Shown: positions 1-64,000 of the stretch, piece by piece | How the letters are laid out: each line of letters begins with the position of its first letter | Position numbering within the stretch: the stretch's first letter is position 1 | NCBI GenBank assembly: GCA_965220775.1 | Contig: OZ244845.1 | Span: 2,066,568-2,130,567, forward strand | DNA length: 64,000 nt | Direction: 5' to 3' | Source of the DNA: Chloroflexota bacterium | GTDB lineage: Bacteria > Chloroflexota > UBA6077 > FW602-bin22 > JBCLEL01 | The notes under the pieces: model-generated | Told to the model about the DNA's origin: nothing | What the model saw: only the letters and a program-made list of their open reading frames with translations | Databases searched by the model: none | Translations under genes and position numbers: made by a program

Positions 1-1
1 T

Positions 2-649
2 CAGGCCAACCTGATGGACGCCAACACGCCGTTCATTACCTCGCTCAACGATGACCCCCGGTTCTGGGAGACCGCCGAGCGGTTGCTCGGCAAAGAGGTA
101 TTGGGTGTAGGGGGAGACAGCAACTACTACGTCGGCGACACGGCCTGGCATCCCGATAACAACGGACTGCGACAAGATTCCGTCAAATTCACAATCTACC
201 TCGAACCGCTCAATGCGACCAACGGTGCGCTCCGCGTGATTCCCGGCTCGCATCGTGAGCCATTGCATAGCGCAATACGCGGAGGCACGCGCCAGGAACA
301 CTCCAGTGCCGTCGGACCGAATTTCGGAATCCGGCCCAATCAGGTGCCGGCCTATGCCTTTACCTCAGAACCGGGTGATGTCCTCGCTTTCCATACCGGA
401 ACTTGGCACGGGGCGTTCGGCGGAAACACAAAGCGGCGCATGGGCACAATCCAATACTACGAGAATCCGCAAACGGTGGAGTCATTCGAAGAGATACGCC
501 GAGTTCTGCGCCACACTCACAAGACAGAGATTGACAGGATTGGTCGCCCGTGGTTTCCGGAATATTGGCGATCGTTAGACAACCCTCGCCACAAGGCGTG
601 GGTCCGGCGTGTGGATGAGATCATGGCGCTCGATGAAGTCCACGACTAG
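2..649 (+). CDS. PhyH-like Fe(II)/2-oxoglutarate dioxygenase, 5'-partial (copy 1 of tandem array)
   Basis: Frame is open to the window edge. The protein aligns residue-for-residue with the C-terminal ~210 aa of the two downstream paralogs (NLMDxNTPFITSLNDDPRFWE, WHPD, RVIPGSHREPLH, AFHTGxWHxAFGG). The HxD (HPD) plus distal His are consistent with a 2-His-1-carboxylate site. Confidence 0.75.
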   Translation, partial: QANLMDANTPFITSLNDDPRFWETAERLLGKEVLGVGGDSNYYVGDTAWHPDNNGLRQDSVKFTIYLEPLNATNGALRVIPGSHREPLHSAIRGGTRQEHSSAVGPNFGIRPNQVPAYAFTSEPGDVLAFHTGTWHGAFGGNTKRRMGTIQYYENPQTVESFEEIRRVLRHTHKTEIDRIGRPWFPEYWRSLDNPRHKAWVRRVDEIMALDEVHD

Positions 650-907
650 CCCGATCGGAGTTGCGCCGACGAGATGTAGCTGATGGGTTCTTTGGTTACT
701 CGAAGTACCGGCTTGATCACGTCACCCCGGCGCTCCGATTCGCCGACTGATTCGAGTGCTGGGAGGGAATCCGATTCCTGGGCTGCAAGCACCCTATAGC
801 GTTGTCAGGTCGCGTTGAAGAGCTGCGTCAAGGCGCCGCGTCCCGGCGCCAAGCGGGGATAACATACTAAGTCGTGACATTCTCTTAGGATGATCAGGGA
901 GGGCCGA

Positions 908-1726
908 ATGAGACTCACCGAACAGCAGATCAACCACTTTCGCACCTTTGGATTCTTAGTCTTCCGACAGCTCTTCTCACCGGAGGAATGGAAGACCTAC
1001 TGTCACGAGTTCGACTTAGGGTTGGATGCATTGATCCCGGACCACAAGCACGGCGGCAAGGCCCGGTTTCAGGCTAACCTGATGGACGGCAACACGCCGT
1101 TCATTACCTCACTGAACGATGACCCCCGGTTTTGGGAGACGGCCGAGCAGTTGCTCGGCAAAGAGGTATTGGGTATTGGCGGAGACAGTAACTACTACGT
1201 CGGTGATACGGCTTGGCATCCCGACAATAGATCGCTGGTACAAGATTCCGTCAAATTCACGATCTACCTCGAACCGCTCAATGCGCGCAACGGAGCGCTC
1301 CGGGTCATTCCCGGCTCGCATCGAGAGCCGCTGCATAGCGCAATAGCTGGAGGGGTCCTACAGGAATACTCCAGTGCCCGGGGCACCGTCGGATCGAATT
1401 TCGGAGTCCGGCCTGATCAACTGCCGTCCTATGCCTTTGTGTCAGAACCACGTGATGTTCTGGCTTTCCATACCGGAATTTGGCACGCTGCGTTCGGTGG
1501 CAACAACCGGCGTCGCATGGGTACGATTCAGTACTACGAGAATCCGCAAACGGCGGACTCATTCGAGGAGATACGCCGGGTGTTGCGCCGGATTCACGAA
1601 AAAGAAATTGAAATGCATGGTCGCCCGTGGTTTCCAGAATTCTGGCGATCGTTAGACAACCCTCGTCACCAGGCGTGGGTCCGGCGCATGGATGAGATCG
1701 CGGCGCTCGATGAAGTCCACGACTAG
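908..1726 (+). CDS. PhyH-like Fe(II)/2-oxoglutarate dioxygenase (copy 2)
   Basis: ORF 890..1726. I prefer the ATG at 908 (MRLTEQQINHF) because AGGGAGGG lies 5 nt upstream and the paralog at 36722..37534 starts with MNLTQQQLNHF. Motifs are the same as in copy 1. Confidence 0.8.
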   Translation: MRLTEQQINHFRTFGFLVFRQLFSPEEWKTYCHEFDLGLDALIPDHKHGGKARFQANLMDGNTPFITSLNDDPRFWETAEQLLGKEVLGIGGDSNYYVGDTAWHPDNRSLVQDSVKFTIYLEPLNARNGALRVIPGSHREPLHSAIAGGVLQEYSSARGTVGSNFGVRPDQLPSYAFVSEPRDVLAFHTGIWHAAFGGNNRRRMGTIQYYENPQTADSFEEIRRVLRRIHEKEIEMHGRPWFPEFWRSLDNPRHQAWVRRMDEIAALDEVHD

Positions 1727-1984
1727 CCCGATCGGGGTTGCGCCGACGAGATGTAGCTGATGGGTTCTTCGGTTACTCGAAGTACCGGCTTGATCACGTC
1801 ACCCCGGCGCTCCGATTCGCCGACTGATCAGAGTCTTGGGCGCAATACCGATTCCCGGGCTACAAGCACCCTTTCGCGTTGTCAGGTCGCGTTGAAGAGT
1901 TGCGCCAAGGCGCCGTTTCCCGGCGCCAAGTGGGGATAACATACTAAGTTGTGACATTCTCTTAGGATGATCAGGGAGGACCGA

Positions 1985-2812
1985 ATGAGACTCACCGAAC
2001 AGCAGATCAACCACTTTCGCACCTTTGGATTCTTGGTCTTCCGGCAGCTCTTTACGCCGGAAGAGTGGAAGACCTATTGTCACGAGTTCGACTTAGGGTT
2101 GGATGCATTGATCCCGGGGCACAAGCACGATGGCAGGACCCGGTTTCAGGCTAACCTGATGGACGCCACCACTCCGTTCATTACGTCGTTGAACGATGAC
2201 CCCCGGTTCTGGGAGACGGCCGAGCAGTTGCTTGGCAAAGAGGTATTGGGTGTTGGCGGAGACAGCAACTACTACGTCGGCGACACGGACTGGCATCCCG
2301 ATAATCAGTGGCTGCGTCAGGATTCCGTCAAATTCACGATCTACCTCGAACCGCTCGATGCGCGCAACGGTGCGCTCCGCGTGATTCCCGGTTCCCATCG
2401 AGAGCCATTACATAGCGAAATAGCGGGAGGCTCAATGCGGGATTACGTCGATGCCCCGCACGACGTCGGGTCAAATTTCGGAGTCCGGCCCGATCAAGTT
2501 CCGTGCTATGTATTTGATTCAGAACCGGGTGATGTCCTCGCTTTCCATACCGGAATCTGGCACGGCGCGTTCGGCGGCAGCACAAAGCGTCGCATGGGCA
2601 CAATCCAATACTACGAGGATCCGCAAACAGAGGTCCCGCTCCAGGCGGTCCGGAGCGTGTTGCATGGGATTGACCGGCGAGAGATTGAAGTGCATGGTCG
2701 CCCGTGGTTTCCGGACTATTGGCGGACGATAGACAATCCTCGGCACCAGGCGTGGGTCCGGCGCATGGATGAGATCGCGGCGCTTGATGAACCGGCCGGC
2801 GGGCTCACTTAG
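1985..2812 (+). CDS. PhyH-like Fe(II)/2-oxoglutarate dioxygenase (copy 3, divergent C-terminus)
   Basis: ORF 1967..2812. The ATG at 1985 is homologous to the 908 start. The C-terminal tail (DEPAGGLT) differs from copies 1 and 2 (DEVHD), which marks the end of the repeat. Confidence 0.8.
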   Translation: MRLTEQQINHFRTFGFLVFRQLFTPEEWKTYCHEFDLGLDALIPGHKHDGRTRFQANLMDATTPFITSLNDDPRFWETAEQLLGKEVLGVGGDSNYYVGDTDWHPDNQWLRQDSVKFTIYLEPLDARNGALRVIPGSHREPLHSEIAGGSMRDYVDAPHDVGSNFGVRPDQVPCYVFDSEPGDVLAFHTGIWHGAFGGSTKRRMGTIQYYEDPQTEVPLQAVRSVLHGIDRREIEVHGRPWFPDYWRTIDNPRHQAWVRRMDEIAALDEPAGGLT

Positions 2813-2901
2813 GGTTGCGTCAGGGCGTTTGCCCCGACAAATAATCCGTTAACGCCACCACCATCAAGGGACGTTAGGACAACCCGCCAGAGTATTGGGT
2901 G

Positions 2902-3101
2902 TCACCACCGTCCCAACGGCTCCGCCGCAAAGCGCGTGACCGTCTTCATCTGCGCCGGCCCAGCCCGCTTCAGATGATTCCGCAGATACAACGGGTAGTT
3001 GGTTGGAGAGTCGTCCCGAGGCGAGATATCAACGAACGTATTGCCCCGGAACGTGCGTTTGTAGATCGTCTCCAAGCGCCACGCTCGCGCCAAGGTAGCT
3101 G
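2902..3101 (-). pseudogene. Orphan 3'-terminal fragment of a paralog of the 4095..5960 gene
   Basis: About 200 nt align with 4095-4300, starting at the stop codon. The encoded tail LARAWRLETIYKRTFRGNTFVDISPRDDSPTNYPLYLRNHLKR...W corresponds to the last ~66 aa of the 621-aa protein. Upstream of 3101 the homology stops. Confidence 0.6.
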
Positions 3102-3251
3102 CCGGCGCGTATTGAGAACGCTCGTTAGATCGCCTGCCGCTTACGAACGCGCCGGCGTACAATTGATCTCATCAAACTTGCGAGTGGGTCTGTGCGAGTC
3201 GTGAAGATCTAACTGTCGCAACGAGTAGCAAAGGCGAGGAGGTACGACCCA

Positions 3252-4004
3252 TTGAAGGCGATCCATAACCTACGTGCCGGGCTTTGCGGCGTCCTTGCGC
3301 TGATCCTTATCGTGTCCGCGGCTTGCAGCGAAGCGCCGGCCGCCATCCGAATGGGCACCGAAGGCGCTTACCCTCCGTACAGCTTCATCAACGAGAGCGG
3401 TGAAGTCGACGGTTTCGAGCGCGAGCTGGGCGATGAGCTGTGCCGGCGAGCCGAGCTCGAATGCACTTGGGTGACCAACGAATGGGACACCATCATCCCC
3501 AATCTCGTAAAAGGAGACTACGACACTATCCTCGCCGGCATGAGTATCACCGACGAACGGGACAAGGTAATCGATTTCACTCAAGCCTATTTCCCGCCAA
3601 GCCCCTCGCTCTACGTTGCAAGGGCCGGCGCCAGCGTCGATGTCGTCAAGGGCGTCGTAGCCACCCAGGTGAACACCGTCCAGGCCGATCATCTTGCCGG
3701 AACCGAAGCGACGCTGGTCGAGTTCGCCACAATCGGCGAGGCCATCGACGCCGTCTTGAAAGGCGATGCTGACGCGGCACTGGCCGACAACTCCTACCTA
3801 AAAGACGTCGTGGCCGAGAGCGACGGAAAGCTGGTCTTTGTAGGACCGGAAGTGGTATTGGATGGCGGAGTAGGGATGGGTGTGCGCGAATCAGACGGCG
3901 AGTTGAAAACCAAGATGAATGAGGCCATCGACTCGATGAAATCCGATGGCTCGCTGAATGCTCTGATCAAGAAGTGGTTCGGCGAGGACGCCCAAACCTT
4001 CTGA
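3252..4004 (+). CDS. Polar amino-acid ABC transporter substrate-binding lipoprotein (SBP family 3)
   Basis: TTG start. Signal peptide with lipobox (LIVSAAC). Typical family-3 core: YPPYSF..GE..GFE.EL..ELC.R...ECTWV..EWD.IIP.L..G.YD.I.AGMSIT.ER....DF. Confidence 0.8.
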   Translation: MKAIHNLRAGLCGVLALILIVSAACSEAPAAIRMGTEGAYPPYSFINESGEVDGFERELGDELCRRAELECTWVTNEWDTIIPNLVKGDYDTILAGMSITDERDKVIDFTQAYFPPSPSLYVARAGASVDVVKGVVATQVNTVQADHLAGTEATLVEFATIGEAIDAVLKGDADAALADNSYLKDVVAESDGKLVFVGPEVVLDGGVGMGVRESDGELKTKMNEAIDSMKSDGSLNALIKKWFGEDAQTF

Positions 4005-4094
4005 CGCCCCGGCAATCTGCCTCTTCGCCGGCGGCGCTCGACGCCGGTCCTGGCTTTCCTAATGAAGCCCCTCCCGCGCTTAGAGAGCCGGGAA

Positions 4095-5960
4095 TCACCA
4101 TTGAACCAATGGTTTGGCGGCGAAGCGCTTGACCGTTTTCATCGGCGCCGGCCCGGGCCGCTTCAGATGGTCCCGCAAATAGAGCGGGTAGTTGGTGGGG
4201 GACTCATCCCTAGGAGAGATATCAACTAGGGTATTGCCCCGGAAAGTGCATTTGTAGATCGTCTCCAAGCGCCACGCTCGCGCCAAGGCTGTGTAGCTGA
4301 TGGTCTCCTCGATCACCGGGAATTTCAACGTGATAACGTCGCCCGGCTTTAGGAGGTCAAATACCGCGTAATTACCCACCCAGTACGGCTGACGGGGTTG
4401 ACCTCCGACATCGAATCGCAGCTTGCGGCGATCTATCCAAGACGAAACCCGGACGGATATGCGCCGGGCCGATTTGTTTTTGATCTGCACCTTTCCTTCG
4501 TAGGGCAGGTGGCTGTCGACGTCCAACCAAGGGGATGCTCGATTGAGGAGCAGATTCACCTGGGCGTTCTTCCCGTCTGGGCAGCGAACGATTCCCTCCC
4601 AGGCATAGTACAAACCCTGGGTCCCGTTTCCCGTACAGCAGCTCATCACCCACGGGCGCTCGACTGCGGTAATGCCGGCCCACCCGGCAAACGTTCCCAG
4701 AGTTCGCTCAATTACGTTTTCATTGCTTACTTGCCCGGGATGAGTTGGCACGAATCCCTGCCCCTGGATGTCCCAAGGGCGAGGAGGACTCGCCTCGGAC
4801 ACCCTGTGCAGCAGTTCGGCGTTGCTGAACTGGGCTTCCACCAGGTGGTTGCGGACTACGCAGTCCACGTCATCCCAGTAGTCGCCGATGCCGGCGTCGC
4901 TCAGCCGGATTCCTAGCGCTACCCAATCGCCCAGGTAACACCCCTCGCACCCGCCGATGTTTCCGGCGAAGTGCTTCGGCCCGCCCGTGGGCGCCCAGCC
5001 GATCCGCGGAATCGCGAACATGCGCGAATACTCGTAGCTACGACGGACGAATTCCTTGACCCTCTCGTTGTTCACAACCATGGCGTACTCGAGAATTCCG
5101 CGCAGGGGTATGGCACGAGCGTGGAAATGGGAATCGAAGTGACCCTGCTCGCCTCCGGCGACCAGAACTGGATCCGGGTCTCCCTGCCAGAATCGAGGCT
5201 TCATGATGAAATTCGTCAGCTTGCCAGCCAGTTCCATCGCCCGTTCGTCCCCGCTCACCGCATACCAGCGGGCCAATCCCTGGGTCTGATGCCCCTGGTA
5301 GGTTGTCACCGCGCCCTCGCCGCCTTCGTGCTCGTCTAGCGGCTCTCTCGTGTCTCGCCATCCGGACTTAGGATAGTTGAACGCCTCGCCGGCTCCGCCA
5401 TCCGGGTAGTAGGCATAGTCGTCCTTGTGTATCGCTATCTTGTCCAATCCACGGACGAGGGCCCTTATCCTATCGTCCCAGGCCGGATCGCCGTCGCGCT
5501 CGCGCCAGGTCACCATCGCCCTCAACATCCGGCCATTGCCGGCGACGTTCGCCATGTCCTCGGTTGACTGCTCGTATCCGTGGTGTCCCTGCGTGTGCCA
5601 GGGCCGCTTGTCGCTGTGCGAAGCGTAGTACAGACCATCGTCCGGGGACAGCCGGCCGGCCAGCATGGTCATCAGCCCGTGCTCGGTTTCTAGATGCAAG
5701 TCGCTGCCGCAGGCTGCGCGCATCAACGGAAACGATTCGGCGAACTTTGGCTCGTTCGTGGGACCGAATGCCCAGTGATACATGTAGGCTGGATTCGCAC
5801 TGTAGCGGATCCAGAAGTAGTTCTCGTAGTCCAACTCGGGATTGAGCGAGCCGCCCAACCCATTCAGAGCTAGTTCGGTGCGATCCGCCAAATCCAAGGT
5901 GTCGGGAATAGTTGCCTGGTAGCGTTCACCTTCAATCCTCGGCTTACCTACTAGTGCCAT
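4095..5960 (-). CDS. Large cytoplasmic protein, GH127/DUF1680-like (beta-L-arabinofuranosidase-like fold) candidate
   Basis: 621-aa ORF. It carries C-E-G-C at residues 338-341 and C-C at 441-442. From memory, this resembles the Glu/Cys...Cys-Cys zinc and nucleophile arrangement of GH127. There is no signal peptide. Confidence 0.45.
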   Translation of the reverse strand: MALVGKPRIEGERYQATIPDTLDLADRTELALNGLGGSLNPELDYENYFWIRYSANPAYMYHWAFGPTNEPKFAESFPLMRAACGSDLHLETEHGLMTMLAGRLSPDDGLYYASHSDKRPWHTQGHHGYEQSTEDMANVAGNGRMLRAMVTWRERDGDPAWDDRIRALVRGLDKIAIHKDDYAYYPDGGAGEAFNYPKSGWRDTREPLDEHEGGEGAVTTYQGHQTQGLARWYAVSGDERAMELAGKLTNFIMKPRFWQGDPDPVLVAGGEQGHFDSHFHARAIPLRGILEYAMVVNNERVKEFVRRSYEYSRMFAIPRIGWAPTGGPKHFAGNIGGCEGCYLGDWVALGIRLSDAGIGDYWDDVDCVVRNHLVEAQFSNAELLHRVSEASPPRPWDIQGQGFVPTHPGQVSNENVIERTLGTFAGWAGITAVERPWVMSCCTGNGTQGLYYAWEGIVRCPDGKNAQVNLLLNRASPWLDVDSHLPYEGKVQIKNKSARRISVRVSSWIDRRKLRFDVGGQPRQPYWVGNYAVFDLLKPGDVITLKFPVIEETISYTALARAWRLETIYKCTFRGNTLVDISPRDESPTNYPLYLRDHLKRPGPAPMKTVKRFAAKPLVQW

Positions 5961-6115
5961 TCGTACGCTCCTTCCGGCTAACCCCTGAGGCGAAACTCGG
6001 TGGCCGCAATTATATAGAAGTTGCCGGCGCGCCTGCGTACCGGACCTTCAGCGGGTGTAGTAGTCCGGCGATGGCAGTTGGCCGGCATGGATGCTTGCGA
6101 TAGGTCTGCCGACTG

Positions 6116-7117
6116 CTAGTGGAACGACACTACCGCTGCGCCCGGCGGCGCTACCTCATCGACCGCCGCGCGGTCCTCGGCGGTGATGGTTACTTCCGTT
6201 GCGCCCAGATTCTCTTCAAGTTGACTCATAGTGCGCGGCCCGATGATCGGGCTGGTGATACCCGGCTGCCGCATGCACCAGGCCAACGCGACTTGACTCG
6301 GCGTGCATCCTTTTTCCTCTGCTAGTCCAATAAGGACGTCCACAACTGCGAAACTGGCGTCGGTAAAGAAACGTGCGGCCCATTCGTTTTTCAGAGAGAG
6401 TCTGGAGCCTTCCGGCGAACGCGAACCGCGCCGATATTTTCCACTTAGGAACCCACTCGCCAATGGCGACCAAGGCAGCAGCGCCAATCCGTATGTTTGG
6501 GCCATCGGCACCAGTTCCCGCTCCCGGCTTCGATCCAGCAGGTGGTACGGCGGTTGCTCGCTGACGAATCGGTTCAGACCCAGCTCTTTCCCCACCCAGA
6601 GCGACTCCACCACCTGCCAGGCGGCGAAGTTGCTGCTGCCGATATAGCGCACCTTTCCGGCCCGGATGAGGTCGTCGAGTGCCCGCAGCGTCTCGTCGAT
6701 CGGAACGTCCGATTGCGGGTCGTGGACTTGGTACAGATCGATCCAGTCGGTCCGCAGCCTTCTCAACGATGCGTCGCATTGCTCGATGATGTGCCGGCGA
6801 CTGCCTCCGCGCGCGTTCGGATCGTCTGAGACGCTCGCGGTGAACTTCGTCGCCAGTATCATTCTGGCTCTATGACCATTCCGCTTGAGTGCTTTGCCGA
6901 CAATCTCCTCGCTCGTCCCCCGGCGATACGCGTTAGCGGTATCGAGAAAATTGATGCCGGCGTCGATAGCTCGATCGATAATTCTCATCGATTCCGCCTC
7001 GCCGATTTCGTCTCCGAATATCGATTCCATTGCTCTCGCTCGGGTCCCGAACATCAGGCAGCCAAGGCAGAGCGCGCTCACCTTCACGCCTGTCCGGCCC
7101 AGACTTCGGTACTCCAT
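6116..7117 (-). CDS. Aldo/keto reductase
   Basis: MEYRSLGRTGVKVSALCLGCLMFG, GINFLDTANAY and IGSSNF are classic AKR family signatures. Confidence 0.85.
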   Translation of the reverse strand: MEYRSLGRTGVKVSALCLGCLMFGTRARAMESIFGDEIGEAESMRIIDRAIDAGINFLDTANAYRRGTSEEIVGKALKRNGHRARMILATKFTASVSDDPNARGGSRRHIIEQCDASLRRLRTDWIDLYQVHDPQSDVPIDETLRALDDLIRAGKVRYIGSSNFAAWQVVESLWVGKELGLNRFVSEQPPYHLLDRSRERELVPMAQTYGLALLPWSPLASGFLSGKYRRGSRSPEGSRLSLKNEWAARFFTDASFAVVDVLIGLAEEKGCTPSQVALAWCMRQPGITSPIIGPRTMSQLEENLGATEVTITAEDRAAVDEVAPPGAAVVSFH

Positions 7118-7137
7118 CGTTCAGGACTCAGGTGGTT

Positions 7138-8706
7138 TCAATCAATCGGCTCGAAGAAGGTCAGGTCGGCGCCGAAGTTATCCATTGCTATGACCTGATC
7201 CCCACGGAGTTGTACGCGGATCTGCCTGGTGCGGTGAGCGAGGGTTATTTCCTGCTCCGGCAGAGGAAACTCGAAGTAGAGTGTCCGATTCACCGGAGGC
7301 CGGGCGATGAATAGATGTCCGTTGGTGTACCGTGGGGCCTCGGCTGCTCCGCGTATCGCCGTGCTTTTGTGGTTCACCCAGGTCGGCACTCGTACGAAGA
7401 GCGGTCCCGGTCGTTTTATCCTGATCCCCAGGTTCGGATGAGTGTATGGAGACTCAACCTCTATCGCGGCAGTCTCGTGGTCGAAGAGCAGATTTACCCA
7501 GTGGCCCGCTTGGTCAAAGCGCGTCGCTTCCCGGTAGACCTCGCATAGCGATCCCACCGCACCGCCGACGATGTCCATATTGAAGGAGACCCGGTCGGCC
7601 CCGATTGGTTCGTGTCCGTAGGGCGCTGGAAAGCCGAACGCTCCCAGGTGCCGGCCGGCGATATCGCGCTTGCTATCCTCAATGTCCGGATTTGAGGGAT
7701 TTGCGATGAACGAGACGTCGCGCAGTTGGGACGGCAGGAGGTGGCTCCGCACGATTCGCTCGGCGTCCTGGTAGTACTCAGGAAATCCCCAGCGTCCCAA
7801 AATGAGCGCAGTCTCAACGATGTCGCCGGTGTTATTCACTTCGCCCCGATCGGGGTCGGCATCTGGGCCGGAGCTCTCAATGACCCATCCCAACTCGTCT
7901 CGGATATCCCAAAGCCCTCTGTCGTAGAATGCCTTCACTCGTAGTATGAGGCCGGCGTCAGACGTCAGGTCGGCCAGTTGGGCCAGAGACGACATAACAC
8001 AGGTGGTCGAGTGGGTATGATGGCCGAATGTCTCTCTGTCGTAGGACCCGTCCTCGGTGAAGAACATGTCCACCGCCTTGTTCCTTAGTACGACTGCCAA
8101 CTCCAGGGCCGGGCCGTATCCTGTAGCGCGGTAGTATTTGACCAGTGGGCCTATTGCCCTGCCCAATCCGATGACAAAAGTCGGAGACTCCTGGAAACTA
8201 ATCCCGTGTACTCGTTCGAGCCGTTCGCGATCCCAGTCCCGGTCGGGATCCCAAAGCTCGAAGATCGCCGCGATGCTCGCTTCTGCCAGCCGGCGGGCCT
8301 TCGTTGAGTCACGGTATTTGGCCAAAGCAAATAGCGCGTGAAACCCTTCGCGAACATTGTGTGGAACGAAGTTCACCAACGGGCCGGCGACATCAGAGCG
8401 ATTGAGCGGCAAGGGCGCCGGGCCGCTATAGGAGAGAAATGCGGCGTGGGCGTGACTATCGACCGCGTCCTCGTCGATGTGGATGCCGGCCGCATCTTCG
8501 GCGTTTAGCAGGGCATTCAGGTGGCGTCCGGGGACGTGTGCTTCCGAATGGACTGGGCTGAAGCTGAGACCCGGGTCCGGGCGCACCAATGAACCGAAAA
8601 ATGGTATGTCGTTATCATCTGCGTTGAATACGGACGACATCGTTCGGCAGCCCAGTCGAATCGCTTCGCGAATATCGTTTGTATTGACGTGTCTAAGCTT
8701 GACCAT
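7138..8706 (-). CDS. Hypothetical protein (522 aa, soluble)
   Basis: Long ORF with good coding character, 20 nt downstream of the AKR gene on the same strand. No motif that I can assign with confidence. Confidence 0.5.
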   Translation of the reverse strand: MVKLRHVNTNDIREAIRLGCRTMSSVFNADDNDIPFFGSLVRPDPGLSFSPVHSEAHVPGRHLNALLNAEDAAGIHIDEDAVDSHAHAAFLSYSGPAPLPLNRSDVAGPLVNFVPHNVREGFHALFALAKYRDSTKARRLAEASIAAIFELWDPDRDWDRERLERVHGISFQESPTFVIGLGRAIGPLVKYYRATGYGPALELAVVLRNKAVDMFFTEDGSYDRETFGHHTHSTTCVMSSLAQLADLTSDAGLILRVKAFYDRGLWDIRDELGWVIESSGPDADPDRGEVNNTGDIVETALILGRWGFPEYYQDAERIVRSHLLPSQLRDVSFIANPSNPDIEDSKRDIAGRHLGAFGFPAPYGHEPIGADRVSFNMDIVGGAVGSLCEVYREATRFDQAGHWVNLLFDHETAAIEVESPYTHPNLGIRIKRPGPLFVRVPTWVNHKSTAIRGAAEAPRYTNGHLFIARPPVNRTLYFEFPLPEQEITLAHRTRQIRVQLRGDQVIAMDNFGADLTFFEPID

Positions 8707-8839
8707 AGAATCCTGAGCGATGTCGTCGAATTGACGGAAATTCGGCCACTGCTACCCATTGACACCGTCTTAATGTTAGCAGGTGTGCCTCGGCAATATG
8801 CTCCAGGTGTATACTCCGGTAGAGGGCTAGGCGTTTACG

Positions 8840-9232
8840 ATGGCTGAACCTACGTTGAGCAACGCGAATCAGACGATCCCGGCCGGCTCACGCATCCTGA
8901 TGGTGACCGGCGATCTGATATTTAGCTCTAAAGTTGATGCCCTTGCGCGGCAAGCCGGCGTTTCCTTCGAGGTTGTACGTGCTGGTCGATTGGCAAATGC
9001 CGGGACGGCGCAAGACGCCTTTGCTCTGGTAGACATGGCGAACATGGATGCAACTCACGTTGAGTCTGCGGTCGGACAGTTGAAAGAGTTAGGGGCGGAT
9101 CGCATCGCCGTCTTCGGCCGGCACGACCGAGCGGACCTCCGCAACGCCGCGCTCGAAGCCGGCGCGGCCGATTGGTGGCCGAACTCTAAGATGTCGGCCC
9201 GAATGCGGACTCTTCTGGGTTTGACTCTCTAA
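8840..9232 (+). CDS. Hypothetical protein, possibly CheY-like receiver fold
   Basis: 130 aa. The pattern RILMVTGDL...ALVDMAN...AVFGRH...AGAADW loosely follows a receiver-domain beta/alpha layout. Weak call. Confidence 0.35.
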   Translation: MAEPTLSNANQTIPAGSRILMVTGDLIFSSKVDALARQAGVSFEVVRAGRLANAGTAQDAFALVDMANMDATHVESAVGQLKELGADRIAVFGRHDRADLRNAALEAGAADWWPNSKMSARMRTLLGLTL

Positions 9233-9279
9233 CCACCCGATACGGCGAATTCGCCGAGCAGTCCAATCTTATCTAACGC

Positions 9280-10056
9280 TCAACGAATGCCGGCTACTAC
9301 GTTAACTCCGTTAAGCGCCATATGGTGGAGGAAAACATAGTGCAAGAGGTCGCCGTCGTGGGGCATTGCGCCTATCGAAGCTGCTTCTTTCACTCCCAAA
9401 TGATAGGTGTCTACGCAGTCTATCGGTACCGTGACGCTGCAGCCCAACCCCGACGCGTTCGAGCGCAGTTTTAGAGACATCGCCAGCTGATAGAGGCATA
9501 GGTCGGTGCAGTCCCCCACCGCGATGAATTCGGTAACCTCAGGATGGGTAGACAGCCAATCGGCCAGCTTCGTGTCGATCAATGAGTTGATGCTGTTCTT
9601 GGGGATGACGTCGAATCCGTTGAAAAAGGACAGATCCTTGAATTCACGTACGGTTGCCGATTCGACGGTCCCGGCGATGCAGTGCGGTGGAAACTCATTA
9701 AACTCCTCGGCGTCGGAGGAGTGTGTGTCCTGCGTAAGAATGAAGTGTGAGACTCCGGCTTCGTGGGCACGGTTGAAGAGACGGCTGATCGGCTCGATGA
9801 TCGTCGCGACTCGTGGACTCGCTAGCGGGCCTTCCCGGCAGAATCCCTCGATCACGTCTACCGAGATTACTGCCGCCTGTTTGACAGATGTTCCCCGGTC
9901 TCGAAGCAGACCCTCCAATGTAACCGTTGGCCGCTCATCGACCCATTGCTCGACGCTGTCGACGAATTCGGCGCTGCGTGTAGATAACGACTCGGCTCTC
10001 GTGGTGGATTCAACGCTCAAGGTGGACTCTCCTTTCCCATCGGCTGGACAATGCAA
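9280..10056 (-). CDS. Isochorismatase-family cysteine hydrolase (nicotinamidase-like)
   Basis: AVISVDVIEGF, ILTQDTH, PPHC and the nucleophile context VGDCTDLCLYQ are typical of the isochorismatase/PncA family. Confidence 0.7.
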   Translation of the reverse strand: MHCPADGKGESTLSVESTTRAESLSTRSAEFVDSVEQWVDERPTVTLEGLLRDRGTSVKQAAVISVDVIEGFCREGPLASPRVATIIEPISRLFNRAHEAGVSHFILTQDTHSSDAEEFNEFPPHCIAGTVESATVREFKDLSFFNGFDVIPKNSINSLIDTKLADWLSTHPEVTEFIAVGDCTDLCLYQLAMSLKLRSNASGLGCSVTVPIDCVDTYHLGVKEAASIGAMPHDGDLLHYVFLHHMALNGVNVVAGIR

Positions 10057-10235
10057 GTAGTTGCGGAATCCAGCAGGGTGTGTGGGATAAGCTCTGCTAT
10101 CCTAATTATATTGTCGTCTAGTAGTGGGATGGGCGGATGGCGTGAAGACTCGCCTTGGAAACACGATGCGGCCCTTCCAGCCGGATCTTTGTGTTTGTAC
10201 CGCCGTTAACAAGAATTGATGGGTTCGAGAGGATA

Positions 10236-12548
10236 ATGAGGCCGCAAATTAAGCGTGCAGCGCGCAGGCTGATGATGCGTCGTAGATTGCCGCTGTTCGT
10301 CCTGCTAGCTGTCTTGGTGGGGGTAGTGGGCAGTTGCGCTCCGGTCCTTCCAACTTTCGATGACCTACCCACCTCGATACGAGAGCCGGCCGTCCCCTCT
10401 CAGTCCGGGACGACCGCGTCGACCTCCGCCGAGGCGGGCACACCGGTGCCGACTGTTTCGAGCGGCGATCCAGACTTGATACCCACGCCGGAGATAGGGA
10501 CGATTGGATCGTCTGACGAGCCGCGCCTGGCTCCACACAGTACCCGAAGCGAGCCCCAGTCGTCCGACCTCAGCGCCGAGTTAGACCAAGCTCGCCGGCA
10601 TTGGCGCAACGGTGAGTTGGGTCCTGCCTTGCTCACCTACCGCCGGCTAGCGGCCGAAGCCTCGCCGTCCCCCGAGGCATTGGTCGAGTTGGCCGTCGTA
10701 GAGTTGGCCACCAGGGAGCTTACCGAAGCGCGGGATACATTGCAGCGCGCGCTTAGCTTGAACCCGCCCGATGGGATGCGGGCGCGCATTTTGTATCTGC
10801 TGGCAACCGTCGAGGTGAAGCTGGGAAACTGGCAAGAAGCAATGCGCCTCATAGACGTCCCGGCGGCGCCGGATGGTCTTGGCGACTTGGTGGTCCTGCG
10901 GCGCGCTGAGGCGGCGGCCGCCGGCGGAGACGTCGACGCCGTCCGTATCGAGTTGCAACGCCCGGAAATGCGGGCCTCTACCAATAGGATTCTCTTGGCT
11001 CAGGCCGGAAACTTCGCCGAGCTAATAAGTGAGTCCGGCCTCGCCGGAGAGCTCTATGCTCGGGCGTCCGAATATCCCGGATGGTCCGCCGAACGTAGCC
11101 TGCTGATCCAAGCGGCCGCGTCGGCTTTTGCCGATGCCGGCCGTAACGCCGACGCCATCACGCAGAATCGACGCTTGGTCGAGCTATATTCTTGGACCAA
11201 ACTTGGGAAGCAGGCCGGCATCGAGCTCAACCGTCTGGGCGGGATGACGCCCTATCACAGAGGCCGGCTCGCCATTATTGACGGTGGCCTGGAGGCCGCG
11301 CGAGGGTCTCTCGAAGAGGCGGCCAAGGGAGGAGAGTACGCGATTCCCGCACAGGAGTTGCTCGACCAGGTCGAGGAGATCTTAGGCTGGCACAAGGCCG
11401 CCAACGCCGGAACCCCGGAAGCGTTCCAGGCTTTCCGGTCCCAGTTTCCCGCCGGGGACTTCGCCGAGGACGCTTGGTTCCAAGAGGGATACCTTCACTA
11501 TGAGAAAGGCGAGCTATCCGCGGCGTTGAGCGTCTGGCGGGAGGGATTGGACCTGGCGGATGGCGACGAATTGGCGCGTTTGCACCTCTGGATAAGCAAG
11601 ACTCTAGGCCGGTTGGGCCAAGACGCAGAGGCGACATCGAGCTTGCGCTTAGCTGCTCAGGTTGGCCCCGCCGATTACTACGCGATGCGCGCACGTGATC
11701 TCCTTGTAGGTGGTGATGCCTGGCCAATCGCGAAAGGCGACTTGTTGACAATGGAAACGACCGCTGGCGTGGCGCCCATTTCGGAGGACGAGCGGCAGAA
11801 GGCCGAGGAGTGGCTGTCGAAGTGGGTCGTATCGAACTCCACGCCCAATGTGATGACACAACCTCGAGTCCGTCGGGGTCTCGGCCTGTTGGCGCTTGGT
11901 CTGACCGCGGAAGCGAATGCCGAACTGAACGGCTTGATCAAAGAGACCGCCGATGCTCGCTTCCTATTCCAACTTGCCCAAGTTCTAGCCGAAAGTCAGG
12001 TGTGGGGTTCCTCCAGTCGCGCCGCTTGGCGCATCGTCGACCTCTCGCCGGCCGAGAGTGTTGTCGGTACTCCAGTCGCCATTCAAAGACTCGCCTATCC
12101 CTTGGCGTTTCCCGATCTGCTCGCGTTCGAGTCCGAGCGTCACGGACTAGACCCGCTTCTCCTGCTCACAATGATCCATCAAGAGAGTCTCTACGATCCC
12201 TTCGCCCTATCGATATCGGAAGCCAGAGGGTTGACGCAGGTCATTCCGTCGACCGGTGAGCTAATCGCGAATGCTATCGACTGGCCGGACTTTTCGCCTG
12301 ACGATCTCTATCGGCCGGTCGTGGCGCTCGAGTTCGGCGCGTGGTATCTCGCCAATCAACTCAAGACCTTTGACGACGACCCATTCCGAGCGCTGGCTGC
12401 CTACAACGCCGGCTCAGGTTCCATCTCGCGCTGGTGGAATGGCGATGTCGACCTGTTCATTGAGCAGATCGACTACGCGGAAACCAGGAAGTACATGCGA
12501 AAGCTGTATTTCCACCACGCGGTATATCGCAGTCTAGCCGGCAGGTAA
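10236..12548 (+). CDS. Lytic murein transglycosylase (SLT domain) lipoprotein with long TPR-like N-terminal region
   Basis: C-terminal HQESLYDP..S.SEARGLTQV...AYNAG is the SLT catalytic motif. I prefer the ATG at 10236 (GAGAGG upstream) because it gives the signal plus lipobox MRPQIKR...VVGSC. Confidence 0.75.
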   Translation: MRPQIKRAARRLMMRRRLPLFVLLAVLVGVVGSCAPVLPTFDDLPTSIREPAVPSQSGTTASTSAEAGTPVPTVSSGDPDLIPTPEIGTIGSSDEPRLAPHSTRSEPQSSDLSAELDQARRHWRNGELGPALLTYRRLAAEASPSPEALVELAVVELATRELTEARDTLQRALSLNPPDGMRARILYLLATVEVKLGNWQEAMRLIDVPAAPDGLGDLVVLRRAEAAAAGGDVDAVRIELQRPEMRASTNRILLAQAGNFAELISESGLAGELYARASEYPGWSAERSLLIQAAASAFADAGRNADAITQNRRLVELYSWTKLGKQAGIELNRLGGMTPYHRGRLAIIDGGLEAARGSLEEAAKGGEYAIPAQELLDQVEEILGWHKAANAGTPEAFQAFRSQFPAGDFAEDAWFQEGYLHYEKGELSAALSVWREGLDLADGDELARLHLWISKTLGRLGQDAEATSSLRLAAQVGPADYYAMRARDLLVGGDAWPIAKGDLLTMETTAGVAPISEDERQKAEEWLSKWVVSNSTPNVMTQPRVRRGLGLLALGLTAEANAELNGLIKETADARFLFQLAQVLAESQVWGSSSRAAWRIVDLSPAESVVGTPVAIQRLAYPLAFPDLLAFESERHGLDPLLLLTMIHQESLYDPFALSISEARGLTQVIPSTGELIANAIDWPDFSPDDLYRPVVALEFGAWYLANQLKTFDDDPFRALAAYNAGSGSISRWWNGDVDLFIEQIDYAETRKYMRKLYFHHAVYRSLAGR

Positions 12549-12697
12549 TCGTTGCTCTCCCAATGCGCCGTTTAGATGCCCCATATTGCTCGGCAACCCG
12601 TCGTCAAATCATTGCCTGACAATCCGACGGTTGATAGACTTCGCGGTAAATCAGTGAGTTTCACAGCCGGCACAAACACATTCCGAGGAGATTGCTA

Positions 12698-13312
12698 ATG
12701 GCACACGAGCTACCGCCACTGCCCTACGCCTATGACGCATTGGAGCCCCACATCGACGAACAGACGATGCGGATCCACCACGACCGGCACCACCAGACCT
12801 ACATCACTAACCTGAACGCGGCGTTGGAGGGTCATTCCAGCCTGGAAGGCAAGAGCGCCGAGGAGCTTGTGAGCGATCTGGATTCAGTGCCAGAGGGTAT
12901 TCGTACCGCTGTTCGAAATAATGGAGGCGGTCACGCGAACCACACCTTCTTCTGGGAGATCATGGGGCCGGACGGTGGAGGCGCACCCAGCGGCGCATTG
13001 GGCGAGGCAATCGACTCGACCTTTGGCAGCTTCGACGACTTCAAGGGACAGGTCGCCGCCGCCGCGGCCGCCCGATTCGGCAGCGGATGGGCTTGGCTGA
13101 CCGTCGATTCGAGCGGTGCCTTGCAGGTCGAGAGCACGGCCAACCAGGACTCCCCGCTGTCCGACGGTCGCACTCCAATCCTTGGGGTTGACGTCTGGGA
13201 ACACGCTTACTATTTGAAGTACCAGAATTTGCGCCCTAAGTACGTCGAGGCTTGGTGGAACGCGGTGGACTGGAGCGCCGTCGCCAGCCGGTACGAGGCC
13301 GCTGTCGGCTAG
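12698..13312 (+). CDS. sodA: Superoxide dismutase, Fe/Mn family (Mn-type residues)
   Basis: [41 protein letters not shown] and DVWEHAYYL. Gly at the Fe-type Gln position and Gln in NQD suggest the Mn type. GAGGAG lies upstream of the ATG at 12698. Confidence 0.9.
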
Positions 13313-13340
13313 CGCTTACCCTCCTTTTGTGAGAATGGTA

Positions 13341-13375
13341 TCTAGGGGCGATGCTGTTTCGCCCCTAGAATTTTC
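13341..13375 (+). terminator. Intrinsic terminator after sodA
   Basis: 11-bp stem tctaggggcga / tcgcccctaga with a 7-nt loop, followed by ATTTTC. Confidence 0.6.
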
Positions 13376-13488
13376 ACCCCTCTCTCCGCGCCCGGTACAC
13401 GATTTCGACCTCACTTCGCGCGTCTCGAGAGCAAGTCGGAGACCCTTCGGATCCCCTGTTACGCGTGTCTTCTTTACGGAATAGCTGA

Positions 13489-14820
13489 ATGGCCGAGATT
13501 AGACCTTTTCGCGGAGTACGCTTCGCTGGCGGCCAGCCCACCGACCTGAGCCGGCTGGTCACCGCGCCGTACGACGTGATATCCCAACAAGCTCAGGCCG
13601 AGTACTACGCCCGCGATCAGTTCAACGCGATCCGCTTAGAGCTGGGCCGGCAATCTGCCGCTGATGGCGATGAGGACAATCGCTACACCCGCGCCGCCGC
13701 TACTTACCGGCAATGGCGTACTCTCGGCACCCTGCAAGCGGACGCCGAGCCGGCGTTGTACGTTGCGCGGGAATCTTTCCAGATGAACGGTCAAGAAAAA
13801 TCACGTACAATCCTCTTCACACTCGTCCGGCTCTACGATTGGGATGAGCGGCAGGTGCTTCCTCACGAGCGGACCATGCCCAAACCCAAGGCCGATCGGC
13901 TCAATCTCTTGCGATCGACACAGGTCCAATTCAGTCCGATCTTCAGCCTCTACGACGACCTCGACCACTCGGTGGCGAAGCTACTGGTCGGAGTAGTCGA
14001 ACAGCATCCGATTGCCGTCGTCGATCTCGACCCGCCGGCAGTCGCTGCCGCGCCCACTCATACTCGTGTCTGGAGGATCGTCGATCCGGCGACGATTCAC
14101 GCCATAACGAGGGCATTCTCCCATCGACTGATCTATATAGCCGACGGCCATCATCGCTACGAGACCGCGTTGGCCTACCGCGATGAGGTCGGCTCATCCG
14201 CTCCCGATCGAGGACAACCGCAGCCAAGCAACTATCTGATGATGTCCCTTTCCGCGAGCAACGATCCGGGAGTCGACGTAATGGCCACTCATCGACTGCT
14301 GCGGTCTTCCGGCCCGAGCGGCTACTCCGTCCTCGCGAGGCTACTAGAACCCACGTTTAACGCCCTCCACCTCGGCGAAGCGGACGTAGACGCTTTCTTG
14401 CAGGAGCCGGATGAGACTGGCTTGCGAGTGGTTGTAGTCTCCGCCAACGAAACGGAGTTGCTAGGACTCCGGCTGAACGCCGATCCCACTCGCATGTCTG
14501 GAATGCCGGCCGGCCGGCATCCTTCTTGGAAGATGCTCGATGTGGCTTGCCTCCACGAATTGATCCTTAAGCCACATTTTGGACTTGATGACGCGGACTT
14601 GGCCGGTGGGGCCGCCGTTGAATATACCCGTGACCCGAAAGACGTCATCCTGCAAGTGCGCTTCGGGGAGTTCGACTGGGGCTTCATTATGCGGCCAACT
14701 CGGTTGAGCCAAGTGCTGGACGTTGCACGTGCCAACGAGACGATGCCACCGAAGTCGACTTACTTCTACCCGAAGGCAGTGACAGGCCTGGCATTCTTCG
14801 ACCATCGGGAAGCGCTGTAA
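13489..14820 (+). CDS. DUF1015-family protein
   Basis: N-terminus MAEIRPFRGVRF......L..APYDVI, and later the IADGHHRYETA motif characteristic of DUF1015. Confidence 0.7.
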   Translation: MAEIRPFRGVRFAGGQPTDLSRLVTAPYDVISQQAQAEYYARDQFNAIRLELGRQSAADGDEDNRYTRAAATYRQWRTLGTLQADAEPALYVARESFQMNGQEKSRTILFTLVRLYDWDERQVLPHERTMPKPKADRLNLLRSTQVQFSPIFSLYDDLDHSVAKLLVGVVEQHPIAVVDLDPPAVAAAPTHTRVWRIVDPATIHAITRAFSHRLIYIADGHHRYETALAYRDEVGSSAPDRGQPQPSNYLMMSLSASNDPGVDVMATHRLLRSSGPSGYSVLARLLEPTFNALHLGEADVDAFLQEPDETGLRVVVVSANETELLGLRLNADPTRMSGMPAGRHPSWKMLDVACLHELILKPHFGLDDADLAGGAAVEYTRDPKDVILQVRFGEFDWGFIMRPTRLSQVLDVARANETMPPKSTYFYPKAVTGLAFFDHREAL

Positions 14821-14922
14821 GAAACTCCGCGTGTTAGACCGTGACATTAGCCATTCTCGTTTAGTCCAGTTCGTGGGTTTGAAGCGGTAGCCGTGCCAAG
14901 TCGAATACTGTGGAGAGAATAC

Positions 14923-14958
14923 AAAAAAGGCCGAGGGGCGGATTATCCGCCCCTCGGC
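14923..14958 (-). terminator. Intrinsic terminator after the 14993..15571 gene
   Basis: On the minus strand, a 13-bp stem gccgaggggcgga / tccgcccctcggc is followed by CTTTTTTG. Confidence 0.6.
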
Positions 14959-14992
14959 GAGGGAGGAGGAGAGAGGATAGTTAGGTACTGTC

Positions 14993-15571
14993 CTAGTGGA
15001 GAACGCCTCCGTAGTTCGAAAGCTCGCGATGACCATTCGTATCGTTGGGATTGGTCCGTCGCGTTACCCTCACCGGCAACTTGTGGTCGGTCCAACGATT
15101 GATGAGTTGTATCACTCTGTCTAGCTCACGTCCGGCCCGGTCATGGGTCAGCAGTCCTGCCGCTTCCAGCCGGCCGAAGTTCTCGCTCGCCTTCTCTGCC
15201 AACGCACCAACCAACCCTTCCCGGCTCTTGCCTTCACTCTCGGCGATTGCACCAGCCGACTCCCCCTTGCGAAGTCGTTCGACGAACGTAATCGTGTCCA
15301 GCCCAATGTGCCGTGAGGCCCCGCTGATGAAACTTCTGATGATGCTTAGGCCTTCTCTCGGTTTACCGCGCTGAGCCTCTTCATCTGGACCCAAATCCAG
15401 CAACGTTGCCTTCAACGCCGCTTTAAGCCTCGATTGATTGATGCCTAGCTCGCCGGCCAAGGTCTCGATGAAATGGTCGGCAAGAAGTGACCAGGGCTTC
15501 GGGTTGCCAGCCGCCCCCTGGAGGAATACTCCAGGGGATGCTGCCATAGGGGCGGTCCTTGTCCTAGCCAT
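14993..15571 (-). CDS. Hypothetical protein
   Basis: 192-aa ORF, 57 nt downstream of the HtrA-like gene on the same strand, and followed by a strong terminator. No recognisable motif. Confidence 0.5.
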   Translation of the reverse strand: MARTRTAPMAASPGVFLQGAAGNPKPWSLLADHFIETLAGELGINQSRLKAALKATLLDLGPDEEAQRGKPREGLSIIRSFISGASRHIGLDTITFVERLRKGESAGAIAESEGKSREGLVGALAEKASENFGRLEAAGLLTHDRAGRELDRVIQLINRWTDHKLPVRVTRRTNPNDTNGHRELSNYGGVLH

Positions 15572-15628
15572 AGTTATTGCCCTCCTCGTGCTACTCTCCA
15601 GCTGCGATAGGCTGCATGGACCATTAGC

Positions 15629-16870
15629 TTAGCTCGTAGGTAGCTCCGGCCATTCGCCTAGCACGACGGTCAAGGTCATCTCTGTGCCGTCGCGAACAAT
15701 CGTCAGCGTAACTTCGTCGCCGACTTCGAGACGATCGATATAGCTGCCGATCTCGTTTATCGAGGCAATCGCATCGCCATCGATCTCGGCAATTATGTCA
15801 CCGTCCTTGGCCGGTTCGGTGGCGCTGCCAGGGGCGGAGTCGCCGCGCAGGCCGGCCTGGTCGGCTGGGCCACCGTCAACCACGCGCATCACATAGATTC
15901 CTTCCTCAATGTCCAGCCCCAGCTCTTTCGCAATTCGGTTGTTCAAAGGCAGACCTGAGATGCCAAGCCACGGATACTTGATTTCTACGCCGGTTTCTAG
16001 TTTGCTCATGACTCGCTTGGCCGAGTTTATTGGTACCGAGAATCCAATGCCCACCGAGCCACGCACCGGACTCTGTATCACCGTGTTGATGCCTATCACC
16101 TCTCCGCGGCTGTTCATAAGAGGTCCGCCGCTGTTGCCTGGATTGATATCGGCGTCGGTCTGGATCATGTCGCGCATCGGCCGGCTGGTTGCGCCGATCC
16201 GCGTGCGACCAAGCGAACTGACTATGCCGGTGGTCAGGCTGCCCTGTAGGCCGAACGGACTGCCGATGGCGATGGCAATCTGGCCAACGCGGATAGCATC
16301 GGAGTCCCCCAAAACCGCTGTCATCAGGCCGGCTGGGGGATCATCAATTGCCAGTAGCGCCAGATCGTTGCTAACGTCGCGGCCAGTAACGGTAGCATCA
16401 TATTCGCTGCCATCGTAGAGTCGGACCACCGCGGACGTCACCCGACTGACAACATGATTATTGGTTAGCACCAGACCACTTTCGTCCACGATGATGCCGG
16501 AGCCGGAGCTTCCGCCCGGAATCGTCGAGCCGTCGGTATCTTCACGTGCTAGCACTCCCACGACCGAAGGAAGCACGCGTTCATACAGTTCGATCAGCGT
16601 GTTTTCGAGTACGAGCACATGTTCCTGGGCGGTTGCTCCGGGCTCCTCGTCCAAGGCCGGAACAGCCGATGGCACTGCGAGGCTTGCTGCCGGCGCACTA
16701 GACAGAATGACAGTTGGTGCGGATGACAGCATAGATATCAACGAACCGCTAGACGCAAGTGTTTTTGTGGCGTTACCTCCGCTGTAGGCAAACAACGCTC
16801 CGGCAATCAGCGCGGTGCCGATTAATACGCCGAGTGCTACTCCCACGGAGATTCTTGCTACTTGTGTCAT
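15629..16870 (-). CDS. HtrA/DegP-family trypsin-like serine protease with C-terminal PDZ
   Basis: N-terminal TM helix, TNNHVV (His), GNSGGPL (Ser), and a C-terminal PDZ-like GDIIAEIDGDAIASI. Confidence 0.85.
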   Translation of the reverse strand: MTQVARISVGVALGVLIGTALIAGALFAYSGGNATKTLASSGSLISMLSSAPTVILSSAPAASLAVPSAVPALDEEPGATAQEHVLVLENTLIELYERVLPSVVGVLAREDTDGSTIPGGSSGSGIIVDESGLVLTNNHVVSRVTSAVVRLYDGSEYDATVTGRDVSNDLALLAIDDPPAGLMTAVLGDSDAIRVGQIAIAIGSPFGLQGSLTTGIVSSLGRTRIGATSRPMRDMIQTDADINPGNSGGPLMNSRGEVIGINTVIQSPVRGSVGIGFSVPINSAKRVMSKLETGVEIKYPWLGISGLPLNNRIAKELGLDIEEGIYVMRVVDGGPADQAGLRGDSAPGSATEPAKDGDIIAEIDGDAIASINEIGSYIDRLEVGDEVTLTIVRDGTEMTLTVVLGEWPELPTS

Positions 16871-17280
16871 CTTCCATCCTCCAACTACTCCGTTTGGCAG
16901 AATCCTTCAAGACAACGCTGCCTTTACTCTTGAAATTTAAGCTTGTCTGGTTAAACGCCGATTGGCGAAATGTAAAATCGAAGTAAATTGTAAACGTTAT
17001 CGAAGTCGGTCATCGAGCGCGCGTAGTCGTTTCTCTGATATCCCCCAAGCACGGTTCACGGCGTATAGTCTGAACTCGCCTGGGTAGGACAGATTTATGG
17101 GGGAGGTGTTACTTCTTGGAACTAACCCCGTTGAGGACGCCCGTGTTTCGTCTAAATCTTGCTCGGGAGTAAAGTTCGGATCAACCGACATGCGTTGCCC
17201 ACGCGATGATTCCAACGCGCCCAGGCCATCGAGCAAGGTCAGCGGTTACCCTTGCATACTTGCGTACTTGGTTGCCCCCG

Positions 17281-18123
17281 TCATTCGCGCATAGCCCCGA
17301 GCGTCATTCCCTGTATGAAGGTGCGCTGTAGCAAGACGAAGACAACCAATGGCACAGTCATGATAATTGCCAACCCGGCGAAGAGCATTATCTGATCGCT
17401 GTAATAGAATGTGCGAAAGTTTCCCAAGGCCAACTGAACGGTGAACAACGCCGGCTTCTGGATGACGATCAGCGGCAGGAAGTAGTCGTTCCAGACGAAT
17501 ACCGCCTCAAATACCGTCACCGCCATGATCCCCGGCACCGACAGAGGCAAAACAACAAACCGAAGGACTTGGAATCGGCCCCCGCCGTCGAGCTTACAGG
17601 CGTCTTCCAATTCCCTGGGCACTGCCTGAAAGAACGAGGTGAGTATTACCGTCGCGAACGCTACGCCGCCGGAAGTCGTTGCGATTACTAGCCCCTGCAA
17701 TGAGTTCAACAGGCCAAGCGTGCGAAGCAGGACGAAAATCGGAATCAGTGTCACTTCAGCAGGAATCATCAGCGGAATAAGCACCGCTAGGAAGACCACC
17801 GACCGCATCGGTAATTCCAGCCGGGCGAAAGCGTAGGCGGCCGGCGCGGCGATCAGCAGGATGAGCAATACCGTTGCCGAGGTCACCAGCGTGGAGTTGC
17901 GGAAAGCGACGCCGAGTTGACCCAAGGTCCAAGCCTTGGTGATGTTGTCGAAGTGCGGCGGGTTCGGTATTGCCCAGGGCAGCGCGTAGAGTTCGCCACT
18001 TGTCTTCAAGCTGCTCATTAGTGTCCATAAAACCGGGTATGCCCACAGGATGAGCAAGATCCCCAACACCACGTGGAGTATGAGCTGCGCCCGAATTCGC
18101 GGATGAAATACCTTCGCGATCAT
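17281..18123 (-). CDS. CUT1 sugar ABC transporter permease, MalG/UgpE type (orphan)
   Basis: ORF 17281..18237. I prefer the ATG at 18123 (MIAKVFHPRIRAQLILHVV...). It has a multi-TM layout and the EAA-like loop region CKLDGGGRFQVLRFVVLP. No partner permease, SBP or ATPase is adjacent. Confidence 0.8.
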   Translation of the reverse strand: MIAKVFHPRIRAQLILHVVLGILLILWAYPVLWTLMSSLKTSGELYALPWAIPNPPHFDNITKAWTLGQLGVAFRNSTLVTSATVLLILLIAAPAAYAFARLELPMRSVVFLAVLIPLMIPAEVTLIPIFVLLRTLGLLNSLQGLVIATTSGGVAFATVILTSFFQAVPRELEDACKLDGGGRFQVLRFVVLPLSVPGIMAVTVFEAVFVWNDYFLPLIVIQKPALFTVQLALGNFRTFYYSDQIMLFAGLAIIMTVPLVVFVLLQRTFIQGMTLGAMRE

Positions 18124-18231
18124 CGAGTGTGCTCGTCGACTCGCCGGCGCAATACCCGGACTTCCAACAGCGTCACGATCAATACCACGGCGAATAGAGA
18201 GATCTACGACCGCGAAGGGGATGTCCAGTCC

Positions 18232-18897
18232 GCCCACGAACCTGGTACCAAGAGGAGTTTCAATCTAACGGCGAGAGCGGCCATTTTCCGGGAGATTATC
18301 CAGGCTCCTAAGCTAGTTGCGTGCATGGAGTACCTGCTCGGACCAGATTACATTCTCTCGGACATGGGTGGCCGTTCGCCGATGCCGGGCGTTCCCTCGC
18401 AGCAACTCCATCGCGATGGCGGATTTTTCGTTCCCAACCCGCCGTACAACGTGCACACTGTTCTACCTACATCGGCTCAATCCATGATCGCCCTCTGCGA
18501 TTTCACCCCTGAAAAGGGCGCCACCCGGTTTGTTCCCCGATCACATGTGAGAGACGTAGACCCTGGGACCATACCCGCGGAGGAGGAGAGTCTCTTTATC
18601 TGTTCGGCCGGGTCAGTGCTAGTCTATGACAATCGACTGATCCATGGCGGCAGTCTAAACACCACCAACGAGATTCGCTATTCGGCGCAAGGATTCTGCT
18701 GCCGGAAGACAACCAAGCCGTTCTGCGATCACACCAGGTCTATTCCGGCGGACGTCCTAGCATCGGCCACGCCGCTGATGCGCCGGCTCTGGGGATTTGA
18801 GTATCAATCCGCCTGGGAGGAGTCGCCGCGAGACTTCTCCATCGTCGAGGCTCCCGGCGCAAAGCCGGTGTTCGACTTCAACCGCGGCATAGAATAA
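18232..18897 (+). pseudogene. PhyH-like dioxygenase lacking its N-terminal ~60-70 aa (5'-truncated, possibly a pseudogene)
   Basis: It retains LHRDGGF (HxD), TRFVPRSH and RLIHGGS. The sequence upstream of about 18232 is non-PhyH-like and overlaps the permease gene on the other strand. There is no credible start with an SD; the first in-frame ATG is at 18322. Confidence 0.4.
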
Positions 18898-18972
18898 AGT
18901 CTAAACTCAACAGTACCCCAGTGCGTTCTTCGGATTGGTGAAAATCTAGCCTCGGTCGGGCGGAGGCCCCAC

Positions 18973-19656
18973 ATGAGCCGTTTTGAAAAGCTTGAGATCA
19001 TTGACCTGACGCAAGTCTTCGAGCCCGGATTGCCGGTGATGCCTGCACTCCCTCCTCCGGCAATCTGGCCGGTTCTGAGACAGGACGAGGGCGATTACGT
19101 GAACGCCAACGTGATCCAGTATTGCGAGCACTCCGGCACTCATCTCGACTCCCCGGCCCACTTCGTCAAAGGAGGAACAACGTTGGAGTCCCTCCCGCTT
19201 GACAAGCTCATAGGGCCGGCGGTTGTGCTTGATCTCACTGGCAAGCGAGGTGATGTTCCGATAGACGTATCGGACCTGGAAGCCGCCCAGCGCAGCGCCT
19301 CTTCGATTGAACCCGGCGACGTTGTCCTGCTCCGGTCCGACCACTCGTTACTCTGGGACGTAAAGCCGCGCAACCGTGCCTTTATTGAGGACGGTTGGCC
19401 GTATCTGACTTCCGAGGCTGCGCGGTACCTCCTGCAAGCGGGGATTCGAGCCCTAGGCGTAGAGACGCCGGATCCCGACCGGCACGGGGCTACGGAGTTT
19501 CCCACGCACTACACTCTTCTGCCAGCCGGCGTCCCAATTATCGAAAATCTATGCAACCTAAATCGGATAGGTCTTTTTCGTTGCGAATTCATGGCGTTGC
19601 CATTGAAAGTCCGTGGCGGAACAGGCGGCCCGTGTCGCGCTCTGGCGTTCGTGTGA
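18973..19656 (+). CDS. Cyclase-family protein (kynurenine formamidase-like)
   Basis: IIDLTQ....P.......HSGTHLDSPAHF is the putative cyclase (HxGTHxDxPxH) signature. Confidence 0.75.
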   Translation: MSRFEKLEIIDLTQVFEPGLPVMPALPPPAIWPVLRQDEGDYVNANVIQYCEHSGTHLDSPAHFVKGGTTLESLPLDKLIGPAVVLDLTGKRGDVPIDVSDLEAAQRSASSIEPGDVVLLRSDHSLLWDVKPRNRAFIEDGWPYLTSEAARYLLQAGIRALGVETPDPDRHGATEFPTHYTLLPAGVPIIENLCNLNRIGLFRCEFMALPLKVRGGTGGPCRALAFV

Positions 19657-20290
19657 TTGTCGATAACGTCAGTCGTCATTGATACGAAAGCATGTCCCGG
19701 ACTCCGATCCGGGATACATGGATCCCGCCGCGCCCGCGGGTCCTGTCATTGGTACCCCAATAGATTTCGGTACGGGCGCGCGACGCCAACAACTACCTGC
19801 CCAACATGGACAGCCGATTGTCAACACAGAGAAATGTAGGGCTGGGGCTTGTCCCCAGCCGAGGGCGGGGTGGTCGTTCGGCCGTGGTTGTACCGTCCGG
19901 CGTCTCGCCATTCTCATCCTCTCAAGTAGTCTTCGCAAGGCCTTGGAGATTCCAGAGAATACGGGAATCCAGGAAGAGGCGCGGGCGCCCCAAGTTTCGT
20001 ACCTGGAGTGTGCCGGCGGCAGCCGGCCTGAGCGATCGGTACGAGAATGAATGGATCCCGTCACGCCGGCGGGTCCCTGCATTCCGGCGATCGAAGGCAG
20101 GCCCCGTACCCCGATACGGGGCCGGAATCCAGGGGAAGGGCAAGACCGCCATACAATATGCAAGAACTCGGCGATCCACTATTTTCATCACCCAATGCGG
20201 TCTTCGCAGGGCCATGTCGTTCCTCGACCAGCCCCTATCGCCTAAGCGCATTTACCGAATGTCAGAAGCGCCGTGGAAGATGAACGATCG
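19657..20290. repeat. Cluster A of mosaic hairpin repeats (non-coding, between convergent genes)
   Basis: Contains module M1 (atgtagggctggggcttgtccccagcc, 19834-19860), M3 (gtgtgccggcggcagccggc, 20008-20027) and M2 (gccccgtaccccgatacggggccggaatcc, 20101-20130). Also two copies of ggatcccg..N..gcgggtcc (about 19720 and about 20053) and further hairpins. The only ORFs are low-complexity read-throughs. Confidence 0.7.
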
Positions 20291-21721
20291 CTAGGTTGCC
20301 CAAGCCGGCAGGCTTACGGTGAAAACAGTGCCAGTCTTTTCGTCGCTTTTCGCTTCGATAGAGCCATTGTGTAATTGCACAAGCTCTTTCACGATTGAGA
20401 GGCCGAGTCCGCTGCCTTCGCTACCTGCACGCATGCGTGATCGGTCTATCTGATAGAAGCGCTCGAAAATGCGGCTCAGGTGCTCGGGCGGAATATAGGA
20501 ACCGCTGTTGGTTACTGAAAGTTGTGCTTGACTCCCACTGCTACTCGCCTTGACTTGGATCTCTCCACCGGTCGGCGTATGCTTCACAGCGTTGTCGATC
20601 ATATTCGTCAGGACCTGCTCTAGCCTGTGGGGATCCGCCGGGATCACCAGTCCCTGCTCCACGTCCGCCGAGAGTTTCAAGTCTCGTTCCGCCGACTGTC
20701 GCTCAAAGGCCCGCGTACACCCCTCAGCGATCTCGCCCACGCTCACCGGCTCGACGTTTAGGCTTACCTGGCCGGACTCGATTTTCGATAGGTAGAGCAG
20801 ATCATCTACCAAACGGTGCATCCGGCTAGACTCTTCCTGCACGACCTGACCTGCCGTCTTGTAATCCTCAGGTTTATTTAAAGTGCCGTCGATCATCGCC
20901 TGCGCGAATCCTTGGATCGAGGTGAGCGGCGTGCGCAGCTCATGTGATACGTTCGCCAGAAAATCGCGCATAGATTGCTGTGATTGTGATACTTCCCTGG
21001 CCATTCTGTTGAACGCCTGCGCTAGGGAGTCGATCTCGACGATGTCTTGTCTTGGTACTTGGTGGTCGTATCTGCTGCGGGCTATCTCCTCGCTTGCCGA
21101 CGTCAGGGTCCCAATCGGACGCGTGATCGAGCGCGATAAAAAGACGGCCGCGCCAATCGAAACGATCAGAGACACCAGCGCCGCGATGGATAAGCCGGGC
21201 GCCAGCTCGAGCCAAGCCGTAGAGAGGCTCTCATGCGGTACCGTCAAAGCGACCTGTAATCCTGGATCTGAATTGTGGGATCCCTTCAGTGTCGAACGCA
21301 CAGAGCGCGGTACCGAGGTTATGACGAAAAGGTTGCCATGTTCGCCTTCTTTGTAGTCCGCCCAATATGACGTTACGCCGGCCCGGAACGGGCGCTCGGT
21401 CATGCCCATCTGATGCCCTTCAAGTTTGTTACCGGTGTCCACCAGGACGCGGCGCTCACTGTCCATCAACAAGATGCGCACGTCGAGCTCGTTGGCTTGA
21501 TACTCTAGAAAGCGGATTATCTCGTCGGACGGTGCGTTCGCCCACTCCAGGATCGCTACTTGGTAGGACAGGGGTAGGGCCATGTCGGCAAGTTGGTTGG
21601 CGCGGAGCTGACTGTGATACCCACGTAAGATATACACGAAAGTCAGGCCGGCCAAGAACAGCGCCAAGAAATTGACGACGACAAACGCCAGAATGAGCCG
21701 AGTCCGCAGAATCCTAAGCAT
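20291..21721 (-). CDS. Sensor histidine kinase (2 TM, HAMP, HisKA, HATPase_c)
   Basis: H-box SHELRTPLTSIQGF, N-box NAVKHTP and G-box GSGLGLSIVKELV. Two hydrophobic segments flank a periplasmic-type domain. Confidence 0.85.
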   Translation of the reverse strand: MLRILRTRLILAFVVVNFLALFLAGLTFVYILRGYHSQLRANQLADMALPLSYQVAILEWANAPSDEIIRFLEYQANELDVRILLMDSERRVLVDTGNKLEGHQMGMTERPFRAGVTSYWADYKEGEHGNLFVITSVPRSVRSTLKGSHNSDPGLQVALTVPHESLSTAWLELAPGLSIAALVSLIVSIGAAVFLSRSITRPIGTLTSASEEIARSRYDHQVPRQDIVEIDSLAQAFNRMAREVSQSQQSMRDFLANVSHELRTPLTSIQGFAQAMIDGTLNKPEDYKTAGQVVQEESSRMHRLVDDLLYLSKIESGQVSLNVEPVSVGEIAEGCTRAFERQSAERDLKLSADVEQGLVIPADPHRLEQVLTNMIDNAVKHTPTGGEIQVKASSSGSQAQLSVTNSGSYIPPEHLSRIFERFYQIDRSRMRAGSEGSGLGLSIVKELVQLHNGSIEAKSDEKTGTVFTVSLPAWAT

Positions 21722-21725
21722 CGCT

Positions 21726-22409
21726 CTATTCGGTTTCAGATTCCACTATCATCTTGTACCCTATTCCCCAAACCGTCTTGATTTTGGCGTCGCTCTTGGA
21801 TAGCTTGTCCCGAAGCCAGGTCACGTGCACGTCGATTGTTCGGGAATCTCCCAAGAAATCGTATCCCCATACAGTGCTTATCAGCCGCTCGCGGTCTAGG
21901 ACGACCTCAGGATGTTTAGCAAAGGCCACCAACAGATCGAACTCCTTTGCCCGCAGCTCTACGACTTGATCATCCACCCTGACCTCGCGCTTGTCTATGT
22001 CGATCTGCAGATTTGCGAGAGCGATCCGGTCGCCGGAAAGAGGCTCGCTCTTTGACCGGCGCAATACTGCCTTTACTCGGGCCACTAGCTCGCGCGGGTT
22101 GAACGGCTTGGTTACATAATCATCCGCACCGATCTCGAGTCCAACGATCTTATCGACATCCTCGGTGCGGGCTGTCAGCATTATGATCGGCACGTTCGAA
22201 GTCTTGCGGAGCTGCCGGCATGCTTCCCAGCCGTCTATATCCGGCATCATTAGATCGAGTATGATCAGGTCCGGCTTGACGCGGCCGGCCCGTTCGATCG
22301 CCTCTCGGCCGGTGCTGGCCGACTCAACTCCAAATCCCTCGTTGCGAAGATACAACGAGACTAGCTGAACGATATTTCTCTCGTCATCGGCCACCAGAAC
22401 TGTCGACAT
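21726..22409 (-). CDS. OmpR-family response regulator
   Basis: Receiver VLVADDE...DLIILDLMMPDIDG...K, and a winged-helix C-terminus VW.......RTIDVHV..LR.KL. There is a 4-nt gap to the kinase gene. Confidence 0.9.
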   Translation of the reverse strand: MSTVLVADDERNIVQLVSLYLRNEGFGVESASTGREAIERAGRVKPDLIILDLMMPDIDGWEACRQLRKTSNVPIIMLTARTEDVDKIVGLEIGADDYVTKPFNPRELVARVKAVLRRSKSEPLSGDRIALANLQIDIDKREVRVDDQVVELRAKEFDLLVAFAKHPEVVLDRERLISTVWGYDFLGDSRTIDVHVTWLRDKLSKSDAKIKTVWGIGYKMIVESETE

Positions 22410-22828
22410 AATTGCTTCCTCTATAGCTAGGTTGCTTACTTAGACTAATTATCGGAGGCAATCCTTCGAACCGAATTAAGTGATTGTTAAATATCAGTTA
22501 TATCAGCCGGCGATTCCCATGGGCGGAATCCCTTATGTTTGCTGGCGAATTTGGCGGCATTCATTCTTGCTCGTAGTTACATTCTAACGCCAATTCGAAG
22601 TAGATGCCTGGCAATTTGCTAGTACTTTTGTGGACGAAAGCCAGTTGACATAGTGACTCGGTCAAGTTGATTACGAATCACCACGAGCATTAGGTATGGC
22701 ATCTGCAATTTCATCCATCCCAGATACGCCGGCTGTTACTTGATTGCAGTTAACCGAACTCGGATTGGGCCTCGAGACTATGCGGCTGTATGACTCAGGA
22801 AGGAGTTCCTGGTCGGGCGATTCCGAAT

Positions 22829-24196
22829 CTACAGTCCTTTCGTCGCTTCCTCGATGGCCTGTCCGACGGTACTAACCAGCGTGTCGACCTGCTCGTCAGT
22901 GATTATCAGAGGAGGCGCCAAGAGAATGCTATCGCCGCGATTTCGAACTATCGCGCCGAGCTTGGCGGCCGCACCGGCTACCTGCGGGCCAACCCGCCTG
23001 CCGGGCGGGAAACCGGTTTTGGTCGCCTTATCCTCAACCAGTTCTATCGCCGCCATGAGTCCATATCCGCCTCGAATGTTGCCCACAAACCGATGTGAAT
23101 CAAGCTCAGAAAGACCCTGGTGGAGCCGCTTTCCCTGCCGCGCGGCGTTCGCCGGCAGGTCCTCCCGCTCCATGATGTCGAGGTTGACTTGGGCTACCGC
23201 GCAACAGGCGGGATGTCCCGAGTAGGTATAAGCGTGCATCCAGCGTTGTTCGGCTGTATTCATCAAATCGAAAATTTCTTCGGAGACCATCATCCCGCCC
23301 AGCGGCAAATAGCCGCTCGTAATGCCTTTGGAGAACGACATGATGTCCGGACCGACGTCCCAATTTTGGACGCCGAACCACTTGCCAGTGCGGCCAAAGC
23401 CGGTGATGATCTCGTCGGCGATCAGCAGGACGTTGTGGCGGTCGCAGATCTGGCGGAGACGCGGAAGGTAGTCCGGATCCGGAGGGTATATTCCCCCGGC
23501 TCCCTGGATAGGCTCCGCAATCACCGCCGCCACGGTATCCTGTCCCTCTCGTTCGATCGCTTGGTCGACTTCGTCGGCGCAGGCAAGCGTGCACTTCGCC
23601 TGATCGGCGCAATGAGAACAACGGTAGCGATAGGGAGGGTTGACCGCGATGAACCCCGGTAACGGGGGGCCGAACCCCTGTTGGAAATCGGGAATGTTGG
23701 TCGTCCACATTGCGGTTGCCGTAAGACCGTGATAGGCCCTCCGCCGGCTGATAATCTTGAGCTTTTCGCTCTTGCCTTGTGCTAGCCAGAAATAACGGGC
23801 CGTCTTTATGGCGGAGTCGTTGGCCTCGGCGCCACCACATGTGAAGTACGTCGCTTTCAAGGGCGCCGGTGCCAAGTCCGCCAAGCGGCCCGCCAACTCG
23901 ATGGCTGGCCTATGGGTGAATCCAACGTAGTTGGACGAGTAAGCATGGACGCTCATCTGTCTTGCGGCCGCGTCAGCCAACTCGCGGCGGCCGTGCCCTA
24001 TGTTCACGTTGGCCAGACAAGAGAAGCTATCGATGTACCGATTGCCCTCCGTATCGAATAGGTAGATGCCGTCGCCGCCGGCGATTATGAATGGGCCGGT
24101 GTAGCGGTGCTCGTAACGGCTGTGAAGCGGATGGATGAGATGCGCTTCATCGGCCGCCAGTAGCGCCTCTCTGTCGGTGGAGATTATTGCGCTCAT
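22829..24196 (-). CDS. Class III (omega-type) pyridoxal-phosphate aminotransferase
   Basis: LIADEIITGFGRTG and FSKGITSGYLPLGG (PLP lysine) are typical class III aminotransferase signatures. Confidence 0.85.
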   Translation of the reverse strand: MSAIISTDREALLAADEAHLIHPLHSRYEHRYTGPFIIAGGDGIYLFDTEGNRYIDSFSCLANVNIGHGRRELADAAARQMSVHAYSSNYVGFTHRPAIELAGRLADLAPAPLKATYFTCGGAEANDSAIKTARYFWLAQGKSEKLKIISRRRAYHGLTATAMWTTNIPDFQQGFGPPLPGFIAVNPPYRYRCSHCADQAKCTLACADEVDQAIEREGQDTVAAVIAEPIQGAGGIYPPDPDYLPRLRQICDRHNVLLIADEIITGFGRTGKWFGVQNWDVGPDIMSFSKGITSGYLPLGGMMVSEEIFDLMNTAEQRWMHAYTYSGHPACCAVAQVNLDIMEREDLPANAARQGKRLHQGLSELDSHRFVGNIRGGYGLMAAIELVEDKATKTGFPPGRRVGPQVAGAAAKLGAIVRNRGDSILLAPPLIITDEQVDTLVSTVGQAIEEATKGL

Positions 24197-24357
24197 CTTG
24201 ACATTACCCCCATTAGGCCGGCTGATCTCGCTCGGACCGAAAGACTAGCCCAGGCCATCGTTTTCCATGAATTCTACTACCGACTCGGCTCCCTAAGTGT
24301 TTGTTGGACGCCATCGCGATATAATCCAGCCTAATCCTACCAACGGAGAGGTGCGAA

Positions 24358-25230
24358 TTGAGTGCGGTTCACCTGGACGATCGAGGGCGGCGTAGTCGGA
24401 TTGGAGCCCATGTGTCTGTGGCCGGCGGGTTGACCAAGGGCGTCGATAGAGCTTTGGACATAGGCGCTGAGTGTATCCAGATATTCGTCGGCGCACCCCA
24501 ACGTTGGAGCACCGCCAAGTATACGGATGACGAGGCGCGGGAGTTCAAACAGGCGGTCGACGAGAACGACCTCAACCCAGTCTTCATACACGGGCCTTAT
24601 TTGGTGAACCTCGCCTCCAAGCGTGGTGACGTGCGGGCAATCTCTCGCCGAGTGCTGGTCAGCCAGTTGGAATGGGCCGAGAAACTGGGCGCCGAAGGCG
24701 TGATAGTCCATGTCGGCAGTGGCGGCGACAACGCGTTGGATCTGGCCGAAGCCGGCCTGCGCGAAGTTCTCGGCAATTACCGAGGTCCCGCCAAGTTCTT
24801 GCTGGAAAACGACGCCGGCGCTGGCCAGCGCATTGGCAAGCGTTTTAGCGAGATCGGCCGGCTGATCAAAGCGGCTGACAACGACGAGCGGCTCGGTGTC
24901 TGCTTCGACACCTGCCACGCCTTGGTCTCCGGCTACGAGATTCGCGACCGCGATAGTCTAAGTGCTGCTATGGAGGAGTTCGACGCTGAAATAGGGCAGG
25001 ATAGACTGGTGGTCGTCCACGCCAACGACTCAAAGGGCGACTTGGGTTCGAATAAGGACCGTCACGAGAACATCGGCAAGGGTGAAATCGGCGAGGATAG
25101 CTTTGAGATAATCCTCTCTGATAAGAACCTGCGGGGGCTGCCGTTCGTGCTCGAAGTGCCGGGCTACGAGAAGGGTGGGCCAGATGCCCGCAACATCAAG
25201 GACTTGATCCGGCTGGCTGGGGGAAGTTAG
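24358..25230 (+). CDS. nfo: Endonuclease IV (deoxyribonuclease IV)
   Basis: RIGAHVSVAGG, LLEN.AG and HANDSKGDLGSNKDRHENIGKGEIG. TTG start with GGAGAGG upstream. Confidence 0.85.
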   Translation: MSAVHLDDRGRRSRIGAHVSVAGGLTKGVDRALDIGAECIQIFVGAPQRWSTAKYTDDEAREFKQAVDENDLNPVFIHGPYLVNLASKRGDVRAISRRVLVSQLEWAEKLGAEGVIVHVGSGGDNALDLAEAGLREVLGNYRGPAKFLLENDAGAGQRIGKRFSEIGRLIKAADNDERLGVCFDTCHALVSGYEIRDRDSLSAAMEEFDAEIGQDRLVVVHANDSKGDLGSNKDRHENIGKGEIGEDSFEIILSDKNLRGLPFVLEVPGYEKGGPDARNIKDLIRLAGGS

Positions 25231-26456
25231 GGTTCTTGGTTATCGCTTTCCGGTTCCTGTCCTTCGAAATGATCGTAGACCAGTAGGGATAGCTCTGCGA
25301 TCTGCTTGACTTCCCAGGCTTTGTCGGACATGACGACAAGCACGTAAGGCGCAGTTGGCGCATAGACGATTCCGACGTCGTGAGTGGCGCTTGGCCAGTT
25401 TCCGGTCTTATGAGCTACTCGAATGCCGGCCGGCAATAGGGCCGGAAGCCGGTCGTTGACTCTCTGGCGTGTCATCAGATCTACCATGTCCTGACTCGCC
25501 CGTTCATTGATGGCTCCGCCTAGCGCCAACATCTCCAACAGCAGCGCCGTGTCTTCAGCCGTGGTGGGTAGGTCTCCACGAACCAGGGCCGAATTCTCCA
25601 TGCCTATGGCCTCGATGTCTTGGTTGATATTCCATCCGCCAACTTTGTCGTGCAACATAATCGCGGCTACGTTGTCGCTGACAGTTATCATCGCCTCCAT
25701 CAAATTGCCAATTGGCACTTCGGTCCATAGCGGCCAAGCCAACTCACCGAGCTGGTAATCGAGATGGAACGGCACTAGTGTCACCGTCTCGTCGAATGCC
25801 AATAGGCCTAGCTCCCGCTGCCTGAATACTTCGTACATCACCCATAGCTTGAATACGCTTGCCGCGTAGAATTCTTTGTCTGGGTTGATCGCCACTCCCC
25901 GACCATCGGTTACCCGTTTCACCACTATCCCGTACCTGGGAATGTCCTCCCCTAGATGTTGCGTAATTTTCGCCTCCAGCGCGGCGTCATGTTGCAGCGG
26001 TATCGGTTCGTAGCGTGGCGACGGCGTCAGCCCGTATGGCCCCCGAATCCGGGTGACGGTTATCGTGACAGTGACCGTCGTCTCTGGTTGAGCTGTCGGT
26101 GTTCTGTACGCGATGAGGGCCGGCGTGGCGCCGCTCGGATAAACGATGATTGTTCCAGTCGCCGTGGCTTCCGGCGAAACTGAAACTGTAGGTTCACTCG
26201 CGGTAATGGTACTGATCGGCGTAGGCGAGCTTTCTGGTGTAGGACTTGGAGGCGGCGAGGCCGTCGCCGCTCTCGTGGCGGTAGGGATGGGCTCTGGAGT
26301 AGCCGGAGTTGCCGAAGGAGTAGCCGCCGCACTAACGGCCGTCTGCCTGATCGCCCAAACGGCGTCAAATGGTCCGCTACAGCCGAGAATTATCAGCAGC
26401 GAAACAATCACGGGAACTATTCCGATTAAGGCGCGCTGCCTCAGGGCCATTCTCAT
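25227..26456 (-). CDS. Membrane-anchored class A beta-lactamase-like serine hydrolase with Pro/Thr/Ser-rich linker
   Basis: SxxK (ASVFK), SDN (VSDNVAA) and KTG (HKTGNW). I prefer the ATG at 26456 (MRMALRQRALIGIVPVIVSLLIILGCSGP), which gives a signal anchor. Confidence 0.65.
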   Translation of the reverse strand: MRMALRQRALIGIVPVIVSLLIILGCSGPFDAVWAIRQTAVSAAATPSATPATPEPIPTATRAATASPPPSPTPESSPTPISTITASEPTVSVSPEATATGTIIVYPSGATPALIAYRTPTAQPETTVTVTITVTRIRGPYGLTPSPRYEPIPLQHDAALEAKITQHLGEDIPRYGIVVKRVTDGRGVAINPDKEFYAASVFKLWVMYEVFRQRELGLLAFDETVTLVPFHLDYQLGELAWPLWTEVPIGNLMEAMITVSDNVAAIMLHDKVGGWNINQDIEAIGMENSALVRGDLPTTAEDTALLLEMLALGGAINERASQDMVDLMTRQRVNDRLPALLPAGIRVAHKTGNWPSATHDVGIVYAPTAPYVLVVMSDKAWEVKQIAELSLLVYDHFEGQEPESDNQEP

Positions 26457-26724
26457 GTGTAACCTCGCCGGCCGACTGCCTGAACTTGAGGCTAAGCGGA
26501 TATGAGTTGTCGCCCGCCGGCTTGTGACTGCCGGCGCGTCGCTTCGTTCTCTATTGATCTGTACAACTGTACCCTGTCTTGGCAAGCGTTGGTGGACCAG
26601 TGACCGACTAAGGCAACAACAGAGGTGGAGCCTCACATGCGGAGTTGAGATTCAAGGTGAACGCCAGCCCTCGTCCTCCGGCATCATGCGCTCTGCCACC
26701 GATCCTCGCGTTGGGAGAATCGTG

Positions 26725-27690
26725 TCACTCTGGACTGGCGCTGTTGCCGCGTGATTCTTCAAGTCTCTCCTCATCGTCCGCGTCCCTAGAACTACTCTTG
26801 GAACCCCATCCTCCGAGCCTCCAAATTAGGAGGCCGATAAGCCCTATCACGATAACGTAGCCGACGATCTGTGCTATTTCATCCACGATTGATTGGCCGG
26901 GTAGCAGGTCCTCAAGCACTAACGCGGCTATTCCGGTCAATATGCTCACTATCACTATGGTTATCACTAACCACATTGAGTTGAGAAAGCGATCGAGAAC
27001 GAGGCGAGCCGTTCGTCGCAACCGCGCGAGCTGGGGTGCTGCCTCGGCCGGCTTGGGTTTTTCGGGTGTGCTGCTCTTGCCTGTAACAATCACTTCGACG
27101 ACGCGGGCTAATCCATCTCGGAACAGTGGCGCTAGCTGGTCACCATTGTCGAAGCCGTAGTAGAAAGTGCTAGACGCACCTGGGCTCTGGCCTCGTACCC
27201 ATGCTAATAGGCGCCGCCATATTGTCGGGTTTCCCAAGCTCGCACGAAAATCGTCGACTTTGGCCTGCGCCTCAAGGTTCTGCAACGGCGGCCCTTCCGC
27301 ATCCTTGAAGAAGAACAAGCATTCACATGTGTGCTTGTAGTAGAAGCTCTCGTACGCACGCTCGAACTCTTTTACTGTCCCAGCACCCACCCAGGAAGGA
27401 GGCGGCGCATGGAAATGCCCCCATAGCAACCCTACGAAAATGTTGTAGTCGTTCGCCGATGGCTTCTCTCTACTAGGGTCCGAGTCTACGTGTACGCCGG
27501 GCCCGAAAGGCTTGCTCTCCCATTTCACCAAATCCAGATAAATGTTGAACGTTTTCATCCATACCTGGTTCAGATCGCGAATGACATTCTCTATCAGTTC
27601 GCGCTCCGGCCGAACCTCTTCCGGCGATGCGATGAGCACCGTTAACGCTCTTGGTGTAATTGACTTGTCCGCGCCAGGCTCGGTCGCCAT
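26725..27690 (-). CDS. DUF4062/TIR-like N-terminal domain protein with two C-terminal TM helices
   Basis: N-terminus VLIASPEEVRPERELIENVIRDL...YNIFVGLLWGHF...GTVKEFERA...FFFKD resembles the DUF4062/TIR-like Rossmannoid pattern (from memory). The C-terminus has two clear hydrophobic helices (WLVITIVIVSILTGIAALVL and IVGYVIVIGLIGLLIW) and an acidic tail. Confidence 0.4.
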   Translation of the reverse strand: MATEPGADKSITPRALTVLIASPEEVRPERELIENVIRDLNQVWMKTFNIYLDLVKWESKPFGPGVHVDSDPSREKPSANDYNIFVGLLWGHFHAPPPSWVGAGTVKEFERAYESFYYKHTCECLFFFKDAEGPPLQNLEAQAKVDDFRASLGNPTIWRRLLAWVRGQSPGASSTFYYGFDNGDQLAPLFRDGLARVVEVIVTGKSSTPEKPKPAEAAPQLARLRRTARLVLDRFLNSMWLVITIVIVSILTGIAALVLEDLLPGQSIVDEIAQIVGYVIVIGLIGLLIWRLGGWGSKSSSRDADDEERLEESRGNSASPE

Positions 27691-28113
27691 GATTGAGTTC
27701 TAACCTCTCAATTGCTCGGCAATCCAACGTCCAACGAAACTTATCGCCAAGACCCTCCGAAACGAGGAGACTCCATCCCTATCTCGGGTTTGTAGACCGC
27801 TCTGACCCATGCTGCTTCAGATGCAACGAAGCACCGTAGGCCTTCCAGCGTGGTCCCATAATCTAGTCCCAATTGCGGAGTCCAAAGCAATTCTCGATCC
27901 GGGCGAAAGTGTCCGTCAATTTGAATGCAGAAAAGCTAAGGCCGCACCAATTTGCTTAATGATTGCGCGTTAATGCAAGTATAGTTCAGCGATTTTGCAA
28001 AACAAGCTGGCCTTTGGACCTGCGTGGACACCGGTGCCAATTTACCCCGGAATGGAGCCGTGTTTAGGCATCTGTCTGAAAAGCGAGTACAAGCCGGTCC
28101 CTGAAACGCCGGC

Positions 28114-31100
28114 CTAGGGCATAATACGGCGGATAGAAATCTCTACCTCGGCACCGCCGAGATTAAGCGGTTCCGAGTGGAATCCGGCCCCAGCCGATCC
28201 CCGCATCGTCTTGGTGGCTAGAGTTTCTCGGCCGATATAGTCGTTGAAGTCCTCGAAGACTTTCTCCATTGCCGGACCGCCGGAGTAGCGCAACTCGATC
28301 CTATCGGCGATGTCGAAGCCGGCGGTTTTGCGCATGGTCTGAATTCGGTGAGCTAGCTCGCGGGCAATGCCTTCGTTGAGCAACTCCTCGGTCAGATCCG
28401 TATCTATCGCAATCGTCAAGCCGTGATCCGAGGCGACGGCAAGTCCCGGCCTATCGACCTTCTGCACGTCCACCTCCTCTGGCAGAAGCGTAAAGCCATC
28501 CAATGGTATCTGCTTACCGTCCTGCACCATGTTGCCGATTACCTTTGGATCGGCGGCCTCGAGTAGCGCCGTGATTCTTCGTAGGTCGCGGCCATATTTT
28601 GGTCCGAGCAGTGGCGTTTTCGGCCGGATAGAGTAAGAAGTGAGTGCGCCGGCATCGTCCGTCACCCTAAGAGCCTTCGCGTTCAGCTCCTCGAGACATT
28701 GATTGGCTAATCGCTGCATTATTTCCGCCTCGGCCTCGTTGCGCGCCGCCACCACCAGTTCGCCGACCGGCTGACGCACCTTGATGCCGGCCTTATTTCG
28801 CGCGGATCTGCCCAAATTCACCACCTGTTGTACTATGCCCATTTCGACCAACAGGCGTTCATCGATCGCTTCGGCGGCGACAGTTGGATAGCCGTTGTGG
28901 TGTACGCTATCCGGCGCCTTACGATCCACCTTACGCACCAAGTTCTGGTAGATCGACTCTGACAGGAAAGGCGTAATTGGGGCCATCAGCTTGGCCAAGG
29001 CAACCAACGTCTCGTATAGCGTCAGATAGGCGGCCAACTTGTCGCTATCGGCTTCCGACTTCCAGAAGCGGCGCCGGCTCCGGCGAACGTACCAATTCGA
29101 CAGATCTTCTAGAAACCCCTCGATCGCTCGCGTCGCGGCAGCCGGCTGGTAGTCGCCTATGCTCTGGTCGACCGACTCGGTTAGCCGATTCAGCTTGGCG
29201 ATAATCCAGCGGTCGAGCTCGGACCGCTGTGGCAGCGGTAGATCATGCTCCGTCGGGTCGAACTGATCTATGTTCGCGTATGTGATCCAGAACGAGTAGA
29301 CGTTCCACAGCGTCAAGATGCGACGTCTCGTCTCGTTGGCCAGACCATAGCCGAAGTTGAGATTCAGGGATGGGTTCTGGCTGGTGTAGATCCAGCGCAT
29401 CACGTCGGCGCCCATCTCTTCGGCCGCATCGTCAAACCAGATCGCGTTCCCGAGACTCTTGTGCATCGCGCGGCCTTGCTCGTCTTGTAGCTTCTCAAAG
29501 ACGAATACGGTCTTGTAAGGGGCCCGGTCCTCCAGTGTTACGCTCATGAAGAGCAAGGAGTAAAACCAGAGCCGGATCTGCTCGCGCATCTCCAGCACCA
29601 GGTCCGCCGGAAACCATTTCTCCCAATACTCGCGGTCGGTCAGATAGCGCAAAGTCGAGAACGGGACAATGCCGGCGTCAAGCCAGCAGTCTCCCACCGC
29701 CGTGATGCGTGATGCCTCCCCGCCGCAACCGGGACAGCGGATCTTGATCGTGTCGATCCAAGGACGATGCAGCTCCGGCACGTTGGTCAGATCCTCGGTC
29801 GCAAGGCTAGCTAGCTCATCGCGCGACCCGACTATCGTTAGCTCGCCACAGTCGCAGTCATAGAACGGCAGCGGCAATCCCCAGAACCGCTTGCGCGAAA
29901 TGCACCAGTCGCCCATATTGTTGAGCCAGTCCTCCATTCGCTTGCCCGCATAGTCCGGGACCCATCGGACCGTGCGCGACGCTTCGATCATTCGCGGCCG
30001 GATCTCGCCGGCGCTGATGAACCACTCATCTACAAGCTTGAACACGAGTTCGGTTTGACACCGCCAACAGACCGGATAGCGATGGGATATGGACTCTCGT
30101 TTGTAAAGGAAGTCGCGCTGGTTTAGATCTGTCGCCACCGGGTCCGGCGCGTCGTGCGCGTGGATGCCAGTAAGTTCACCGAAACCAGCCACGAAATTGC
30201 CGTCGTCGTCAATCGGCACGATTGCAGGCAGCTCTTCAACCTTCGATAGCTCGTAGTCCTCCGCGCCGCAGCCAGGTGCGATATGGACGATTCCGGTGCC
30301 CTCTAGCTCGTTGACTTCATCCCAACCGACGATACGGTGCTCAATGCCGCCGACCGCCGGCAGGTGGTCGAAGGGGCCTTCGTATCGCCATCCGATCAGT
30401 TCTTGGCCTTTCATAGTCGCCAAGACCTCGTAGTCGCCGGCGAGCATGTCGATGGTACCCTTGCTCAGGTAGTAAGTGCGGTCTCCTTGGCGTACTTTGA
30501 CGTAGTCCAGCTCTGGATGGACGGCGCAGGCCACGTTCGCCGGCAGGGTCCAGGGAGTCGTGGTCCACACCACCAGATACTCGCCCGGCCGGTCCTTTAT
30601 CGGCAATCGAAGATAGATGGACGGATGGGTCACGTCGCGATAGCTGTCTATCAGCTCGTGTTGGGAGAGTGATGTGCCGCACCGGGTGCACCAGGGCATC
30701 GAGGTATGACCCTTGTAGAGCCAGCCGTTTTCGGCGCACTTCTTCAGGAAGTGCCAGATGTATTCGACGTTTGTGTCTGACATCGTGTAGTACGAGTCGT
30801 CCCAGTGCATCCACTGGCCCAGCCGAATCGATTGCTCGGTTTGTACACCGCTGAACTTATCTACGCGGGCGCGGCATTGAGCCGAGAACCTGTCGAGACC
30901 GAAGCGCTCGATTTCGCGTTTGGAGTCCAGACCAAGATCCTTCTCAACCTCCACCTCGACCCAAAGCCCCTGGCAGTCGAAACCGTTCTGGTAGCGTTGA
31001 TCCTTGCCGTGCATGGCCTGGTAGCGTTGAAAGATGTCCTTGTAGGTGCGTCCCCACGCGTGGTGCGCGCCCATCGGATTGTTGGCCGTAATAGGACCAT

Positions 31101-31269
31101 CGATGAAGGAGAAAGTGTCCTTGTCTCGGTTATTCTTGACTAACGTCTCGAAGCTGCCAATGCGCTTCCAAAAGTCTAGTATCTCGCGCTCCAATGCCGG
31201 AAAATCCGGCTTCGAACTGACCGGGTCGAATAACAATTTTGTACCCCCTAAGAAAACTCCAAGTGTCAT
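28114..31269 (-). CDS. ileS: Isoleucine--tRNA ligase
   Basis: 1051 aa with class I signatures (ANNPMGAHHAWGRT HIGH-like, MHKSLGN KMSKS-like), editing-domain length, and a zinc-knuckle region CPGCGG. It is preceded by an Ile-specific T-box. Confidence 0.95.
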   Translation of the reverse strand: MTLGVFLGGTKLLFDPVSSKPDFPALEREILDFWKRIGSFETLVKNNRDKDTFSFIDGPITANNPMGAHHAWGRTYKDIFQRYQAMHGKDQRYQNGFDCQGLWVEVEVEKDLGLDSKREIERFGLDRFSAQCRARVDKFSGVQTEQSIRLGQWMHWDDSYYTMSDTNVEYIWHFLKKCAENGWLYKGHTSMPWCTRCGTSLSQHELIDSYRDVTHPSIYLRLPIKDRPGEYLVVWTTTPWTLPANVACAVHPELDYVKVRQGDRTYYLSKGTIDMLAGDYEVLATMKGQELIGWRYEGPFDHLPAVGGIEHRIVGWDEVNELEGTGIVHIAPGCGAEDYELSKVEELPAIVPIDDDGNFVAGFGELTGIHAHDAPDPVATDLNQRDFLYKRESISHRYPVCWRCQTELVFKLVDEWFISAGEIRPRMIEASRTVRWVPDYAGKRMEDWLNNMGDWCISRKRFWGLPLPFYDCDCGELTIVGSRDELASLATEDLTNVPELHRPWIDTIKIRCPGCGGEASRITAVGDCWLDAGIVPFSTLRYLTDREYWEKWFPADLVLEMREQIRLWFYSLLFMSVTLEDRAPYKTVFVFEKLQDEQGRAMHKSLGNAIWFDDAAEEMGADVMRWIYTSQNPSLNLNFGYGLANETRRRILTLWNVYSFWITYANIDQFDPTEHDLPLPQRSELDRWIIAKLNRLTESVDQSIGDYQPAAATRAIEGFLEDLSNWYVRRSRRRFWKSEADSDKLAAYLTLYETLVALAKLMAPITPFLSESIYQNLVRKVDRKAPDSVHHNGYPTVAAEAIDERLLVEMGIVQQVVNLGRSARNKAGIKVRQPVGELVVAARNEAEAEIMQRLANQCLEELNAKALRVTDDAGALTSYSIRPKTPLLGPKYGRDLRRITALLEAADPKVIGNMVQDGKQIPLDGFTLLPEEVDVQKVDRPGLAVASDHGLTIAIDTDLTEELLNEGIARELAHRIQTMRKTAGFDIADRIELRYSGGPAMEKVFEDFNDYIGRETLATKTMRGSAGAGFHSEPLNLGGAEVEISIRRIMP

Positions 31270-31289
31270 CCCTTGGTCCGATAGCAGCC

Positions 31290-31322
31290 AAAAAATAAGC
31301 TCTCGTCCATAGGGACGAGAGC
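31290..31322 (-). terminator. T-box attenuator terminator
   Basis: On the minus strand, gctctcgtcc-ctat-ggacgagagc is followed by TTATTTTTT. Its 5' arm (ctctcg) can alternatively pair with cgagag of the T-box to form the antiterminator. Confidence 0.75.
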
Positions 31323-31545
31323 CAATACTCTCGCGGTACCACCCTAACTAGCAGGTAGCTCGCTCATCAAGGGCGCGCAACCCTACGGTTGTAGGCCCCC
31401 GCCGGCGTTAACGATCGGCGACTCCGTCCGCGTCTACTCGGCTCTACGCGTTTCGGGCGGATGCTCAGGAATGATTTTCAGCCGGATAGCCGGCCCGCTT
31501 TCACCATCCGCGGGCTCTCTGATCGGTCTTCTCGCAGCTTACTCG
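31290..31545 (-). promoter_or_regulatory. T-box riboswitch leader, Ile specifier (AUC)
   Basis: The minus strand contains the canonical T-box AGUUAGGGUGGUACCGCGAGAG (31331-31350), an AGAGAG bulge, a GGUGAAAG distal loop, and the specifier context GAAA-AUC-A (codon at 31473-31475). It lies directly upstream of ileS. Confidence 0.8.
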
Positions 31546-31583
31546 TTTCCCTCGTAGCAGCTTCGATATTGACTTGTCGCCTG

Positions 31584-31613
31584 ATTCTAGGGCCTCGTGC
31601 CGCATTAAGTCAA
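31584..31613 (-). promoter_or_regulatory. Putative sigma-70 promoter of the ileS leader
   Basis: Minus strand TTGACT (31608-31613), 18-nt spacer, TAGAAT (31584-31589). Confidence 0.5.
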
Positions 31614-31824
31614 TCGCCCCGCCGCCGATTCAGGGGGTTTCAATTCTTTAATATTTAGGACTTCTAGAGTATTTTCCTAGGCCGACAAGCAGTTGGTCGA
31701 AACAGTCAACCAACCAAGGCCATTTCGATAGTCCGCAAACCGCATGTCGTCATTCCTGCGAAGGCAGGAATCCAGAGGAGAGGGGGGAGGCACGACCACC
31801 GCCAACCTTTGGTGACAACGAAAG

Positions 31825-32070
31825 TTAGAGAATCAAAAACCCCTGCGCCGATTGCATAATTGACCAACGACTAACGTATTTTGCAGCCATCCGCTCTAAC
31901 TTGACCCAATCCCTCCACCCAACAATGTCCAACTCATATGCTGAAAATATCTTGCCTGTTGTACCATATGCGTGCGATATTTTCATAAATACTGCAACTG
32001 AGTTGCAAAGGCCTATCTTGAGAATCTTGGCGATTAGTGATGGTCGATGAGAATCATCCAGTTGATTCAC
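31825..32070 (-). CDS. Small hypothetical protein (81 aa) in an AT-rich patch
   Basis: The only ORF in a visibly low-GC stretch. It is divergent from the XRE/ImmA gene. No motif; coding status is uncertain. Confidence 0.3.
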   Translation of the reverse strand: MNQLDDSHRPSLIAKILKIGLCNSVAVFMKISHAYGTTGKIFSAYELDIVGWRDWVKLERMAAKYVSRWSIMQSAQGFLIL

Positions 32071-32163
32071 TTGGCCCGATGATCGAATGAGTGGTGATTA
32101 CCGCCAGCTAGGATTCTCCAGTGCCGCAGATCCGTGTGAGCTCGCGGCGATGAGGAATATGTC

Positions 32164-33303
32164 GTGAGTCTTGACAACGCTACTATTGGGTCCCGCCTTC
32201 GAGCCGCCCGCCGGACTCTGGTTCTCACGCAGACCGACGCCGGCAGCCATATGGGAATGGTCACTTCTACGGTTTCGGCCATAGAGGCCGGCAAACGCAG
32301 CGCAACTGGTTCTGAACTGTACGAGTTCTCCCAGCTATACCAACGACCAGTCGCCTACTTCCTTCAAACGGAAGACTTGTCGTCCTCCCCCGGGTTCCAG
32401 TACCTTTTCCGGCGAGTGGACGACACAGTACTCGACCGCTCCCCAATCGTCGAGCTCGAGAGCCTTGCGTCCGACTACGATCTTCTCGAGGACCTTGTTG
32501 GCGTATCTCCCCCTCCATTGCCGCCCGACTACTCTAGCTTTGAGTTTAGAGGAGAGAAGGACGCGGAAGCGCTAGCTGAAATGGAGCGCGTCCGGCTTGG
32601 TCTCGGTGACGCTCCGGTCAAAGACCTCGTCGACCTCTTGGACGGTAATGTCGGCATCCGGGTTTTTATGTTGCCAGTTGGTCAAAAAAGCTTGTCCGGC
32701 CTAGTTGTCCAAAGTCGTAGCGGTCGCCCTTGTGTCTTGGTCAACTCCACCGAAATCCACTATCGACGCAACTTTACCTTGGCCCACGAATACGCTCACG
32801 CATTGGTTCATCTCTCGGAACCATCTGCACCCAAGGCCTGGATCGACTTCTCTTCGAAGAGCAACAGGAAGGATCCGGAGGAGCGCTTCGCTGACTCGTT
32901 CGCCGCCGCGTTCTTGATGCCGAGACGCGCTGTCTTCTCCCAACTTAATCTCATGGCGCGCGGTAGAGCAAAGGAGTTTAAGGATAGTGATTGGGCGCAT
33001 CTGGCTATGCACTTTGGCGTAAGCGGGCAGGCCATGTCCCTACGACTTGTGACCCTTCGCAAACTTTCCAGGCAAGCCCAAAGAGACTACTGGGAGCAAA
33101 GATCCTTTAAGCCAATCGCCGAGGCCTTGGGATACGAAGTCGAGGATGAAGATTGGACAGAGCATGCCATTTTGCCCCCTCGCTACCGCTATCTCGCTAT
33201 GAGAGCTTACGAAGAGGACACCATCTCTCTTTCAAAGCTGGCGGAGTTGCTCAGAGAGGATTTCTACGAATTGCGCGATAGGCTGCATAACATTGCAGAA
33301 TGA
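32164..33303 (+). CDS. XRE-family HTH fused to ImmA/IrrE (M78, DUF955) zinc metallopeptidase
   Basis: N-terminal HTH (IGSRLRAARRTLVLTQTDAGSHMGMVTSTVSAIEAGKR), central HExxH (LAHEYAHALVH), and downstream ERFADSFAAAFLMP, typical of ImmA/IrrE. GTG start. Confidence 0.8.
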   Translation: MSLDNATIGSRLRAARRTLVLTQTDAGSHMGMVTSTVSAIEAGKRSATGSELYEFSQLYQRPVAYFLQTEDLSSSPGFQYLFRRVDDTVLDRSPIVELESLASDYDLLEDLVGVSPPPLPPDYSSFEFRGEKDAEALAEMERVRLGLGDAPVKDLVDLLDGNVGIRVFMLPVGQKSLSGLVVQSRSGRPCVLVNSTEIHYRRNFTLAHEYAHALVHLSEPSAPKAWIDFSSKSNRKDPEERFADSFAAAFLMPRRAVFSQLNLMARGRAKEFKDSDWAHLAMHFGVSGQAMSLRLVTLRKLSRQAQRDYWEQRSFKPIAEALGYEVEDEDWTEHAILPPRYRYLAMRAYEEDTISLSKLAELLREDFYELRDRLHNIAE

Positions 33304-33370
33304 GTCGCCAAGCCCGGACCCACCTCCTCGTTCGCTGGCGTCAATTCATACTTCATTTCGAACATAAATC

Positions 33371-33871
33371 GTGCCGGCTGCACTCCCTACCCGCATAGTC
33401 CTCGACAATTCCGTGATCTCCGCGCTCCGCGAAGCGGAATCGTTGTCGAGAGTGTTGGGGTTCTGGCCGGCACGATGGATAGTTCCCTTACAGGCCAGAG
33501 ATGAGGCAGCGGCGTGGAAGCTTCAAGGAGCGAAAGTCGTTGCCATTCTCGACTCGCTAGGGCGGGAGTCGGTCGTCGAGTTGGCATCGGTTGAACCGAG
33601 AATCGAGGGCCCCCTACTTGTCCGCTTGCAGCGTACGCTAGGGCAGGGAGAGTCGGGGTCAATCGCAATCGCGTTTCACCGCGCGGCTTGGGTTGCTACC
33701 GACGACCGGCGGGCTCGCCGGGCGTGCGACGAACTATCGCCAAGGGTGCGGTGGGTCTCCACCGAGAGGCTGCTCGGCCTGGCGGTAACTGATGGATTCC
33801 TCACACAGACCCAAGCGGAGGAGGTTTGGTCCGCAACCAAGATCCGAGACCCAAAGAGACGCATCCCGTAA
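33371..33871 (+). CDS. PIN-like (DUF3368-type) predicted nuclease
   Basis: IVLDNSVI (Asp on the first strand), GESGSIAIA, and ATDDRRARRAC..L...V..TE.LL match the layout of PIN/DUF3368 proteins. It begins 67 nt after the XRE/ImmA gene. Confidence 0.55.
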   Translation: MPAALPTRIVLDNSVISALREAESLSRVLGFWPARWIVPLQARDEAAAWKLQGAKVVAILDSLGRESVVELASVEPRIEGPLLVRLQRTLGQGESGSIAIAFHRAAWVATDDRRARRACDELSPRVRWVSTERLLGLAVTDGFLTQTQAEEVWSATKIRDPKRRIP

Positions 33872-33879
33872 ATCACCCC

Positions 33880-34479
33880 TCAGCCGGCCCAGGTCTCCCA
33901 ACGCCGGCCCACCTCGGCAACGTCCTCCGGCGTAGTCGCCTTCACCCATTCTCCATCCACCCTTCTAGAGCCTGTCCATTCCTCTAGCAGTGATTGAATC
34001 TCCCAGAGCACCGGACTATGACCTTCGATCAGCCGGCGGTCCCCATCAAACTCCATGTAACGATAGTTTCCGTGCCGCTCGAAGTGTGCACGCACCTCTT
34101 GCCATCCCTGGATGCCACAAACGTCATGGCGACCGTTCAGCACCGCGGGAATGCCAGTGATAGGCACCGGCAGCAAGTGGAGATGGGCGTGGTACACTGA
34201 TTGGCCGGAAACACCGTTCTCCCAGGCCGACGCTTCCGTCTGATAGGTGTCTCGCAGAAACCGTCGGACCGTCTCGACGCATTCGTCCAACTCGGTCAAA
34301 CCCTCGGCCGGCGCTTCCCCGTAACAGCGCAGATGCTCCTTACTGATAATCAAGATTTGACCGCGGACCATCGGATACTTGTCCGCCCTCACGTAAAGCG
34401 ATTCCGTCTCGAAAAGGCTCGCCGGCTGGTCTCTGCGGGAGCAAAAAACGCATTCGGTAGTTTCCCTAGTCCGGCTCAA
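33880..34479 (-). CDS. HIT-family (histidine triad) protein with C-terminal extension
   Basis: CVFC..., the HAHLHLLP histidine triad, and a 14-nt overlap with the 3' end of aspS suggesting co-transcription. Confidence 0.7.
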   Translation of the reverse strand: MSRTRETTECVFCSRRDQPASLFETESLYVRADKYPMVRGQILIISKEHLRCYGEAPAEGLTELDECVETVRRFLRDTYQTEASAWENGVSGQSVYHAHLHLLPVPITGIPAVLNGRHDVCGIQGWQEVRAHFERHGNYRYMEFDGDRRLIEGHSPVLWEIQSLLEEWTGSRRVDGEWVKATTPEDVAEVGRRWETWAG

Positions 34480-36238
34480 TTTCAGTCACTTTGATGTGCA
34501 GCGGCTCCAGCTCCGCCTCCGACACAACGTCTGGCGATCCCGTCATCGGCTCCGCGCCGGCCTGCGACTTTGGGAACGCGGTCATCTCGCGCAGGTTTTC
34601 TTCGCCGGCCAGAATCATCGACAGCCGGTCGATTCCGACTGCGATGCCACCGTGCGGCGGCGTCCCGTACTCGAATGCCTCCAACATGTGGCCGAACAGG
34701 TATTTTGTCCGCTCGTCGCTCATTCCCAGAATGCGAAAGATCTTCGATTGAAGCTCACGCTCATGGATTCGAATGCTTCCGCCGCCAAGTTCGTACCCGT
34801 TCAGAACCACGTCATACTGATTCGCCCGTGCCTTTATCGGATCGGTGTCTAGCAGCGGTATGTCCTCCGGCAGGATCGACGTGAATTGATGGTGTTTGGC
34901 TTGGATCGTTCCGCGCTCCTCGCTCCACTCGAACGCCGGCATCTCGGTTATCCAACAGAAAGCCAGTACGTTCGGGTCCGCCATCTCATGCTTGTCGCCG
35001 ACCGCCAGCCGGACCGCGCCCAGCGCCTCGCAAGCCGCGTATTTCTCGTCGGCCACCAAGAGCAGCAGATCGCCGGCCTTGCAGCCGGCCGCTGACGCAA
35101 GCCGATTCAAATCGCCTTCGGAGAAAAACCGCGTAAGAGGAGACTTGATTCCGTCCGGGTTGAACGCGCACGTAACCAGGCCGCCGGCGCCGGCCCTGCG
35201 TGCGATAGTGTTGAGTTCATCCAACTCGCGGCGGGTGGAGCCAGCAGCGTCCGGTACCACCAACGCCTTGATCACCCCGCCGGCGTCTAACGCCCGGTCG
35301 AAAACTCGAAAGGCACCGCGTTTCACCGCCGAAGTCACGTCGCACAGCTCCAGTCCGAAGCGGATATCTGGCTTGTCGCTTCCGAAACGGCTCATTGCCT
35401 CCTCATAAGTCATTCTCGGGAAAGGACTGGCCAGTAACTGTTTGTTGCCTATCGCCGGGCAAACTTCGGTTAGAAGTGCCTCGGTCAGGTTGAGGATGTC
35501 TTCCTGCTCGATAAACGACATCTCCACGTCAAGCTGCGTGAACTCCAATACGCGGTCGGCGCGCAGGTCCTCGTCGCGGAAGCAGCGCGCGATCTGGAAG
35601 TAGCGGTCGATCCCGCCTACCATTAGCATCTGTTTGTACTGCTGCGGTGACTGAGGTAGGGCGTAGAAATGGCCGGCGTGTAGTCGGCTCGGCACCAGGA
35701 ACTCCCGCGCGCCGCCGGGTGTTTCTTTGACCAAGATAGGCGTCTCTACGTCGATAAAGTCCCGATCCCACATCCATTCTCGAATCCGGCGCACCAACTC
35801 GTGGCGGATCCTTAAATTGTTCAACGGACGCGTCCGCCTCAGGTCCAAGTAGCGGTGCTGCAATCTCAAAGATTCGTCGATGTCGACATCTTCGTTGATG
35901 TAGAAGGGCGGGTTCTTTGCCGGATTCAGAATATTCGCTGTCTGGACCATCAACTCGATTTCGCCGGTCGATAACGAGGCATTTACGGTGCCGGCTGGTC
36001 TCTGCTCGATTATCCCGGTGACTTGGATGACGTACTCCGGCCGAGTCTGGACGGCGATATCGTGCGCCTCCGGCGAGACCTCCGGATTGAACACGACTTG
36101 GGTGAGACCCCAGCGGTCCCGCATGTCGATGAATATAAGACCGCCATGTGAGCGCCGGCGGTGTACCCATCCGGCCAGCGTGACAGTTTGGCCGGCGTTG
36201 GCCGGCCTCAGTTCACCGCAATTGTGTGTCCTTAACAA
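34466..36238 (-). CDS. aspS: Aspartate--tRNA ligase
   Basis: [36 protein letters not shown] and [10 protein letters not shown]. 590 aa, bacterial type. TTG start with GGAGG 9 nt upstream. Confidence 0.95.
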
Positions 36239-36362
36239 TTTCTATTCGCCTCCGGTGCGGCTTCAGCGTCGCCGCGCAGTTACTTCGTCTTTCTAGGATG
36301 CCAATTATATATAGGGGTATGACTCTCCCGATCGTCCCGACCGTTTACGACCTGTTACCTAT

Positions 36363-36720
36363 GTGCCCAGTCTAAGTGTTACCCATCTCCCCGGTCGTAC
36401 AATGAGGGTGAACCCGGTAGCGCTGGGGCTCTTCCCCAGACCTCGCCAATCCGGCCAGCCATTTGATCGATTCGCCCTGCAGAATCGCGCCTCCGGCGAA
36501 AGCGTGCCCCGTACTTCTATGCGTGGGCCGGAACCCAGAGCGCGGTGTCAGGCGTGTAATCCAACCAAGCCAGAGCCGGTATCCAGAGGAGGCAAACTCA
36601 TACCTCCTCTCCCTCGATGGGAGAGGATTGAGGTGAGGATGTATACACCCCGGCACCTGGCACAGACTCCACCAACCCGCCTCGCCAACCCCTGCGAGGA
36701 GACAACCTCCATCGGCGAGA
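36363..36720. repeat. Cluster D of mosaic hairpin repeats
   Basis: M1 variant gtagcgctggggctcttccccaga (36417-36440), M2 variant gtgccccgtacttctatgcgtgggccggaaccc (36506-36536), and a further hairpin cctcctctccctcgatgggagaggattgagg. Confidence 0.55.
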
Positions 36721-36721
36721 C

Positions 36722-37534
36722 CTACGAACTCCGTCGCTCCATGGTTGGGGTATCGAGCAACTCCTGGTCCGCCATCCAGCGAATCCAGCGCTGGTGAGTC
36801 TCGTCGTCGATCGAACGCCAGAAATCAGGGTACAGCTGGTGCCCGGGATGCGTTGCCCTGGTTTGAGCGAACATTCGCTGGTTTGACTCCATCTGGTCGC
36901 GAACCGCAAGTAGGGCCTGATCGCTGGTCGGCTCCTCGTAGAACCCAATCTCGCACATCCGCCGGCGGGCCCCTCCGTGGAATGCCCCGTGCCAGATCGG
37001 CATGTTGAACGCAAGGACGTCTCCCGGCTCTGTCTCGAACACGTAGGCCGGCAGCTCATCGGGGTTGACGCCAAATGTAGATTGCGTGTCCCTATTGATC
37101 GTGCTCCACAACGGCTCGCGGTGGGAGCCCGGTATCACGCGCAAGGCCCCATTCGTCGCATCCAGCCGGTCGAAATATGTCGTGAACTTAACCGCCTTGT
37201 AGTCCAAGTTTTTCGCGTCCGCATGCCAGGAAGTGTCGCCTACGTGGTAGCTTCCGCCTATTGCGACGCCAAGCACCCTCGTACCCAGCAACTGCTCAGC
37301 CACGCCGGCTATGCGTGGATCGTGCATCAAAGATGAGGAGAAAGGAGTATTCGAGTCCATCAGTGATGCGAAGTGCCTCGCCTTCCCTTCGTGGACGCCG
37401 TTCGGGAGCCAGGAATCGAGTTCGCTATCGAACTCCTGGCCGAACTTCTGCATTTCATCTGGGGAAAAGAGCTGGCGCAGGGCCACGAAACCGAAGGTGT
37501 TGAAGTGGTTCAGCTGCTGCTGAGTCAGATTCAT
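36722..37534 (-). CDS. PhyH-like Fe(II)/2-oxoglutarate dioxygenase (paralog of the tandem array)
   Basis: MNLTQQQLNHFNTFGFVALRQLFSPDEM, WHAD, RVIPGSHREPLW and FNMPIWHGAFHGG show the same architecture as genes 908..1726 and 1985..2812. Confidence 0.8.
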   Translation of the reverse strand: MNLTQQQLNHFNTFGFVALRQLFSPDEMQKFGQEFDSELDSWLPNGVHEGKARHFASLMDSNTPFSSSLMHDPRIAGVAEQLLGTRVLGVAIGGSYHVGDTSWHADAKNLDYKAVKFTTYFDRLDATNGALRVIPGSHREPLWSTINRDTQSTFGVNPDELPAYVFETEPGDVLAFNMPIWHGAFHGGARRRMCEIGFYEEPTSDQALLAVRDQMESNQRMFAQTRATHPGHQLYPDFWRSIDDETHQRWIRWMADQELLDTPTMERRSS

Positions 37535-37550
37535 TGGATGCTCTCCTTGT

Positions 37551-38951
37551 TCACTCCAAGATAGTGGACAGCGCCCTGTAGACGCTTCCCATGGCCCTCA
37601 CGTCGTCATTGGGAAGAATCGTCCGCAAGTCGATCAATACGCGGTCGTGTTCGATCCGTCCGATGACCGGCGGCTCGGCTGCGCGCAGCGCACGAGCGAT
37701 TATATCGCAATCCAAGCCATCCCCACGGCCGGCCCGCCCTATGTGCACGGCCCAAGATTCCAACTCTTGCGCCGGCGTCGACCCTCCGCCAACGGTCGCG
37801 CTGCTGTGAATCAGGCCGACCTCCGCTGGCAAAGGCGCTAGGTTGTCTAGCCAACACTGTCCCCTTGATTCGAGCTCGGTAGTTGAGGCGGAGATCATGC
37901 GCCAGACCGGTATCTTCTCGGTCGCTTCTCCACGTTGGTAATGCCGCAAAGTCGCCTCGAGGGCTGCCAGACTCATTTTGTCGATTCGTAACGCTCGAGC
38001 CAATGGGTGGCTGGCGCAGCGCTGTACTGCATCGGACCTTCCTACAATCAAGCCGGCCTGGGGGCCTCCCAGCAACTTGTCGCCGGAAAAGCAAACCAGG
38101 TCGGCGCCCGCCTCGACGCTGTCTCGCACTATCGGTTCGTCGCGCAGACCAAACTGCTCGGGATCTATGAGGCAACCGCTGCCCAGGTCATCGACAACGC
38201 TGAGTCCGTGCCGGCCGGCCAGTTCCACCAACTCTTCCAAAGGTGGCTCGTGGGTGAAGCCTATGATCCGGAAATTACTCTGATGCACCCGGAGGAAAAC
38301 CGCGGTGTCCGGCCCAACCGCTCGCTCGTAGTCGGCGAGGTAGGTGCGATTGGTAGTGCCAACCTCCACCAGCTGGCCGCCGCTCTGCTCCATCACCTCA
38401 GGTATGCGGAAACCGCCTCCGATCTCTATCGCCTGGCTTCGCGAAACGACGATCTCGCGACAAGTCGCCAGCGATGCCAACGCAAGAAGTACGGCGCCGG
38501 CATTGTTGTTCGCCACCAATGCGTCTTCAGCGCCAGTCAGCTCGGCGAGCCAACTTCGAACGTGGCTGTGGCGCGATCCGCGGTTTCCTTCGTCGAGATC
38601 GAATTCGAGGTTTGAGTAGCTGGTTGCGGCGTTCATCGCTGCTGCCGCCGCGTCGTCGGACAGCGTAGCTCGACCCAGGTTCGTGTGAATGATGACGCCG
38701 GTGCCGTTGATTACCGGCCGCAGGTTGAGTTGCTGTGACCTCTCGACGCTACGCTCCAGTCGAGCTACCAATGCCGCTGGCCCGGCTGCTGACTCGCCGG
38801 CGATCCGGCTGTTGCGCTCGTCGGCCAGTACCGCTCGGACCTGGTCCGCTACGACGGCACGCCCATTCAATTCAATTAGCTTGGCCACTTCCGGCATCGA
38901 TAACATACGATCCACGCTCGGAATGTCGCGGAGATTGGCGTGCACGATCAT
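37551..38951 (-). CDS. selA: L-seryl-tRNA(Sec) selenium transferase
   Basis: LRDIPSVDRML, VINGTGVIIHTNLGRA and FSGDKLLGGPQAGLIVG (PLP lysine context) are SelA signatures. Confidence 0.85.
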   Translation of the reverse strand: MIVHANLRDIPSVDRMLSMPEVAKLIELNGRAVVADQVRAVLADERNSRIAGESAAGPAALVARLERSVERSQQLNLRPVINGTGVIIHTNLGRATLSDDAAAAAMNAATSYSNLEFDLDEGNRGSRHSHVRSWLAELTGAEDALVANNNAGAVLLALASLATCREIVVSRSQAIEIGGGFRIPEVMEQSGGQLVEVGTTNRTYLADYERAVGPDTAVFLRVHQSNFRIIGFTHEPPLEELVELAGRHGLSVVDDLGSGCLIDPEQFGLRDEPIVRDSVEAGADLVCFSGDKLLGGPQAGLIVGRSDAVQRCASHPLARALRIDKMSLAALEATLRHYQRGEATEKIPVWRMISASTTELESRGQCWLDNLAPLPAEVGLIHSSATVGGGSTPAQELESWAVHIGRAGRGDGLDCDIIARALRAAEPPVIGRIEHDRVLIDLRTILPNDDVRAMGSVYRALSTILE

Positions 38952-39877
38952 CGATCCATGTCAGCTGCTAAGTCTAGTGGGTCGTGCGTCGTCCGTAGCG
39001 CCTGCGTCGCTTCCTCGCCCAGATCGCGTAGGAATTCGTCATCAGAACCGGCCAGTTGGCGCAGCGCCAAGCCGGCTTCTTCGGTCGCTATCGAAGCCAG
39101 GGCGAATGCCGCGCTCGTGGCCACCTCCCGATCCTCATCGTTAGCTAGCTCGGTCAATCGCGAGACCGCCTGAGTGAGTTCGATCTCGCCGGCCGCCCGC
39201 GCCGCCTCGAAACAGACCTCCCCGTCCGTGCTAGACAATGCCTGCATTACCTCCGGCAGCCAAAAATCGTCCGCGCTGCGTCCCATAGCGTAAACGGCAC
39301 TGATCTTGACCTCTCGATCGTGGTGGGCGAAGCCCCACTTGATAAGCTCGCGCACTGGCTGCTTGTTGAACACGCCGATGGCCTCCAAGGACCGCCGGCG
39401 AACAAGGAGCGGTTCCCCTTCGTCTGAAACCATGGCCTGTAGCGCCGCCTTCAACTCTTCCCCCAAAGTCGCGCGCAGCTTGCCGACCTCATAGGCCAGA
39501 GTATAGTTCGCCAACGATATTAGGGCTGCCTCTCGCACCTCGAGGTTCCGATCACTTTGCGCCAACCTCAGCACAAGCCTGACCGTGTTGGCGCTGACGC
39601 TCTCCCAGAGAGAGGAGGCGGCTAGCCGGCGCACCTCGCTCGACTCGTCGCCGGATAGCGCGACCATCGCCGGCTCGAGGTCTAGGTCCGCTTGGTCTTC
39701 GGAAAGTTCGTTCAGCCGTCGCGCCAACTCGATTCTTCTTCCCTCGTCAACCTGCCCGATTCTCTCTTCGAACTGCCTTGCCTCCTCCGCGTTCAATGAC
39801 GAGAGTGCTATCAATTCGGATTGCTTGGGCATTGGCCCCTCGCCGGATATAGCGTTCAGAAGGGAGTTTAAGTCCAC
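38948..39877 (-). CDS. HEAT-repeat protein
   Basis: Repeated ..EVRR.AA.SL / LEVREAALISL / REVATSAAFAL units. Its stop overlaps the selA start (ATGA). Confidence 0.65.
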   Translation of the reverse strand: MDLNSLLNAISGEGPMPKQSELIALSSLNAEEARQFEERIGQVDEGRRIELARRLNELSEDQADLDLEPAMVALSGDESSEVRRLAASSLWESVSANTVRLVLRLAQSDRNLEVREAALISLANYTLAYEVGKLRATLGEELKAALQAMVSDEGEPLLVRRRSLEAIGVFNKQPVRELIKWGFAHHDREVKISAVYAMGRSADDFWLPEVMQALSSTDGEVCFEAARAAGEIELTQAVSRLTELANDEDREVATSAAFALASIATEEAGLALRQLAGSDDEFLRDLGEEATQALRTTHDPLDLAADMDR

Positions 39878-40121
39878 GGCGACCCTTTAACCTTTTTCGG
39901 CAACGGTCATTAGGAGTTTGTTTCGACAGGTGCTGTCATGTGCCATATCTGCGAATTATAGATGCATTCTCGGTTGTAGCGCGAAAGGACGATTCGACAA
40001 TCTGCCCGTCCAATCGACGAGTTTGTCTCGCCAAGAGTCCACGGCCAAGTCTTTACTTGCCTATGTTGAGTCGAGCGAAAATCGCCCCGGCCTTGTGCAA
40101 GTCGCGAGCTTCAAAGAGTCA

Positions 40122-40151
40122 TTGACGAGTGTAAGTCTTGTTCATTACAAT
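40122..40151 (+). promoter_or_regulatory. Putative promoter of the cox-like operon
   Basis: TTGACG (40122-40127), 18-nt spacer, TACAAT (40146-40151). Confidence 0.35.
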
Positions 40152-40224
40152 GACTGCCACACCGAGTATCGACAATGGCGGCGTTTCCCTAGCATTTCGC
40201 GGTGTTGCGGAAGGACCTTCAGGC

Positions 40225-40665
40225 ATGCGAGTGGATGGCGAGTATGTGCTTCACGCGGAGCCTGAGCAAGTCTGGCAGTTGCTTCTTGATCCTGATGCAT
40301 TAGCTAGCTGCATTCCAGGAGGGCAGGAGTTGCGCTTAGTCGCTCCGGACGAGTACGAGGCGACCGTGAAGATCGGGGTCCCTGCGGTCCAAGGTGTCTA
40401 CTCTGGAAAGGTTCGAATCATAGACAAGAACCCTCCAAAGAGCTTTCGAATGGAAGTCGAAGGCCGTGGCAGATTAGGTTCCATCAATGCCACCGGCCAT
40501 CTCGAATTGGCCGGCACCGACGATAGGACAGTCATAACCTATTCCGGCGACTATCGAGTAGCAGGACTTATCGCCGCTGTCGGGCAGCGGCTATTCGAGC
40601 CAATGGCGCAAATGTTAACGAGCCAGTTCTTCGGCTGTATGGAATCCAAACTGGCGCAGTCTTGA
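40225..40665 (+). CDS. coxG: CoxG-like SRPBCC protein
   Basis: MRVDGEYVLHAEPEQVWQLLLDPDALASCIPG is the typical CoxG/SRPBCC N-terminus. I prefer the ATG at 40225 (GGAAGGA upstream) over the TTG at 40138. Confidence 0.7.
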   Translation: MRVDGEYVLHAEPEQVWQLLLDPDALASCIPGGQELRLVAPDEYEATVKIGVPAVQGVYSGKVRIIDKNPPKSFRMEVEGRGRLGSINATGHLELAGTDDRTVITYSGDYRVAGLIAAVGQRLFEPMAQMLTSQFFGCMESKLAQS

Positions 40666-40732
40666 AGATTTGGATCTTGGAACTGCTTGCCGGCGAATTG
40701 AACGGTCAACGATTTAGGTAGGAGGATTGTAT

Positions 40733-41203
40733 ATGGCGTCACATAAGATCGAGCTTACCGTCAACGGCGAGAGCCATTCGTGTCAAGTCGATTCGAGGTT
40801 GCTGCTTGTGCACTTCCTGAGAGAGAATCTCAGGCTGACCGGCACGCACATAGGCTGCGATACAAGTCAATGCGGCTCCTGCACCATTCTTGTTGATGGG
40901 GTTGCCATGAAATCCTGCACATTGTTCGCCGTCCAGGCGGATGGGCGGGAAGTGACCACGATCGAAGGACTGGCGCAAAACGGCGAGTTGCATCCATTAC
41001 AGACCGCGTTCTGGGACTCCCACGGACTGCAATGTGGTTTCTGTACTCCTGGGATGATTATGGCGGCAGTTGACCTTCTTGAGCGGCACCCCAATCCAGA
41101 CGAGGCTACGATTAGGCACGGTCTCGAAGGGAACTTGTGCCGCTGCACCGGCTACCAGAACATCGTCAAGGCAGTCCAACAAGCGTCCGCCGCTAGCGAG
41201 TGA
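40733..41203 (+). CDS. coxS: (2Fe-2S)-binding small subunit of a xanthine dehydrogenase/CODH-family molybdoenzyme
   Basis: [15 protein letters not shown] and [10 protein letters not shown]...LCRCTGY. AGGAGG lies upstream of the ATG at 40733. Confidence 0.9.
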
Positions 41204-41259
41204 TTGGCTGTGAAAAGCGGGAAAGCAATCGTTGGACCCAATCAGGAGGGTGATTCGAG

Positions 41260-43611
41260 ATGGCAGTAACGCAGATATTTGGCTCGTCCGTCCGCCGGCG
41301 CGAGGATCCGCGGCTCATTACCGGCAGGGCTACCTACACCGATGATGTGAAATTGCCTGGGATGCTCCACGCCGCGATCCTGCGGAGCCCCCACGCCCAC
41401 GCACGTATTAAATCGATCCAAGTCGACGACGCCAGAGCACACGAAGGCGTTCACGCCGTGCTTACCGGTGCCGACCTCCAAGGAAAGGTGGGCGACGTCG
41501 CCTGCGCTTGGCTACTACCTGATTCCGACTTGAAACTACCCGGACATCCGCCGTTGGCGGTGGACAAGGTGCGTTATGTAGGCGACGGCGTCGCAGTTGT
41601 CGTAGCGGACGATATCTACACGGCCAGGGACGCGCTCGAGCTGATCGAGGTCGATTACGAGGTGTTGCCCTCGGTAGCAAACGTAGAGAAAGCCATCGAG
41701 CCTGGCGCTCCTCAGCTACACGACGATGCTGAAGGAAACGTAGCCTTCGACTGGAAGACATCTGGAGGTGACGTCGATGCCGCCTTCAGCGACGCCGAGG
41801 TCACGGTCGAGGAGCGGATCGTACATCAGATATTGATTCCAAACGCGATTGAGACGCGAGGATGCGTCGCCAGCTGGAATGCCGGTTCAGAGGACATGAC
41901 GGTTTGGGTTACGTCTCAGAACCCGCACATATGCAGGGTCCTGATGTCAGGCGATATTGGCATCCCAGAGCACAAACTGCGCGTTATCGCGCCTGAAGTT
42001 GGCGGAGGATTCGGCAGCAAGATCCCCCACTACGCCGACGAGTCGATTGTTGCCTTTTGCTCGATGCAGTTGGGCAGGCCGGTAAAGTGGACCGAGTCTC
42101 GTAGCGAGAACTACCTTGTAACCACTCACGGCCGTGATCACGTCCAGAGGGTTGAGATCGCCGGCAATCGCGATGGCACTATCACGGCGATACGAGCCCA
42201 TATACTCGCCGGCATGGGCGCTTATCTGTCGACCGCGGCGCCAGGCGTTCCGACCATTCTTTGTGGCCTGATGATGTCCGGGTCATACAAGATCGATAAC
42301 ACTGCCTGCCAGACCGTTGGCGTTCTAACTAATACAACCCCAGTCGATGCGTACCGAGGCGCCGGCCGCCCCGAAATGACGTATCTTGTGGAACGGTTGG
42401 TTGATCTATTTGCGGCCGAGATCGATATGGACCCGGTCGAGGTGCGCAGGAAGAACCTAATCTCGGCTGATTCTTTCCCATTCACAGCTTCTACCGGACT
42501 GGAATACGACAGCGGGGACTACGAAACCACGCTGGACATGGCTCTGGATATGGTGGACTACGGCTCGTTCAGGACCGAGCAGGAGGCTGCTCGTGCCGAG
42601 GGTCGCTACCTTGGAGTGGGACTCTGTACTTACGTCGAGATTTGCGGACTAGGACCTTCTGCTGTCGCCGGCGCGGTCGGATTTCAGGGCGGACTTTGGG
42701 AGAGCGCCATTATCCGAGTCCATCCCACTGGAAAGACGACGGTGTTAACCGGGGTGTCGCCTCACGGTCAGGGTGAAGAAACAACGTTCGCCCAGATCGT
42801 CAGCAGTGAGCTCGGAATTCCGATCGAGGATATCGAGGTTGTCCACGGAGATACAGATCGCATTCCGATGGGATGGGGCACTTATGGCAGCCGCGCTACT
42901 GCTGTTGGCGGCAGCGCACTAGCGCTTGCGGCTCGCAAGATTCGCGACAAGGCAAAGAAGATTGCGGCCCACATGCTCGAAGTCGCGGAAGGCGACGTAG
43001 AGTTCGACCAGGGCACATTCTTCGTCCGCGGTGCCCGTGATCGCGCCAAGACCATCCAGGAGGTCACGCTGGCAGCGTATCTCGCCTGGGATATGCCGGA
43101 AGGCGTTGATCCCGGGTTGGAAGAGAGCGCCTTTTACGATCCGCCTAACTTTACCTATCCCTTCGGTACCCACGTTGCCGTCGTTGAAGTCGATTCCGAG
43201 ACTGGCCGCGTGGATCTGAAGCGGTATATCGCCGTTGACGACTGCGGAAGAGTCATTAACCCGATGATTGTCGATGGTCAAGTCCACGGCGGTATCGCGC
43301 AAGGAATCGGACAGGCACTGCTCGAAGAAGCCGTCTATTCCGACGATGGCCAGCTACTTACCGGCTCGATGATGGACTACACCGTGCCGCGCGCCGATGA
43401 TTTCCCAAATTTCGAGCTTGACCGTACTGAAACCCCTTCGCCGCATAATCCAATCGGTGCGAAGGGTGTGGGCGAGACCGGCACCATCGCCGCCGGCGCC
43501 GCTGTCATCAATGCCGTCTGTGACGCGTTGGCGCCGATTGGGGTCAAGAACGTTCAGATGCCGGCCACGCCGGAAAAGGTCTGGCGGCTGATTCAGCAAG
43601 CGAATAAATAA
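41260..43611 (+). CDS. coxL: Molybdopterin-binding large subunit, form-II CoxL-like (AYRGAGR active-site loop)
   Basis: 783 aa in the aldehyde oxidase/xanthine dehydrogenase family. The active-site loop VDAYRGAGRPE is encoded at 42349-42369, not the AYxCSFR of bona fide CO dehydrogenases. Confidence 0.9.
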   Translation: MAVTQIFGSSVRRREDPRLITGRATYTDDVKLPGMLHAAILRSPHAHARIKSIQVDDARAHEGVHAVLTGADLQGKVGDVACAWLLPDSDLKLPGHPPLAVDKVRYVGDGVAVVVADDIYTARDALELIEVDYEVLPSVANVEKAIEPGAPQLHDDAEGNVAFDWKTSGGDVDAAFSDAEVTVEERIVHQILIPNAIETRGCVASWNAGSEDMTVWVTSQNPHICRVLMSGDIGIPEHKLRVIAPEVGGGFGSKIPHYADESIVAFCSMQLGRPVKWTESRSENYLVTTHGRDHVQRVEIAGNRDGTITAIRAHILAGMGAYLSTAAPGVPTILCGLMMSGSYKIDNTACQTVGVLTNTTPVDAYRGAGRPEMTYLVERLVDLFAAEIDMDPVEVRRKNLISADSFPFTASTGLEYDSGDYETTLDMALDMVDYGSFRTEQEAARAEGRYLGVGLCTYVEICGLGPSAVAGAVGFQGGLWESAIIRVHPTGKTTVLTGVSPHGQGEETTFAQIVSSELGIPIEDIEVVHGDTDRIPMGWGTYGSRATAVGGSALALAARKIRDKAKKIAAHMLEVAEGDVEFDQGTFFVRGARDRAKTIQEVTLAAYLAWDMPEGVDPGLEESAFYDPPNFTYPFGTHVAVVEVDSETGRVDLKRYIAVDDCGRVINPMIVDGQVHGGIAQGIGQALLEEAVYSDDGQLLTGSMMDYTVPRADDFPNFELDRTETPSPHNPIGAKGVGETGTIAAGAAVINAVCDALAPIGVKNVQMPATPEKVWRLIQQANK

Positions 43612-43623
43612 GGGGGTAACGTC

Positions 43624-44484
43624 GTGATTCCCGAAAGTTTCGATTACTATGCGCCCACTTCCTTAGAGGAAGCGATCGGACTACTTCAGCAGCATGGCGA
43701 TGACGCCAAGATTCTAGCCGGCGGACATAGCCTGATTCCCCTGATGAAGCTCCGGCTTGCGGCCCCGCAGGTCGTGGTCGACATAACAAGGGTATCCGGC
43801 CTGAACGAGATTGCCGAAGAGGACGGGACTATCGTTATCGGCGCTCTCTGCACCCATGCCCAGATTGCCGATTCCCCGATCGTGCAGAGTGGAGCTCCGG
43901 CGCTTAGCGCCGCGGCCGGGCAGATCGGCGATCAGCAGGTGCGAAACGTCGGCACCATCGGCGGAAACTTGGCCCACGCCGACCCGGCATCGGATCTGCC
44001 GGCGGTTGTGCTCGCGTTCGATGCCGAGTTGGTGGCAACCAGCCCGGCCGGTCAGCGTTCGATTCCGGCGAGTTCGTTCTTCCAGGGACTCATGATGACT
44101 TCACTCGCAGCTGATGAGATCCTCACCAGCGTGAGGATTCCTAGCGCCGGAGCCGGCTCCGGCAGCTCGTACGCCAAGTGCGAGAATCCCGCCTCGCGTT
44201 ACGCGATCGTCGGCGTATCGGCAGTCGTCAATGTGAGTGATGGGGTTTGCTCCTCCGCTAGGATCGGAGTCACCGGCGCCGGATCGGCTGCGGTGCGTGC
44301 TACCGCCGCCGAAGGCGTCTTGGCTGGTAGTAGCCTCGACGATGCGACGATCGCTGCCGCTGCTGAGGCGGTACCCGGCGCCGTCGATATTCTGGGCGAC
44401 ATTCACGCATCAGCCGAGTATAGGGCCGAACTGCTGAAGGTTTACAGCCGGAGAGCAATCGCCGCCGCGGTAGAATCTGCTTAG
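43624..44484 (+). CDS. coxM: FAD-binding medium subunit
   Basis: FDYYAPTSLEEAIGLL....DAKILAGGHSLIPLMKLRLA and GTIGGNLAH. Confidence 0.85.
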   Translation: MIPESFDYYAPTSLEEAIGLLQQHGDDAKILAGGHSLIPLMKLRLAAPQVVVDITRVSGLNEIAEEDGTIVIGALCTHAQIADSPIVQSGAPALSAAAGQIGDQQVRNVGTIGGNLAHADPASDLPAVVLAFDAELVATSPAGQRSIPASSFFQGLMMTSLAADEILTSVRIPSAGAGSGSSYAKCENPASRYAIVGVSAVVNVSDGVCSSARIGVTGAGSAAVRATAAEGVLAGSSLDDATIAAAAEAVPGAVDILGDIHASAEYRAELLKVYSRRAIAAAVESA

Positions 44485-44670
44485 TGAGACAGTGGCCTCG
44501 ATAGTGATTCAGCGTTAAGCCGAAGGCACTGACTTGTGCGATTGCTCGCGAGGCCGCGTCCCGCACCCAGGGCGGAGTTTATGCGTAGCTGGTGTTTGTT
44601 TCCACCCAATCCCCATCCTTGAATCGCGACCAGGTATCCTAATGGCAAGACCCGTGATCGAACGTCTCAG

Positions 44671-45597
44671 ATGATTCAGCCGAGGCCAGCCTTCCAGGAT
44701 CATCCAGCAATAAGATCTCCCTCTTCTCTGGAATCCGCCCTCGAAAAGCTCGGCTATTTCCCGGATCCGGCGTTGCTCATGGCGCTCTATCTGTCTCTAA
44801 GGTTAAGCAAGCCTCTCCTGCTCGAAGGCGAGGCCGGCGTGGGCAAAACCGAAGTGGCCAAGGTCTTGAGCGATATATTGGGTGCCAGGCTCATCCGTCT
44901 GCAGTGCTACGAAGGTATAGACCTTGCGAACGCTGCCTACGAATGGAACTACCTCCGGCAGATATTGTTCCTAAGGGCTGCCGACGCCGGCAATGCCGAC
45001 CCGCGTTCCCATCTGGAGGATTTGTTTCAGCGCGAGTTTCTTACCGAGCGCCCGTTACTTCGAGCCATCAGCGATGGCGGCGGTGCCCCAACCGTTCTGT
45101 TGATTGATGAGATCGATCGAGCCGATGATGAGTTCGAGGCGTTTCTTCTAGAGCTCCTGTCGGACTTCCAGCTGTCGATCCCAGAGCTTGGCACTATAGT
45201 CGCAAACCAGATCCCCATAGTGATAATCACCTCCAACCGCACGCGCGAGATCCACGATGCCCTTAAACGGAGGTGTCTATACGCGTGGATCGAGTACCCT
45301 AGCTTTGAGAAAGAGTTGCGCATTGTAGAGGCCAAAGTGCCCAACGCCGGCGAGAAGCTTGCGTCTCAGGTGTGCCGCTTCTTGCAGACTCTCCGCCGTC
45401 GGGAGCTCTACAAGCTTCCCGGCATCTCCGAAACCCTAGACTGGACTAACGCCTTGGTAACGCTGGGGAAACGCGAGCTGGACGAACAATCGGTGACTGC
45501 GACAATAGGATGTCTTGTCAAGTACCAAGAGGACGTTCTATCCCTCAACCCCGAAACGATTTCCGGCCTTCTGAAGTCCTCACCTCCGGATGGATAG
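44671..45597 (+). CDS. coxD: MoxR-family AAA+ ATPase (CoxD-like)
   Basis: Walker A LLLEGEAGVGKT and Walker B VLLIDEIDRA, with MoxR-like length and context. Confidence 0.8.
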   Translation: MIQPRPAFQDHPAIRSPSSLESALEKLGYFPDPALLMALYLSLRLSKPLLLEGEAGVGKTEVAKVLSDILGARLIRLQCYEGIDLANAAYEWNYLRQILFLRAADAGNADPRSHLEDLFQREFLTERPLLRAISDGGGAPTVLLIDEIDRADDEFEAFLLELLSDFQLSIPELGTIVANQIPIVIITSNRTREIHDALKRRCLYAWIEYPSFEKELRIVEAKVPNAGEKLASQVCRFLQTLRRRELYKLPGISETLDWTNALVTLGKRELDEQSVTATIGCLVKYQEDVLSLNPETISGLLKSSPPDG

Positions 45598-46861
45598 TCT
45601 TTCGACAACCAGCACTAATCTCTCTCACAATTTAGTCATATTCACAAGGGCGCTGAGAGCGAGCGGAATCCCGGTGGACCCCGGTCAGGGAATCGACCTT
45701 CAGCGCGCGGTAGACCTCATCGACTGCTCCAATGCAATTGAGTTCTATCACGCCGCTCGCGCGATATTTGTACGTCGCTTGGAAGACATGGCAATTTTCG
45801 ATCGCGCATTTGCATTCTTCTGGCGAGACTTGGGCAGATCGAAGATTATTCCGAGCCCTAGCGTAGTTGAGCGTGATGAATCCGAAGATCCCCCTATGCT
45901 GCAACAAGACGACCAGTTCCTTAGCGAACTGGCGAGCTCTAGTCAAATAAGTGACCAGACGTCGACGGGACTGGACGCCGGCCCGATTGAACAACATGAG
46001 GGTGAGGATGGTGAAGAGGAATTTGTCCCCGAGAATTCTATTCCGATTCGGACCTACAGCCGAACTGAGGCGCTGCGCCAAAAATCGTTCGAGCAGTTCA
46101 CTCATTCCGAGTTAGAAGCGGCCAGAGAGATTCTCAGACGAATGCGTTGGCAGGTGGGCACGCGGGAGCTGCGCAGGATGCGAATTGGATCGAGTGGTCG
46201 CCACTTGGATCTGCGCTCGATGGTCCAACATAGTCTCCGTTCCGCCGGGGAAATCTTAACGCTGGCTTGGCGTATTCCGAAAACAAAGCCAAGACCGCTC
46301 GTCATACTTGGCGACATAAGCGGCTCCATGGAGCGCTACACCAGGCTCCTGATACAGTTCTTCTATGCCACTCGTCGAGGCCGCAAAGATGTCGAGGTAT
46401 TCACATTTGGTACGCGGTTGACTCGCATCACCCGAGACTTGGAGTACCGAAATATTGATGAGTCCCTGCGTCGGGTCGCGGCCCATGTCGTCGATTGGTC
46501 CGGCGGGACAAGAATAGGATCCGCACTGAAGACTTTCAATCGGACCTGGGCTCGCCGAGTCCTGGGACGAGGCTGCGTCACTATTATCGTCAGCGATGGT
46601 TGGGACCGCGGCGACATCGACCTGTTGCGCGCCGAGATGACCAAGTTACAGCGTCGAAGCTTCCGGCTGATCTGGGCGAACCCACTGCTAGGTTTCGAAG
46701 GCTATGAACCCTTGACCGCTGGCATGGAGGCCGCCCTTCCCTTTATTGACGACTTCGTCCCGGCCCACAACGTTGCCAGCCTGGCCGACCTTGCCAGCCG
46801 GCTCAGTCTGCTCGAAAATCGCCGGCCCGTGCGTCGCTATCAACCTGTAGTCACTCAATAA
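45590..46861 (+). CDS. coxE: VWA-domain protein (CoxE-like)
   Basis: C-terminal VWA domain with MIDAS-like ILGDISGSM...SDGWDRG. There is an 8-nt overlap with the MoxR gene. Confidence 0.75.
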   Translation: MDSLSTTSTNLSHNLVIFTRALRASGIPVDPGQGIDLQRAVDLIDCSNAIEFYHAARAIFVRRLEDMAIFDRAFAFFWRDLGRSKIIPSPSVVERDESEDPPMLQQDDQFLSELASSSQISDQTSTGLDAGPIEQHEGEDGEEEFVPENSIPIRTYSRTEALRQKSFEQFTHSELEAAREILRRMRWQVGTRELRRMRIGSSGRHLDLRSMVQHSLRSAGEILTLAWRIPKTKPRPLVILGDISGSMERYTRLLIQFFYATRRGRKDVEVFTFGTRLTRITRDLEYRNIDESLRRVAAHVVDWSGGTRIGSALKTFNRTWARRVLGRGCVTIIVSDGWDRGDIDLLRAEMTKLQRRSFRLIWANPLLGFEGYEPLTAGMEAALPFIDDFVPAHNVASLADLASRLSLLENRRPVRRYQPVVTQ

Positions 46862-46974
46862 AACTAGGTTTGAATCAAGTACCTTGGTACCAGAATCGGC
46901 TCTCCGATCAACTTTGCGGGTGCCTCTCCACAATCTACCCTTGCCAAACGTGATTTTGGCCGATACCGGAGGGG

Positions 46975-47085
46975 GAAATGTAGCGCTGGGGCTTGTCCCC
47001 AGCCCACGCCAACGACTACCACCCCGCACTGCCGGCCAACTTCATCCACTTTACCCACCCTAGTGCGCCGGCGGCAGCCGACAAC
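46975..47085. repeat. Cluster B of mosaic hairpin repeats
   Basis: M1 atgtagcgctggggcttgtccccagcc (46978-47004) and M3 gtgcgccggcggcagccgac (47063-47081), between convergent gene ends. Confidence 0.55.
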
Positions 47086-47086
47086 A

Positions 47087-48022
47087 TCAATGCTCTAGAA
47101 GGAAGGCCAGCAGTTCTCTGGTCGTCTCCTCCGGCGCCTCTTCCGGCAGGAAGTGCCCGCAGTCGATCGCATGATCGCGCACGTCCTCCGCTCGTTCCCG
47201 CCATGTCTTGAGCATCTCCAGCCGGCCACCGGTCTGCCATCCCGGCCGCTTGGGCATGTTGCCGGCCCATAAAACCAGCATCGGGCACCTCAGCTTGCGG
47301 TCTCGGTCCGCCTCATCGTGCTCCAGGTCGAGCTCAATAGCCCGGTAATCCATACAGGTGGCACGGATCGTCTCCGGATCGCTGAAGCAGCGCAGATACT
47401 CTCGATATGCCTCATCGGTGATCGCACCCTCCACAGCCGTCCACTGGTCCAACAGGAAGTCCAGGTAGACCTTGGCGTTGTTGCCGATCAATGTCTCCGG
47501 CAGCGGCGCCGGCTGTCGCATCAGGTGCCAGTGAAACCAGGAGTAGGCCAGGTCGCGGTCCATGGCGTCGAATGCGGCTTGCGAAGCCACGACGTCGAGC
47601 GAGGTGAATGTTAGGACACGGTGCGGATGATCCAATGCCACGCGATGTCCGACTCGCGCTCCCCGGTCGTGCCCTACCAAATGGAACGCGTCGAAGCCCA
47701 ACTCGGCCATCACTTCAACTTGGTCTTGCGCCGTAGTGCGCTTGCAGTAGACGCTTAGGTCGTCGTCCGAGGCCGGCTTGCCGCTGTCGCCGTACCCGCG
47801 CAGATCTGTAGCAACCACGGTGAAATGCTCCGCGAGCCGTGGCGCGATCTTGTGCCACATAACATGTGTCTGGGGATAGCCGTGGAGGAGCAATACCGCC
47901 GGCCCCTCTCCCCCGCGCACGAGATTGATCGTTGTACCCGACGTCTCGATCTGGGATCGGCTAAACCCTTCGAACAATTTGCCACGCTTTCCGGAACCAT
48001 TGGCGCCGGCCGAGCCGGTCAC
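47087..48022 (-). CDS. Alpha/beta hydrolase, haloacetate dehalogenase / epoxide hydrolase-like (Asp nucleophile)
   Basis: LLLHGYPQTHVMWHKIAP.L...FTVVATDLRGYGDS and nucleophile motif VGHDRGARVGHR. Confidence 0.8.
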   Translation of the reverse strand: MTGSAGANGSGKRGKLFEGFSRSQIETSGTTINLVRGGEGPAVLLLHGYPQTHVMWHKIAPRLAEHFTVVATDLRGYGDSGKPASDDDLSVYCKRTTAQDQVEVMAELGFDAFHLVGHDRGARVGHRVALDHPHRVLTFTSLDVVASQAAFDAMDRDLAYSWFHWHLMRQPAPLPETLIGNNAKVYLDFLLDQWTAVEGAITDEAYREYLRCFSDPETIRATCMDYRAIELDLEHDEADRDRKLRCPMLVLWAGNMPKRPGWQTGGRLEMLKTWRERAEDVRDHAIDCGHFLPEEAPEETTRELLAFLLEH

Positions 48023-48096
48023 GACAAAGGGCTGTTAGTTTGAAAAGGCCCCTGATCGATACCGGAAACTGTCCAGAAGAAGCTCAGGCCCCTCGG

Positions 48097-48885
48097 TTAC
48101 TTGAGCCCAATCTCCACTAGCTTCTGCACCATCGCCTTGATACGAGGCCGGTCACTATTTAGGAACGAGTCGTCGTACAGCCGGCCCTTGTTGGAGAATT
48201 GGTGATCGTCTTGGTACTCTAAGTTGCCCTGGTAGGCGTCCCGCATGTATTGGATTTGGCGCTCGGTGGTTGGCTTGGCTTTTACGTTTAGCGTGAACAT
48301 ACGGCGTCCGGTTTGCCCACCAAAAGCAGAATGCCAGGTATTGTGATTGAAGAACACCACGTCGCCCGGCTGTGACTCTAGCGGGAAACACGGAACGTTA
48401 CGAGGCTCGACCAGCGGCGAGGGGTTCGGTTCGTTGCGGTTAATCAGCGTCCTCAGTTGGTCATGCATCGGCGGGCGGTGCGAGCCAGGGATCACACGCA
48501 GGCACCCGGTGTCTTTCGTAACAGGGTCCAGATAGAACGCAACTTTGATCCCGTCATAGCGGAAATCTGGGGCGGCGTCTGGATGCCAATCCGTGTCACC
48601 GACGTACAGATTGCTGTCGGAGCCGATCCACACCAATCCAGGGCCAAGAATCTGCTCCAATGGCTCATAGATACGGTCGTCCTCGATTAGCCACGGGAAA
48701 GAGCTTTCCGGCACGGAGTAGACGCAGTGGCGCTGTTGCCCATCAAAGGGCTGCCCTTGTCGATCGTCACTGAGGGCCCGATCGAACTTGCCGCTGATCT
48801 CATTCGCTTCTGAAGGCGACAGGTAACTCCGCATAACTATGAAGCCGAAGATTTCGAAGTATTTCGTTTGCTCCTCGTTAAGCAT
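48097..48885 (-). CDS. PhyH-like Fe(II)/2-oxoglutarate dioxygenase (more distant paralog)
   Basis: MLNEEQTKYFEIFGFIVMRSYLSPSEA, WHPD, RVIPGSHRPPMH and FNHNTWHSAFGG. Confidence 0.75.
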   Translation of the reverse strand: MLNEEQTKYFEIFGFIVMRSYLSPSEANEISGKFDRALSDDRQGQPFDGQQRHCVYSVPESSFPWLIEDDRIYEPLEQILGPGLVWIGSDSNLYVGDTDWHPDAAPDFRYDGIKVAFYLDPVTKDTGCLRVIPGSHRPPMHDQLRTLINRNEPNPSPLVEPRNVPCFPLESQPGDVVFFNHNTWHSAFGGQTGRRMFTLNVKAKPTTERQIQYMRDAYQGNLEYQDDHQFSNKGRLYDDSFLNSDRPRIKAMVQKLVEIGLK

Positions 48886-48974
48886 TCTTTGACCTCCTTA
48901 GCGCGTCACAGGCGCGGATTCATCGCCCAACTCTGGCCCACTCCGCACCCGGGTGGCTGTATTTCGCATAACGA

Positions 48975-50063
48975 TTAGTTACTTATGTTGAACAATCTGG
49001 CGGCATTTCCGCCCAGGATCAGGTCCTTCTCCTCTTTGGAGAGAAGATCGGAGTTTCGCACGAAGCTCTGCGCCTGCTTGTAAGTGCACCAGCTCTGTAC
49101 TACGTATTGATCGGTTCCCCACATCATCCTATCCGGGCCCAACTCATCGCACAATTGCCTCAACATCTGTTGGGCGCCAAGGAAAGGATACTCTCGCCAA
49201 AAGGCGATGAATAGCATTTCGAAATACGTGTTGGGACGCTTCAGCAAAGTCATCAGTTCGGCTGGAATCTCGTACTGTTCGGGCTCACCGCGTCTGATGC
49301 CAAAGGTGTCTAGACCGTGGGTCAGAACCGAGGGTATATCTGGATGTCTTTCCGTCCAGCGGTCTAGCTCGGCTACGTGCTCCATGAACGCTGCGAATCG
49401 GTCGTGTCGTCGCGTGTGAATGTACCACCAGACCGGTATCTCCAGCTCCTGCACCTTCCGCCACAGCGGTTCGAACTTCGCGTCGTCCAGGTGGTCGGCG
49501 AAGTTACTTAGTGCAAAGGGTTCGGCGCTAAAGTAAAGGCCCTTGTTGCCGTGCTCCAGGACGGCCCGTTCCAATCGCTCGATTTGGGCCGGCTGGTCCG
49601 CTTCCCACTCCCGTATTTGGGCAAGTCCGATGAATCGATTAGGGAACTTTCGCATCGCTTCGCCGTAATATTCGTTGAGCGAGCCGTAAATATGGTCGTG
49701 CTGCAATACCCCCATATCGACTCCGGCATCATCCAACTCGGCGACCATTCGCTCCGGCGGAACTTCGTTATCTTTACCCAGGTGGGGTGCCAATGCCTGG
49801 TACACATAGTCGACTCCATTGACCGTGACCTCCGCCTGGCCGTATTGGGTCATCCGGAAGTTCACGTCCGGCATTTCTCTCATGTCATCGGACGGGAACT
49901 GAAACAGTTCCTCCTCTACCAACACGCCGTCCGACTTGCGCCGAAACTGCCTCGCGTGAGGTCGCATGTGGTACTGGAAGAACCGCATGTTTAGTCTTGG
50001 GTCCTCCCCACCCGACTCGGTGCCAAAGGGCGGAAATATGTGGAAGTGGGCGTCTATGATCAC
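48975..50063 (-). CDS. Amidohydrolase-2 family metal-dependent hydrolase
   Basis: N-terminal IIDAHFHIF, later THGLD and WGTD. GTG start with AGGAGA upstream. Confidence 0.75.
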   Translation of the reverse strand: MIIDAHFHIFPPFGTESGGEDPRLNMRFFQYHMRPHARQFRRKSDGVLVEEELFQFPSDDMREMPDVNFRMTQYGQAEVTVNGVDYVYQALAPHLGKDNEVPPERMVAELDDAGVDMGVLQHDHIYGSLNEYYGEAMRKFPNRFIGLAQIREWEADQPAQIERLERAVLEHGNKGLYFSAEPFALSNFADHLDDAKFEPLWRKVQELEIPVWWYIHTRRHDRFAAFMEHVAELDRWTERHPDIPSVLTHGLDTFGIRRGEPEQYEIPAELMTLLKRPNTYFEMLFIAFWREYPFLGAQQMLRQLCDELGPDRMMWGTDQYVVQSWCTYKQAQSFVRNSDLLSKEEKDLILGGNAARLFNISN

Positions 50064-50520
50064 GATTGTTTCTCCTACCGCCTTGTGCCGGGGATGGTAT
50101 CAACCAGCCGGCGATTACCCGGAGCCTTGGTCTCTGCCGGACGAATATGGCAACCGCAACCAGCTCCAGCATCGGAAGCGGCGCGGCGATTCGCCGGTAG
50201 ATTCCGAGAATCCCTCAGCCGTCAAAACGCGCTGATTCATTGTACTCCGGTGGAACGTTGGTGAAGAACTGGCGCAGAAGCAATATTTGGGAGGAGCCGT
50301 GGCGTTCAATGACAACGGCGGGTTAACCCAGGGCGATTCGCCGCAACCGCTCGTCGAATAGTTCGTGCCGGTCGCGAAGACTCGGTACAGCGTGACCGGA
50401 AAGAAGCACGCTTGAGCATTAAAAAAGTGGAGAAACGCCCATCATTATTGGTTGTGGTTACGGCTTGCGAGGATGCCGGCGGGCTGGTTGGTCTGACTCG
50501 CGCTTGGTCGCCTTTTCTGA

Positions 50521-50565
50521 CACAAAGAAATGGCGCATCTACCGCTATGCAGCGGTAGATGCGCC
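50521..50565 (-). terminator. Intrinsic terminator after the SBP gene
   Basis: Perfect 15-bp stem ggcgcatctaccgct / agcggtagatgcgcc (50532-50565) with a 4-nt loop, followed on the minus strand by ATTTCTTTGTG. Confidence 0.7.
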
Positions 50566-50595
50566 AAGCGCGGTACCTGGAGTCTAGGGGGCTGC

Positions 50596-52368
50596 TTACG
50601 CGGACCCCGGTTCGTAGTAACATGCCGGCCAAGCGTCCGACGGAGGATCGACCCACAAATCCACAAGATCGGGGTTGTTCCTCGCCCAGGTGTCGAGTAT
50701 TTCCTGGCTTTCCACCGCCGTATTCGCCAACTCCGTATCGACGTCAGCGCCCTGAAGTATCCGTCCGAACATCGGCACAAGGAGGTCATTGGCAATCTGA
50801 ATTGACCTCGGATGACCAACTGCGAAGTAACACGCCGCATTTGCAAGCGTATACTCCATCCAAGGACGAAGTACTGGATCGCTCATTGCCTTCGACTCAG
50901 GTCGGAGGGATGCGTAGGAAGGCAGCCAATTCTGGAAGTCACACTCGACTCCCAGCCGTTCCGGTGCCATCAGCCACTGAAGGAACTCGCCTACATTCTC
51001 CGTATGTGAATCGCCCTGGTACGGAGACTGCCTGAAAAAGCCGAGTCCGTTCGCACGGAGGATGTTGGTGGCGTCATGCCCTTCCAAGTATTGGATGGGC
51101 AATGGGGCCATTTCCCAGTCAATCCGCTTGCCGGTGACCTCGCCCTTATCAATCTTCACGTTCCAGTCCCTCATTGCAGCGGCCTGGCCGGCATAGCCGT
51201 GGGTGGCCGCCACGTCCTGGTTGTAGAACAACTCATGACCGGACGCTGTTTCCGGCAGACCCAGGACCAGTTGGGGGATTGACTCGTCTTCGATCATCAT
51301 ATCCTGGTACATCTTCAGCTTCGCGTTGAAGCCGGGCTCTTCCCAGCCAACTTTGTTGCCCCAGTACCAACCCCATGCGTGGCTGCAGAGGGGAACGCCG
51401 GCGCTGCCGAAGTTCTCGACGCAGTTGGCCATGAACCAGTGGAGAGCGTTGCCGAACATGAACTGGCCCTCAGGCTCGCTGACTACCTGGCCAATTTCAC
51501 GGAACTCCTCGTAGTTCCATCCATTCTTTTGGATCGCTCGCCAGTCTACGCCGGCTTCGTCAAAGATCCTCTGGTTGATGTTCACGCTCTCGCCCGTATC
51601 GAGCATCGTTGGCCACACGGTCTGCTTGCCGTAGACCACGCAACTCTCAATGCCCAGGGCGGCGTCCGCCTTCTGCTCGGGAGTCATGTAGGGAGCGACG
51701 TCTATGACCAGCGGTAGTTCACCGGCGCGGTTAGCATAGAGTCCGGATACCGACATGAAGAACAGGTCGGGCGGATTTCCCGACGCGAAGCGCGTACCCA
51801 GCCACTGAGTCCAACCTCCGGACGGCGAGCCGGTGATGGCCTTGACGAAGCTCTTCGATTGGGTAGCGTTCCACTCGTCAGCCTGGTCCTGCCACGGGTC
51901 GCCCTCGGCCCTCAATGCCAATGACCGCATTATGATTTGGTCTCGATCCTTTGGCAGAACCGGTGGGGCAGCTACTACCCTCTCGACCTCGACGATCGTC
52001 TCCTTCTCGACCTCGACGATCCTCTCAACCTCGACGATCTTCTCGACCTCTACCGGCCTCTCAACCTCTACCTGTACGGTGACTACCCTCTCGACCTCGA
52101 CCTGCACCGCCTTTTCTACCTGTACCGTGATTACCTTCTCGACTTCGACCGGCCTATCTACTTGGACGGTTACGACTTTCTCGACCTGTTCTCTGACGAC
52201 CTGGGTAACTACCCTCTCTACTGGTACCTCTTTCTCAACTACCTGAATCTTCTCAACTTCGACGATTTGTGGCTCGCAGGCAGCCAGAACAGGCAGCGCC
52301 GCTGCAGCGCCAAGGCCGGCCAGGAACGAACGGCGACTGAATCGGTTCAACAAAAACTTAACTCCCAT
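50596..52368 (-). CDS. Extracellular solute-binding lipoprotein (family 1, CUT1-like) with Tat signal and Glu/Val-rich stalk; orphan
   Basis: MGVKFLLNRFSRRSFLAGLGAAAALPVLAAC (twin-Arg plus lipobox), an approximately 100-aa VEVEK/VERVV repeat, then an SBP-like domain. I prefer the ATG at 52368 by homology with the paralog start. Confidence 0.8.
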   Translation of the reverse strand: MGVKFLLNRFSRRSFLAGLGAAAALPVLAACEPQIVEVEKIQVVEKEVPVERVVTQVVREQVEKVVTVQVDRPVEVEKVITVQVEKAVQVEVERVVTVQVEVERPVEVEKIVEVERIVEVEKETIVEVERVVAAPPVLPKDRDQIIMRSLALRAEGDPWQDQADEWNATQSKSFVKAITGSPSGGWTQWLGTRFASGNPPDLFFMSVSGLYANRAGELPLVIDVAPYMTPEQKADAALGIESCVVYGKQTVWPTMLDTGESVNINQRIFDEAGVDWRAIQKNGWNYEEFREIGQVVSEPEGQFMFGNALHWFMANCVENFGSAGVPLCSHAWGWYWGNKVGWEEPGFNAKLKMYQDMMIEDESIPQLVLGLPETASGHELFYNQDVAATHGYAGQAAAMRDWNVKIDKGEVTGKRIDWEMAPLPIQYLEGHDATNILRANGLGFFRQSPYQGDSHTENVGEFLQWLMAPERLGVECDFQNWLPSYASLRPESKAMSDPVLRPWMEYTLANAACYFAVGHPRSIQIANDLLVPMFGRILQGADVDTELANTAVESQEILDTWARNNPDLVDLWVDPPSDAWPACYYEPGSA

Positions 52369-52485
52369 CAAGATCATCTCCCATTTTTCATTTACACGAC
52401 TGAGCGGCAAATTGCCACTTGTGGGGGCACCAATCAAGTCAGTGCTACATTGATAGATGGATACCCTGCTATTGATTGGGGCAAT

Positions 52486-52512
52486 ACTATATTTTGCCTG
52501 CGAGGATTGCAA
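52486..52512 (-). promoter_or_regulatory. Putative promoter conserved between the two SBP paralogs
   Basis: Minus strand TTGCAA (52507-52512), 15-nt spacer, TATAGT (52486-52491). The same arrangement is found at 55918-55944. The spacer is shorter than optimal. Confidence 0.4.
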
Positions 52513-52639
52513 ATCTCTTCATCTCGTCCGAGCTCATGGCCATCGCACATCGTCGTTAGGTATGAAAATAGGCGTTCCAATTAACCTCGCCGGCACCTCT
52601 CCACACCCTAAGCTTGCCGAACCACGAATTTACAGCCAA

Positions 52640-53060
52640 TGAGTGGAGGGAGAAAATGTAGCGCTGGGGCTTGTCCCCAGCTAAGGACGCTCGGCCAGCC
52701 GGCCGGAAGTGGCGTCCCACCCGGAAGCCCTTTAACACACCTTATTATGCCGGCGATCAACGGTGCGCCCCGTACCCTGATACGGGGCCGGAATCTATGG
52801 GAGGCACGGGTGGTATCTAGTGAGATTCGAACACTTCCGCCAGCCGGCGCCCCTGGTTTTCATAACTTGGTGTGCCGGCGGCAGTCGGCACGGACAACTG
52901 GTACGGAGTCGGGTTATTCGTTACTAAGCCGCCGCAGAATTCAGCAACTTGGAAAAAGCCCTGCTCTTACTCATATGGTCAAACACAAGCGCTCGTCTCA
53001 CAAAAGACGGCGTCACCCGACTATGCGGTCCGGCGGGTTCGCCACATTCGGCGCCTCGGA
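52640..53060. repeat. Cluster C of mosaic hairpin repeats
   Basis: M1 atgtagcgctggggcttgtccccagc (52656-52681), M2 gccccgtaccctgatacggggccggaatc (52767-52795) and M3 gtgtgccggcggcagtcggca (52869-52889). It lies immediately downstream of the MalF-type permease. Confidence 0.6.
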
Positions 53061-53984
53061 TCAGTTCGCGAACTCGTAGTAGACCATCCGCTGTGATGCC
53101 CGCAGGCTCAATAGGGTCAATAACATGATGATCAGGAACAACACCCAAGCCAGCGATGCCGCGTACCCCATCTCGAAGTGTTGCCACCCGCTTCGGTATA
53201 AATACAGCACGTAGAACAGGGACGCGTTTGCCGGCCCGCCTCCGGTCACTATGTATCCCGCGGTGAACACCTGGAATGAGCCGATCATCCCGGTCAGGAA
53301 GACGAAGAACACGACCGGCGAGGTCAACGGCAACGTCACGTTCCAGAATTTCTGCCAGGCATTGGCTCCGTCGACCACCGCGGCGTCGTAGAGCGTCGTG
53401 GGAACCCCTTGCAGCGCCGCCAGGTAGAGGATCAGCCCTCCACCCGCCGCCCAGATGTGCATCAACATGAACGCCGGCAGCACCCACTCGCGAGACCCGA
53501 ACCACTGCGGTCCCTGGATCCCGATCATCCGCAGCGCACCGTTGATCAGGCCGATATCGCTATTGAACATCCAGGCGAACAGGTACGCCGCGGCCAGTCC
53601 CGGTACCACCGCCGGCATATAGAACGCCGTTCGCCACACCGAGAGTCCGATAACCTTTTGGTTTAGCAGCAGCGCCAACGCATAGCCGGCTACGACTCCC
53701 GTCGGCACCGCTCCCAATACGTAGATGGTCGTGACTTTCAACGACTGCCAGAACAGCTCGTCATTGACCATGTTGATGTAGTTGTCGATGCCGGCGAACT
53801 TCGGCGGGCTGAGGACGTCGTAATGGTTGAACGATACCCAAAGGGAGAACACGATCGGTCCGGCGGTGAAGCCCAGGAACCCTATGATCCAAGGCAGAAT
53901 GCAGATATAGCCGTCAATAATATTGCGAAGGGTCTGGGGAGACATTCTCCTTCGCTCTTGACCTGCGACTGTTATTGAACTCAT
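53061..53984 (-). CDS. CUT1 sugar ABC transporter permease, MalF/UgpA type
   Basis: GYICILPWIIGFLGFTAGPIVFSLWVSF...F.G.DNY, six TM segments, and EAA-like DAAVVDGANAWQKFWNVTLP. Confidence 0.85.
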   Translation of the reverse strand: MSSITVAGQERRRMSPQTLRNIIDGYICILPWIIGFLGFTAGPIVFSLWVSFNHYDVLSPPKFAGIDNYINMVNDELFWQSLKVTTIYVLGAVPTGVVAGYALALLLNQKVIGLSVWRTAFYMPAVVPGLAAAYLFAWMFNSDIGLINGALRMIGIQGPQWFGSREWVLPAFMLMHIWAAGGGLILYLAALQGVPTTLYDAAVVDGANAWQKFWNVTLPLTSPVVFFVFLTGMIGSFQVFTAGYIVTGGGPANASLFYVLYLYRSGWQHFEMGYAASLAWVLFLIIMLLTLLSLRASQRMVYYEFAN

Positions 53985-54140
53985 CCTGCCAACCTCCGAA
54001 GGCCAGCCACAGACCTGACAGCGCCTGACTTCAACTCAATGCCTGTCCCTGAGCACCGGCCGAGTATTTGGATGGGCCGACTTGGCGGAAAAGGCCGGCA
54101 ATTGCCGGCCTTTTCCACGCGTTCGGCGAGTTGTTTCTTC

Positions 54141-55799
54141 CTAGGAAGAGGCTTTCGCCAACTCCGCGTCGATCTTCTTCTTCGCGTCGTCCATCGCCGC
54201 TTGGACCGTGTTTTCGCCAATCAACACGCTCTGAACAGCCGCGTTCAAGAACTCGACCGTCTTGATTGGAGCCTTGCCTCCACGCCAGTCTGGGAACACT
54301 TCGATGTTCTCCAGTGACTGCGTCGAATGCGACACGCCCGGCGACTGGCATCGGGACGCCCATACTTCCGCCTGCTCCAGGAACCTCTCTCGCTCGGCTC
54401 CCTGCTCCCGGTAGGTCAGCGCGTCCATATGGAATCTTGCATCGTAGGACGGTACGCTAGCCACGAACGTGATCTCGCGCATCATATCCGTGTCCAGTGC
54501 GCTCTTTGCCACGTACTCCTCAGCCAGGTCTCGATTCTTCGATGCCTTGTTTGCCGCCCAGTGGTTGCCACCCAAGCTCACTGCCCGCTTCCTGTCCCAA
54601 GGCATATGGATCACGCCCTGGGGGAACTTCATGCTGTGCAGGTTGTGTCCACCGGCCCAGGCCACCACGCTCGTAGCTTTGCCGGCACGGTACATTCCTC
54701 CTTCGATCGCCTTGCTCGCCTCGATTGACGGAGCAACCTTGTGCGTCAATACCATATCGACGTGGTCCTGCACCGCCTGCACCACTTCGGGTGAGTTCAC
54801 CGTGCACTCGTTCTCTTCGTAGCTCCAAGGATCGTCGAAGAGCGCGCCGCCGTAGTCGGTTACCCGACCCATCGTCAGTGTGTAAAAATTGTTGAACGTG
54901 GTACCGATGCCGTAGTTCTCTACGGTCCCATCGTTCATTCTCTTTGTTCCCGCCGTGGCGAATTCGACGAGATTGTCCCAGTTCCAGGTATCGAACTCAG
55001 CGCTAGACGTGGACAAGTCCGAGCCCCACTCTGGAAGGTCCATCCCCACCTCGTCCGCCAGCGTCTTGTTGATGTTGATCACCAGCGGGTTGCGGAAGAA
55101 CACCGACACCGCCATGATCTGGCCCTTGTAGCCGTTCTCCCTCCGCGGATCTACCGTCCACTTCTCTGGATCGGCATTGTGCGCCTTGATCACGTCGTCC
55201 AGCGGCGCCAACAGATCCTTCGTGAAGAAGAATCCATTCCAATACACGTCCACCAACATCACGTCCGGCGCCACTCCGCCGGCGAACTGCGTCAACAGCT
55301 TGTCCAGATACCCGCCCCAAGGGGCCGGCTGGTCCTTCATCGTCACGCCATGCTTGTGTTCGTACAGTCCGAAGGTGTTGGTCTTGCTGGAGAATGTGTC
55401 TCCCCACCAGTGGGTGGCGACCAGCTCGCCCCGCGGGTCTGCCTTCGGCATCGCGGTCACGAACTTCTCTACTACTACTTCCTTCTCTACTACTACTTCC
55501 TTCTCTACCTCTACAATCTCTTTCTTTACTACCTCGACCGCCTTCTCCACCTCGACGGTCACTACCCTCTCCACCTCGACAGCCTTCTCGACTTCGACGG
55601 TGACTACCTTCTCTACCTGTTCCCTGATGACCTGAGTAACTACTCTCTCTATCGGGACCTCTTTCTCGACTACCTGTACTCTCTCGACTTCGACGATCTG
55701 CGGCTCACACGCGGCCAGAATCGGTAGCGCCGCCGCTGCTCCCAGGCCCGCTAGGAACGAACGTCGACTGAACTGGTTCGACAAAAACTTTACTCGCAT
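54141..55799 (-). CDS. Extracellular solute-binding lipoprotein (family 1, CUT1-like) with Tat signal and Glu/Val-rich stalk
   Basis: MRVKFLSNQFSRRSFLAGLGAAAALPILAAC, an approximately 80-aa VEVEK repeat, then an SBP-like domain. It is upstream of the MalF-type permease. I prefer the ATG at 55799. Confidence 0.8.
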   Translation of the reverse strand: MRVKFLSNQFSRRSFLAGLGAAAALPILAACEPQIVEVERVQVVEKEVPIERVVTQVIREQVEKVVTVEVEKAVEVERVVTVEVEKAVEVVKKEIVEVEKEVVVEKEVVVEKFVTAMPKADPRGELVATHWWGDTFSSKTNTFGLYEHKHGVTMKDQPAPWGGYLDKLLTQFAGGVAPDVMLVDVYWNGFFFTKDLLAPLDDVIKAHNADPEKWTVDPRRENGYKGQIMAVSVFFRNPLVININKTLADEVGMDLPEWGSDLSTSSAEFDTWNWDNLVEFATAGTKRMNDGTVENYGIGTTFNNFYTLTMGRVTDYGGALFDDPWSYEENECTVNSPEVVQAVQDHVDMVLTHKVAPSIEASKAIEGGMYRAGKATSVVAWAGGHNLHSMKFPQGVIHMPWDRKRAVSLGGNHWAANKASKNRDLAEEYVAKSALDTDMMREITFVASVPSYDARFHMDALTYREQGAERERFLEQAEVWASRCQSPGVSHSTQSLENIEVFPDWRGGKAPIKTVEFLNAAVQSVLIGENTVQAAMDDAKKKIDAELAKASS

Positions 55800-55917
55800 C
55801 GAAGGCATCTCCCAATACTTATTTAAACCATTGATCGGCAAACTGCCACCTGTTAGGGCCGCCCAGTCAATGTGTGCCGAATCGACATTTGGGCGCTCGT
55901 CTCCCAATGGGCAAAAT

Positions 55918-55944
55918 ATTATATTCTCGCTTTCAGGATTGCAA
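55918..55944 (-). promoter_or_regulatory. Putative promoter conserved between the two SBP paralogs
   Basis: Minus strand TTGCAA (55939-55944), 15-nt spacer, TATAAT (55918-55923). Confidence 0.4.
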
Positions 55945-56433
55945 GGCTCCCCACTTTCACGTTAGAGCCTCTTTTGTTCTCAACGCGAAGGCAGCCGTGT
56001 GGCCGATCGCAAATGCCTGTCTGGCGCGGGTTAACACCATTTCGCTATAGAAAAACCCGCTCCGCTGGACTTAGGGCGGGCTCTCGCGCCCGCCTCTCAC
56101 GGAGGTTCGAAAGACCTCTGCCGGCCTCTCTCAACGCGGGCGAGGTCCGTCCTACAACCGCATGAGCGTAATACAAATGTTCGCTCTTTCTATGTCACAC
56201 CAAACGACGGCACAAATACAACTTGGCCGGCCTCTATCAGTTCGCGAAGGATCGCTTCCACAGTGTAAAAAACGCAAAACAAACATCCAAGCAAGGGCGC
56301 CGACAGGATGACGACGCTGGTTCTGGATGCCGGCTCTGATCAACAAGAGACCCCGACTTTCTTCTTCTAAATTGCAGTAGAATTGCCATTGCTGCAAATG
56401 AGCTGGCTTCTCTCAAGTGGATAGGAACTGCAA

Positions 56434-56946
56434 TTGGGCTTCGAAGAGCACAAACAAATTGTTGGCGATGATCATCGACCGGCTCGATGTGCCATAGTCA
56501 CCGTTAGTGATTCGAGGGACGAACTCACCGATAAAAGCGGCGCGTTGATAAGGTCTCTCCTGGTCGAGAACGGGCACCTCGTTATCGATTACCGGATAGT
56601 GAAGGATGAAGCCGGCCCGATAAGGGCGGCGGCGGAGGAATTGGCCGCCCTTTCCAATTGTCAGGCGATTCTATTGAATGGTGGTACTGGCATCGCTCGA
56701 CGCGATGTGACCTACGAAGTAGTGAACGAGCTTATCGACAAGAGGTTGGATGGCTTTGGCGAGCTATTTCGCTACCTGAGCTACGAGGAAATCGGCTCCG
56801 CCGCGATGCTCTCTCGCGCCGTCGCCGGCCTGTACCGAGATCGTCTGATATTCGCCATGCCCGGTTCGACTGGTGGTTGCCGGCTGGCAATGCAAAAATT
56901 GATCCTGCCCGAGTTGACTCACTTGGTATGGGAAGCCGGCAAGTAG
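56434..56946 (+). CDS. moaB: MoaB/MogA-family molybdenum cofactor biosynthesis protein
   Basis: AIVTVSDSR....D.SG..I..LL...GH.V....IV.DE...I and LNGGTGIARRDVT. Confidence 0.8.
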   Translation: MGFEEHKQIVGDDHRPARCAIVTVSDSRDELTDKSGALIRSLLVENGHLVIDYRIVKDEAGPIRAAAEELAALSNCQAILLNGGTGIARRDVTYEVVNELIDKRLDGFGELFRYLSYEEIGSAAMLSRAVAGLYRDRLIFAMPGSTGGCRLAMQKLILPELTHLVWEAGK

Positions 56947-56947
56947 C

Positions 56948-57232
56948 TCATCGGGGACCACGGTTTCGCTTCTGCTCCTTGGCGTTCTGGATGTGATCGA
57001 GGACGCGGGCGCGAAGTATTTGCAAACGTCGGTCCTCGTCGGCGTTCCGCTCAGGCTGCTTGGCCTGCTCGACTGCCTCCGCCAGTGCGTCAGACAGGTC
57101 GACCAGAGACGAATCATCCAGCCGTATCACCACGCCGGTAGAAAGAAATTGCAGAAAATAGCCGGCACCGGAGTGTTCCTGCCATACCGCGATATCGCCC
57201 CGTCCCGCGAGACGGCGTCCCATGAACAGCAT
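56948..57232 (-). CDS. Hypothetical protein (94 aa)
   Basis: ORF with a plausible composition, convergent with moaB. No motif. Confidence 0.35.
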   Translation of the reverse strand: MLFMGRRLAGRGDIAVWQEHSGAGYFLQFLSTGVVIRLDDSSLVDLSDALAEAVEQAKQPERNADEDRRLQILRARVLDHIQNAKEQKRNRGPR

Positions 57233-57556
57233 CGTTCAGCTCCTTGTTGTTAATCGGGTTGTATATCTATGGGCGTGAATCTATCTTTGCTACGAACTCT
57301 TCCTAGGTCGATGGGAACCCGGCAATCGGTCTTCCAAATTGGTGGGGATTACCTGTCTCGATGAGCTAGCTTGGAGTTGACAACTTGCGATGCCAGAATC
57401 CCTCCATTGTCCGTAAACCGCACGTCCTCGTTCCGGCGAGATCATGTCCTTTACCCCGATGCGGGACCGGATTCCAGACGAGGCGCGTCAGGCTCCAATG
57501 ACACTCTTAACGTTCCACCAACCAGCGCACCATGATCTCTGCGCCTTGCCGTGCCG

Positions 57557-57586
57557 TTGGCAACCGGCATGTGCGATTGTTATAAT
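57557..57586 (+). promoter_or_regulatory. Putative promoter of tRNA-Trp
   Basis: TTGGCA (57557-57562), 18-nt spacer ending in TGT, TATAAT (57581-57586). The tRNA begins 15 nt downstream. Confidence 0.5.
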
Positions 57587-57600
57587 ATTGTCCGCCGCCA

Positions 57601-57676
57601 AGGAGTGTAGCTCAGTTGGAAGAGCAGCTGTCTCCAAAACAGCCGGTCGGGGGTTCGAGTCCCTCCACTCCTGCCA
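57601..57676 (+). tRNA. trnW: tRNA-Trp (anticodon CCA)
   Basis: Folded by hand: acceptor AGGAGTG/CACTCCT, D-stem GCTC/GAGC, anticodon stem GCTGT/ACAGC with loop CTCCAAA, T-arm GGGGG-TTCGAGT-CCCTC, discriminator G, and an encoded CCA. Confidence 0.95.
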
Positions 57677-57889
57677 CGATAATCCCCTTATGAGCATCAG
57701 CCAAACAATCTGTTTGGCATCGCCGGAAACTAAGGGCCAAGTTCCCAATCGACTGTCTAAGTTCGCTTTATTGTGCCAAGAGGTCAAGGCTGAGCGTCCA
57801 AGGCCACGCGGAATTGCAGCGTCCACCTGTAGCTAAAACCCTTTGTCGGTCGACGCGCGCATTGGTCAAGGGGTAAACGGAGTGTCTCT

Positions 57890-58873
57890 TTGCCTCAAAT
57901 CCTAGTGGAAAACCTCGTCAAGACCTTTCATATCGCTGAGCGGAGTCCCGGCATCTTGGGCGCTCTGCGCGGACTTGCTCATCGTCGTTACCGCAGTATC
58001 AACGCCCTCGACAGGATCTCATTCGAGATTGAGGCCGGCGAGCTCGTCGGCTACATCGGCCCGAACGGAGCCGGCAAGTCGACCACTATCAAGGTCATAT
58101 CGGGCATTCTTGTACCCGACTCCGGCAGATGCGAAATCTTGGGGCGTGTGCCCTGGCGCGATCGCATCTCACACGTCGGCAACATTGGTGTCATATTCGG
58201 CCAGCGAACCCAGCTCTGGTGGGACCTGCCCGTCATCGAGTCGTTCGAGCTTCTGCGCGATATATACCGTGTTCCGACGCCCATTTACAGCTCAACGTTG
58301 GAGGACCTTGTTCAGGTCCTGGAATTGGATCCCCTACTCGACGTACCCGTACGCCAGCTCAGCTTGGGACAGCGTATGCGATGCGATCTCGTCGCTGCGC
58401 TCCTACACCAGCCCTCGATTCTGTTCCTCGACGAGCCAACTATAGGGCTGGATGCGGTGACAAAGTTGGCATTCCGTGACTTTATCAAGCGGTTCAATCG
58501 TGATCGCGGCGTCACCATCATCTTAACCACCCACGACATGGATGACATCGAGGCGCTCTGCGAGCGCGTCATCGTGATAGACGAGGGGCGGATAAGATCC
58601 GACGGTACACTTGAAGCCCTCCGGCAAAGCATAACGCCGGAACGCCGGCTCATCGTCGACCTCATGGAGCAGGACGTGTCAATCGCCGACCCCTACGCCA
58701 CCGTCACGCGTCGCGAGGGGCACCGCGTACACCTCAGCTTTGATCCTGAAATTTCTCCGCCGGCCGAGCTCATCGCCCGGATCGCGTCCCGGTATCCTGT
58801 GCGCGATCTCTTCGTCGAGAGTCCTCCGATCGAGGAAATCGTCGCTCGGATTTACGACCGGAAAAACCAGTGA
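57890..58873 (+). CDS. ABC transporter ATP-binding protein (ABC-2 type system)
   Basis: Walker A GPNGAGKST, signature LSLGQRMR and Walker B ILFLDEPT. TTG start. Confidence 0.9.
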   Translation: MPQILVENLVKTFHIAERSPGILGALRGLAHRRYRSINALDRISFEIEAGELVGYIGPNGAGKSTTIKVISGILVPDSGRCEILGRVPWRDRISHVGNIGVIFGQRTQLWWDLPVIESFELLRDIYRVPTPIYSSTLEDLVQVLELDPLLDVPVRQLSLGQRMRCDLVAALLHQPSILFLDEPTIGLDAVTKLAFRDFIKRFNRDRGVTIILTTHDMDDIEALCERVIVIDEGRIRSDGTLEALRQSITPERRLIVDLMEQDVSIADPYATVTRREGHRVHLSFDPEISPPAELIARIASRYPVRDLFVESPPIEEIVARIYDRKNQ

Positions 58874-59661
58874 GCTCGTACGCGGCAATCCTGAGCGCAA
58901 ATTTTCGGATTCTGCTCCAGTACCGGGCAGCGGCCATTGCCGGCTTGGCCACCCAGCTTTTCTGGGGACTGATCCGGGTGATGATCTTTGAGGCGTTTTA
59001 CCGTTCGACGACCGCCGATCAACCCATGAACCTCGACCAGGTAACCACCTACATCTGGCTCGGACAGGCATTCATCATGCTGCTGCCATGGAACCTGGAC
59101 CGCCAGATTCACGATCTCATCCGTTCCGGCTTGGTCGGGTACGAGTTGCTCCGCCCCGTGGATCTTTACAACCTTTGGTTCGCTCGCGCCCTGGCATTTC
59201 GCACCGCGCCGACCTTGCTCCGTGCGCTCCCAATCCTTACCCTAGCCCTGCTGTTCTTCGGGATGGGACCACCAGACTCCGTCGCGGCCGGCGTAGCCTT
59301 TTGCCTCTCCATGATCGGGGCGGTGCTCATCAGCTGCGCCTTCACGACCCTGCTCAGCATCACCCTGATGTGGACTGTCTCCGGCCAGGGTGTGGCCAGC
59401 GTGGGTGCCGTGTCCGTCACCATCTTGACCGGCATGATAGTACCAATACCCTTCTTCCCGGATTGGGCACAGACGATCATCAACGTGTTGCCGTTCCGCG
59501 GAATTGTCGATACTCCCTACCGTCTATACCTGGGCCACATTCCTGCCAGCGACGCGCTTTACCACCTAGGCCACCAACTGGTCTGGACGGTCGTCCTGAT
59601 CTTGATCGGCCGATGGCTTCTCGCCCGAGGCGTCCGCCGCCTTGTTATGCAGGGGGGATAA
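58870..59661 (+). CDS. ABC-2 family transporter permease
   Basis: Six predicted TM helices. A 4-nt overlap (ATGA) with the ATPase gene. Confidence 0.7.
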   Translation: MSSYAAILSANFRILLQYRAAAIAGLATQLFWGLIRVMIFEAFYRSTTADQPMNLDQVTTYIWLGQAFIMLLPWNLDRQIHDLIRSGLVGYELLRPVDLYNLWFARALAFRTAPTLLRALPILTLALLFFGMGPPDSVAAGVAFCLSMIGAVLISCAFTTLLSITLMWTVSGQGVASVGAVSVTILTGMIVPIPFFPDWAQTIINVLPFRGIVDTPYRLYLGHIPASDALYHLGHQLVWTVVLILIGRWLLARGVRRLVMQGG

Positions 59662-59662
59662 T

Positions 59663-60466
59663 GTGATCAACGACTTACGAATCTACATGCGCTACATAGC
59701 AATCTCGATACGCGGCCAGATGCAGTACCGGGCGTCCTTCATTATGGAAACGTTTGCGCAGTTCGTGAACCAAGCCATCATATTCATAGGTATCCTCGTA
59801 TTGTTTAGTAGATTCAATACTCTGGAAGGATGGAGCCTCGCTGAGGTCGCCTTCCTGTACGGGCTCGTTAACGTGGCATTCGCCTTCGCGGATGCTGCAT
59901 CCCTTGGATTCGACCACTTTGGGACAATGGTACGCTCCGGCGACTTCGACCGCCTGCTGCTCCGGCCTCGCTCGACTGCTTTGCAGCTTGCCGGACAGGA
60001 GTTGGTACTGAGGCGCATTGGCCGGCTATCTATGGGCTTGGCGGCCCTTCTGTGGGCCAGCGCCGTCCTTGATGTCGACTGGAACGCGGTGAAGGTGGTG
60101 CTGATTTTGTTCACGATTGCGTGTGGCGCATGCCTGTTTTTTGGCCTTGTAGTGCTCCAGGCCACCCTGGCATTTTGGACTACCGAAACCCTCGAGATCA
60201 TGAACACCGTGACCTACGGTGGAGTCGAGACAACCCAATTTCCCCTATCTATCTACCGACCTTGGTTCCGTCACTTCTTCACATTCGTCATTCCGCTGGC
60301 GACCGTTAGCTACTTCCCCGCTCTCGCCATTCTGGATAAGCCGGATACGCTTGGTTCACCACTCTGGTTCCAGTACGCGGCGCCGGTTATCGGCCTGGTG
60401 TTCCTGATCTTGTGCCTCCGCGTCTGGGAGTTCGGCGTCCGGCACTACCTGTCGACCGGAAGTTGA
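59663..60466 (+). CDS. ABC-2 family transporter permease (second subunit)
   Basis: Multi-TM protein. I prefer the GTG at 59663, directly after the upstream stop with AGGGGGG upstream, over the TTG at 59642. Confidence 0.7.
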   Translation: MINDLRIYMRYIAISIRGQMQYRASFIMETFAQFVNQAIIFIGILVLFSRFNTLEGWSLAEVAFLYGLVNVAFAFADAASLGFDHFGTMVRSGDFDRLLLRPRSTALQLAGQELVLRRIGRLSMGLAALLWASAVLDVDWNAVKVVLILFTIACGACLFFGLVVLQATLAFWTTETLEIMNTVTYGGVETTQFPLSIYRPWFRHFFTFVIPLATVSYFPALAILDKPDTLGSPLWFQYAAPVIGLVFLILCLRVWEFGVRHYLSTGS

Positions 60467-60747
60467 TCACGCTCCCACCGGCTGCGCACCTCCATATGCG
60501 ATCCATCATCAAGGAAGACGATATCGCCTTGTTGGCCGAGCGTTTCGCGGGTGCATAGACTTCGGTTGGACTCAATGCCGTAAGGGACCTTAGCGGATCG
60601 CTCGAGTGTCGCCCAAAAAGAAAAGAGAACTGTTGTCAGGCTCATGACGTGGGTTGGGTCGGCGCCCAACGAACGAAAAATGAATCCCTTTTTGGATGTT
60701 GTGATAGAGTGAAAACTAAACCAGTTTTTGCTGAGAGGTAGGATGCG

Positions 60748-61798
60748 ATGGCCGTCGACGTGAAAGAGTTGCAGGTTTCCAACGATGCACTAAACGATCC
60801 GGCGGAGCTACGCTCGCGAATCGGACGAACAGGGGTACCTGTTCTTCCGCAATCTCGTCGATAAGGATCTGCTGTGGGACTTGCGCCTTCAGCTGCTGGC
60901 GAAGTCTGCCAGCAAGGGGGTTGGATACAATCCGGGAACAGACCTTGCCGATGGCGTGGTCGACCTATCGCGCCGATGCGCCGAAGGTGACCTGGACTAC
61001 TCCCCCATCTATACAGGGGTTCAGAAGGTGGAGGCATTCCATCGAATTGCGCACGATCCCGAGTTCGTAATGACCATTCAGAAGATTGTCGATGGTGAAG
61101 TGCTGGTTCAACCTCAGAAGGTTGCCCGCCTCTGGTTTCCTCAATTTACCGATCACACGACGCCGCCGCACCAGGACTTCGTCCACTTCCAAGGGGACTT
61201 CGACACCTACACCTGCTGGACGCCGGTCGGCGACTGTCCGATTGAGCTCGGCGGGTTGGCCATACTAGTTGGGTCGCACAAACGCGACACCGTGCTTGAT
61301 CATCACTTCTCCTTGGGCGCCGGCGGATTGAGGGTCAACGAAGAAGATCAGCAGGGCGAGTGGGTCAGCACCGACTTTGAAATCGGCGACTGCCTGATTT
61401 TCCACAGCCTGACCGTACATCAGGCCCTGCCAAACCTCACGGAAGACAAGTTGCGGGTCTCGCTCGATAATCGCTATCAGGCCGTGGATGTGCCCATTTC
61501 TGAGAGCCAGATCAAACCGCATCTGAGCCGGCTCACCGAGCAAACCTGGGAGGACATCTACGCCGGCTGGCAAACAAGCGACCTCCGTTACTATTGGCGT
61601 GACTTGGATCTGGAGGTCTCCCCTTCGGACCTCAGCCGGCACGAGCGCGGGTTCGCCGAGGCGCTTGAACTGGCGAGGCAAGGTGTAGAGAGAGCCCGTC
61701 CGGCGTTGGAGCGGGCAATAGAACGCGATCCTTACTCACCTCAGGCCAAGGATGCCGTAGACGCCCTGCGAGAGTTGGATGCTGCAATCAAGAACTAG
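60748..61798 (+). pseudogene. PhyH-like dioxygenase interrupted by an apparent +1 frameshift near 60823
   Basis: ATG 60748 gives MAVDVKELQVSNDALNDPAELRSRI, then runs into TAA at 60862. The +1 frame continues DEQGYLFFRNLVDKDLLWDLRLQLL... into ORF 60881..61798, which contains PPHQDF (HxD) and LIFHSLTVHQA. Confidence 0.5.
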
Positions 61799-61837
61799 AT
61801 TGCAATGCCAGTGGAAGCAAGAGTGTTCGAATTCTCT

Positions 61838-62670
61838 CTACTGAGAAAGGAACCCGCGCAGTTGGTCTCGCAGCCTGATGGTCTCCGTCACACAGTCGAG
61901 TCTATCCTGGAACATCCACGGTGCGTGTACGTACTCCAGGCTAATCACCCCTGAGTAACCTTGGGCATTCAGGTCGGTCACGATGCGATCGAAACGAATC
62001 TCGCCGTCTTCAAATCTAGTCTGAGTCTCGCCGGGTCGCGCCTGTCTGGCGTGCCAGTGAGTCCCGTGTGGGTGCATCTGAGCTATATCCTCATAGAGGA
62101 TGCCGTGGAAGATGAAATGAGAGTGGTCGACGGTGAGGCTCAGCCCGGGCACTTCATTGCACATTCGCACGGCCAATTGCGGAGTCCAGGTGACACTTTC
62201 TACGTGAGGCTCGATCCGCAAGAGCAACTCGTGCCGGGCCGCCTCGCCTGCGATCCATCGTAGCTCTTCTGCTGCTCGCAGGAAGCCCGCCTCCGTAGAT
62301 TCGCCTGGCCAAAGCGGCCTGGCGAGAGCGTGACGCCGCTCAGACCAATTGCGGCCGCAAAAGGGAAGAATCCCTTCCAGGTCCGCCTGTAGAACTCTCG
62401 CACCTCGCCGCTTGGGTGATTGTTTCCGAACATGATGTCGCCGGGTTGAGGGAAACAGTCGACAAAGCGGACTCCAGTCTCGGACTTGATCCCATTGAAC
62501 CGCTCAGCCTCTTCAATCGGGTGCTCGGCGATGTAGCGCGGGTCAAGATCCGGACCATTGCCCAAGTCCAGGTAGTCGAGATCCAACGCGCGCACCAACC
62601 GGGCCGATTCGAGGCAGGTCGCCGCCGGAAACGTCCACTTGTGGCACCCCAGTTCGATCGTCATCGCCAC
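61838..62670 (-). pseudogene. Xylose-isomerase-like TIM-barrel (sugar phosphate isomerase/epimerase) gene split by a frameshift near 62315
   Basis: ORF 62200..62670 reads normally to ...GLSGVTLSPG and then becomes nonsense. The frame of ORF 61838..62227 is open upstream as ...LWPGESTEAGFLRAAEELRWIAGEAARHELLLRIEPH. The two halves together form one typical protein. Confidence 0.55.
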
Positions 62671-62675
62671 GCTCC

Positions 62676-63476
62676 CTATTGTAAATTTACGTACAAACCA
62701 CCATCAACCAAAAGGCTCGCGCCGTTGATGAAATCCGATTCCGGATAGCAGAAGAACGCGGCAGCATTCGCTACGTCCTCAGGCGTACCCAATCTGCGTA
62801 CTGGCGCACGCCCTTCAAAGTATGCTCGCTTTTCCGGGTCCTCGTGGTCGGCCCGGTTCATGTCTGTTGCAATGAATCCAGGCATAACCGAGTTGCAGGT
62901 AACGCCGTGTGGCCCGAGGCTGATTGCCAGTGACTGCATCAACGAGTGGATGCCGGCTTTCGTAGGGCAATAGTGCGCCTGAAGCTCTCCTCCCACCAGA
63001 GCGCTGATCGAGCTGATGGAGACTATGCGCCCGCCGTGCCCTTGGCGCACGAAATGGCGGGCCGCCCACTGCGAACAAAGAAAAGCACTCCTGAGATTGA
63101 CCGCGTGGACCCGGTCCCAGAGTGATGCCGGCACGTCTAGGAAACCACGGAATGGGCAGATTCCAGCGTTGTTTACCAGAATGTCGATCTGACCGTACTG
63201 CTGAATCGTGGCCGAGAACATGGAGTTCACCTCGCTCTCGTCACTCACGTCGGCTGCGAAAGAGAAAGCCTCGTTTCCCTGGGCTCGAATTGTTTCGATC
63301 GTCTCGTCAATTGAGACGGGCTTGCCCATCTCTACGTCGGCCGGCTCGAAATAGTTAGCACATACACGGGCTCCTTCCGCCGCCAGGCGAATGGCCGTCG
63401 CGCGACCGATGCCGCGTGATGCGCCGGTCACCACGGCCACCTTACTATCTAGTTTCACGAATTCTCCTCCTGGCAA
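62676..63476 (-). CDS. Short-chain dehydrogenase/reductase (FabG-like)
   Basis: VAVVTGASRGIGRA, NNAG and the catalytic Y-CPT-K (HYCPTKAG). Confidence 0.9.
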   Translation of the reverse strand: MPGGEFVKLDSKVAVVTGASRGIGRATAIRLAAEGARVCANYFEPADVEMGKPVSIDETIETIRAQGNEAFSFAADVSDESEVNSMFSATIQQYGQIDILVNNAGICPFRGFLDVPASLWDRVHAVNLRSAFLCSQWAARHFVRQGHGGRIVSISSISALVGGELQAHYCPTKAGIHSLMQSLAISLGPHGVTCNSVMPGFIATDMNRADHEDPEKRAYFEGRAPVRRLGTPEDVANAAAFFCYPESDFINGASLLVDGGLYVNLQ

Positions 63477-63788
63477 TCTAGGCGGTATGTCGAGATCTTG
63501 CGACCGTCTCTCATCCGGTCATACGCTCTGATTGAATTCAATGAAGGAAAATGAGATTCCGGTGCGGTGGTTTCGCATAGCAACGAAACCGTACCAATAT
63601 GAGCCTGATCCGTTCGTTTCTCAATCATCCAGTACACCCTGTCCTCGAACGAGGGTACGAGCACCGTTCGGAATGAGTCGACAACCGGCGGATTTATCAA
63701 AGGCCCCGGCCCTTTCACGTAGTTCAGTGACAGCGATCTAGAGCGCGGATTAATGGGCAAGACCAGACGAGCGCCTGGAATCACACCT

Positions 63789-64000
63789 TTAGACAACAGC
63801 GGTCTGAATTCCCAAATGTTCCGCTGTGCGCACAAGCTCCGGGATGATATCGCCGATCCCCAGTCCCAAATGATGAGTTGGACCTTCCCTGGTCCACTTA
63901 CGGAAGAACTCGGGCAGCGGCCCCTCTACCGCTATGCGGCTGTTCTGATCGCCAGTCCGCATAACCGGGCCTTCGATCGATTCTCCTCTTGTCAACAGCA
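63789..64000 (-). CDS. C-terminal part of a gene continuing beyond the window (function unknown, possibly sugar isomerase-like)
   Basis: Frame is open to the window edge. The tail ...GPTHHLGLGIGDIIPELVRTAEHLGIQTAVV loosely recalls C-termini of the fucose/arabinose isomerase family. Weak call. Confidence 0.3.
   Translation of the reverse strand, partial: LLTRGESIEGPVMRTGDQNSRIAVEGPLPEFFRKWTREGPTHHLGLGIGDIIPELVRTAEHLGIQTAVV

What the first reader, a model, noticed from the sequence alone, without database searches (positions are those of the whole stretch)
1..2812. Tandem triplication of a PhyH-like dioxygenase gene together with its spacer
**What the sequence shows.**
- A unit of about 1.07 kb (gene plus a 240-nt spacer carrying the SD) is repeated head-to-tail at least 2.6 times. 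Position 1 aligns with 1069 and 2146.
- In the stretches I compared by eye, roughly nine of ten nucleotides are identical.
- The spacers 650-889 and 1727-1966 are as conserved as the coding parts.
- The third copy has a different C-terminal tail, which marks the right end of the amplified unit at about 2790. The array may continue beyond the left window edge.
- All copies keep the HxD...H iron-binding residues.

**Interpretation.** This looks like a recent gene amplification that is now diverging, not a set of decaying copies.
Basis: seen in the sequence. Interest (0 to 1): 0.6.

Follow-up and report, generated by a model that had tools for sequence, protein, structure and literature searches.

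The report
Old, reshuffled PhyH dioxygenase gene triplet
Three side-by-side copies of an iron/2-oxoglutarate oxygenase gene are real and intact, but they are an old gene array that related bacteria also carry and keep reshuffling, not a recent amplification, and they belong to a family of about 88 such genes in this Chloroflexota genome.

Summary
There are exactly three head-to-tail PhyH-family (PF05721) Fe(II)/2-oxoglutarate dioxygenase genes: c1 at window -160..649, c2 at 908..1726 and c3 at 1985..2812. Two 258-nt spacers separate them, and no fourth copy lies to the left.

"Recent amplification" is not supported:
- The copies differ by 14-17% at nucleotide level (dS 0.43-0.50, dN/dS 0.22-0.33).
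- Two congeneric Chloroflexota genomes and several independent assemblies carry the same array at the same locus.
- The 3' halves of the genes form copy lineages (C, B, A2, and a looser A1 group) that cross species boundaries.

The array is also dynamic:
- Relatives carry 2, 3 or 5 copies.
- c1 is a chimera.
- The spacers and the first ~130-300 nt of the genes are homogenised by gene conversion, which explains why the spacers are more alike than synonymous sites.

Each spacer contains a relic of the last 23 codons of the upstream gene plus a copy of the intergenic region with its ribosome-binding site. This shows what the original duplicated unit was.

All copies keep the H104-x-D106...H193 metal ligands. 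Differences between copies cluster in loops next to the metal site. The substrate is unknown.

The triplet is the youngest branch of an ~88-member PhyH expansion, comparable to the one published for Poribacteria. It is a new member of a known kind.

The parts
1..649 (+). c1, the first PhyH-family dioxygenase gene (269 aa). Its ATG lies at window -160, left of the window. It is a chimera: the 5' half resembles the position-1 gene of G001 and the 3' half resembles lineage B.
   Evidence: Searches give the coordinates. One search gives the PF05721 match. One search gives the sliding identity. One search gives the max-chi-square test: breakpoint near gene nt 445, informative sites 17:6 to the left and 2:31 to the right, p=2e-4.
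650..907 (+). Spacer Q1 (258 nt, non-coding). The first part of it (roughly window 659-685) corresponds to the PhyH 3' flank; this match was read on relatives' sequences and in G000 it is weaker. 751-819 is a relic of the last 23 codons of upstream gene X. 846-906 is a copy of the X-to-PhyH intergenic region. The AGGGAGG ribosome-binding site is at 896-902.
   Evidence: One search gives the tblastn match (E 1e-6 to 6e-4) and the blastn match to the intergenic region (82-84%, E 1e-12 or better). One search gives the relic translation FECWEGIRFLGCKHPIALSGRVE, against the X C-terminus FERWGQYRFLGYKLSRALSDHVE. One search gives the 3' flank match. Searches find no Rfam family, promoter or terminator. 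One search shows it is not a dispersed repeat.
908..1726 (+). c2, the second PhyH-family dioxygenase gene (272 aa, lineage A1). It is the most divergent copy, and codons ~147-213 are unlike any other sampled copy.
   Evidence: The AF2 model has pLDDT 91. The same lineage is present in 13 database sequences from at least 10 assemblies.
1727..1984 (+). Spacer Q2 (258 nt). It has the same build as Q1: X relic at 1828-1896, intergenic-region copy at 1923-1983, and ribosome-binding site at 1973-1979.
1985..2812 (+). c3, the third PhyH-family dioxygenase gene (275 aa, lineage C). It is always the last gene of the array in relatives and keeps the ancestral C-terminal tail (..LDEPAGGLT). Its first ~130-300 nt have been converted by a neighbouring copy.
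   Evidence: One search shows the family consensus tail L-E-T-P-x3-4. One search gives informative sites 4:6 to the left and 112:1 to the right, p=2e-4.
2813..2850 (+). 3' flank of c3. It is still homologous to the start of the spacers, so this is the true right end of the repeated unit.
   Evidence: 'GGTTGCG..' lies 21 nt after GATGAA in all copies, and 13 of 13 bases are identical in G001 and L022.
2902..3093 (-). Relic of the 3' end (last ~63 codons) of the GH127-like gene. It was duplicated when the segment carrying the solute-binding-protein (SBP) gene was inserted.
   Evidence: (repeat D3, 83%), and (84% aa over 63 residues).
3252..4004 (+). Family-3 solute-binding protein gene (amino-acid type). 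It is an insertion polymorphism, absent from G002, L016-19 and L022-23.
   Evidence: PF00497; TIGR01096, 158 bits, below its cut-off..
4095..5960 (-). GH127-like 621-aa gene, convergent with the array. In relatives without the SBP insertion it is the direct neighbour of c3.
   Evidence: One search gives two co-linear Pfam matches below their cut-offs (PF07944 E=0.082, PF20736 E=0.024). Searches give the synteny. Searches show 17 paralogs at 12 loci, 8 of them within 5 kb of a PhyH gene (p=6.5e-4).

Best explanation
**What it is.** The locus is an old tandem family of three Fe(II)/2-oxoglutarate-dependent oxygenase genes of the PhyH superfamily.

**Origin (inferred from anatomy)**
- One segment was duplicated. 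It ran from about 70 nt or more inside the 3' end of the upstream gene X (weakly HhH-GPD-like), through the ~60-nt intergenic region with its ribosome-binding site and the PhyH ORF, to at least ~35-40 nt beyond it.
- The copy of X's 3' end became the non-coding spacer.
- The last gene (C) kept the original C-terminal tail.
- The upstream copy gained a premature stop (..DEVHD*). It was later duplicated again, giving lineages A and B.

**Age (shown).** These events predate the split of the sampled species of the genus.

**Later history (shown by mosaicism and copy-number differences)**
- The array has evolved by unequal crossing-over. Relatives have 2, 3 or 5 copies.
- It has also evolved by gene conversion, which keeps the spacers and the first 130-300 nt of the genes alike within a genome.
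- The 3' two-thirds of the genes stay distinct under purifying selection. This part encodes the loop after the HxD motif, a flexible loop at aa 147-160 and the helix at aa 216-237.

**Function (inferred).** The three proteins are active isoenzymes that hydroxylate, or otherwise oxidise, related small polar molecules with differing specificity. They are part of an ~88-gene oxidative toolkit. The substrate is not known.
For: **Anatomy**
- Three units and no more.
- Each has its own AGGGAGG ribosome-binding site 5 nt before the ATG.
- The relic of X's last 23 codons lies at 751-819 and 1828-1896. It is co-linear with a copy of the intergenic region.
- The c3 tail matches the family consensus L-E-T-P-xxx.
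- Flank homology continues beyond the stop codon.

**Age and selection**
- Paralog dS is 0.43-0.50 and dN/dS is 0.22-0.33.
- Ortholog dS between G000 and G002 is 0.63 for both c3 and the TPP (thiamine pyrophosphate) enzyme gene upstream. Paralog dS inside G002 is 0.53-0.93.
- The same locus and synteny are found in G001 and G002.
- The 3'-half tree gives clades C (100/100), B (100/99) and A2 (99/98) across genomes.

**Dynamics**
- Arrays are A2-C in L016-19, A2-B-C in G001 and L020-23, A1-B-C in G002, B-A1-C here and in L015, and five copies in L024.
- Against G001 the flanks are 97-98% identical, but c2, Q2 and the c3 5' end are only ~85% identical.
- The 5'-part tree is incongruent with the 3'-part tree.
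- Max-chi-square breakpoints have p=2e-4.
- Spacers are 87-96% alike within a genome but only 65-70% alike between G000 and G002. This fits concerted evolution, not constraint.

**Enzyme**
- PF05721 scores 43-53 bits against a cut-off of 22.
- H104 is invariant, and D106, H193, R202 and R203 are nearly invariant, across 84 homologues.
- The profile aligns HxD and the distal His with EctD, E=1.8e-15.
- The AF2 model has pLDDT 91. Its best PDB matches are GriE, FtmOx1, AviO1, HygX, PrhA and EctD.
- Positions that separate the lineages cluster at aa 102, 108-111, 147-160, 174-178 and 216-237.

**Family context**
- The genome has 88 PhyH-like ORFs.
- This triplet holds the most similar paralogs among them.
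Against: - The order of lineages differs between genomes (B-A1-C here, A-B-C in G001 and G002). I can only explain this by chimerism plus extra unequal crossovers. The exact sequence of events is not resolved.
- The origin of spacer nt ~37-101 is undetermined. There is no significant match to X.
- A functional constraint on the very conserved first 100 nt of the spacers is not excluded.
- The claim that the copies differ in substrate rests only on where the substitutions fall.
- Some relatives carry frameshifted C copies (L023, L024; L020 has a longer variant). So the copies are not indispensable everywhere, although these could be errors in low-coverage contigs.
Confidence: 0.8

Rival explanations
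1. This is a recent adaptive gene amplification that is only now starting to diverge.
For: - The three copies are the most similar PhyH paralogs in the genome, at 78-82% aa.
- Copy number varies among close relatives.
- The spacers are 91.5% identical.
Against: - dS is 0.43-0.50.
- Other species share the array and its lineages.
- The C lineage in G002 is at dS ~0.9 from the others.
- The similarity is concentrated in conversion tracts.
Confidence: 0.05
2. Each species duplicated the gene independently. The within-genome similarity then reflects parallel, lineage-specific duplications, not an old array with gene conversion.
For: - Paralog dS within G000 (0.43-0.50) and within G001 (0.17-0.42) is lower than ortholog dS to G002 (0.63).
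- Both spacers of a genome share length class: 258 nt in G000 and G001, 82-83 nt in G002.
Against: - The 3'-half tree groups copies by lineage across genomes with 99-100% support.
- All non-terminal copies in all genomes share the derived truncated tail, while all terminal copies keep the ancestral tail.
- Significant intragenic breakpoints show mosaicism directly.
Confidence: 0.08
3. The spacers are conserved because they carry a functional element, such as a promoter or operator, an RNA structure or a processing site needed to express the downstream gene. This could act instead of, or together with, gene conversion.
For: - Stretches 631-750 and 841-960 are 97-98% identical between Q1 and Q2.
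- The ~60 nt before each ATG are also conserved upstream of c1.
- Q2 folds better than its shuffles, z = -2.6.
Against: - Q1 does not fold better than its shuffles, z = -0.5.
- There is no Rfam match and no sigma-70-like promoter or terminator.
- G002 lacks the central ~175 nt in both spacers. The rest is only 65-70% identical to G000, which is about the neutral level for that species pair.
- A 59-aa ORF in Q2 is interrupted in Q1.
Confidence: 0.2
4. The repeat is an assembly artefact: a false expansion of a single gene.
For: None found. Read-level data could not be consulted.
Against: - The copies differ at 14-17% of positions and in length (269, 272 and 275 aa).
- An independent assembly (L015) and two other genomes show the same structure.
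- Each copy has its own database cluster, seen in many assemblies.
Confidence: 0.01

Closest known systems
PhyH (pfam05721) gene-family expansion in the sponge symbionts Candidatus Poribacteria (Kamke et al. 2014, PMC3909097)
   Same: - Both show a very high share of diverse PhyH-domain genes. Poribacteria have more than 1.9% of genes. This genome has ~88 ORFs in 3.88 Mb, which I estimate at roughly 2-2.5% of genes.
- In both, most members have no assignable substrate.
   Different: - The phylum differs: this is Chloroflexota.
- I found no paper in the held library reporting this expansion for Chloroflexota.
- The present finding is one tandem triplet within the expansion. Its duplication junctions and conversion history are resolved here.
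Paralog expansions of oxidative enzymes in SAR202 Chloroflexota (Landry et al. 2017, PMC5395668)
   Same: It is the same phylum and the same general idea: many paralogous oxygenases as a toolkit for diverse or recalcitrant organic matter. [quoted passage not shown] A TPP enzyme gene lies two genes upstream of this array.
   Different: - The expansions stressed there are flavin monooxygenases, not PhyH.
- Whether this genome belongs to SAR202 is unknown, because the records say only 'Chloroflexota bacterium'.
- Nothing here shows activity on phytanoyl-CoA.
Ectoine hydroxylase EctD and leucine 5-hydroxylase GriE (solved PhyH-superfamily small-molecule hydroxylases)
   Same: - They are the best sequence-profile and fold matches. 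EctD (4MHR) has E=1.8e-15 with HxD and the distal His aligned. GriE (5NCH) is the top Foldseek hit.
- Size (~270 aa) and the single-domain double-stranded beta-helix build are alike.
   Different: - Identity is only 15-21% and TM-score 0.5-0.6.
- The score against the EctD equivalog model is 25 bits against a cut-off of 336.5.
- These proteins are therefore not ectoine or leucine hydroxylases by any membership criterion.
Tandem multigene families evolving by unequal crossing-over and gene conversion (concerted, or birth-and-death, evolution; textbook concept, from my own knowledge)
   Same: - Copy number varies between close relatives.
- There are chimeric genes.
- Flanks and 5' ends are homogenised.
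- The functionally distinctive parts are kept apart by selection.
   Different: Nothing essential differs. This is a clean bacterial example in which the founding junction (the relic of the upstream gene's 3' end) is still legible.

Membership tests
PhyH superfamily (PF05721) Fe(II)/2-oxoglutarate oxygenases | Significant match to the family profile above the curated cut-off | tested here: met
   c1 scores 52.3 bits, c2 43.4 bits and c3 53.1 bits, against a cut-off of 22.
PhyH superfamily (PF05721) Fe(II)/2-oxoglutarate oxygenases | H-x-D...H facial triad for iron | tested here: met
   WH104PD106 and WH193 are present in all three copies. H104 is invariant, and D106 and H193 are at least 90% conserved, in 84 homologues. 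They align to the EctD HxD and distal His.
PhyH superfamily (PF05721) Fe(II)/2-oxoglutarate oxygenases | Basic residue about 10 positions after the distal His that binds the C5 carboxylate of 2-oxoglutarate | tested here: inconclusive
   R202 and R203 are at least 90% conserved, at +9 and +10 from H193. The role is assigned by analogy with human PhyH (from my own knowledge) and was not checked on coordinates.
PhyH superfamily (PF05721) Fe(II)/2-oxoglutarate oxygenases | Double-stranded beta-helix fold | tested here: met
   The AF2 model has pLDDT 91 and pTM 0.91. Its 502 Foldseek PDB matches at E<=1e-3 are led by PhyH-type oxygenases.
PhyH superfamily (PF05721) Fe(II)/2-oxoglutarate oxygenases | 2-oxoglutarate-dependent oxidation of a substrate | not testable with these tools
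   This needs an enzyme assay.
Ectoine hydroxylase EctD (TIGR02408 equivalog) | Score above the equivalog cut-off | tested here: not met
   25.3 bits against a cut-off of 336.5.
Phytanoyl-CoA 2-hydroxylase proper (human PAHX type) | Full-length similarity to the characterised enzyme | tested here: not met
   The profile matches PDB 2A1X only over query positions 3-43, E=1.6e-5, and no stretch passes on its own.
Recent gene amplification | Near-identical copies, with silent-site divergence close to zero | tested here: not met
   dS is 0.43-0.50.
Recent gene amplification | Absent from related species (single copy at the orthologous locus) | tested here: not met
   All sampled relatives have 2-5 copies at the same locus.
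Tandem family under concerted / birth-and-death evolution | Copy lineages shared across species | tested here: met
   Clades have 99-100% support in the 3'-half tree.
Tandem family under concerted / birth-and-death evolution | Mosaic genes and incongruent trees along the unit (gene conversion or unequal crossover) | tested here: met
   One search gives p=2e-4 for c1 and c3.
Tandem family under concerted / birth-and-death evolution | Copy-number variation among close relatives | tested here: met
   There are 2, 3 and 5 copies. The 5-copy contig has only 4x coverage.

The most novel reading that the evidence does not exclude
The triplet may be one module of an undescribed catabolic scheme. In it, PhyH-type oxygenase isoenzymes would work together with the neighbouring GH127-like protein on glycan- or sugar-derived compounds.

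- Both families are co-expanded: ~88 PhyH genes and 17 GH127-like genes.
- They are co-localised: 8 of 12 GH127-like loci lie within 5 kb of a PhyH gene, p=6.5e-4.
- A PhyH tandem pair also sits next to a GH127-like gene in another genus.

The conserved spacers would then serve as homology arms. These would let strains swap or change the number of oxygenase cassettes while selection keeps the substrate-specifying 3' halves distinct.
Probability: 0.2. Interest if true: 0.6.

Novelty: new member of a known kind. Interest (0 to 1): 0.35.

Why it matters
What looked like a fresh amplification is an old array whose similarity is kept up by gene conversion.
- **A legible founding junction.** A relic of the upstream gene's last 23 codons survives in each spacer. 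This makes the locus a tidy bacterial example of how tandem families are born and then reshuffled: chimeras, 2-5 copies between strains, and homogenised 5' ends beside distinct 3' halves.
- **A large unreported expansion.** An uncultured Chloroflexota genus devotes roughly 2% of its genes (~88) to PhyH-type oxygenases. That matches the enrichment known from Poribacteria, and I found no report of it for Chloroflexota in the searched literature.
- **An open question.** The substrates of these enzymes are unknown. The co-localisation with GH127-like genes offers a testable lead.

Tried and rejected
- **RNA element in the spacers.** There were no Rfam hits at E<=1. Only one of the two spacers folds better than its shuffles.
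- **Promoter or terminator.** None were found by the consensus scans.
- **Spacer as a dispersed repeat or MITE.** There are no other copies in the genome.
- **Small ORF in the spacer.** A 59-aa frame in Q2 is stopped after 38 aa in Q1.
- **Origin of the first ~100 nt of the spacer from X coding sequence.** The match is no better than for shuffled sequence. Part of it matches the c3 3' flank instead.
- **A simple swapped gene order (B before A).** This was replaced by chimerism of c1.
- **Direct PDB sequence hits for c2 and for the 621-aa protein.** None were found.
- **Defence-system role for gene X.** There was no PADLOC hit.
- **Literature on a PhyH expansion in Chloroflexota.** None was found.
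Full report
**1. The observation**

The window starts inside the first of three head-to-tail PhyH genes.
- Repeat finding puts 1-300, 1069-1368 and 2146-2445 in register at 86-87% identity, and 309-608, 1386-1685 and 2463-2762 at 79-83%.
- The window is G000:C1:2066568-2130567 of a single-contig 3.88-Mb genome.
- A BLAST of one unit against the whole genome finds exactly three adjacent units. The leftmost begins at window -176. All other hits are distant paralogs at 63-70% identity.
- The genes are c1 (-160..649, 269 aa), c2 (908..1726, 272 aa) and c3 (1985..2812, 275 aa).
- I take the second ATG as the start. It lies 5 nt after AGGGAGG. The first ATG is missing upstream of c1 and in all copies of a related genome.
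- All three proteins match PF05721 above its cut-off.

**2. Divergence and selection**

- Gene identity is 82.6-85.7% at nucleotide level and 78-83% at amino-acid level.
- Nei-Gojobori dS is 0.43-0.50 and dN/dS is 0.22-0.33. The highest dN/dS (0.37-0.59) falls in codons 120-180.
- The spacers Q1 (650-907) and Q2 (1727-1984) are 91.5% identical. Stretches 631-750 and 841-960 reach 97-98%. That is far above the ~67% identity of synonymous sites.

**3. Relatives**

- Two genomes of the same genus, annotated only as 'Chloroflexota bacterium' MAGs (OZ253568.1 and CAXXUG010000028.1), have three tandem copies at the syntenic locus. The order there is TPP enzyme, gene X, the PhyH array, then a convergent 621-714-aa gene.
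- Exact-protein look-ups retrieved ten more loci from independent assemblies:
  - L015 is 97-100% identical to this array.
  - L016-19 carry two copies.
  - L020-23 carry three copies.
  - L024, a 4x-coverage contig, carries five copies.
- A nucleotide tree of 37 copies resolves four groups:
  - C is always last and has its own tail.
  - B has a 3-codon deletion.
  - A1 and A2 are the other two groups.
- The arrays read B-A1-C here, in L015 and in the first three genes of L024, A2-B-C in G001 and L020-23, A1-B-C in G002, and A2-C in L016-19.

**4. Age**

- Ortholog dS between this genome and G002 is 0.63, for both c3 and the flanking TPP gene. Between this genome and G001 it is 0.07-0.19.
- Paralog dS inside G002 is 0.53-0.93. 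The C versus A/B split is therefore at least as old as the genus radiation.
- The lower paralog dS here (0.43-0.50) and in G001 (0.17-0.42) points to partial homogenisation.

**5. Mosaicism**

- In a co-linear comparison with G001, the flanks, Q1 and most of c3 are 97-100% identical. The stretch from window ~960 to ~2150 (c2, Q2 and the c3 5' end) is only ~85% identical.
- Unit-by-unit sliding identity shows that c1 matches G001's first gene in its 5' half (94-97%) and G001's second gene in its 3' half (96-99%).
- Max-chi-square tests place a breakpoint at gene nt ~445 in c1. Informative sites are 17:6 on the left and 2:31 on the right, p=2e-4. They also show that the first ~130-300 nt of c3 are not C-like (4:6 against 112:1, p=2e-4).
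- Trees from gene columns 1-300 and 420-816 are incongruent. The 3' part gives clades C (100/100), B (100/99) and A2 (99/98). The 5' part mixes them.
- Spacers are 87-96% alike within a genome. Between this genome and G002 they are only 65-70% alike, and both G002 spacers are 82-83 nt long.
- This pattern fits concerted evolution of the spacers and gene 5' ends, not sequence constraint.

**6. Origin of the spacer and the unit**

- Every long spacer contains, at nt 102-170, a recognisable relic of the last 22-23 codons of the upstream gene X. Window 751-819 translates to FECWEGIRFLGCKHPIALSGRVE and 1828-1896 to SESWAQYRFPGYKHPFALSGRVE. X ends in FERWGQYRFLGYKLSRALSDHVE*. The tblastn E-values are 1e-6 to 6e-4.
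- A copy of the X-to-PhyH intergenic region follows at nt ~195-258 (82-84% identity, E 1e-12 or better).
- The 5' end of the spacer matches the 3' flank of c3 at the same offset. 'GGTTGCGCCAACG' is 13 of 13 identical in G001 and L022.
- The c3 tail (..LDEP+4-5 residues) matches the family consensus L-E-T-P-x3-4. The ..DEVHD* tail of the other copies does not.
- The founding event was therefore a tandem duplication of [X 3' end + intergenic region + PhyH + short 3' flank]. The upstream copies later acquired an early stop.
- The origin of spacer nt ~37-101 is unresolved.
- X itself is weakly HhH-GPD-like (PF00730, E=0.028, below its cut-off).

**7. The enzyme**

- H104 is invariant, and D106, H193, R202 and R203 are at least 90% conserved, among 84 homologues.
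- A profile of these homologues aligns the HxD motif and the distal His to ectoine hydroxylase 4MHR (E=1.8e-15).
- The AF2 model is confident (pLDDT 91). Its best PDB matches are GriE, FtmOx1, AviO1, PrhA, HygX and EctD, at TM 0.5-0.6 and 15-21% identity.
- The score against the EctD equivalog model is far below its cut-off, 25 bits against 336.5. No specific function can be assigned.
- Positions that separate the four lineages cluster right after the HxD motif (aa 102, 108-111), in the low-confidence loop at aa 147-160, at aa 174-178, and on helix aa 216-237. That these positions set substrate choice is an inference.

**8. Family context**

- The Pfam model finds at least 68 PhyH matches in each of the three genomes of the genus. 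It finds 35 in a 69%-complete genome of a sister genus, 0-8 in the other genomes of the order and class that were searched, and none in 14 control genomes.
- An iterated HMM search of all ORFs converges on 88 PhyH-like ORFs here. They include 12 tandem clusters.
- The present triplet holds the most similar paralogs of the 88.
- Kamke et al. 2014 reported more than 1.9% PhyH genes in Poribacteria, against less than 0.049% elsewhere at that time.
- Landry et al. 2017 mention PhyH and hydroxyphytanoyl-CoA lyase genes in SAR202.
- I found no report of a PhyH expansion in Chloroflexota.

**9. Right-hand neighbourhood**

- In relatives without the solute-binding-protein (SBP) gene, c3 is followed directly by the convergent 621-714-aa gene.
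- Here a ~1-kb segment carrying the SBP gene (window 3094-4094) is inserted. The insertion is flanked by a ~193-bp duplication of that gene's 3' end (2902-3093 and 4095-4287).
- The 621-aa protein has two co-linear GH127 matches below their cut-offs.
- It has 17 paralogs at 12 loci, and 8 of those loci lie within 5 kb of a PhyH gene (permutation p=6.5e-4).
- A sister genus also has a PhyH tandem pair next to a homologue of this gene.

**10. Verdict**

- The 'recent amplification' reading is replaced by an old array that is kept by selection and is recombinationally active.
- The finding is a new member of a known kind and is of moderate interest.

Noticed in passing
window 2902-3093 and 3094-4287: The solute-binding-protein (SBP) gene segment (about 3094-4094) is an insertion polymorphism. 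It is flanked by a ~193-bp direct duplication of the 3' end of the GH127-like gene (2902-3093 and 4095-4287, 83-84% identical). It is present here and in G001, L015, L020, L021 and L024. It is absent in G002, L016-19 and L022-23.
   Followed up: partly
window 4095-5960 (-) and 16 further loci in the genome: The 621-aa protein has two co-linear GH127 Pfam matches below their cut-offs. It belongs to a 17-member paralog family. Eight of its 12 loci lie within 5 kb of a PhyH gene (permutation p=6.5e-4), and a sister genus also has a homologue beside a PhyH pair. This may be a two-enzyme module.
   Followed up: partly
whole genome; in the window also 18031-18897 (+), 36722-37597 (-), 48097-48897 (-) and 60794-61798 (+): There are about 88 PhyH-like ORFs in 3.88 Mb, including 12 tandem clusters: 8 pairs, 3 triplets and 1 quadruplet. 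Each of the two congeneric genomes has at least 68. Most of the other genomes searched in the same order and class have none, and a few have 1-8.
   Followed up: partly
left of the window, -1327 to -727 (gene X, -1185..-223): The N-terminal half of the upstream gene X (320 aa, weak HhH-GPD match) is only 61-81% identical to G001, although the flanks are 97-98% identical. In L015, L016 and G002 a McrBC-like pair (AAA_5 + McrBC) is inserted just upstream of X. This is a variable spot next to the array.
   Followed up: no
L024:599-6872: One low-coverage (4x) contig carries five PhyH copies in the order B-A1-C-SBP-B-C(frameshifted). The last two copies group with those of the more distant species G002. 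This suggests inter-lineage recombination, or a chimeric contig.
   Followed up: no
L023:6071-6897, L020:6069-6935, L024:6053-6872: In some relatives the terminal (C) copy is frameshifted or has an altered end. This could be real decay, or errors in low-coverage contigs (4-8.6x).
   Followed up: no
left of the window, -2849 to -1221: A TPP-dependent enzyme gene (542 aa, with TPP_enzyme_N, M and C domains) lies two genes upstream of the array in all relatives. 2-hydroxyacyl-CoA lyases belong to this fold, but no link to the PhyH genes was tested.
   Followed up: no

What the first reader, a model, noticed from the sequence alone, without database searches (positions are those of the whole stretch)
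19657..20290. Family of mosaic hairpin repeats forming ORF-free clusters in at least five intergenic regions
**Recurring modules.** Three short modules recur in varying order.
- M1 is (A)ATGTAG[C/G]GCTGGGGCTTGTCCCCAGC, a 7-8 bp stem. Copies lie at 19834, 46978 and 52656, with a variant at 36417.
- M2 is ATTCCGGCGATC..GCCCCGTACCC[C/T]GATACGGGGCCGGAATCC, a nested hairpin whose outer arms are ATTCCGGC/GCCGGAAT and inner arms CCCCGTA/TACGGGG. Copies lie at 20101 and 52767, with variants at 36506 and 57454.
- M3 is GTG[C/T]GCCGGCGGCAG[C/T]CG. Copies lie at 20008, 47063 and 52869.

**Related elements.**
- The tail GGAATCCAGRGGA recurs at 19968, 20123 and 31768, where it follows the hairpin cattcctgcgaaggcaggaatcc.
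- Two copies of GGATCCCG-N-GCGGGTCC are also present.

**Placement.** Clusters reach 350-630 nt (19657-20290, 36363-36720, 52640-53060) and mostly occupy 3' ends of genes. The architecture is BIME/REP-like.

**Interpretation.** This could be a mobile miniature element family, a set of transcript-stabilising or terminating structures, or recombination substrates. One cluster sits at the operon break described above.
Basis: seen in the sequence. Interest (0 to 1): 0.6.

Follow-up and report, generated by a model that had tools for sequence, protein, structure and literature searches.

The report
Polar REP and Ssn hairpin-repeat arrays
The gene-free cluster is one of about 300 arrays of short DNA hairpin repeats in an uncultured Chloroflexota genome; they combine two known repeat types, each with its own single-strand DNA enzyme gene in the genome, and unusually all point one way, following the chromosome's strand composition rather than the neighbouring genes.

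Summary
M1, M2 and M3 belong to a genome-wide system: about 1,500 module copies in about 300 intergenic clusters (2.5% of a 3.88-Mb chromosome).

- **M1** is a GTAG-tagged REP. Its cognate RAYT gene (NCBIfam REP_Tyr_transpos, above cut-off) lies at genome 45.6 kb inside M1 arrays. RAYT orthologues in other phyla carry the same flanking hairpin.
- **M2** is the CGTC-tagged NTS/SRM hairpin, the published target of Ssn GIY-YIG single-strand nucleases. A 95-aa Ssn-type gene has an NTS 100 nt upstream.
- **M3 and modules B, D and F** are genus-specific and have no known enzyme.

The "varying order" is a fixed head-to-tail syntax, D-F-A-B-C-D-E. The clusters are non-coding. A congener has the 19657-20290 site empty, and a closer relative differs by module-sized indels at microhomologies.

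Undescribed in the papers I searched:
- strict co-orientation (225 of 230 arrays);
- polarity that follows local GC skew (252 of 300 clusters, p = 2e-34; 23 of 23 regions in a second genome);
- half-sites on the 5' side of NTS hairpins;
- arrays nested at the NTS of a MITE.

Verdict: a new variant of known kinds. The spreading mechanism is inferred.

The parts
19657..20290 (+). Repeat array between two convergent genes: a putative cyclase (18973-19656, +) and a histidine kinase (20291-21721, -). All modules are in + orientation, in the order tag-D, D', A, degenerate NTS, C, D', X.
   Evidence: Absent from the orthologous site in G002, which holds 48 nt. Present in G001 with a +181-nt and a -53-nt indel.
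19672..19716 (+). Module D: the tag GTCGTCATT, then GATACGAAAGCATG, then the hairpin TCCCGGA-CTCCGA-TCCGGGA. This is the commonest repeat in the genome.
   Evidence: 183 copies of its 16-mer. 268 non-overlapping BLAST hits. DNA fold -7.1 kcal/mol, z -2.6.
19720..19743 (+). D-variant hairpin GGATCCCGC-CGCGCCC-GCGGGTCC, first copy.
19832..19867 (+). M1, module A: a GTAG-tagged REP. AAATGTAG is followed by an 8-bp stem GGCTGGGG/CCCCAGCC with loop CTTGT.
   Evidence: D9, D10. Fold -10.3 kcal/mol, z -3.8. The same hairpin flanks the RAYT gene and its orthologues.
19949..19977 (+). Degenerate NTS-like hairpin with the GGAATCCAGGAAGA tail.
   Evidence: read directly from the sequence.
20007..20036 (+). 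M3, module C: GTGTGCCGGCGGCAGCCGGCCTGAGCG, with the GCCGGC/GCCGGC hairpin.
   Evidence: (D8, D13), and the fold. Part of the 53 nt that G001 lacks, bounded by GCCGGCGG direct repeats.
20053..20076 (+). D-variant hairpin GGATCCCG-TCACGCCG-GCGGGTCC, second copy.
20080..20136 (+). M2 long form, module X. It is an NTS/SRM-type hairpin (CATTCCGGCG...GCCGGAATCCAGGGGA) with a D-like unit (ATCGAAGGCAGG + CCCCGTA/TACGGGG) nested in its loop.
   Evidence: (D7). Compared with the NTS consensus of PMC11893778.
31631..31845 (+). 215-bp MITE with inverted ends CAGGGGGTTT / AAACCCCTG and an 8-bp target duplication CGCCGATT. It carries one canonical NTS hairpin (GTCGTCATTCCTGCGAAGGCAGGAATCCAGAGG, about 31746-31785). 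It lies 67 nt upstream of a T-box leader.
   Evidence: Absent in G001 with a clean empty site. Of 14 complete copies examined, 11 carry 356-1,626 nt of modules nested at the NTS position, 2 are unexpanded and 1 carries an 88-nt insert.
36363..36720 (+). Degenerate array with an M1 variant (36417-36449), an M2-long variant (36490-36541) and a further hairpin CTCTCCCTCGATGGGAGAG (about 36608-36626).
   Evidence: Conserved in G001. The site holds about 88 nt in G002.
46976..47085 (+). Array with M1 (46976-47011) and M3 (47062-47080) between convergent genes.
   Evidence: G001 has 409 nt more here, bounded by two direct M1 copies.
52640..53060 (+). Array with M1 (52654-52689), M2-long (52747-52802) and M3 (52857-52905).
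   Evidence: G001 lacks 41 nt here, bounded by CAG[CT]CGGC.
57426..57584 (+). Old, degenerate M2-long (57426-57481) and M3-like (57549-57584) elements directly upstream of a tRNA gene (57601-57673).
   Evidence: (D7, D8). The M3-like part with TGTTATAAT is conserved in G002.

Best explanation
The cluster is one array of a genome-wide population of non-coding hairpin repeats that act as single-stranded DNA. It belongs to an uncultured Chloroflexota bacterium.

**Two known enzyme and repeat partnerships are interleaved in the same arrays.**
- M1 is the GTAG-tagged REP of a single-copy REP-associated tyrosine transposase (RAYT, a Y1 HUH enzyme).
- M2 is the CGTC-tagged NTS/SRM hairpin recognised by a small GIY-YIG single-strand nuclease of the Ssn family.
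- M3 and modules B, D and F are genus-specific passenger or partner modules. They travel with M1 and M2 in a fixed head-to-tail syntax, D-F-A-B-C-D-E.

**Shown here.**
- The identity of M1 and M2, and the presence of both enzyme genes with their motifs next to them.
- The non-coding, gain-and-loss nature of the arrays.
- Strict co-orientation within arrays.
- Orientation that follows local GC skew and not gene direction.
- Growth on the 5' side of NTS hairpins.

**Inferred.**
- New sites are seeded by dispersal of units. This could be RAYT-mediated for REP-bearing units, or carriage on a MITE.
- Arrays then grow and shrink in place by slippage or unequal recombination between direct repeats. 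They may also grow by nick-and-copy repair at the Ssn cut site.
- The chromosome-wide polarity reflects exposure of single-stranded DNA at the replication fork. It arises either from biased insertion or from selection against cleavable hairpins on the exposed strand.
For: **RAYT and M1.**
- A Y1_Tnp gene lies at genome 45570-46052. It scores 109 bits against NF047646 REP_Tyr_transpos, cut-off 80.
- It sits between 0.6-kb and 1.3-kb arrays of M1 hairpins, with one inverted M1-like hairpin just upstream.
- Orthologues in Chloroflexota, Myxococcales and Deltaproteobacteria MAGs were recovered. In the six Chloroflexota and two Deltaproteobacteria loci inspected, seven are flanked by GTAG[GC]GCGGGGGCTTGTCCCCCGC and five show the inverted pair.
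- All 6 relatives with the RAYT have the REP, against 10 of 25 without it.

**Ssn and M2.**
- The published NTS consensus (PMC11893778) matches exactly 33 times.
- The paper's SRM pattern matches 185 times, against about 38 in simulated genomes.
- A 95-aa single-domain GIY-YIG gene lies at genome 2617676-2617963, with an NTS 100 nt upstream.
- In G002 the orthologue is flanked by 5 NTS copies.
- This NTS variant occurs 152, 105 and 53 times in the three genomes with close Ssn orthologues. It occurs 0 times in 26 of 28 other relatives.

**Syntax and orientation.**
- Fixed gaps separate modules (FA, AB, BC, CD). Of 230 multi-module clusters, 225 are uniform in orientation.
- Of 110 clusters holding both REP and NTS, 107 are co-oriented.

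**Polarity.**
- 252 of 300 clusters are concordant with local skew, Fisher p = 2e-34.
- There are 33 orientation runs against about 150 in shuffles.
- The bias holds separately for REP-only, NTS-only and mixed clusters.
- 23 of 23 sampled regions in G001 are concordant, and an inverted segment carries flipped modules.
- Orientation does not correlate with gene strand.

**Turnover.**
- Empty sites exist in G002.
- Indels of 41-409 nt against G001 are bounded by 6-36 nt direct repeats.
- Units within an array are more alike than units between arrays (0.878 against 0.827, p = 3e-9). Even so, 46 of 63 units have their closest relative in another array.

**Growth on the 5' side.**
- 68 half-sites lie 5' of a full NTS and 3 lie 3' of one, with a modal spacing of 21 nt.
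- Arrays are nested at the NTS in 11 of 14 complete MITE copies examined.
Against: - No enzyme activity, transposition event or transcript was observed. The links between enzymes and repeats rest on adjacency, co-occurrence and published work on homologues.
- The indels seen between close genomes all have microhomology at their edges. They are explained by slippage or recombination alone, so they do not need RAYT or Ssn.
- RAYT-mobilised REPs are described as inverted doublets (REPINs, BIMEs). Here the REPs are head-to-tail.
- Some relatives have the REP but no detectable RAYT. Many of these are incomplete MAGs.
- Homology of the 95-aa protein to N. meningitidis SsnA itself was not measured.
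- The replication geometry is unresolved. The skew flips about a dozen times, and dnaA is not at the global skew minimum. "Replication-linked" is therefore an inference from skew and a weak gene-strand bias.
Confidence: 0.72

Rival explanations
1. The arrays act mainly at the RNA level. They would be transcribed hairpins that terminate transcription, protect 3' ends or regulate neighbouring genes, and would be kept by selection for that role.
For: - REPs elsewhere are reported to stabilise mRNA and to sit downstream of genes (PMC3733652).
- Several window clusters lie between convergent genes.
- An M3-like copy supplies an extended -10 box upstream of a tRNA gene and is conserved in G002.
Against: - In tandem-gene gaps the arrays are co-directional with the genes 104 times and opposed 66 times. 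24% lie between divergent genes.
- Orientation follows GC skew, not gene strand.
- The hairpins have no T-run. Rfam gives no match.
- Orthologous sites are empty or differ in relatives without any gene change.
- Ssn does not act on RNA (PMC11893778).
Confidence: 0.1
2. The clusters are ordinary MITEs, or decayed IS fragments, moved by a DDE transposase. The hairpins would be incidental.
For: - The element at 31631-31845 is a real MITE with inverted ends and an 8-bp target duplication. It is absent in G001 and has about 17 copies.
- It carries an NTS and often whole arrays, so it does move modules to new sites.
Against: - The arrays have no terminal inverted repeats and no target duplications.
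- They are built of co-oriented units with a fixed syntax.
- Most of the roughly 300 clusters are not inside this MITE.
- DDE-type insertion does not predict orientation that follows GC skew.
Confidence: 0.05
3. The repeats are host-selected polar chromosome signals. They would resemble KOPS, Chi or protein-binding BIMEs, and read out replication direction for segregation, recombination, gyrase or nucleoid proteins. The enzymes would be incidental.
For: - Chromosome-wide polarity tied to skew is the hallmark of such signals.
- Every repeat family tested, including an unrelated one (family G), shows the bias.
- E. coli BIMEs bind IHF and gyrase. This is from my own knowledge, and PMC2817692 mentions it in its abstract.
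Against: - The arrays are highly variable between close genomes and are absent from orthologous sites. That argues against a conserved positional role.
- Copy number per site ranges from 1 to more than 25 modules.
- Known polar signals are short oligomers inside genes as well, not intergenic hairpin arrays. This is from my own knowledge.
Confidence: 0.1
4. The clusters are parts of real protein-coding genes.
For: ORFs of 144-164 aa overlap the clusters on both strands.
Against: - They have no Pfam hit.
- They are rejected by a dicodon gene caller.
- The whole cluster is missing in G002. Indels of 41, 53, 181 and 409 nt, none a multiple of three, separate G000 from G001.
Confidence: 0.01

Closest known systems
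REP / BIME / REPIN elements with their RAYT (TnpAREP), together called a REPtron (E. coli, Pseudomonas, Stenotrophomonas; PMC2817692, PMC8266576, PMC6006769)
   Same: - M1 has a 5' GTAG tag, a perfect 7-8 bp stem and a short loop.
[quoted passage not shown]
- The single-copy RAYT is flanked by its own REPs.
- Several repeat subfamilies occur per genome, and the clusters are mosaic.
   Different: - BIMEs and REPINs are built from REPs in alternating, inverted orientation. Here the REPs are strictly head-to-tail.
- They are interleaved with four or five other module types in a fixed order.
- Orientation is uniform over hundreds of kb and follows GC skew.
NTS / dRS3 / SRM hairpins with the Ssn (SsnA) GIY-YIG single-strand nuclease, and Neisseria intergenic mosaic elements (Chenal et al. 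2025, PMC11893778)
   Same: - M2 fits the 28-nt NTS consensus, exactly in 33 copies.
- The genome encodes a 95-aa single-domain GIY-YIG protein with the motif next to its gene.
- There are more than 150 copies.
- The motif has an orientation set by the CGTCATT tag.
   Different: - The host is Chloroflexota. That name does not appear in the paper's main text.
- The arrays are co-oriented and polar with respect to skew.
- There are runs of half-sites on the 5' side.
- A long form of the NTS has a second hairpin nested in its loop.
- The NTS is interleaved with a RAYT-type REP.
GTAG- and CGTC-tagged REP superfamilies (Di Nocera et al. 2013, PMC3733652)
   Same: - Both tag classes are present here with the expected structure.
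- Head-tail dimers and tandem reiteration are described there.
- GTAG REPs are reported in Chloroflexi.
   Different: - That survey treats the two superfamilies as separate families. In the passages I read it reports no fixed joint syntax.
- In those passages I found no chromosome-scale strand polarity reported.
IS200/IS605 elements and their non-autonomous derivatives (IS608, ISDra2; background in PMC6006769)
   Same: - Co-oriented subterminal hairpins.
- No inverted ends and no target duplication.
- A single-strand DNA mechanism.
- Orientation bias relative to replication.
   Different: - No TnpA(IS200) or TnpB is associated with the arrays.
- No defined left and right ends or target tetranucleotide could be identified.
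- If skew has its usual meaning, the tag strand lies on the leading-strand template, not the lagging-strand template.

Membership tests
GTAG-tagged REP with RAYT (REPtron) | A 5' GT[AG]G tetranucleotide 0-2 nt from a 7-20 bp stem with a 2-5 nt loop (PMC6006769). | tested here: met
   GTAG + 1 nt + GCTGGGG/CCCCAGC or GCGGGGG/CCCCCGC, loop CTTGT. 95% Watson-Crick pairs over 246 copies.
GTAG-tagged REP with RAYT (REPtron) | High copy number, mostly extragenic. | tested here: met
   About 277-332 copies. 29 of 1,581 modules fall inside predicted genes.
GTAG-tagged REP with RAYT (REPtron) | A RAYT gene (Y1 HUH transposase, REP_Tyr_transpos) flanked by the same REP. | tested here: met
   PF01797 at 53.9 bits. 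NF047646 at 109 bits against a cut-off of 80. M1 arrays lie on both sides. The same hairpin flanks 7 of 8 RAYT-orthologue loci inspected.
GTAG-tagged REP with RAYT (REPtron) | REPs arranged as inverted doublets (REPIN/BIME). | tested here: not met
   225 of 230 multi-module clusters are uniformly oriented. An inverted pair is seen only directly around the RAYT gene and its orthologues.
GTAG-tagged REP with RAYT (REPtron) | The RAYT binds and cleaves the single-stranded REP. | not testable with these tools
   Needs biochemistry.
Ssn nuclease with NTS/SRM repeats | The repeat fits NTS CGTCATTCCCGCGMAVGCGGGAATCYRG or the degenerate SRM pattern (PMC11893778). | tested here: met
   33 exact NTS matches. 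185 SRM matches against about 38 in simulated genomes. 152 matches to CGTCATTCCNGC-N3-6-GCNGGAATC against 0 for the reversed control.
Ssn nuclease with NTS/SRM repeats | A single-domain GIY-YIG protein of about 94 aa (cd10448). | tested here: inconclusive
   95 aa, PF01541 at 57 bits, no other domain. A huge family of 95-aa relatives exists. The CDD cd10448 assignment and E < 1e-10 to N. meningitidis SsnA were not measured, because neither was available here.
Ssn nuclease with NTS/SRM repeats | The ssn gene is flanked by its own motif. | tested here: met
   One NTS lies 100 nt upstream in G000. Five NTS copies lie within 1 kb on both sides in G002.
Ssn nuclease with NTS/SRM repeats | Strand-specific cleavage of single-stranded DNA a few nt 5' of the motif. 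| not testable with these tools
   Only an indirect footprint is available: half-sites lie 68 to 3 on the 5' side.
MITE (TIR/TSD element) | Terminal inverted repeats, a target-site duplication, and presence/absence polymorphism. | tested here: met
   Met for 31631-31845 only: TIR CAGGGGGTTT/AAACCCCTG, TSD CGCCGATT, empty site in G001. Not met for the arrays themselves.

The most novel reading that the evidence does not exclude
Two unrelated single-strand DNA enzyme systems share one head-to-tail array grammar and one chromosome-wide polarity. The systems are RAYT with GTAG REPs and Ssn with CGTC/NTS hairpins.

The strand the enzymes can cut always lies on the C-rich strand, which is presumably the leading-strand template. 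On this reading the arrays are not cut-and-paste transposons. They grow by a transposase-independent process at the replication fork. Single-stranded pieces released by nicking 5' of a hairpin would anneal through short tags (CGTCATT, ATTGGT) and be built into the nascent lagging strand.

That would explain four observations:
- the polarity;
- the junctions at tags;
- the half-site runs on the 5' side;
- the lack of target duplications.
Probability: 0.25. Interest if true: 0.75.

Novelty: new variant of a known kind. Interest (0 to 1): 0.55.

Why it matters
How REPs spread has been debated for about 40 years. The biological role of Ssn nucleases outside Neisseria is stated to be unknown (PMC11893778).

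This lineage offers a natural test case:
- both enzyme and repeat pairs are in one genome;
- hundreds of recent copies are about 93% identical to their consensus;
- complete congeneric genomes show gains and losses;
- a strand polarity ties the repeats to whichever process sets GC skew.

If the polarity reflects fork-exposed single-stranded DNA, it gives a directly testable model for how hairpin repeats multiply, or are purged, without classical transposition.

For annotation, the result is practical. The large ORFs in these clusters are spurious, and the arrays are hot spots of indels and probably of assembly error.

Tried and rejected
- **Protein-coding reading.** Rejected.
- **Known RNA family.** Rfam gives nothing at gathering score or at E <= 1.
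- **Transcription-set orientation.** Weak and inconsistent.
- **Assembly artefact as the cause of the orientation blocks.** Rejected, because the independent complete genome G001 is collinear and shows the same blocks.
- **Skew created by the repeats themselves.** Rejected. The repeats were masked, and their own top-strand skew is only -0.024.
- **Strand-specific G.T against A.C mismatches in stems, as a test of which strand folds.** No consistent asymmetry.
- **Defined element ends or target site around stand-alone composites.** Only a recurrent left junction, CATTGG|TACGAAAG, was found. There are no inverted ends or duplications.
- **Second Y1 gene (genome 3066575-3067147).** Below the RAYT cut-off. 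It is flanked by a different GTAG hairpin, not by these modules.
- **PDB relative of the Ssn-like protein.** None.
- **Supplementary tables of the Ssn paper.** Not held.
- **A fuzzy-regex scan.** It timed out and was replaced by BLAST.
Full report
**1. Observation**

The window is positions 2,066,568-2,130,567 of a single-contig 3.88-Mb genome with 57.8% G+C. The closest public records are uncultured Chloroflexota MAGs.

None of this is chance:
- With up to three mismatches the genome holds about 277 M1, 95 M2 and 307 M3 copies.
- The most frequent 16-mers occur 80-183 times.
- 3.2% of the genome is covered by 16-mers present at least 8 times.

From k-mer consensus extension I defined these modules:
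- A is M1.
- C is M3, full form TTTTCATACCTTGGTGTGCCGGCGCCAGCCGGCATGAGCGATTGCTA.
- E is the short form of M2, CGTCATTCCGGCGAAGGCCGGAATCCAGAGGGG.
- X is the long form of M2.
- D, TACGAAAGCATG plus the hairpin TCCCGGA/TCCGGGA, is the commonest of all. It opens the cluster at 19683.

BLAST finds 1,581 non-overlapping module hits in 360 clusters. About 300 clusters remain once those made only of an unrelated family, G, are set aside. They total 95.9 kb, with a median length of 239 nt and a maximum of 1.5 kb.

**2. The clusters are non-coding and come and go**

- Only 29 of 1,581 modules overlap genes predicted with a dicodon caller I trained on this genome.
- The ORFs that span the clusters have no Pfam match.
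- The 19657-20290 cluster lies between a putative cyclase gene and a convergent histidine kinase gene.

Two congeneric genomes were compared.

G002 is about 75-85% identical in DNA.
- The two genes flanking the 19657-20290 cluster are 48 nt apart there, with no repeat.
- The 36.3-36.7 kb cluster is also missing.

G001 is about 92-96% identical in DNA. It is a complete 3.71-Mb chromosome, OZ253568.1 by its length.
- The 19657-20290 cluster is present. It carries 181 nt more, an E+C unit joined at ATTGGT. It also lacks 53 nt, lost between two GCCGGCGG repeats.
- At 46.98 kb G001 has 409 nt more, lying between two direct M1 copies.
- At 52.8 kb it lacks 41 nt between CAG[CT]CGGC repeats.
- The element at 31631-31845 is absent from G001, leaving a clean empty site.

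**3. What the modules are**

*M1 is a GTAG-tagged REP.*
- A Pfam Y1_Tnp match lies at genome 45570-46052.
- The 161-aa product scores 109 bits against NCBIfam NF047646, "REP-associated tyrosine transposase". The cut-off is 80 bits.
- The gene is embedded in about 0.6 kb (upstream) and 1.3 kb (downstream) of M1-type hairpins. One M1-like hairpin lies in the opposite sense just upstream. This is the REPtron layout described in PMC6006769.
- Orthologous RAYTs were recovered from other Chloroflexota and from Myxococcales and Deltaproteobacteria MAGs at 36-79% identity.
- I inspected six Chloroflexota and two Deltaproteobacteria loci. Seven are flanked by GTAG[GC]GCGGGGGCTTGTCCCCCGC. In five the hairpin lies on the + strand upstream of the gene and on the - strand just after the stop codon.
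- Among 31 genomes (this one and its relatives), all 6 with the RAYT have the REP.

*M2 is the NTS/SRM hairpin.*
- Chenal et al. (PMC11893778) define the NTS as CGTCATTCCCGCGMAVGCGGGAATCYRG. They show that SsnA, a 94-aa GIY-YIG protein, binds it only as single-stranded DNA and cuts a few nucleotides 5' of it.
- This genome has 33 exact NTS matches.
- It has 185 matches to their degenerate SRM pattern. First-order Markov simulations give about 38.
- It has 152 matches to CGTCATTCCNGC-N3-6-GCNGGAATC. The reversed control gives none.
- A 95-aa single-domain GIY-YIG gene lies at genome 2617676-2617963, with an NTS 100 nt upstream.
- In G002 its orthologue is flanked by five NTS copies.
- The three genomes with close orthologues have 152, 105 and 53 copies of this NTS variant. 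26 of 28 other relatives have none.
- The protein belongs to a very large family of 95-aa GIY-YIG proteins. Members include proteins 72-73% identical that NCBI labels as from Rhodocyclaceae and SAR202 MAGs.
- I could not measure its similarity to N. meningitidis SsnA itself.

*M2-long* is an NTS whose loop contains a second unit, CGAAAGCATG plus the hairpin CCCCGTA/TACGGGG. That unit is of module D type.

*M3, B, D and F* have no known partner.
- The composite A-B-C-D unit (178 nt) occurs at 92-99% identity in G001 and at 83-91% in G002.
- Outside the genus only the REP part matches.

*The element at 31631-31845* is a separate thing. It is a 215-bp MITE with inverted ends and 8-bp target duplications, and it carries one NTS.

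**4. Grammar and polarity**

Module order is not free.
- The common transitions are F-A, A-B, B-C and C-D, with gaps of -3 to +1 nt.
- D-E, E-C and D-F have gaps of about 46-57 nt.
- Together they give the canonical string D-F-A-B-C-D-E(-C-D-E...).
- The window clusters are degenerate excerpts of that string.

Orientation within arrays is almost uniform.
- 225 of 230 multi-module clusters have every module in one orientation.
- 107 of the 110 clusters that hold both REP and NTS are co-oriented.
- This is unlike BIMEs and REPINs, whose REPs alternate in orientation (PMC2817692, PMC6006769).

Along the chromosome the orientation forms 33 runs. Shuffles give about 150.

Orientation follows local GC skew.
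- It is unrelated to gene strand. It correlates with GC skew per 100 kb (Spearman -0.76, p = 4e-7).
- With the repeats masked and a window of +/-25 kb, 252 of 300 clusters are concordant (Fisher p = 2e-34).
- The tag-bearing strand (GTAG or CGTCATT) lies on the locally C-rich strand.
- The bias holds separately for REP-only clusters (60 to 16), NTS-only clusters (82 to 12) and mixed clusters (95 to 15).
- In G001, all 23 sampled 20-kb regions are concordant.
- G001 is collinear with this genome, so the block pattern is not an assembly artefact.
- The one segment that is inverted between the two genomes carries modules in the flipped orientation.

Position relative to genes is unremarkable.
- 57% of clusters lie between tandem genes, 24% between divergent genes and 19% between convergent genes. 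This resembles intergenic gaps in general.
- In tandem gaps the arrays run with the genes 104 times and against them 66 times.

**5. How arrays grow**

- CGTCATT tags without a full hairpin lie within 150 nt on the 5' side of a full NTS 68 times. They lie on the 3' side 3 times. The modal spacing is 21 nt. The 5' side is where Ssn cuts (PMC11893778).
- I examined 14 complete MITE copies. Two have the plain single-NTS form, and one has an 88-nt insert. Eleven carry 356-1,626 nt of modules nested exactly at the NTS position, with the left junction TCGTCATT(C/G)|GTACGAAA.
- There are 102 full A-B-C-D units, with a median identity of 93% to their consensus.
- Units in the same array are more alike than units in different arrays (0.878 against 0.827, p = 3e-9). 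For 17 of 63 units the nearest relative is an array-mate. The other 46 have their nearest relative elsewhere.
- Local duplication and dispersal between loci therefore both occur.
- Stand-alone composites show no inverted ends or target duplications.

**6. Mechanism**

*Shown:*
- two ssDNA-hairpin repeat classes with their enzyme genes;
- the arrays are non-coding and are gained and lost;
- head-to-tail grammar;
- polarity linked to skew;
- growth on the 5' side of NTS hairpins.

*Inferred:*
- REP-bearing units are dispersed by the RAYT and by MITE carriage.
- Arrays expand and contract by slippage or unequal recombination between direct repeats. All four indels seen against G001 have 6-36 nt of repeat at their edges.
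- Nicking by Ssn may drive duplication 5' of the NTS.
- The polarity reflects single-stranded DNA at the replication fork.

*Which strand is exposed.*
- Gene-strand bias is weak but has the usual sense. 56% of genes lie on + where skew is positive, against 48% where it is negative (p = 8e-6).
- By that reading the G-rich strand is the leading strand. The enzyme-cleavable strand would then lie on the leading-strand template, away from the exposed lagging-strand template.
- This fits selection against self-cleavage. It equally fits copy-in of released top-strand DNA into the nascent lagging strand.
- It is the opposite of the IS608 rule, in which excision and insertion use the lagging-strand template (background in PMC6006769).

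*Caveat.* The skew flips about a dozen times. dnaA (genome 1450426-1450899) sits at a local switch, not at the global minimum at 3.59 Mb. Fork directions are therefore not established.

**7. Rivals**

- An RNA-level role is not favoured, given the orientation data, the lack of T-runs and the Rfam result.
- A DDE-type MITE explains only the element at 31631-31845.
- A host polar-signal role remains possible but fits poorly with the rapid turnover.
- Protein coding is excluded.

**8. Novelty**

Already published:
- REPs with RAYTs;
- CGTC/NTS repeats with Ssn;
- GTAG REPs in Chloroflexi (PMC3733652).

Not found in the papers I searched or read:
- the joint grammar of the two systems;
- strict head-to-tail orientation;
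- chromosome-scale polarity that follows GC skew;
- half-site runs on the 5' side of the NTS;
- nesting of arrays at the NTS of a MITE.

Earlier notes of this scan describe the Ssn link and the polarity for this genome and for other Chloroflexota. I used them as leads and re-tested the claims here.

My verdict is a new variant of known kinds. Interest is moderate to fairly high, and the spreading mechanism remains inferred.

Noticed in passing
window 57549-57673: An M3-like element (GTGCCGTTGGCAACCGGCATGTGCGATTGTTATAAT) supplies a perfect extended -10 box (TGTTATAAT) about 20 nt upstream of a tRNA gene. The arrangement is conserved in the distant congener G002. Either module C derives from a promoter, or a copy was co-opted as one.
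   Followed up: partly
window 31308-31845: The 215-bp MITE lies 67 nt upstream of a T-box leader (Rfam RF00230, 103 bits, minus strand). That leader precedes a 1051-aa ORF, probably an aminoacyl-tRNA synthetase. The MITE is absent at this site in G001, so the promoter region differs between close relatives.
   Followed up: partly
genome 3066575-3067147 (outside the window): A second RAYT-like Y1 gene scores 63 bits, below the NCBIfam cut-off. It sits in a type I restriction-modification region. A different GTAG hairpin (GTAGGGGCGACGCACGCGTCGCC) lies both inside and after the ORF. A third GTAG hairpin, GTAG[AC]GGCGGGTTTSAAACCCGCC, occurs about 10 times in the genome.
   Followed up: partly
genome-wide; e.g. 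genome 2900120-2900215 and 2901597-2901750: A further repeat family, G, has a CCCCTTCTCCTGGCCAGGAGAAGGGG palindrome inside a longer unit of about 400 nt. That unit contains GGGTTGCAAGGGCGAAGCCCTTGACGGGG and CCTTGACCGCCGACTGAGGACCCGAATGGCGACTCGGCC. There are 40-60 copies. The family is itself a target of the MITE, and its orientation is also biased relative to skew (43 to 17).
   Followed up: no
genome-wide: GC skew changes sign about a dozen times in blocks of 100-400 kb, and the pattern is shared with the collinear complete genome G001. dnaA lies at a local switch (1.45 Mb), while the cumulative minimum is at 3.59 Mb. This points to many old intra-replichore inversions or to an unusual replication geometry.
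   Followed up: partly
genome-wide: A CRISPR-type repeat, GTTCCCCCGCACGCGCGGGGATAGACC, is present about 37 times elsewhere in the genome.
   Followed up: no
window 1-2812: Three tandem paralogous genes are spaced 1,077 nt apart at 79-87% identity (repeat families D1 and D2).
   Followed up: no
G002 contig C20:493447-500448: In the congener G002 the RAYT and Ssn genes lie only about 6 kb apart. In this genome they are 2.6 Mb apart in contig coordinates, about 1.3 Mb on the circular chromosome.
   Followed up: no

Follow-up and report, generated by a model that had tools for sequence, protein, structure and literature searches.

The DUF4062 domain is a TIR-like NADase found in the anti-phage systems Swarozyc, Evangelion, Vulcan, Vesta, and Avs2, where it hydrolyzes NAD+ to ADPR and nicotinamide, needs a conserved Glu, and is activated by an accessory domain (10.64898/2026.05.01.722283, 10.64898/2026.09.04.749371, 10.64898/2026.06.25.731849). 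The role of DUF4062/NIR as an NADase effector was first recognized in 2026, and the sensor partners described in the main text of the preprints are soluble ones: HEAT repeats, STAND-TPR modules, a helical AUX domain, or a phosphatase operon (10.64898/2026.05.01.722283, 10.64898/2026.09.04.749371, 10.64898/2026.06.25.731849). Swarozyc (KpSwz) is a single-gene anti-phage NADase that joins DUF4062 to an auxiliary domain (10.64898/2026.05.01.722283), and Evangelion (Eva01) is a plasmid-borne DUF4062 core with a short AUX, the catalytic Glu of which is described as an "E-Y" pair, E87-Y88 (10.64898/2026.06.25.731849).

Within a 64,000-nucleotide stretch of Chloroflexota DNA (here called the window), we analyzed a gene for a 321-aa protein that appears to place such a domain on a membrane anchor (Table 1). 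Our main reading, to which we assign a probability of about 0.45, is that the gene encodes a membrane-tethered DUF4062/NIR TIR-like NAD+ glycohydrolase that is normally silent. The ORF list and translation confirmed the open reading frame of the preliminary description, which starts at ATG and contains all of the motifs quoted there (VLIASPEEVRPERELIENV, DYNIFVGLLWGHF, GTVKEFERA, and FFFKD). Since its frame and length are maintained in eight homologues (56-100% identity) and dN/dS is 0.10-0.25 for enzyme core and membrane hairpin alike, this is a real gene under purifying selection. Over the hairpin, dN/dS was 0.11-0.20 in diverged pairs, the window and L013 sequences, which are nearly identical, gave 0.34, and the linker and juxtamembrane segment was the fastest-changing part of the protein (dN/dS of 0.3-0.7). 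The gene is also the fastest-evolving member of its conserved neighborhood, with 62-68% protein identity where IleRS has 87-88% and nfo 83-88%. The hairpin-bearing NIR family is so far known from just one narrow clade of uncultured Chloroflexota.

Table 1. Features of the NIR-hairpin locus, in window coordinates
Feature	Position	Strand	Basis
Membrane-anchored DUF4062/NIR protein, complete CDS (321 aa + stop)	26725..27690	(-)	ORF list, homologues, dN/dS
Divergent DUF4062/NIR TIR-like domain, residues ~14-203	27082..27651	(-)	PADLOC, family profile, hhalign, AF2
Glu108 codon, predicted catalytic Glu in G104-T105-V-K-E108-F109	27367..27369	(-)	Motif conservation
Family-specific betaC-alphaC loop W90-G-H-F-H-A-P-P-P-S-W-V, residues 90-101	27388..27423	(-)	Alignments
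Variable Pro/Lys-rich linker, then Arg-rich juxtamembrane segment, residues 204-229	27004..27081	(-)	Sequence, dN/dS, pLDDT
Predicted transmembrane helix 1 (TM1), residues 239-259, MWLVITIVIVSILTGIAALVL	26914..26976	(-)	Hydrophobicity, charge, conservation
Predicted transmembrane helix 2 (TM2), residues 272-291, IAQIVGYVIVIGLIGLLIWR	26818..26877	(-)	Hydrophobicity, conservation
Predicted cytoplasmic C-terminal tail, residues 292-321	26728..26817	(-)	Alignment and charge pattern
Promoter-like site TTGACG-18-GAGAAT of the NIR gene	27890..27919	(-)	Consensus scan and conservation
Putative ~195-nt 5' leader	27691..27885	(-)	Small conserved hairpin adjoining the ribosome-binding site
Downstream spacer: promoter-like element, 5'UTR, Shine-Dalgarno	26457..26724	(-)	Seven-lineage alignment

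The DUF4062/TIR-like reading of the N-terminal head proved correct. When the family profile was aligned by hhalign with 30 relatives, nearly all of them carrying the PF13271 annotation, the match had 99.95% probability and an E value of 1.7e-38 over 172 columns (columns 12-203). The N terminus of the PADLOC profile PDC-S60 matched residues 16-154 (E 1.1e-20), and of the 2874 proteins that hmmsearch retrieved with the family profile, 968 reached E<=1e-10; relatives at about 1e-27 mostly pass PF13271, and relatives in the large database carry DUF4062 annotation. Eight of 10 tested relatives passed the Pfam PF13271 gathering score of 24.7 bits, and the other two fell just under it. The link to DUF4062 was made by hhalign and the family profile; neither PF13271, for the window protein or any of the eight family members, nor the TIR, TIR_2, and TIR-like Pfam models (STIR clan), for the window protein, gave a match at E up to 10. 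Scans of the protein against Pfam, NCBIfam, and PHROGs returned only weak matches driven by the transmembrane helices, with no DUF4062, TIR, or holin among them, and single-sequence and profile searches of the PDB found nothing relevant, the copy searched holding no DUF4062 structure. Because PF13271 does not match the 321-aa protein, profile methods were needed for the assignment, and by these comparisons residues ~14-203 are homologous to DUF4062 as a divergent copy.

The elements of the head are predicted to follow the order betaA-alphaA-betaB-BB loop-betaC-alphaC-betaD-alphaD-betaE-alphaE, with a family-specific insert (residues 155-175) before betaE. An AF2 model built on a 127-sequence alignment contained five strands alternating with flanking helices (pLDDT 75, pTM 0.71), with pLDDT below 50 around residues 209-225; an 8-sequence alignment gave an unusable pLDDT of 41. 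Foldseek matches in the PDB and BFVD included TIR domains (3jrn, 7jlx, and Cat1 9mue) and viral nucleoside deoxyribosyltransferases (NDTs), with many unrelated Rossmann-like folds scoring equally and no TM-score above 0.55, so that a TIR/NDT-like Rossmannoid fold fits without being discriminated from other folds. The comparison with TIR structures that the preliminary description had proposed yielded a compatible five-strand model but did not single out TIR.

E108 is the predicted catalytic Glu, and the core residues of the family are retained. The catalytic Glu was assigned by its conservation in divergent DUF4062 proteins; KpSwz, sought by plasmid tblastn to fix residue numbering, was not found. 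The G-T-x-x-E motif is nearly invariant across the 127 sequences and shows no change even when DUF4062 proteins as divergent as those on plasmids of Enterococcus and Salmonella are compared, in alignment with which the positions of G-T-x-x-E-[FY] are the sole invariant ones in the region. E108 is kept in seven of the eight family members, the remaining one (P0008) having Asp. Core residues S22, P23, E29, R30, N41, W57, E58, D69, F85, G87, and W90 are present, as are G104, T105, E108, F109, Y/F127, F128, K129, and F148, and S-P..E-R after betaA, W-E ending betaB, F-x-G-x-x-W in betaC, and Y-F-K in betaD are all family-invariant.

The betaC-alphaC loop stands in place of the superfamily consensus W-x-R-F-G-T-P-T-x-R-A. 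Within the family H92, F93, H94, P96-P98, S99, and W100 are invariant where relatives have RFGTPTxR, and the change to HFHAPPPSW removes both conserved loop arginines beside the catalytic helix. In addition, position 107, where the usual E-E-F begins with Glu, is Lys throughout the family, and the betaA aromatic residue at the position of Eva01 F11 is Leu in the window protein; Leu or Met at this position is seen in ordinary relatives too. The HFH-PPPSW loop next to the active site may bring altered regulation or substrate preference.

The two hydrophobic helices and acidic tail noted in the preliminary description were both borne out. Kyte-Doolittle 19-residue maxima reached 2.92 for TM1 and 2.42 for TM2, against a threshold of 1.6. 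TM1 has no charged residues and is conserved in sequence; its N-terminal flank holds five K/R and one D/E, the 12-residue acidic loop (residues 260-271) before TM2 holds no K/R and four D/E, and TM2 is followed by K/R and then the acidic tail, so that the flanks obey the positive-inside rule. Invariant positions in the TM2 region are G277, Y278, L284, G286, L288, I289, and L292-W295, and the tail consists of a conserved LGGWGSK motif and then a variable acidic stretch. These features mark a conserved two-helix hairpin, the charge pattern of which predicts that both ends are cytoplasmic. No other hairpin of this kind was seen among 257 relatives examined, and the NIR head is fused to it where a soluble auxiliary or sensor domain usually sits.

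Flanking spacers of about 420 and 270 nt had been reported, and we measured 423 nt upstream (27691-28113) and 268 nt downstream if the next gene begins at ATG 26456, the start called in related genomes. Their description as AT rich was overstated: the upstream spacer is slightly GC poor at 51.3%, which falls near the 3rd percentile for windows of 400 nt, whereas the whole stretch averages 57.7%, and the downstream spacer, at 58.6%, exceeds this mean. Nor is the layout unusual for its surroundings, as nearby intergenic gaps are about as long or longer (22410-22828, 419 nt; 31270-32163, 894 nt). The consensus scan found one promoter match upstream, and shuffled sequence would yield as many by chance; TTGACG-18-GAGAAT carries weight instead because both hexamer regions, and the invariant block directly following them (TTGGACTCC), are conserved over six to seven otherwise diverged lineages. 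Transcription is predicted to start near 27885. The small leader hairpin reads GGATTGCCGAGCAATT in the window and GGATTGCCGAGYAATC in relatives. An Rfam scan of the upstream spacer gave no match at E up to 10, RNAalifold of the leader over seven lineages was weak (-9.6 kcal/mol) with almost no covariation (term of -0.4), and the single-sequence fold had a z of -2.3; a known riboswitch was rejected, and a novel structured RNA was unsupported. The downstream spacer likewise yielded neither an Rfam match nor persuasive covariation. A 49-aa leader ORF (27741-27890) was rejected because indels between lineages are not multiples of three. The downstream spacer contains a conserved promoter-like element, TTGCCA-16-TACAGA, at about 26558-26585; it also holds CCGAGGT, the Shine-Dalgarno sequence from which the next gene, for a beta-lactamase-like lipoprotein, would be translated. 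Both spacers are ordinary promoter and 5'UTR regulatory DNA with no special elements. With its own conserved promoter-like site and a separate one for the downstream gene, the NIR-hairpin gene is probably monocistronic.

These separate sites, together with the neighborhood comparison, agree with the earlier observation that the gene has no operon partner. In every homologue the gene order is IleRS, the NIR-hairpin gene, the beta-lactamase-like lipoprotein gene, nfo, an aminotransferase gene, and a two-component system, and about seven distinct lineages, spanning dS > 1, all carry the gene at this same site, with no absences and no mobile-element hallmarks seen among them. The gene appears to be inherited vertically within the clade. 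Outside the clade, the closest homologues of the beta-lactamase-like neighbor (51-62% local identity) showed no synteny at all, and a JGI metagenome scan with the neighboring gene as query found nothing, as did a scan of IMG/VR viral contigs for family relatives. No signal-generating partner gene (cyclase or TIR) lies in the neighborhood, and the sole defense-like neighbor is a Rosmer-like RmrA/PIN pair 4.5 kb away. In a paralogue located amid HEPN/MNT toxin-antitoxin genes, this NIR subtype is coupled with a DnaJ J-domain. The locus is a conserved housekeeping neighborhood, neither an operon nor a variable defense island. The homologue survey proposed in the preliminary description revealed no link to defense islands; conserved non-defense operons, which it had named as evidence against its reading, were matched in the housekeeping surroundings but not in operon structure. 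Because defense genes turn over quickly, a fixed location is atypical of them, but location alone is weak evidence against a defense role since about 80% of bacterial DUF4062 genes lie outside recognizable defense islands (10.64898/2026.05.01.722283).

By analogy with the described systems, an anti-phage role of the membrane-tethered NIR protein is plausible. As with the Swarozyc, Evangelion, Vulcan, and Avs2 proteins, resting cells would keep the enzyme inactive, and its NADase would be turned on by bringing copies together. Because the hairpin replaces a soluble auxiliary or sensor domain, activation might occur when copies cluster laterally within the membrane. The trigger would then act at the membrane or envelope; examples are the entry of a phage, a membrane protein that it makes, and damage to the envelope. 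The conflict-system reading of the preliminary description, under which the protein may function in abortive infection, fits the 2026 literature on DUF4062/NIR as an NAD+-depleting anti-phage effector, but housekeeping synteny and vertical inheritance speak against it. A fuller model would have a TIR-like NADase fixed as a core chromosomal gene, with the hairpin as a sensor that clusters upon membrane or envelope perturbation (phage entry, depolarization, or envelope damage) to cause NAD+ depletion and with the loop possibly changing product or substrate; we consider this specific combination unlikely.

The same evidence bears on a domesticated, non-immune role in this Chloroflexota lineage, whether in membrane NAD+ turnover or signaling, dormancy control, or envelope-stress signaling, which we regard as possible if somewhat doubtful. 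Strict synteny in every sampled lineage and the lack of viral relatives favor domestication, as does the eukaryotic DUF4062 protein TEP1, which works in non-defense machinery (10.64898/2026.05.01.722283), but every experimentally studied bacterial DUF4062 protein is an anti-phage effector, and most bacterial DUF4062 genes lie outside islands anyway. Purifying selection fits a domesticated gene, yet no gene in its neighborhood evolves faster. The DnaJ-NIR paralogue points both ways, with an architecture that is chaperone linked rather than classically defensive and a position among toxin-antitoxin genes.

Two further alternatives differ in which part of the protein would act. The hairpin could itself be the killing effector, with NIR as a nucleotide-binding or oligomerization module driving a membrane lesion, as for 2TM effectors (those of CBASS, type II Thoeris, or type III CRISPR) or for class II holins; with two helices arranged N-in/C-in and a charged tail, the hairpin resembles the latter. 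Sequence-level conservation, small-residue packing motifs, the invariant LGGW, and purifying selection on the hairpin argue for this, and the hairpin had its best PADLOC matches in the 2TM modules that form the N termini of TM-SAVED (E 3.6e-4) and of membrane-associated CARF effectors (E 5.8e-3); these matches are weak, however, confined to hydrophobic segments, and probably driven by composition. With no PHROGs holin family match, no signal-generating partner nearby, and a retained catalytic Glu and core motifs suggesting that the enzyme itself matters, we judge a hairpin effector improbable. Conversely, the protein might be a catalytically inactive pseudo-enzyme that uses the NIR fold as a membrane scaffold or ligand sensor. 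Loss of both loop arginines, the family-wide Lys107, Asp for the catalytic Glu in P0008, and the betaA Leu would suit such a protein, but the substituted betaA residue also occurs in ordinary relatives, and the replaced loop is family-invariant, suggesting changed rather than lost function. As E108 is otherwise retained and G-T-x-x-E-F, W-E, and S-P..E-R are intact, we consider inactivity very improbable.

A membrane-anchored NIR would add a new enzyme-trigger coupling. If the hairpin is indeed a sensor, the protein would be the first membrane-gated DUF4062/NIR member, one that published surveys built on Pfam do not detect. Because the Pfam model misses the entire hairpin-bearing branch, domain-based NIR censuses are incomplete; at least one, the Evangelion survey, is explicitly PF13271 based (10.64898/2026.06.25.731849). 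Fixed at a syntenic site in a phylum that has received little study, the gene could also serve to test whether "immune" NADases become domesticated in bacteria, non-immune domestication having already been suggested for eukaryotes by TEP1.

Compared with known systems, the window gene shows neither the defense-island or mobile-element location nor the patchy distribution typical of NIR systems. It shares with 2TM effectors (TM-SAVED/CARF, type II Thoeris ThsA, and PycTM) a nucleotide-related soluble domain and two membrane helices, but the TM module of such effectors usually lies at the N terminus, accompanied by a ligand-sensor domain and a partner cyclase or TIR gene, whereas the window hairpin is C-terminal, its soluble domain is enzyme-like, and it has no partner gene. 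About 140 N-terminal positions of the 906-position PDC-S60 profile match, the remaining ~765 having no counterpart here. Vulcan, Vesta, and NIR-Avs2 likewise have an N-terminal NIR effector with a conserved catalytic Glu, but their HEAT repeats, alkaline-phosphatase partner, or STAND-TPR sensors are absent here (10.64898/2026.09.04.749371).

The nearest sequence relatives, proteins of ~390-400 aa that are 33-39% identical over the domain, join an N-terminal DUF4062 to a C-terminal region of helices and may well have the Swarozyc architecture. Swarozyc and the window gene are both single genes with the same catalytic Glu context, and hhalign against the relatives extends to alphaE and the start of the stalk. 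The alignment ends at ~203, however, and the helical AUX/portal-binding domain of Swarozyc, by which the phage portal is sensed and without which defense is lost, is replaced by the linker and two-helix hairpin. The window protein also differs in its betaC-alphaC loop and 20-residue insert before betaE, and the window gene, the family of which is confined to one Chloroflexota clade, sits in a conserved housekeeping neighborhood and not in a defense island. Like Evangelion, the window gene encodes a small DUF4062 core with a short C-terminal region, which is essential in Evangelion, and has a catalytic Glu-aromatic pair, E87-Y88 in Eva01 and E108-F109 here. Evangelion is carried on mobile elements, plasmids among them, and has a soluble AUX, whereas the window gene is chromosomal, syntenic, and predicted to be membrane anchored. 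The hairpin-fused NIR is thus a modestly new version of a known DUF4062/NIR kind.

The window gene is an intact 321-codon ORF with an ATG start, its translation contains every motif quoted in the preliminary description, and we found eight homologues of equal length (56-100% identity) in a collection of 5.8 billion proteins. Overall pairwise dN/dS was 0.10-0.25; across diverged pairs, the enzyme core gave 0.08-0.21 and the membrane hairpin 0.11-0.20, with relaxation only in the Pro/Lys-rich linker (0.3-0.7). These findings establish the ORF as a real gene and show that it is under purifying selection. P0009, a 122-aa protein in the representative library, is identical to the family member P0004 over its first 86 residues and then continues out of frame; this truncated copy is a frameshifted pseudogene, or else one sample was misassembled.

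Searches of Pfam, NCBIfam, and PDB sequences with the window protein returned just weak matches driven by the transmembrane helices. The first lead came from the PADLOC candidate system PDC-S60, whose first 141 of 906 positions matched residues 16-154 (E = 1.1e-20). A family profile, made from the first 215 residues of the window family and searched against 1.84 billion representative proteins, retrieved 2874 proteins at E ≤ 0.001 and 968 at E ≤ 1e-10, most of them approximately 390-410 aa long and matching at the N terminus. Eight of ten relatives tested exceeded the Pfam PF13271 gathering score, with the other two just below, and large-database counterparts of the tested relatives are annotated "DUF4062 domain-containing protein." Although the Pfam DUF4062 model itself matched none of the eight window-family members, profile-profile comparison of the family with 30 relatives, nearly all Pfam-annotated as DUF4062, gave 99.95% probability (E = 1.7e-38; 172 columns, query residues 12-203). 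Every core position is retained in this alignment (S22-P23, E29-R30, N41, W57-E58, D69, F85-x-G87-x-x-W90, G104-T105-x-x-E108-F109, Y/F127-F128-K129, and F148). At the level of sequence profiles, these comparisons show homology of the N-terminal domain to an NADase family, DUF4062, bearing out the DUF4062/TIR-like head proposed earlier. DUF4062 has been renamed NIR and established as a TIR-like NADase (10.64898/2026.05.01.722283, 10.64898/2026.06.25.731849, 10.64898/2026.09.04.749371). An AF2 model from 127 sequences (pLDDT 75, pTM 0.71) has five strands alternating with helices, and its Foldseek matches include TIR domains (3jrn, 7jlx, Cat1) and viral nucleoside deoxyribosyltransferases. The modeled fold is compatible with a TIR-like fold, but TM-scores were ≤0.55 and many other Rossmann-like folds scored equally, so that the structural comparison did not discriminate.

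The catalytic region reads E-E-F in relatives versus K-E-F in the window family, and alignment with divergent plasmid DUF4062 proteins of Enterococcus (SGTIAEI) and Salmonella (SGTVEEI) leaves G104, T105, and E108 as the sole invariant positions there. Because of this invariance of E108 and the description of the Eva01 catalytic residue as an E-Y pair (10.64898/2026.06.25.731849), we assign E108-F109 as the putative catalytic position; the predicted catalytic glutamate is retained in the window protein. One family member, P0008, has Asp at position 108. The loop from betaC to the catalytic helix is W-G-H-F-H-A-P-P-P-S-W-V-G-A-G-T in the window family versus W-x-R-F-G-T-P-T-x-R-A-G-S-G-T in relatives; both arginines are gone, and the new motif is invariant among family members. 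The family also has a 20-residue insert with a basic helix (155-175) ahead of betaE.

Following alphaE are a variable linker, an Arg-rich juxtamembrane stretch, the two-helix hairpin, and the acidic tail. Both hydrophobic segments are strong (19-residue Kyte-Doolittle maxima of 2.92 and 2.42), confirming the two helices and acidic tail noted previously. Helix 1 is flanked on its N-terminal side by 5 K/R versus 1 D/E, the 12-residue inter-helix loop has 0 K/R and 4 D/E, and K/R residues precede the tail after helix 2, a charge pattern that predicts in-out-in topology with the N-terminal domain and tail both cytoplasmic. The hairpin is conserved in the window family and, among the 257 relatives retrieved, was found only in its eight members.

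Coordinates of the window gene and of features discussed with it
Feature	Position	Strand	Remarks
Response-regulator/aminotransferase intergenic region	22410-22828		419 nt; lowest GC of the neighborhood, 45.8%
nfo	24358-25230	+	convergent; 4-nt overlap with 3' end of lipoprotein gene
Class-A beta-lactamase-like lipoprotein (downstream neighbor)	25227-26456	-	predicted; LGC lipobox, long Pro/Thr-rich linker, serine-hydrolase domain with SxxK, SDN, KTG motifs
Window gene	26725..27690	-	
Conserved block just upstream of ribosome-binding site	~27712-27735	-	upstream-spacer alignment A6 columns ~270-295; TTGGATTGCCGAGCAATTGAGAGG in window, ...GAGYAATCGAAAGGA in relatives
Sigma-70-like site, upstream spacer	27919-27890	-	TTGACG-18-GAGAAT; consensus match
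IleRS gene	28114-31269	-	
T-box leader, directly upstream of IleRS gene	31308-31564	-	Rfam RF00230, 103 bits, above gathering score
HTH + M78-peptidase gene	32164-33303	+	PADLOC RmrA (Rosmer antitoxin-like, E 1.2e-26) and capP matches
DUF3368/PIN-like gene, follows HTH/M78 gene	33371-33871	+	166 aa
P0010, paralogue-like DnaJ-NIR gene	L017/L018 (loci of related genomes) 8001-8981	+	same assemblies as window-family genes

The spacers around the window gene have the lengths previously reported (423 nt upstream; 268 nt downstream, taking 26456 as the start of the next gene), but calling them AT-rich was an overstatement, with GC contents of 51.3% upstream and 58.6% downstream versus 57.7% for the window. 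Because nearby intergenic gaps measure 419 and 894 nt, long spacers are normal here, and the layout is not the unusual one it had been taken for. A single sigma-70-like match is what chance alone would yield, and it is conservation that gives the site weight: the two hexamer regions are kept across lineages and followed by an invariant TTGGACTCC, with the remaining spacer diverged by many indels. The check for a structured RNA in 27691-28113 gave little support: the predicted ~195-nt leader had no Rfam match and a weak consensus structure (-9.6 kcal/mol) with almost no covariation support (covariation term of -0.4); its single-sequence fold z-score was -2.3. The sole conserved leader structure is a small hairpin adjoining the ribosome-binding site, where the conserved block can fold as GGATT/AATC and might serve as a protein- or ribosome-access element. 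The downstream spacer has a promoter-like element that is conserved in its own right, as well as the Shine-Dalgarno sequence for the lipoprotein gene. The two spacers consist of ordinary regulatory DNA; the window gene is most likely a monocistronic, stand-alone transcription unit, consistent with the reported lack of an obvious operon partner. The T-box leader explains some of the long, lower-GC stretch between the IleRS and HTH genes.

The window comes from an uncultured Chloroflexota bacterium, and only 2 of 185,579 GTDB species representatives contain a full-length relative; a JGI metagenome scan with the neighboring gene and an IMG/VR scan for viral relatives gave no match. At each locus recovered (approximately seven distinct lineages, dS up to >1), the order was IleRS, spacer, window gene, spacer, lipoprotein, nfo, aminotransferase, OmpR-type regulator, and histidine kinase, placing the window gene outside any defense island. 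Within this block, the window gene evolves fastest (62-68% identity versus 87-88% for IleRS, 83-88% for nfo, and 77-79% for the lipoprotein), and the closest lipoprotein homologues in outgroups share just 51-62% local identity without synteny. Past IleRS, 4.5 kb from the window gene, is the RmrA-like HTH/M78 and DUF3368/PIN pair. Identity of the HTH/M78 gene drops to 77-80% in genomes that share 96-100% in the other genes of this region, and in L004, the locus of a related genome, the genes that separate the pair from IleRS are different ones; because of this variation, the site looks like a variable toxin-antitoxin or defense hotspot.

The closest relative outside the family, P0010 (E = 2.3e-40), has a DnaJ J-domain ahead of the same NIR subtype, lacks membrane helices, and keeps the catalytic motif G-T-V-D-E-F. 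Its gene lies between the cox and nuo operons, with toxin-antitoxin-type genes (HEPN/MNT and DUF433) on either side, and in one case P0010 and a window-family member probably belong to the same genome bin.

We tentatively favor, with a probability of roughly 0.45, a model where the window protein is a membrane-tethered, autoinhibited DUF4062/NIR NADase fired by assembly. The resting enzyme would be autoinhibited by analogy with Swarozyc, in which the BB loop occludes the pocket (10.64898/2026.05.01.722283), and activation would occur when copies assemble. Lacking a soluble sensor, the protein would most obviously rely on its hairpin to sense or to drive assembly in the membrane plane, and firing would lead to NAD+ depletion and growth arrest. 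The main rival, a domesticated, non-immune role, draws on the fixed housekeeping synteny and the existence of the J-domain paralogue, and we consider it rather unlikely. It seems improbable that the hairpin itself is a pore-forming effector, and slightly more so that the NIR domain is a pseudo-enzyme.

In known systems, DUF4062 is the effector of Swarozyc, where it is paired with AUX and activated by the phage portal (10.64898/2026.05.01.722283), and of Evangelion, with a plasmid-borne DUF4062 core and AUX (10.64898/2026.06.25.731849). NIR effectors also occur in Vulcan (HEAT repeats), Vesta (phosphatase partner), and some Avs2 proteins (10.64898/2026.09.04.749371), and DUF4062 of human TEP1 is active as well (10.64898/2026.05.01.722283). 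The main texts of 10.64898/2026.05.01.722283, 10.64898/2026.06.25.731849, and 10.64898/2026.09.04.749371 do not use "transmembrane" or "membrane-anchored" of DUF4062. Both the domain family and what it does biochemically are already known, though only since 2026, and the window gene is a reasonable experimental target rather than a categorical surprise. Relative to known DUF4062/NIR members, the C-terminal partner of the window family, a linker and membrane hairpin, is new; this membrane-anchored architecture is accompanied by an altered active-site loop, restriction to one Chloroflexota clade, and invisibility to Pfam.
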